From Piedraia hortae CBS 480.64 (Eukaryota), in NCBI GenBank assembly GCA_010093745.1, contig MU005977.1, positions 242,863-262,862 on the forward strand: a stretch of 20,000 bases of DNA, given 5' to 3'. The notes under the pieces were generated by a model, which was given only the letters and a program-made list of their open reading frames with translations, had not been told where the DNA came from and searched no databases. Each line of letters starts with the position of its first letter. The stretch's first letter is position 1. Positions 1-20,000 of the stretch are shown here, one piece after another. A program made the translations under genes and the position numbers.

Positions 1-133
1 CCACTCCAGTCTCGGGACGGAGGTCCATCGAGTAGCCAGGCACGGCCTGGCCTACGGGCGGATGGTGCTGAGGATGATACGAAGGCTGACGGAACAGCGA
101 GGGATGATGTCCCAAGGGCAAGACGGCAGCCAT
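1..133 (-). CDS. Probable 5' end of a gene running off the left edge (MAAVLPLGHHPSLFRQPSYHPQHHPPVGQAVPGYSMDLRPETGV...), function unknown
   Basis: ATG at 133 in CATCATGG context and open to the window edge (44 codons). H/P/Q-rich low-complexity N-terminus. TATAA-like element about 120 nt upstream on the minus strand. Not in the ORF track because it is truncated. Confidence 0.45.
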   Translation of the reverse strand, partial: MAAVLPLGHHPSLFRQPSYHPQHHPPVGQAVPGYSMDLRPETGV

Positions 134-999
134 GATGGATGACGTCCTGCACCAGACAGTCGGTCATACAGCGAGATGTCAGAGAATGGCAGCGCGGCAG
201 GGTCAACCGTAGCGGCAGCACGGCAGCACGGCAGCACAGCAGCAACAGTGAGTTATAATACTGGGAGCATGCATGATATTATACCAAGTAACGCTGCTAC
301 GAGGAGTGCAGGCGGGCTGGAGGGGCCAGCAAGCGAGACGACAATCAAAGGCGTTGTCGCCATTGGCCGGGCTAGGCCGACGGGCGGCGCCTGGCTGTCG
401 GGCAAAGACGCGCCCCCGGTGGTCGGGATCAGAGTGATCGGCCACCCGGGATGTCGGCCCTGCGTTAATCTCCACCCCCAGAGCTCCACCCCCGCCATTG
501 GCGCCTCCACCTTATCTCTTCGGGCAATCCGGTGCTCCTAAGCAATCGATGGCCGCGCCAGCCTCGATGGCCGTAGGTGGCCTTAATGGGATATTCGTGA
601 CTGTCGTACCCCTCAGCAGTCGTATCATACCATCATCTGAGCCCTGTAGCTGCCGCTCGGCACTACTTTGTGCGTGGCCACAGCCATTCGGTTTTTGCAC
701 AGATGCTAGCGTGACGTCTCCCCGGGTCATCCATGCCCCACCAGCGTGGGACAGCCGCCCTGTTGGTGTCTAGATCAAGAAAACCTCCTTGCCGTGCAGT
801 CACGTGGGTCATGTCACTTTACCCCGCGTGGCTCGCGCGTGGGCCTCGCGCCGTGCAAGCGTTGCAAGGGATGCCAGACAATAACGGTAATACACAGGCG
901 ACCGGTAATTCACCCCACAAAACGTCAGTTTGCACAACCCGCGACGCCCAACGGTACTCCCACTCCACATATGCAAGCGTTGCGGATCCACCTGCCACG

Positions 1000-1649
1000 A
1001 TGAGAGAACCGACAGCTGGACCTGCGCCGAGCACGCGATCCCACGACGTACTGGCAGCCGCTCAGATTCGTAGACCTGGCGGTCAGATAAGAGCTACAGG
1101 AGCGTCGACTGCGCCCGTTGTTGGGTTCGGGATGGCGCAGCAGGATGGTGACGCGGGTAGGGATCGCAATAACGAGGCGACAGAGGATCAGGCTGTCCCA
1201 AGACGCCAGTTGAGACCGCGTCGGAACCGAAAACTTCAGGGTTCGCCTGATGGGCGCTTGCGAGCGAGGAACAGTGATGAGCCGGACCTAGTGAACCGAC
1301 ACGCCGACGGTGGATTCCTGTGTCAAATAAATGACTTGCTTGAGGCTTCTTCCGAACAGCAAATGGAACTGATGCAGTTCGAACAAGAGCGCGCTCCTGG
1401 TAATCCTTGCCCTCCCCTTTTACCCTGCGGGCGCCTCGCTAACGTCGCCTAGAGATCCAGGATGACGAAATCATCCACAAAGTCCGCTGCTATTTCGCTT
1501 CTGGCGCAACATCCAAGAGAACCAAGCAGCCAAATGACGACGTCATTGTGCTTATGTATAAGCGTCTCCATGCACAGGCTGTGTCGAAACTCGAAGATGA
1601 GCGTTGGCGATACGAGGCTGCAGACCGCTCTCGCATGCCTTTAATGTAA
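1000..1649 (+). CDS. Two-exon hypothetical protein, about 198 aa (exons 1000-1399, 1453-1649)
   Basis: ATG at 1000 in GCCACGATG context within ORF 733-1452. Intron 1400-1452 (GTAATC...GCTAAC...TAG, 53 nt). Splicing joins to an open frame EIQDDEIIHKVRCYF...LMYKRLHAQAVSKLEDERWRYEAADRSRMPLM* ending at TAA 1647-1649. Start codon choice is uncertain. Confidence 0.7.
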
Positions 1650-2029
1650 TGCTTTGGGGGTATTTTGTATTACAAATAACTGTCCTGATATACTGTCGCG
1701 GTAGGGATTCCGTACATATACCAATTCTTCGGGTCAGGGCCCTGGGCACCCTGGACTCGGGAAATCTTCCCACACAATAATCCCGGCGTCACTGTTGCCT
1801 TGGGGTCATCACCTCATACTGCAACAGTTGCCTATTCTCGGGGGAATTGTTCATGCGAGGCCATGCTCTGATCCAATGGCGCGAAGCAACCAGTCTCCAA
1901 CACTCGAATCTGCCATCAGGAGGCGGTGAGGCACCGTGATTCCGATGATCGACCGCCGTACCTCGGTGCTTCAATGCCGATTAATCTCATTGTTGGCGCG
2001 AGTTGCAGGCAATGTGGCGGGATCCGCGC

Positions 2030-2830
2030 CCGGGGAACATTCTATGCAGCTCCCCATTCACAAACACTTCCGGATACGTGTGCCCTCACGGAGCTGGCGT
2101 ATTTGGGTAGTGGTCTTAAGCTCTGTCTTGCTCAAATAGAAAGCTGCAACTTCGCTTGCGGCAGTGATGTATTTAATCTATCTAGCCGTGGTGGTACATG
2201 CAATTAAAATGGAACAGGGCAGGGTCTGCACTATCCCCATCCATCTCTATCCGGGAACTCCAGACTTCTGCTGTTGTTGGCAACTGTACTTTGGGGACAC
2301 TTGTCTGACTACTACCAGCAATTTGCCATAACTGTAAATGTTTTGGAAGCAGTTAGGGCCTAAAGGAAGGCATCATACATATAAGGCAGGAGGATGAAAG
2401 TAAGCATGGGCAGCTCAGCATGTCGCTGATAGCACACAGCTTACTTGCTGCAATACCTCCAACGGATGCTCCAGCTCGCAGTAATTGTTGAGCATCGTTG
2501 GTGAAGAGGACATCCAGGGGTAACAAAACGTGGTCTACGTGGTGTGAATGCACCGGCAAAAGGGAAACATGAACAGTTTATTGGTGATGCAAGAAGCATG
2601 GATCTTTCCAGTTGGTTTTGCAATGTTCTCGCGATAAGCCGCTCCAGATCCTGACATGGCTGACCGGGAGTCTGGAGAGTGTACGGCTCCTTTAACACGT
2701 TTTCGAGATTGGCCTAGGGTCATGCGTTCATTACCTTATTGGTACTACACGACGAGAACTTGCCAGCATGTACGTCCCACACAGCTAGATTCATTGAACT
2801 GACATTTTGTCTGATCAAGCATAGCATATG
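2030..2830 (-). mobile_element. Degenerate non-LTR retrotransposon (LINE) reverse-transcriptase relic
   Basis: Motifs in the correct order across frameshifts and stops: VVPI..RPIS (2715-2704), LERLIARTLQNQLERSMLL, LFTNDAQQLLRAGASVGGI, GVP..PALF (2261-2212), FYLSKTEL (~2129-2118). These resemble LINE RT RPIsLL / lErii / GVPQGS.lsP.LF / KTe motifs. Boundaries approximate. Confidence 0.65.
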
Positions 2831-3329
2831 TCTGTCTTCGCCCATGGGGTGCGGTACATGCGTGTAGGACCACGTGGTCTTATAGATAGAATGGTCTGCA
2901 CATGGTGACATCGGTGACACAGCCTGTCAACCTTTGATTCCGCACCGGCGACTGTCGGAAACGACCTGTCGTTTGCCATATTTTAGATTAGTGTACCACC
3001 GGGCGACCATGCAAGAAGTCGCGGGCTCGAATTCTCGTTCATTCCCGTCTCATGAGACCATCTCGCAAGGGCTTGGACAAGACTGCAATAAGATGCATCG
3101 GCGACGCCATTAGATTAGAAGCAATAATCTTCAAATTGATTGGGGTGGAATCATCTTCAGTTGTTGCGTATTGAAAGGGGACCGGTACCACGTGGCTGAT
3201 TACAATGTGGTATAGTGGTCAAATGATATTTGCATGATTCAAGGGTAATGTGAAAGCCGTTATCATCCTAGTTTCTCGATATTCCTCGTAAAACTTCTTG
3301 AAAACAGTAAGCTGTGATCCTTGTTCTCT

Positions 3330-3720
3330 CGATCCATGTTCAAACTTCTAGTAACACAAAGCCAAACATGTGGACCACCTGTGGACCATTCAGGACTCGG
3401 CTACATTATGGGTGAACCAAACTTGTACCGGACCAATGTAGTCTTTGTGCTTGTTCTCAACAATAAACAAAGGCAACAGCAGCGTTCCAGGGCACCTCAG
3501 TCAGCGCCTCAGCAGGGTTCAACGTATGAATCAGATTTTCCAAAGCCAACTGAGAACGAAGGAACTTAAAACGCGTTCCAACATTACCATCCCTTACCAA
3601 CCTTCATCCACAGCGCATTATATCCAAGAGTGCTGTCAAACATGCACGAAGAAAAGTCTGGACGCAAAAGCACAACCTCTCTCTTTACCAAAAACAAAAC
3701 CAACTGATCATATTCCCCCG
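3330..3720 (+). mobile_element. Degenerate Ty1/copia integrase core relic
   Basis: TCGPPVDHSGLGYIM...YRTNVVFVLVLNNK, then GSTYESDF...EG, then in a shifted frame TIPYQPSS...LPK. This follows the copia integrase order D.CGP..g..Y / GgeY.s.f / t.PytP..NG / LPk. Catalytic residues are eroded. Confidence 0.5.
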
Positions 3721-3860
3721 TAACCCGTCAACCCGGACCCAACGAGTCAGAATCAATTAACCCCCTTTGCAGCTCCTCCAGTCCCAGCATGTTCATTCTG
3801 TTGTACTCCCTGGCAGCCCTCTCAGCATAAGCCTCTTTGTACAGCAACAGCGCGTAGGTC

Positions 3861-4205
3861 CTAAAGCTCCACAGACACACCTTGCGGACCAAGAGTGGGC
3901 TTTTTTCTATCCCTTTTTTGCATGTTCTCATATAGGTCCCTCCCCCTCCATGGAAGATCTTTCCAGATCTTCATGATTGCGTGTCTCGTCTGTGCGCGGC
4001 CTGGCAACGCGTAATCCCTGTCCAACTCTAGATCCAGTCCGTGGCGGTTCATGAGCTCTTCTCGCACCTGTTCTCGCAGGACTGCTGTCATGACATCAAT
4101 GGATTTTTGCGGTGACTTGAACGTTGTGTGTGCGATGCATTTGCAGTTAATCTCCGCGGTTGCGAGATCCTGTGGCATCGTCGGATTGATCCGGGAGTAA
4201 GCCAT
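3861..4205 (-). pseudogene. Possible HMG-box-like coding fragment (gene or pseudogene piece)
   Basis: KSPQKSIDVMTAVLREQVREE...IMKIWKDLPWRGRDLYENMQKRDR resembles HMG-box helix 1 and helix 3 (Wk.L...r..Y). No clean gene model could be built, and the flanking ORFs are in other frames. Confidence 0.25.
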
Positions 4206-5179
4206 CTTTATTAATGGTTCGATTTATACCGCGGTCTTGTTTGATATCTGCTTGAGGGGTTCGAGGCGGGTTGGCTCGTTGGCATGCTATTCGAAATAAA
4301 GGCTCGAGTCGGGATAAAGAACATGGTTTCCTATTAGTCGGAGTCGGAAGGAAGGGAAGTGATTGCTTTGCAAGCTTTGAACATGTCATATCAACGTCTC
4401 GTCTCATGAAACTATTGAAACTGCGGTTCATAAACATGAGAATGTGCTTTCCATTGCATGGTGATGTAGGATTTGATGCACCCGCTGAAATTGCACGCCC
4501 ATTGCGCGCCCTGAACCTATGGCCCATTATACGTTCGGCTGCTCGAACCTGAGTGATAGGTAAAAAGTGGCTGGGCGACAAGTCGACATGCATGTCGTAA
4601 GGCAAAGCCGCATCGGACGCGGAACTTTGCACAAAGAACATGCATGCCGCATGTCTTTGTGTTCGTCAAACGAATTTTGATGCCTTCCACGCAGCTCAAC
4701 TTGGGCGTGCAATTCAAGAGGCGCTCGCCATCGGGCTATAAACTGCTCATGATGCAACTCTGCATGCTGTGGTGCAAACCGCTCTCCAGTTGAAAGGCAA
4801 AGTCCGGCGCAAAGTGCCGCAAATCACCATCTGAGGTCCTTGACTCACACACATGACAGTGAACTTGATACTCCTGTATCCGGGCCAGCCAAGGCAGGGT
4901 AAGGTTCCAGGAGAGAGAAATCATGTTCGGTAACGCCGCCCACGCATCAAATGAGACATGAAGCCACCAATTAGCTCCTCCTCACGTGAGGCATACAAAA
5001 GCCAACAACCACATCTATAATATAAGCTTTCGTTACCAGGAAGTATCACACACCCATCGAAAAGAACTAAGCAATTGTTGGCAACATCTCTAAATCCTAC
5101 AGATATGGGTCGAACCTCCTCAATCCTACCACACTGTCGTTTTCCCACACAGTGCAGCCACGTAAGCACACCACATTAC

Positions 5180-5880
5180 AGTTGGCAGGACTTTCCTCCC
5201 TTGCACTCGCGCTTGCAAATTATACTCTCCAGTGATGAAGCTTCATCAGAAAAGGAGCCTTTGTAGCGGCATTATCAAACACTTATAACCTGAACACATA
5301 TAAGAATACGAACTTCTTTTGGTCTTCCATTCCAATCGTTAAACCATCTATTGCCTGAAAATTGTACTATTCCTAGAACAATCAAGAACGAAGGACTGAA
5401 CGGAACACAAGGACGGCCTCATCTAGCGAAGAACAGACTGTTACCTAGCTTCGCGATTACGGCCAATAATTTCCGGGCCACTCAATCATGATTGAGTGCA
5501 ATTGAAACTTTTCATCAAGGTTTTCGGCTTCGAATAGGAAAATTCGCTACGCCTTATAGAGAGCGCTTGGTAAGTGCCGGCGCTACACGAGAGTACTGGT
5601 GAGCTTGCCTACAAACTGCACCCTTCCCCCCAAGGCAAGTAGTCACAACCACTTTCTAAGAGTGGAAATCCTTCACGTACAGCATCGCTACTAACCCTTT
5701 AAACCCTTATCAAGCCGCAAGTATAGCGGAAGAAACAAACTCAAACTGTATCATAACTCGTTCTTGGGAACAATTTTTCTTGCCTGGAGCACTAATTAAT
5801 ACCTTATAAGTTGAAGAGCCTTCTCGCTGTTTGGACACCGGGTACAAATGCGGCTACACCAACCTTACGTAAATTCAACC
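5180..5880 (+). mobile_element. Degenerate Ty3/gypsy (chromovirus-like) integrase C-terminus and chromodomain relic
   Basis: GELAYKLHP (5598-5624) followed by HNHF resembles g.lAYkL.LP...H.vF. YLIS*RAF (from 5800) then DT...NL resembles the chromodomain YLikWkgf...dTWe..nL. Shares the 14-mer ACCATCTATTGCCT (5343-5356) with the gypsy relic at 8350-8363. Confidence 0.5.
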
Positions 5881-6209
5881 GCATAAGGGTCAATCAGAAG
5901 ATAGCCTCTTGGACGCGGGGCAACTGAGCGTGGCCTATCATTTGGTTGAACTTGTATATGACTCAGCAAGCTAAGTTCGCTTCTTCCTTTTGGTCCTTTC
6001 AAAGCCGATGGACGGCTTCATGGGCTCAAAGGTTCCGCACAAAGCTCCATAGGAGGTTTGACTCACTTATACTGTAGGTAATTCCATTGAGATGGAGATT
6101 CTTGTAATTTTTGAGATGTGGATGCCTGTGAAAGTACATGGAAGGTAGAGGGAATGATTGGGGTTGTTTTGAGCAATATCTGGTTGGGTGTTGAGGGCTG
6201 GAGGGGATG

Positions 6210-6500
6210 GCAGGAGGTGACGATATTCTGGGCGACGAATCCTTGAATTTGGTTGATTCTGTTATCTTCAGAGAGAGGCATTTACCTTGAAAATCCCGAT
6301 GTTTTAGTAAATTTGAACCCATTGCTCGAGGAAACCGAGCTGAAAGCCTGATTCATTCCCCGAGAATTGAACATTCTACTGGACACATCAAAAACTTTGT
6401 TACACGGATGGAATTCCTGGAATGCAAGGCAAAACAGCTGAGAGATGACACTACCCAGTGTGTCGAATACCAATTTGTAAAGAGATGGAAAGGTATGTAA
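6210..6500 (+). mobile_element. Possible second gypsy pol 3'-end/chromodomain relic
   Basis: GDDIL...HLP*KSRCFSKF...VEYQFVKRWKGM loosely fits GD.Vl / LP..sri..F / eYlvKWkG. The match is weak. Confidence 0.3.
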
Positions 6501-6651
6501 CAAAATATGCTTATTCATTTTATCCTACAGCGTGTTCCAACTCATAACTCAAAGCCAGTATAACGCAATGCCGTGCTTCCTTTCCACCATGTGAAACCTA
6601 ACAGAAAACCTCCTGCCCCCAAGATTTCCTCCTCTCTGACCAATAGGAAGT

Positions 6652-7095
6652 TTAGCCGGAGAAGCATTCCGTCCGTCCGCTCTTGTCTCCCATCACAATG
6701 CAGGTAGCTCGCTCCGACGAATTCTCGCGCGCCCCTTTCTTTGAGGAAGAAGGCTTGAGTTTGACGCGAGGATCCGAAGGGGGGTTCCTGAGGTGATAGT
6801 TTGTCATAAGCTTGACTGCGCAAGGAAAAGAATCCGGCTGCCAGATGACGGCGAAATGCTCGTTGTTTCCTGACAATTTACGTTTTACCATGCCATTGCT
6901 ATAGTAAAAGTGCTTTAGAACCTTGGCTGCCGCGTCCTCGCCACCCATGCAGTTGTGCACATTGGCTGTCTTCCTGCAGTCGGGACAGGTCTGCATGTGC
7001 TCTTCGAAGCGATGGAGATAGAACTTCTCGTTCTCTGTAGGTGGAGAGGTGTGGGCGGTGGTAGATGCTCTGAATTGCTGCTGGTGACGTGTCAT
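6652..7095 (-). CDS. Small intronless hypothetical protein (147 aa) with H-x3-C-x2-C-x8-C putative Zn-binding motif
   Basis: Intact ORF amid decayed DNA, ATG in ACATCATG context, C/A-rich leader, TATAAG about 60 nt upstream. SPPTENE..F..H...C..C........C.GG..AA..V..HFYY.NG resembles, from memory, an uncharacterised Pezizomycotina family. Confidence 0.7.
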   Translation of the reverse strand: MTRHQQQFRASTTAHTSPPTENEKFYLHRFEEHMQTCPDCRKTANVHNCMGGEDAAAKVLKHFYYSNGMVKRKLSGNNEHFAVIWQPDSFPCAVKLMTNYHLRNPPSDPRVKLKPSSSKKGARENSSERATCIVMGDKSGRTECFSG

Positions 7096-7152
7096 GATGT
7101 CTTGGCTTGAAGCTTTGAGTGCTGTTAGGTGTCTTGAAGACGGACAGAAACT

Positions 7153-7240
7153 CTTATACAGCCTCAGAAGCAGAGGAGCTTAGCACTGTGACAATTGATG
7201 AATACTCATCGTCACCGCCACCTAGTTACCATGTGACTCA
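7153..7240 (-). promoter_or_regulatory. Putative promoter of the 147-aa gene: TATA-like box plus Gcn4/CpcA/AP-1 site
   Basis: TATAAG on the minus strand at 7158-7153. TGACTCA (GTGACTCAT) at 7234-7240. Confidence 0.4.
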
Positions 7241-7519
7241 TTTAGTGAAGATGAATGCATTGCCAAGGTGATTATCTTCGCCAGTCACAGCTTGCGGATT
7301 GCCATCCTTCACACTGTTCGTGCAACGTTCATGTCCAACTGAACCCAAAGCCAAACTCGTCTGACCGTGGGTAATGTCATTGCGACAAAAACATAAGCTT
7401 GGTTCGAGCCACAAATGCTGGAGACAGTGATCTGCCGACCTGTCGGTCCGGAAACGCTAACAAGGATTGGACTCCTCCCTCCGAATGATGCAATGCAATT
7501 GCCCAGCGGTGGACAGTCA

Positions 7520-8820
7520 GCCGTATGTCGTCACAATCCGAGTTTTACGATGATGCCCACAGCCCCTGCGGCTGTTGTTCGAGCTAACTCAAGATCGTAG
7601 TCGTTGCTGGCAGCAACAGCATTGCTTTCGTTGACATCTTTATCTTAGCCCTGTGATTTGTCCAGCGCCAGCTTATGATGCTGTTCATTCCATCGTGTCA
7701 TCATGACTACCTTCTACACTTGTGCAGCACCAGCTCAGGATGACTCCTGATAAACTCAGCAAGGATCGAGCATCTGCTCTATGAGAGAGGTCGCGCGCGG
7801 ACTATTGAATGACAAGGAGGTCTCCGCGATGTACATGTGAAAGGGATGTCCTCAGAGCTATGATATGAGTTCGGTGGAAGAAGCTTGGACCCTTACCTTT
7901 TGTGTAATGAATGTCGAAGCGTGGGAACGTGCGAGCCACGCAACGGGAAAAGAACTCCCTCACACCTCCAGTATTCAATCAGATTCCAGGACAAACCAGA
8001 TCACAAGCCAAGAGAGTATAGCTTCCCCATCAGGCCCAAGTCCTTTTACTACCAGTAATTTCTGTCAGAATGATGCGGCACCTACCATGACCAGAAATGT
8101 AGATAGACGTCGAAACTTCTCAGAGTTTTTACCTCTATAGAGTAAGTTTTCCCTGAGATAGGTCTTTGTCTCATTCATGCTAAAGGGCATGGTTCGCTAA
8201 CGTTATGGACATCTACATTCACTTTTTCGGTCAAAGTTGAGTGAAAACATTTGTCGTCGATATCCGCTTCTCTTTAGTCCACGAGGTTCACCCCTCCGAC
8301 AATTTCCTCAGTCCCATTTCTAGCTGACTCTGTATGCCGGAATAAAGTCACCATCTATTGCCTCGAATTGCACACGTATACAGGTGAATCAAGAGAGAGC
8401 TACGACTACATTGTGGATACAACCCTCGATCCATCCCCATCTATCAGAATGCCTGTTGTGGAACCTCCGCAGGACTACCCGATGCGCCATATGGTACATC
8501 TTGCAAAAACTTTTGGCCTGTCACACAAAGACGTCTTTGACTGTCAGAACTCGCCTCACCCGGCTGAGAAGATGTGATGCTAGATAAGGTAGCTCAAATA
8601 CGGTGTTGCGTTTTTCTCACTGAATCTCCTAATATAACATCGCCAATGAGCTCCACCAAAAACATACACTGCATATTTACCATTGGAACGGATAAAATGT
8701 ACTTCAATGCACTGTATACTGCTAACTACCCTACCAAGATCTTCCCAAATGGTGCACAATACCTCGTAGCAAAACGTGGGGCCATATAGGATCATGACTG
8801 ACAAGACGTCGAAGTTAAAA
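7520..8820 (+). mobile_element. Degenerate Ty3/gypsy integrase relic, interrupted by a solo LTR
   Basis: Ordered motifs AYDAV (7671-7685), DKLSK (7749-7763), GCPQS, W...TGKELPHTSS.QSDSRT, [LTR 8063-8301], GYNPR (8415-8429), FTIGTDKMYF, LVAKR-GPYRI (8779-8793). These match the gypsy integrase core and GPY/F module. Many frameshifts and stops. Confidence 0.65.
8063..8301. mobile_element. Solo LTR, copy 1 (239 bp, internally deleted relative to copy 2)
   Basis: Ends TGTCAGA...TCCGACA (TG...CA, imperfect inverted termini). Flanked by the 5-bp TSD ATTTC (8058-8062, 8302-8306). Roughly 85% identical by eye to 19229-19534. Confidence 0.88.
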
Positions 8821-9756
8821 TTGTTTCTTTGTTACATTTCAAATTGCAGTAAAATAAGCACGCCGGGAACAGATAAGGCAAAAGAGGAGCTCATGCAACC
8901 ATAAATTAGAAAGGTATTGGCTTTATTTCTAGCAATATAGTCCCTTGCTGCGTTTTTGTTTAAAGGTTTGCCGAGCCTGGGATTTGGCTGTAGGGATAGA
9001 ATCACTGTCCCAATTTCTTTCGCCCAAGTATGCTAATTTGATGCCGAGCCGCTACATCAATCCCACACTTGAGCATTCCAAAACTTTTACACCAAAGTTG
9101 TTAAACCGCACAGAGAGTTTAACGGCTAAAAACGATATAGTTCAACCCTCCCTCGACATCCACAATTTCAATGCAAACGAAGTACTTTCGGGCAAAGTGC
9201 TAAAATATATCCCCTGATTGTGGTCCCCTTCCTTTCAAAACGAACGTATACAGTATGTACGCACCGGTTTTTCCACTGTTCAAAAATAAACTAGTCGTCA
9301 AGGATAAGTATGGGTTAATCGCATGTGCATGAACGGTTTGTATGTCTAGGCATCCGCAGCGAGTCGGTAGGAACGTTTACACCCGGGTAGGATTATAACC
9401 ATGACGCAATTTTGGAGTGAGTTGGATACAAAGGCGAGGCCTTCCAGGAGGTATACTATGAGGTGATTCGTGATGGTTTTCCATGTTATTATCAGTCGGT
9501 GAGCGATGTTGGAGAAGTGAATGGATGTTTATTAGAATAGTTTGGGCAACGTGTACCTACCCATTGCCTCTCCCGCCAACCCGCTGAAAACGAACTCTAC
9601 GAGGAAAAGTAGCGCAAAAACAAGCGACCGCCATTGAACACCGTATCATGATACATTACTCGAAAGAGCGCAGCAGCACCTTGACGACGAAACAAATTCT
9701 TTGCCACCGGCGAAAGAAACAAAAAGAAGGGAAAAAAGGGCAAGGAGAGAATGCTC

Positions 9757-12700
9757 TCACCGACCAAAGTCGTAATAAATGCAATGGCCGGTGAGAAAGT
9801 TGAAGAGGCAACCTTCCCTTTCGCCACCGGCATTGGCCCACTTGGCGCGCCAGGCAAGGAGCAGATCTTGAATCTGTTGCAGGTACTGCCTCTCGTTGGG
9901 CGGCACGGACTGTGCAACTTTGCGCCAGCTTTCCGGCTCGCTGAGTCTGGTTTCGCGAATAGCATCCAACACCTCATCACGCGTCTCTACCGCCAGGATG
10001 GGTACGCCTTTCCACGCTTCTAAAACCTTTTCCCACCGTTTCTGCGCTTCGGCCACGATATTGTACTTGTTGACCTTTTTACTGCGGTGTTGCGACATTA
10101 AAACCTGCACGTTGGTTTTCCGGTCCGTATCAGCATTTCCGGGGCGATGCGGAGGTGCGCTTTGACGTCCCTTACTGCTATTAAGGTCGCGAGTTTCCTG
10201 CAAAATGTGGTTTGTGAGCATTGCGACAGGAACATCCTGTTCTTCCGCCCCGGTCATGAGATTTGTTAGTCGGACAGTCTGGGATGATGCATGGCGCACA
10301 ATCACCAGGAAGTTATGGCCGTCATCATGGCGCTTGCCTGTCCCCAACTGGGCCCGGATTTCATGGGCCCACAGAGAGATGATAATCTTGATCGCAACAG
10401 CTTGCGTGTCTTCGCCTCCACTAGTCTCCACTAACACGTAGGGCCGAACTGGTTGATCTTCGATCATTTTCTTGTCTTTAGTGCTCTTCCCCTTGACCAT
10501 GCGAGCTACGACGTTATCGAGGCCAATGGCAACACCAACCGCTCCCTTGCAGTCACTTTGAGAATTCCCAACACGGTGTGCTTTGACCAAGCTATCGTAG
10601 CGTCCACCCGCGGCAATAACCACCCGAGTTGAGTTTCGCTCCATGATGCTCTGGACAAGCATACCTCCGTCGTAGAATTTAGCGTTGACACTGGCCAATG
10701 GCATGAAGTAAACCATCTGGCGTAATTCCATATGGCCGACAAGCGACAAGATGTCTTCCAACGCACGCACACCCCGCTCAAACTTCTCCTTTAGCTGCGG
10801 ATTGACCCCTCTGAGCAATTCTCGCGCATGGTCGAAGCCTTTTGCAGGAGCGTCATGGAAATCGAACATGCCGAGATCGTCTAGAGTGGTATCTGGCAAG
10901 CCAGACTTTCGTAGCTCAACCCGCAACTTCGCCCATGTATATTGCAAAAAACCGAGCCGACTAAGAATCTCCTTGACTGTGAATTGCTTTGCGGCAGGCA
11001 CCCGGCAGAACTCTAGGATTGCATCCAAAATAAGAGTATGGTTGATATGCAGATACATGCTGCTCGAAGCCGTGGGGCCGGGGATAGCGTCCACCACTTC
11101 GTCCATGACTTTTAACAGCTCAGCGTCGTCAATCGCTGGCTGGTCGTCGTCACTGCAGAGATAGATATCGAAATCCACCTCCTCGTGAGTGGTAGGTGGA
11201 CCGCCATTATGGGCATCACGGAATGCCGTGCCGAATACAAACGCTCTCTTGACGGGGGGCGTATTCCGAGCGGCTTGTCTAGCAGATGGAAGGATCAGGT
11301 CGTATGGCAGCTGCAGGAGATTTCCAGAATTGTCTAGCAGCTGGAAGACTCTTTTGTCCGTGTTGTAGTCTGATCGAGGGAACACACTTTCTCTGCGCAT
11401 CTCCTCTGCGCCGTGCCGCCGAAAGATTTGTTCAAGCATCTGAAGAGCGGTTGATCGCAGCTGCAGACGCTCCAAACTTTCTGGGGAAACGCTAACCTTT
11501 GAATCCCATGCAAGTTCTTTGACACGACGGCTTGGGAGTGAGGGGTCTTGGGTAAACAGGCCAGTCATCATCTTCCGATGGTAAGGAGATTGCGGGTCCG
11601 AGATAGTGCTCAAAACTTGCCGAACTGCTTCGTCTTCAAGTTCGACGGGCATCATGTCACTTTGCAAAAGCTCGGTACTGCTTGGTCTGTCAGTGGGATT
11701 GTGAGCAATGAGGCGAGCGATTAATCGCCCTTGTGCAGCCTTGTCGCCGCCTGGACGATAAGATTCAGGTAGCACAAAGTTATTGTTACGAAGTTTCTGC
11801 AGCGCCATTACGCGCTCCATGTAAGTTTCGAAGCGTTCGCACATTTCAAAGAACATAATTCCTAAGGAATCTTAAGAACAGTTAGCTTTCCCTTCCACAA
11901 ATGTTCCTAAATTGGTGAAAGGTTCAAACTAGACATACACCTGCATCATATTATTAAGAGTCCAGGGTTGTTCAAATTGTCAGGATGACTTACATATCGA
12001 CTTTATCCGTGCAGGCAGTGCTGGAGCCTAAACAAAGCTCAGGCGCGGTATAAAGGGGTGTTCCAACACCTCCTGACCTTTTATAACTACCACTTGCATA
12101 GCTTCCAGATGCTACACGATTTGCCGGGTAAACCTGCGCAGTGGTAGCTAGACCGAAGTCGCCAATTTTGGGGTTGCCAGCGTGGTCGATAAACACATTG
12201 TCTGGCTTCAGATCTCGATGAATGATTTGGTGGCTGTGGATGTGATCCAAGCCTTTGGTGATAAGACGCATGTACTGCCAAGACTCGTTCACGGACATAC
12301 CGTTCTTGATCAGTTTACGTAGAGTCAGTCCCCCGCAGAATTCCATTACAATGTAAAGAATTGATTTCAGTCTCGGAGATTGGACGGGCCTGTCATTAGC
12401 GTTGAGAGCGTTATCCGTGGAAGTGGTCACATCATTGCTGGCAGTTCTATCGCCTTCGTCTCCGCTGTCAGCGTTACTCGCTCCTTCATCGTCATATCCA
12501 AACTCAATTTGTCCTAAGCTTTCAGAGCTCACGAAATCGAGACCACCCCGGCTTACGTGGTCATGGCTGGGATACGAACTTGATGCGGAGCTGAAACTCC
12601 TGGTGGCTTCTGGGGTAGGAGACGTAGTTGACGAGGTCCCACTTGATTCATCATCTGCTGCCGCTTCGGTCGAGTCATCCTCTACCCAAGTCGAATAATA

Positions 12701-14434
12701 TCGAACCACGTTCAGGTGGTTAGGCCGCATCAGCAACCTCGCCTCCGACAAAACCTGGCCTGAGAGCTGAGATGCATGTTTGATCTTTTTGACGGCATAT
12801 GTTCCACCATCAAGCCTGTGCCGAGCTTTCACCACTTGACCAAAGCCACCTTCGCCAAGAAGGCCAAGTTCAGTGAAGTCTGTGGCATAGCGAGACTGGG
12901 CAGAGCTGGCTCTTCGAGCCCCGAATGATGCCAACTGGCTCGTCACTATTGCATCGGTACGAAGAAATTCGACAGGGAGCAACTCAAAGGCCGACGGGCG
13001 TTTCTTGCTGTCGATGGTGAATATTTTGCGAGCAAAATCGTCGAAAGCACTGGAAACTCGTAGACGGCTAAGCAGATCGTAAGGCCCCTGGTGTTCATCC
13101 AACACTTGCAAGCCCAACAGCATTTGGACGGCCACAACACCAAGATTCCAGATATCAGCTTTGATGCGTTGTTGAGGGCTAGTGGCCTCCGCTTCGGGCG
13201 CTTGCCACTTTGAAGGTACAGGAATATTGCTGCTGTCCAGAAGCCACTGACCCATTCGACCAAGCTTTGGGGACACTGCAGAACTATGGGAAAGATAGAT
13301 TGAAGAGGCACTGAGCAGGCCATGTGGAAGTCCATTGCGATGCAAAAATTCCAAGGCCTCAAGCAGCTCGATAATAAATTGCCGGGCTTTGTCCACGTGA
13401 AAACTAGCAAGCTGAAGCATGGAATGAAGCGTCCCACAGTTTGCAAATTGGCTGCAGAGTATGATGCAGGAAAGTTCAGCATCCAATTTATTCACACGAT
13501 AAGCATGCAAAGCCAAGACATTGGGATGCCGGATCTTACTTACGGCCTCCAGAGCCGTCTCGATGGCCATGATATCACTGCGTGCCTTGTTCACAGTCAC
13601 CTTTCGGATAGCCACGAGCGGCCTATTCGTTGACTTTTCAGCTCGCACTTGGCCAAGAAAGAGCTCTTCATTGGGCTTTTTATCAAGAGTGCTCAAGAGA
13701 ACGACCGTATCGAATTTCACACATTCGTTGTCGATCTGAACATAAGCATCCTGGTCGAACGAGATGTGAGGACGTGAATGCGGATGTTGAGGCTTTCCAG
13801 TGGTGGAATATCGCCGAGTCATGGTTTTATCTCTGCGATTGAGCTCAGCATCAGCCTTCTGACGAAGGCTTTCTTCTTCTCTTTCACTGGCCTCACGCTG
13901 ACGCTTGGCTTCCGCCTCTTCGAGCTTTTTGGCTTCAGCAATCGCAGTCTCTTCCGCACTTGCGCGCTCTTCTAGCAAGCTGGGAAGAGTTCCTTGTTGC
14001 CGCGCAGCAACCGCGTCTTCCAGCGCATCTTGAATGTCGGAGCCAATGGAGTGTATGACAACTTCGCCCTGCATCTGTTTGATCCGATTTTGAATAATGG
14101 AGTTGATGCGCGACTGAGTACGCTCGTGGAAGTATTGCAACCCATCCACAGTTATCAGAGGAGCTGATCTGGGATACGTGGCCGTAAAAGTCACCGAAAG
14201 TATCACAAAGCTCTCATAGTCAGAAAGCGGCCGTAGGGTAAGTTTGAAGCGGCGTTCGGTCGTCTTATTCCAAGCAGCCTTTGCCTCCAGTTCCTCAAAA
14301 TCTTCCATGTAAATTGCCTTGAGTGCATTGATCTCATCGATCTGGGCTTCAGCATAGTCGATTGGGGGAGATGAAACTCGCCCAGTTGGTTTCGAAACAC
14401 TCTGCCGCTTATTCGACTGCAATTTGGGAGCCAT
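9757..14434 (-). CDS. GCN2: eIF2-alpha kinase GCN2 (CPC-3/CpcC), about 1518 aa; exons 14434-11994, 11940-11939, 11870-9757
   Basis: Full domain order: RWD (AQIDEINALKAIYMEDF, YPRSAP), coiled coil, pseudokinase, eIF2a-type kinase (SRYATDFTELGLLGEGGFG, YAVKKI, acidic insert, LYIVMEFC, IIHRDLKPDN, KIGDFGLA, DMYSLG), HisRS-like domain (LQLPYDL, EVDFDI, AAGGRYD) and C-terminal domain. Spliced length 4557 nt is divisible by 3. Confidence 0.97.
11871..11938 (-). other. GCN2 intron 2 (68 nt)
   Basis: GTATGT donor at 11938, GCTAAC branch point at 11886-11881, AAG acceptor ending at 11871. Confidence 0.85.
11939..11940 (-). other. GCN2 2-nt micro-exon (GT)
   Basis: Context TGCAG|GT|GTATGT. Inclusion gives GAT AT+GT+AT TCC TTA GGA = D-M-Y-S-L-G, the conserved kinase subdomain IX motif. 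Confidence 0.85.
11941..11993 (-). other. GCN2 intron 1 (53 nt)
   Basis: GTAAGT donor at 11993, CTTAAT branch-like motif, GCAG acceptor ending at 11941. Confidence 0.85.
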
Positions 14435-14904
14435 GGTGATCGGGAAGGCCGTGGGCGAAGGCGGTAGAACAACAGTGAAGACGTATGTGCAGTTACACCC
14501 CTACTTTGAGGAAAGGTTGTATGCAAGTGCGGATTCACAAATCCTTATGTATACAGTAGTCAATGAGACTGTTAATATGTTGAGTGTAACGAAGTTCGAT
14601 AGAGACTGCATTGGCCCATGGGGCACCTGTGTCACCTCCCAGATAGCGAGTGTACAACGGTCACAGGAGCAAACTATCTGTAGAAAATTATGTTTCGAAA
14701 GACGTATGATATACTGAACTGACAAAAGATCACGTCATTGAGATTGAGTCTCGTCAAATGACAAGGCTCTTGGTTGCCTGAGGCAATAAGATAAGGTGCG
14801 GGCCGTGCCGTGCCGTGCCGCACTGTTGCCGCCGCGGCGCGGGGAGTTGTGCCGCTAACGTAAACACGAGGCGCGACAACCCGCTACATTGCAACCCCGA
14901 CACT
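14435..14904. promoter_or_regulatory. Shared divergent promoter region GCN2 / Cut12-like gene, with forkhead-type site
   Basis: 470 bp between the two start codons. GTAAACA at 14860-14866, CGCG elements, and a short (GCCGT)n repeat near 14802-14820. Confidence 0.45.
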
Positions 14905-16405
14905 ATGCTGAACTGGCTGTCTGGAGGCAAGGCGTCCGAGATGTTGCAAGGTAGGAGCGTCCTCTGCCTAACTGATGCCGCTAACGCCGCAAGATCCGGA
15001 TAGCGCGTGTCTCGACGCACCTGAAACACCAGCGCCCGTGTTTGCGGTTCGCGCGTTCAAGCATGCAATCTTTGGCACGCCTCAGACTAGTCCTGCTCGG
15101 TCGCGACGCCATACGGGCATCGAAGAAGCCACGCGCCACCAGAACTCCCGGCCGAAGCTGCACGCCCTTCAGTCCAAGGGTCTGGGGGATGTGCCAGTCC
15201 TGGGAGGACCCAACGAAGTGTTTGAGCCAATGAACTCGCCTACCAAAGGCATACTTCTGACGCCTGGGGCCGCCACATCGAAGCGCAAGACGGTCACGTT
15301 TGGAGAACACGTGCTCGGGCCTGACGAGCAGCGTGCAAAGAACGGCGGCCCAGATGGACCTCCGGGACGCTTCCCCAGCCCCTGGAAATCCGACAACGAT
15401 GAAGAAAAGTCCCGAGGCCGTAATAAGCTTACCGAAGCGTTTGAGCAGGTGAGAGAGGAGTCAGCCAAGCGCAAGAAAGCAGACAGACGTAGCCGCCACG
15501 AGGAACCAGAACGTCGGGAACCCAGGACAGAAGAGGGAAGATACTGGAAGACTCAGTACGATGTGTACCGGGAAAACTCGCAAAAAGACGTGAAAAAGTT
15601 AATTGCCAAACAGAAAATGGCAAAGCGGTATGCCAAGGACAAAGACGAGGAGGCCAACGAACTGGCTGAGCAGTTGCGGGAGGAAAAGAAGGAAGTCGAA
15701 AGACTGGAAAAGAAGATGTCGGATCTGGAGGCTCTTGTCGAGGATATGCGGGAGCATCTGCGGCGGTTGGAGGAGCGAAGGGAGGTGCAGCCAGAAGTGG
15801 GCAGTCCGGGAGGCCAACAGTATGCAAGACGCAGCGCTCGTCAGGCTCCAGAAGTGCAAGCTCAGGCCACTTCCCGACGACGTGCTCCACGGACCGTTGC
15901 CGAGCCAGTCCCAATTCCTCCTCCCCACGACTTCAGGCATAGCCCCAGGTGGAGGCCCGAACCGGACATGCCTCCAACACCTCCGACGCACGAAGAAAAA
16001 TTCCTCACACAGAGCATTCCCTCGGAGACCTTGCCTGCGTCTCACGAGAGTGACAAAAATGAACAATCTCCAGTCTTTCCCACTCAATCAACGCCACCAG
16101 AGCTTGCTCGCCCGCCTCGAAAACCCGTTCCATCGCGGAACAGTCGAACAGTGACCAGCGGGACAGATCTGACTCCCCTTTCTGCACTTGCCTCGACACT
16201 TCAGAGCAACCGCCGTGATTCGGTACAGCTTCAGAACGAGGAAAAGAAAAGAAGTGAAGTAGCACCGTTGAAGCCTTCTGCGGCGTGGAACGCTATCAAC
16301 GCCCCGCCCGCTGCTTTAATCGGTCGCGATGGCAAGGAACTCTCCTCCGATCGTCTGGAATCAGCTCGTGCACGACTCGCCGCCAGAGGGCGGGTAATAT
16401 CATAA
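14905..16405 (+). CDS. Spindle pole body-associated Cut12-domain coiled-coil protein, about 485 aa; exons 14905-14950, 14994-16405
   Basis: PETPAPVFAVRAFKHAIFGTP, SPTKGILLTPG, KRKTVTFG, PGRFPSPW and GRYWKTQY motifs typical of fungal Cut12-domain proteins, followed by a coiled coil. The likely N-terminus MLNWLSGG is recovered through intron 14951-14993 (GTAGGA...GCTAAC...AAG, 43 nt, frame-preserving). Confidence 0.85.
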
Positions 16406-17129
16406 GAGCTACTGGGATGGAGTAATGATTACTTTTTCTTTTCCAGCAATCATTCTTAGCACAATTAGTATCCTGTATTCAACAAAACCTATGTACATAT
16501 AGGGTGTCGCTTGCATGCATTTTCAAATTGAGTGTTTCCAGATATAGTTACGTCTTCAGAGGTTAACTATGTCTTAACTTGGTATAGCAATCTGAAAAGC
16601 GAAGTTGATAAACCAGAGGTTCTCGGGTACAACAACTTAACAAAGCTTGTCTGACAACACTGCAGTTATACGCAAACACTCCTTACACGCAGTTTTCTAT
16701 AGACTGTTTGGCAACTCCCGCTAGGTTGATGCGATGATACATCCTGAGCTCATTTGGCGTTGCTGATGGTGTCATTAGCGCTAGCGCTACGCTAATCACC
16801 GCCGCCAAGAGACACCACTTAAAATTTACAGCACTGTTCGAGACCTCTTGTCAACAAATTTCTCTCATCTTATCAGTTTGCCACTCCTTTACCATCAATG
16901 CAAAGCAAAGTCTCGTGATTACCCTTCATTTACTCGCAATGTCTTCTCTGGCCACAAGGTCTCCAGGCGCCAAACGAGCGCAATTTGTCTGCAACCAGCG
17001 CAAGTGCTCTAGTGGGGAGGAGCAGCGATGTCGCAACTTGATTTACAGCTTTTTTGATGGAAGAGGGCTCGGCCCATCGTGTCTACGGACAGACAGTTCT
17101 GGCAACTCTGGCCCGAGTAATCGAATGGA

Positions 17130-17600
17130 TGAAAAAGATCAAAAGAGAAGCCTCTGGCTGATCTTGTGAACCAAGCCTACGATATAACGAGGTGAATCCT
17201 GTCGGGAATGTAGTGTAGCGCAAAGTTATCAAAATACCTACCAGAATCTACAAACATGGAACTGGTGTATGGTGGTGATATATGCCCACTTGTAGGTTAT
17301 CGAGATGCCGATTGGGCGGGCTGTAATGAGACCAGAGGTCGACCTCTGGTCATGTTTTCGATATGGGTGGCGGGGCTATAAGCTGGTCTTCGAAATGCAA
17401 CCCACCATACTGTGAAACTGAGTTCCTTGGGCAAACCTAGGCGACAAAAGAGGCCTTTGGGCCGAAGAGACTTCAGGCCGAGCTTTCTGACACTAAGTGG
17501 AGATGCCGGCAACAATCATCTGTTGAAATAATCTGGGTATTATTGCACTTTCGAAGAATCCGAACTATCACTGTTGAATGAAACACTTTAGAACATTTCA
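17130..17600 (+). mobile_element. Degenerate Ty1/copia RT C-terminus and RNase H relic
   Basis: KYLPESTNMELVYGG..LVGYRDADWAGCNETR[fs]STSGHVFDMGGGAISWSSK..CETEFLGQT*ATKEA..NNLGIIALSKNPNYHC*MKHF matches the copia GYsDADWAG/RSTSG/GaISWsSK/EaEy/DN..IaLskNP..H.RtKH signature. Confidence 0.9.
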
Positions 17601-17919
17601 AACAGCACTGGGGGTTGAAAAGTCGTAGTTAGTAGCAGGGATCAAAGCGCTTGAATCGAGATACCCGAGTCCCACAGGAACCAGCCTATGCCATAGGTAA
17701 AGCATGCAACGCAAAGACTAGCGCTATGTGTTCAAGCACTTAGCATCCATAGTCCAACACTTTATGTCAGATGCCTGCTGTAGGTAGATAGGGTGCCGGA
17801 CTTCCCAGGGCTTAAACCTCACAGAGGATGTTTCCCTGGAACGCAAATGCGGTCCATGTCGTGCCGGATGTGGGGCAGTTGTTAGGGTACGCGTTGGAAC
17901 TGTGTTGTCGCGCGAGGAG

Positions 17920-18269
17920 ATGGCTCCAGGTATGCTACCTAACTAATACAGAGAGCACCGACCCTGTCGGCATTAGCCGTGACAGCAGTCTTGGTGCACA
18001 AGTCTCCCTCTCACTTCCTCTTTCTCGATAGTCACGATACCCATCACACACTGTTATGGCTTCCACCATTCACGACGTGCGAAGAGATGTGAGTATGTTC
18101 CTTCCCCCTTCCGATACATTATCAATGTGTCGATGGAACCCTTGCTAAGACACCCACAATTCATGACATTACTGAAGAATTGACCCGATACAGTACAATG
18201 CCAAAGCAATTTCAAGACAAGTTACAGGAGAAGAAACCACTTTTTTTTCTACGAGACCCCCGATTTTAG
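17920..18269 (+). CDS. Candidate three-exon small gene or pseudogene (~61 aa; exons 17920-17929, 17989-18088, 18194-18269)
   Basis: Strong donors GTATGC (17930) and GTGAGT (18089) with CAG acceptors keep an open frame MAPVLVHKSPSHFLFLDSHDTHHTLLWLPPFTTCEEITMPKQFQDKLQEKKPLFFLRDPRF*. ACGCGT and TCGCGCGA lie just upstream. No homology recognised and branch points are weak. Confidence 0.25.
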
Positions 18270-19189
18270 AGCTTCCTCCAGACCTCCCTGGTTCGTGCGG
18301 TAAACTCTGGATTACGTCATCCACCGTGGTGATTTGTAGGTAAAAATTCCTAAATCAGACGTGCATGGCAGCATGATGTCGCTGAACTTGCAGAATGTCG
18401 ATGTAGCCTTTTGCGTCGACCTACCATGGTGTCGGTCGGTATGACAGCTAGCGTTTCCATCTCAGCCACAATTGGATGTCGATAGAATGACTGCTAAAAC
18501 GCTGCGCCAAGTCGTAACTGCATGTCCCATGAAATTCGCTTCCAGCGCGATGTCACGCTAGCGCTAACAGCGAAAAAGGGTTCGCGAACCGAAAACGTTT
18601 TACCAGTATTCGTGATAGATTGATGCGACTTCAGTCGTTGTGAAGTCCTTTTGGCTGAATTCGCATATACACAATGTCTGTGGAGAGGTATGTCTTTAGA
18701 CAGATAGCCTTAGTTGTAGCCGTGTGTAATAACCAAGAAGAGCAGGGCTTCTCAATCTCTCATAGTAATTGGTCCCCGAAGGAGCAACCTCAGGAGACGG
18801 TCTTGGGATGCAGAGATTGTGCAAGCATCTCATAGTTTCGAAACATGTTGTCCCTTGATGCATACCTTACGCTGAAATACTGAGGTTTTGGTAGCTCAGA
18901 TGCCTTGAATGATGAATGCATCATCGTGCAGGCATATAAAGCTCTGCATGATCAGGCGTGAATTGTCCACGAATCAAACAACCAGTGGCCAAATGGTGAT
19001 ATTAGATGTATCTTCTCTGGGTCGAAATGAGGACTTGATTATTCGTAGTGCCATGCAAGATCCTCGAGGATAAGGTTCAGCTAGTGCTTGATGACAGTGA
19101 AGTTTCGAAATGAGTTGACTGCTAAATAGTCCTAAGCCGAACTGATGAACATGTCTTTCGGCACGCAAAATGACCCGAAAATGATCTTT

Positions 19190-19930
19190 ATTTTCTAGTA
19201 CAGATGTATACAATCTCTGTTCGTAGTTTGTCAAAAGGATGTAGCACCCACCATGATTAGAACCATAGATAGAAGTCGAAACTTCTCAGGGTTTTTACCT
19301 CTATAGAGGAAGTTTTCCCTGAGACGGGTCATTGTCTCGTTCATGCTTAAGGGCATGGTTCGCTGACGTTGTCCTGGCAAATGCGGTTAGACTGAGGTAG
19401 TGTGGGGGAGGTTTCGAACCTCACCTCATAGAGATAGACAATTACATTTTCACCTTTTTCAGTGAAAGTTGAGTGAAAACTTTCGTCGTTGACATCCACT
19501 CCGCTCTAGTCCTCGGAGGTTCACCCCTCCGACATAGTTGAACTCGGCCGGTATGAAGTCTTGCTACTGTGTGCACGTCAGCATACGTGTGGAGCTTTCC
19601 CTAGAGTTCATGGTCACACCTGTGATGTGGCGAAGACGCTTCTGACAGATTTCCAAAGGCGCTCTTTGTACGTGCGTTGAGACCTGTTCCGTAACATCGT
19701 CGTGGTTCGCATGGATGCATGAAGTCGAGCGATGTAACAATATCGGCTTTTGGAAATATAAGTACACATGGGCTTCCATCTCTATGTATCCTAGATCCCT
19801 ATGGTGTAAATAAATAGCACTGGGATTGGAACTGAATTCAACGCTGTTTACATTCCCGATCAATTTTAACCTCACTGTCATAACATGGACTGCTGTAATG
19901 AATAACGACACTATCTTGTGCAGCAACCTA
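19190..19930 (-). mobile_element. Degenerate Ty1/copia GAG-pre-integrase/integrase N-terminal relic, interrupted by solo LTR copy 2
   Basis: TAVHVMTVRL, APLEICQKRLRHI (resembles le.WH.RLgHi), VC..C..SKTSYRP (zinc-finger end), and CIHL after removing the LTR (resembles liH.D). Confidence 0.5.
19229..19534. mobile_element. Solo LTR, copy 2 (306 bp)
   Basis: Ends TGTCAAA...TCCGACA. Flanked by the 5-bp TSD TAGTT (19224-19228, 19535-19539). Same orientation and family as 8063-8301. Confidence 0.9.
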
Positions 19931-20000
19931 GGTAGGTGTTGTGAATATGCGGTATATTACGCGCATTATTAGTAACCGTCGCTCGGCTCTCGACTTCACG

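Follow-up and report, generated by a model that had tools for sequence, protein, structure and literature searches.

The GCN2 gene and its intervening sequence

The window analysed here is the whole stretch of 20,000 nt from contig MU005977.1 of the hair fungus Piedraia hortae CBS 480.64, on whose minus strand two long open frames lie in the region considered: an upstream frame (11990-14500) with RWD and protein kinase domains and a downstream frame (9757-11871) with HisRS-like and anticodon-binding-like domains according to Pfam. Both are parts of a single coding region of three exons that extends from ATG to stop over 9757-14434 (minus strand), and the product matches PF05773 (RWD), PF00069 (Pkinase), PF13393 (tRNA-synt_His) and PF12745 (HGTP_anticodon2). 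Since all domains that define GCN2 (eIF2-alpha kinase 4) are recognised in the product and its closest database relatives carry the names GCN2 or eIF2-alpha kinase, the gene is assigned to GCN2 by sequence comparison. The top database match is P0001 (Serine/threonine-protein kinase of Piedraia hortae CBS 480.64, 1518 aa, 100% identical): exon 1, the dinucleotide GT and exon 3, translated from the window, equal P0001 over all 1518 residues, and P0001 reads TDKVDMYSLGIMFFEM at the motif that spans the exon junctions. A preceding sequence-only reading of this DNA had taken that motif for kinase subdomain IX of GCN2, an assignment supported by the Pfam domains and by an alignment of 34 GCN2 proteins in which Asp-813 and Gly-818 are invariant and Met-814, Tyr-815, Ser-816 and Leu-817 are each at least 90% conserved. 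The same reading had expected gene predictors to split or mis-model the gene; this was not borne out, as the deposited protein is identical to the three-exon translation. The public P. hortae protein is correct at the junction, as judged from the protein sequence.

The coding part of exon 1 (11994-14434, minus strand) ends two bases into the codon of Met-814 (minus-strand reading: ACG GAT AAA GTC GAT AT) and is followed by the GTAAGT donor of intron 1 (11941-11993; 53 nt, phase 2, GTAAGT..GCAG). Next comes an exon of two bases, GT (11939-11940), which supplies the third base of Met-814 (ATG) and the first base of Tyr-815 (TAT). Intron 2 (11871-11938; 68 nt, phase 1, GTATGT..GCTAAC..TTAAG) reads GCTAAC TGTTCTTAAG towards its acceptor; exon 3 (coding part and stop, 9757-11870) then starts with AT TCC TTA GGA ATT ATG TTC TTT GAA ATG and codes for Y-S-L-G-I-M-F-F-E-M, followed by the HisRS-like and C-terminal domains. 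The lengths of 53 and 68 nt denote entire introns and not the bases between the quoted motifs. These twin introns are the only introns of P. hortae GCN2, as revealed by comparison of the transcript-like contig described below with the window.

Each of the flanking introns is predicted to possess its own donor, branch site and acceptor, the branch site of intron 1 being a weak match only. The fungal branch-site consensus is CTRAY. In intron 2, GCTAAC (11886-11881) represents a perfect branch site whose putative branch A lies 11 nt from the 3' end (AAG acceptor). For intron 1, the candidates judged by eye against CTRAY are CTGAC (11983-11979; 39 nt from the 3' end) and TTAAT (11957-11953; 13 nt from the 3' end), both weak, and there is no strong candidate at the usual distance; the stretch from CTGAC to the terminal CAG is free of AG. 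When the 123-nt interval was shuffled 200000 times with its composition preserved, YAG|GT|GTRNGT with each half at least 40 nt long appeared internally in only 31 cases, and this arrangement of signals is accordingly not a chance feature. The RNA fold of the 143-nt interval was no better than that of shuffled sequences (z -0.47), and an Rfam scan of 9400-14800 gave nothing above threshold, with one sub-threshold chance match.

The neighbouring gene on the plus strand, whose long frame (14972-16405) contains a Cut12 (spindle pole body) domain, possesses a 43-nt intron (14951-14993; GTAGGA..GCTAAC..CAAG) that is absent from a contig of depth 398 in the transcript-like run X2 (see below). The five bases GCAAG are present at both borders of this intron, and the cut reported by the aligner was therefore placed 5 nt leftward. 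As the neighbour intron also uses GCTAAC and an AAG acceptor, the signals of intron 2 are normal for this genome. A further observation concerns 50 nt of the HisRS-like region (11091-11140), which also match a second contig in each of the two sequencing runs that hold the locus (1567 nt in X1 and 1866 nt in X2) with 4 differences, the flanks then being unlike the window; this is probably a conserved piece common to another gene.

Transcript evidence and the number of introns

A search of public sequencing runs returned two holders of the locus: X1, which is DNA-like and contained all sampled words, and X2, in which the fraction of words present was 0.93 and whose label is 'RNA? (a guess: may be DNA)'; no listed run is recorded as RNA. 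X1 is perhaps the source of the window's own assembly and so perhaps not independent of it. The contigs of both runs were compared with window positions 9000-15200; they are assembled contigs and show the main product only. The X1 contig is colinear with the window over this range, with 0 other letters, 0 gaps and a word depth of 13.8.

In X2, a transcript-like contig of 5019 nt (record 5; word depth 113.9) covers 9565-14704 of the minus strand as two aligned segments (9565-11869 and 11991-14704), both free of gaps and of other letters. Its sole joint is a skip of 121 nt (11869 to 11991, with 1 ambiguous base), which equals the sum of the two intron lengths (53 + 68), and both introns are absent from the contig. 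The joined sequence is GATATGTATTCC, on the gene strand GTC GAT ATG TAT TCC, which is read as D-M-Y-S. The mRNA junction predicted from the genomic letters was found exactly in this contig. The full-length transcript on whose existence the sequence-only reading had made its proposal depend is probably represented by this transcript-like contig, which spans the whole gene. X2 behaves like RNA: the 43-nt GT..AG intron of the neighbour gene is also skipped, the contigs end near the gene borders, and depth between neighbouring genes varies from 2.4 to 398 in X2 while it is flat at 13.8 in X1. In the leader of the GCN2 transcript contig (14435-14704, minus strand; 270 nt), short frames of 15 and 36 codons start at two upstream ATGs, located at -185 (about 14619) and -177 (about 14611).

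The possible introns were enumerated in two ways. First, all GT-AG, GC-AG and AT-AC pairs in 11780-12100 that join both frames were listed: 177 were frame-compatible and 36 of these stop-free. None of the 36 used the GTAAGT donor at 11993, in agreement with the earlier claim that no single GT-AG intron from this donor to either terminal acceptor (11871 or 11862) restores the frame, and none kept D-M-Y-S-L-G, all of them losing conserved kinase residues; the nearest pairs had poor donors (GTTTAG, GCACGG) and deleted at least 6 residues including the Asp. Second, a search in 11830-12030 covered every way to reach the observed mRNA by one or two GT-AG removals, with a minimum intron length of 30 nt. 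Two pathways were found, namely the removal of introns 1 and 2 in either order, with 0 one-step routes and 0 nested (stwintron-like) routes in this GT-AG enumeration. A single canonical intron does not explain all bases of the mature mRNA, and inclusion of GT restores both the frame and the conserved motif. The X2 junction and the enumeration agree with the proposal that a GT exon between two canonical introns is needed to read DMYSLGIMFFEM. Because no other GT-AG route gives the observed mRNA, we regard it as highly probable that the interval consists of two separate canonical U2-type introns (53 and 68 nt) around a constitutive two-base exon.

The mRNA sequence alone fits a single non-canonical intron of 121 nt equally well (AAGTCA..CTTAAG, with ends AA..AG, or, shifted by one base, AGTCAT..TTAAGA, with ends AG..GA). 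This intron would be removed in one step, the GT of the mRNA being then the GT at 11993-11992, and the aligner indeed reports one skip, bounded by TC..CT in plus-strand and by AG..GA in gene-strand orientation. However, neither placement has GT-AG, GC-AG or AT-AC ends, a complete second set of consensus signals of the rarity given above would lie inside the interval, and 53 and 68 nt are nearer than 121 nt to the 43 nt of the neighbour's intron. In addition, this fungal group is not known to possess a minor spliceosome, which counts against a single non-canonical intron. The one-step explanation is in consequence considered very unlikely.

Still less probable is a collapse of GTGT at the end of exon 1 in the assembly, in which case GATATGT would be followed in the real gene by a single canonical GT-AG intron of 123 nt. 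Miscalls can occur in short dinucleotide repeats, and X1, the sole DNA run found, is perhaps the window's source; yet the separate X1 assembly of Logan is the same over 9000-15200, with the identity and depth noted above, and the internal CAG|GT|GTATGT and GCTAAC would remain an unexplained coincidence. That X2 is DNA, as the guessed run type would permit, and its contig an intron-less allele or retrocopy of GCN2, is hardly credible in view of the missing 43-nt intron of the neighbour, of contigs that stop near the gene ends (9565 and 14704) and of a depth that is ~100-fold variable across neighbouring genes as against the flat 13.8 of the DNA run, and even as DNA X2 would show GATATGTATTCC as the functional reading.

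Splicing pathway and origin of the twin introns

Short fungal introns are recognised across the intron, as is established and as PMC6616335 also states. Each of the twin introns in P. hortae GCN2 is complete and would thus be recognised separately by intron definition. As only 2 bases separate the intron 1 acceptor from the intron 2 donor and a spliceosome would not hold both simultaneously, the two introns are expected to be removed consecutively, either order giving an identical mRNA. If intron 1 were removed first, the junction would read AT-GTGTATGT, and the strong donor GTATGT would have to be chosen over the overlapping, weaker GTGTAT, whose use would drop both bases. Removal of both introns would result in GAT ATG TAT TCC and restore the invariant Asp together with the DMYSLG motif of kinase subdomain IX. 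The computed translations of the other possible products all terminate early: with GT skipped, the frame reads VDIFLRNYVL and stops at residue 822, 9 codons later; with intron 1 retained, the stop is at residue 815, and with intron 2 retained at residue 825. Given the early stop caused by GT skipping, the kinase can be made from no other mRNA than that with three exons, which alone encodes kinase subdomains IX-XI together with the HisRS-like half.

The intron positions of relatives were read from database proteins that, to judge by the shapes of the fragments, resemble plain ORF calls on contigs. Among 108 proteins, 14 N-terminal fragments end in K-V/I-D followed by V-S, V-R, V-C or V-G and a short random tail; these dipeptides correspond to the reading of a GT[AG]NGT donor directly after the Asp codon and hence to a phase-0 intron at this point. 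Correspondingly, 41 C-terminal fragments start exactly at M-Y/F-S-L-G. The nearest named proteins of the fragments belong to Verruconis (65-81% identity), Aspergillus (74%), Penicillium (87%) and Colletotrichum (65-72%), and further to Geoglossum, Botrytis, Glarea, Sarea, Xylona and Haloplaca, several classes being represented. Based on these fragment ends, a phase-0 intron between Asp and Met would be old and widespread in Pezizomycotina (new here). Relative to this position, those of P. hortae are located further downstream, intron 1 by 2 nt (phase 2) and intron 2 by 4 nt (phase 1).

Nine closer relatives are uninterrupted at the motif (P0017, P0121, P0122, P0123, P0127, P0242, P0243, P0244 and P0245; contigs of 11.9-92.6 kb), with nearest named proteins from Dothistroma, Cladosporium, Meristemomyces, Peltaster, Elasticomyces, Hortaea, Vermiconidia and Cryomyces. 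The twin structure is common to no sampled relative, the closeness of the sampled proteins to P. hortae being 56% at most. A regular expression gave a count of 239 'uninterrupted' proteins, which was discarded since the pseudokinase domain fits the expression as well. Of 80 loci kept in a metagenome scan, L001 (40% identity) is the sole real GCN2; it has no intron at the motif and three breaks before residue 674, and the other 79 match the kinase-domain part of the query only and were read as other kinases.

Some relatives seem to have breaks at other points, among them two that are Vermiconidia-like. In the first, P0241 ends about five codons before the Asp and P0131, whose longest contig is of equal length, starts at MYSLG; in the second, P0124 starts at MFYEM, as a plain ORF call on the window would, its putative break lying between the two Met codons. 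In P0242, P0244 and P0245, break points are located 108-130 residues after DMYSLG. As far as can be read from such fragments, discordant intron positions may be concentrated in a hot spot at DMYSLG.

Among 101 Dothideomycetes, P. hortae ranks lowest in both genome size (16.95 Mb) and gene number (7572), according to PMC7082219; the absence of other introns in its GCN2 gene fits general intron loss in a very small genome. The location of two introns 2 nt apart, beside an old intron site and in an otherwise intron-free gene, suggests that both share one history and were not gained independently. However, loss within the order and subsequent regain are favoured by the closer relatives that are uninterrupted. 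It is possible, with the balance somewhat against it, that the twin introns represent a frozen intermediate of intron sliding that was remodelled from the old phase-0 intron between Asp and Met in the Piedraia lineage. If this tentative proposal were true, genomic loss of one of the two introns would produce a lone intron displaced by 2 or 4 nt, and the route via micro-exons or stwintrons that has been proposed for 1-nt shifts would extend to larger ones.

Introner-like elements of Dothideomycetes occur in many near-identical intron copies per genome. No second copy of either P. hortae intron was found in the 20-kb window (matches of 13 nt or less only). A signature of duplication was likewise not found between introns 1 and 2 or between the introns and 150 nt of either flanking exon: the observed alignment scores were reached by 178-1726 of 2000 shuffles. 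An origin of the twin introns by duplication was rejected, given local alignments that score no better than shuffles.

The two-base exon in comparison with known systems

Tiny exons are known to mislead gene predictors and read aligners; the present locus is an example of the latter, since the aligner itself reported one non-canonical skip of 121 nt. The GCN2 structure is of a rare but already known kind, one-base exons having been published for Arabidopsis and Fusarium, and to the very few listed exons shorter than 3 nt it adds a constitutive two-base exon that has transcript support and lies in an essential, conserved motif of a fungal kinase. Exons of this size contain no splicing signals of their own and therefore test the packing limit for two spliceosomal reactions. 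As the intron pair lies 2 and 4 nt from an old and widely used intron position, it is also a natural case for studying the movement of intron positions, provided that close relatives are sequenced and their genomes accessible. No report of a two-base exon in a fungus was found in the literature searched; earlier computational work on exons of 2-5 bp in Arabidopsis, Drosophila and human is cited in PMC12940212.

The combination of complex intervening sequences and small shifts of intron position is known from Pezizomycotina, where stwintrons and a one-nucleotide intron shift have been described (Fekete et al. 2017, PMC5587772; Kavalecz et al. 2019, PMC6616335). As in stwintrons, the intervening sequence of GCN2 is complex and two consecutive U2 splicing reactions would be needed; as in the intron-shift cases, it is located a few bases from the intron position of other species, a situation proposed in these sources to yield shifts. 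In a stwintron, as described there, the internal intron interrupts a splice signal of the external intron, which exists only after the first excision. In contrast, both P. hortae introns are complete and independent, and the two bases between them remain in the mRNA. A stwintron reading of the GCN2 pair was rejected, as the two-step GT-AG routes use separate, non-overlapping introns and none spans the first junction.

In recursive splicing, the exons are of zero length and the recursive sites keep no bases. Abutting introns that are removed in this way are named as a class in PMC6616335. The GCN2 pair resembles them in that a 3' and a 5' splice site almost touch and in that removal would proceed stepwise, but two bases are kept, and use of the GTGTAT donor regenerated at the junction would cause a frameshift. 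A recursive splice site with a zero-length exon was consequently rejected, the skip being 121 and not 123 nt.

The single-nucleotide exon of Arabidopsis APC11 (Guo and Liu 2015, PMC4674806) is comparable with the GCN2 exon in being constitutive, too small for exonic splicing signals and needed for the reading frame. It differs in belonging to a plant, in consisting of one base and in having been tested by reporter constructs, whereas the GCN2 exon is known from sequence data.

A close counterpart is the one-nucleotide exon in the CYP621A P450 genes of Fusarium (Nelson and Syed 2026, PMC12940212), which that paper calls the first such exon in a fungal gene. Both cases concern filamentous ascomycetes, a tiny exon inside a conserved protein motif that is enclosed by the AG and GT of two short introns, and a combined intervening stretch of about twice the usual intron length; the route of discovery is likewise comparable, the Fusarium exon having been found via out-of-phase exon boundaries and confirmed by public RNA reads. 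The differences lie in the size of the exon (one base, the G in AGGGT, in Fusarium; two bases, the GT in CAG-GT-GTATGT, in P. hortae), in the gene (a P450 of unknown role versus the housekeeping stress kinase GCN2) and in the distribution, the CYP621A exon being conserved in 20 Fusarium orthologues and the P. hortae structure occurring in no sampled relative. By analogy, the P. hortae exon would work like that of Fusarium: two ordinary short introns are packed against a tiny exon in a conserved motif.
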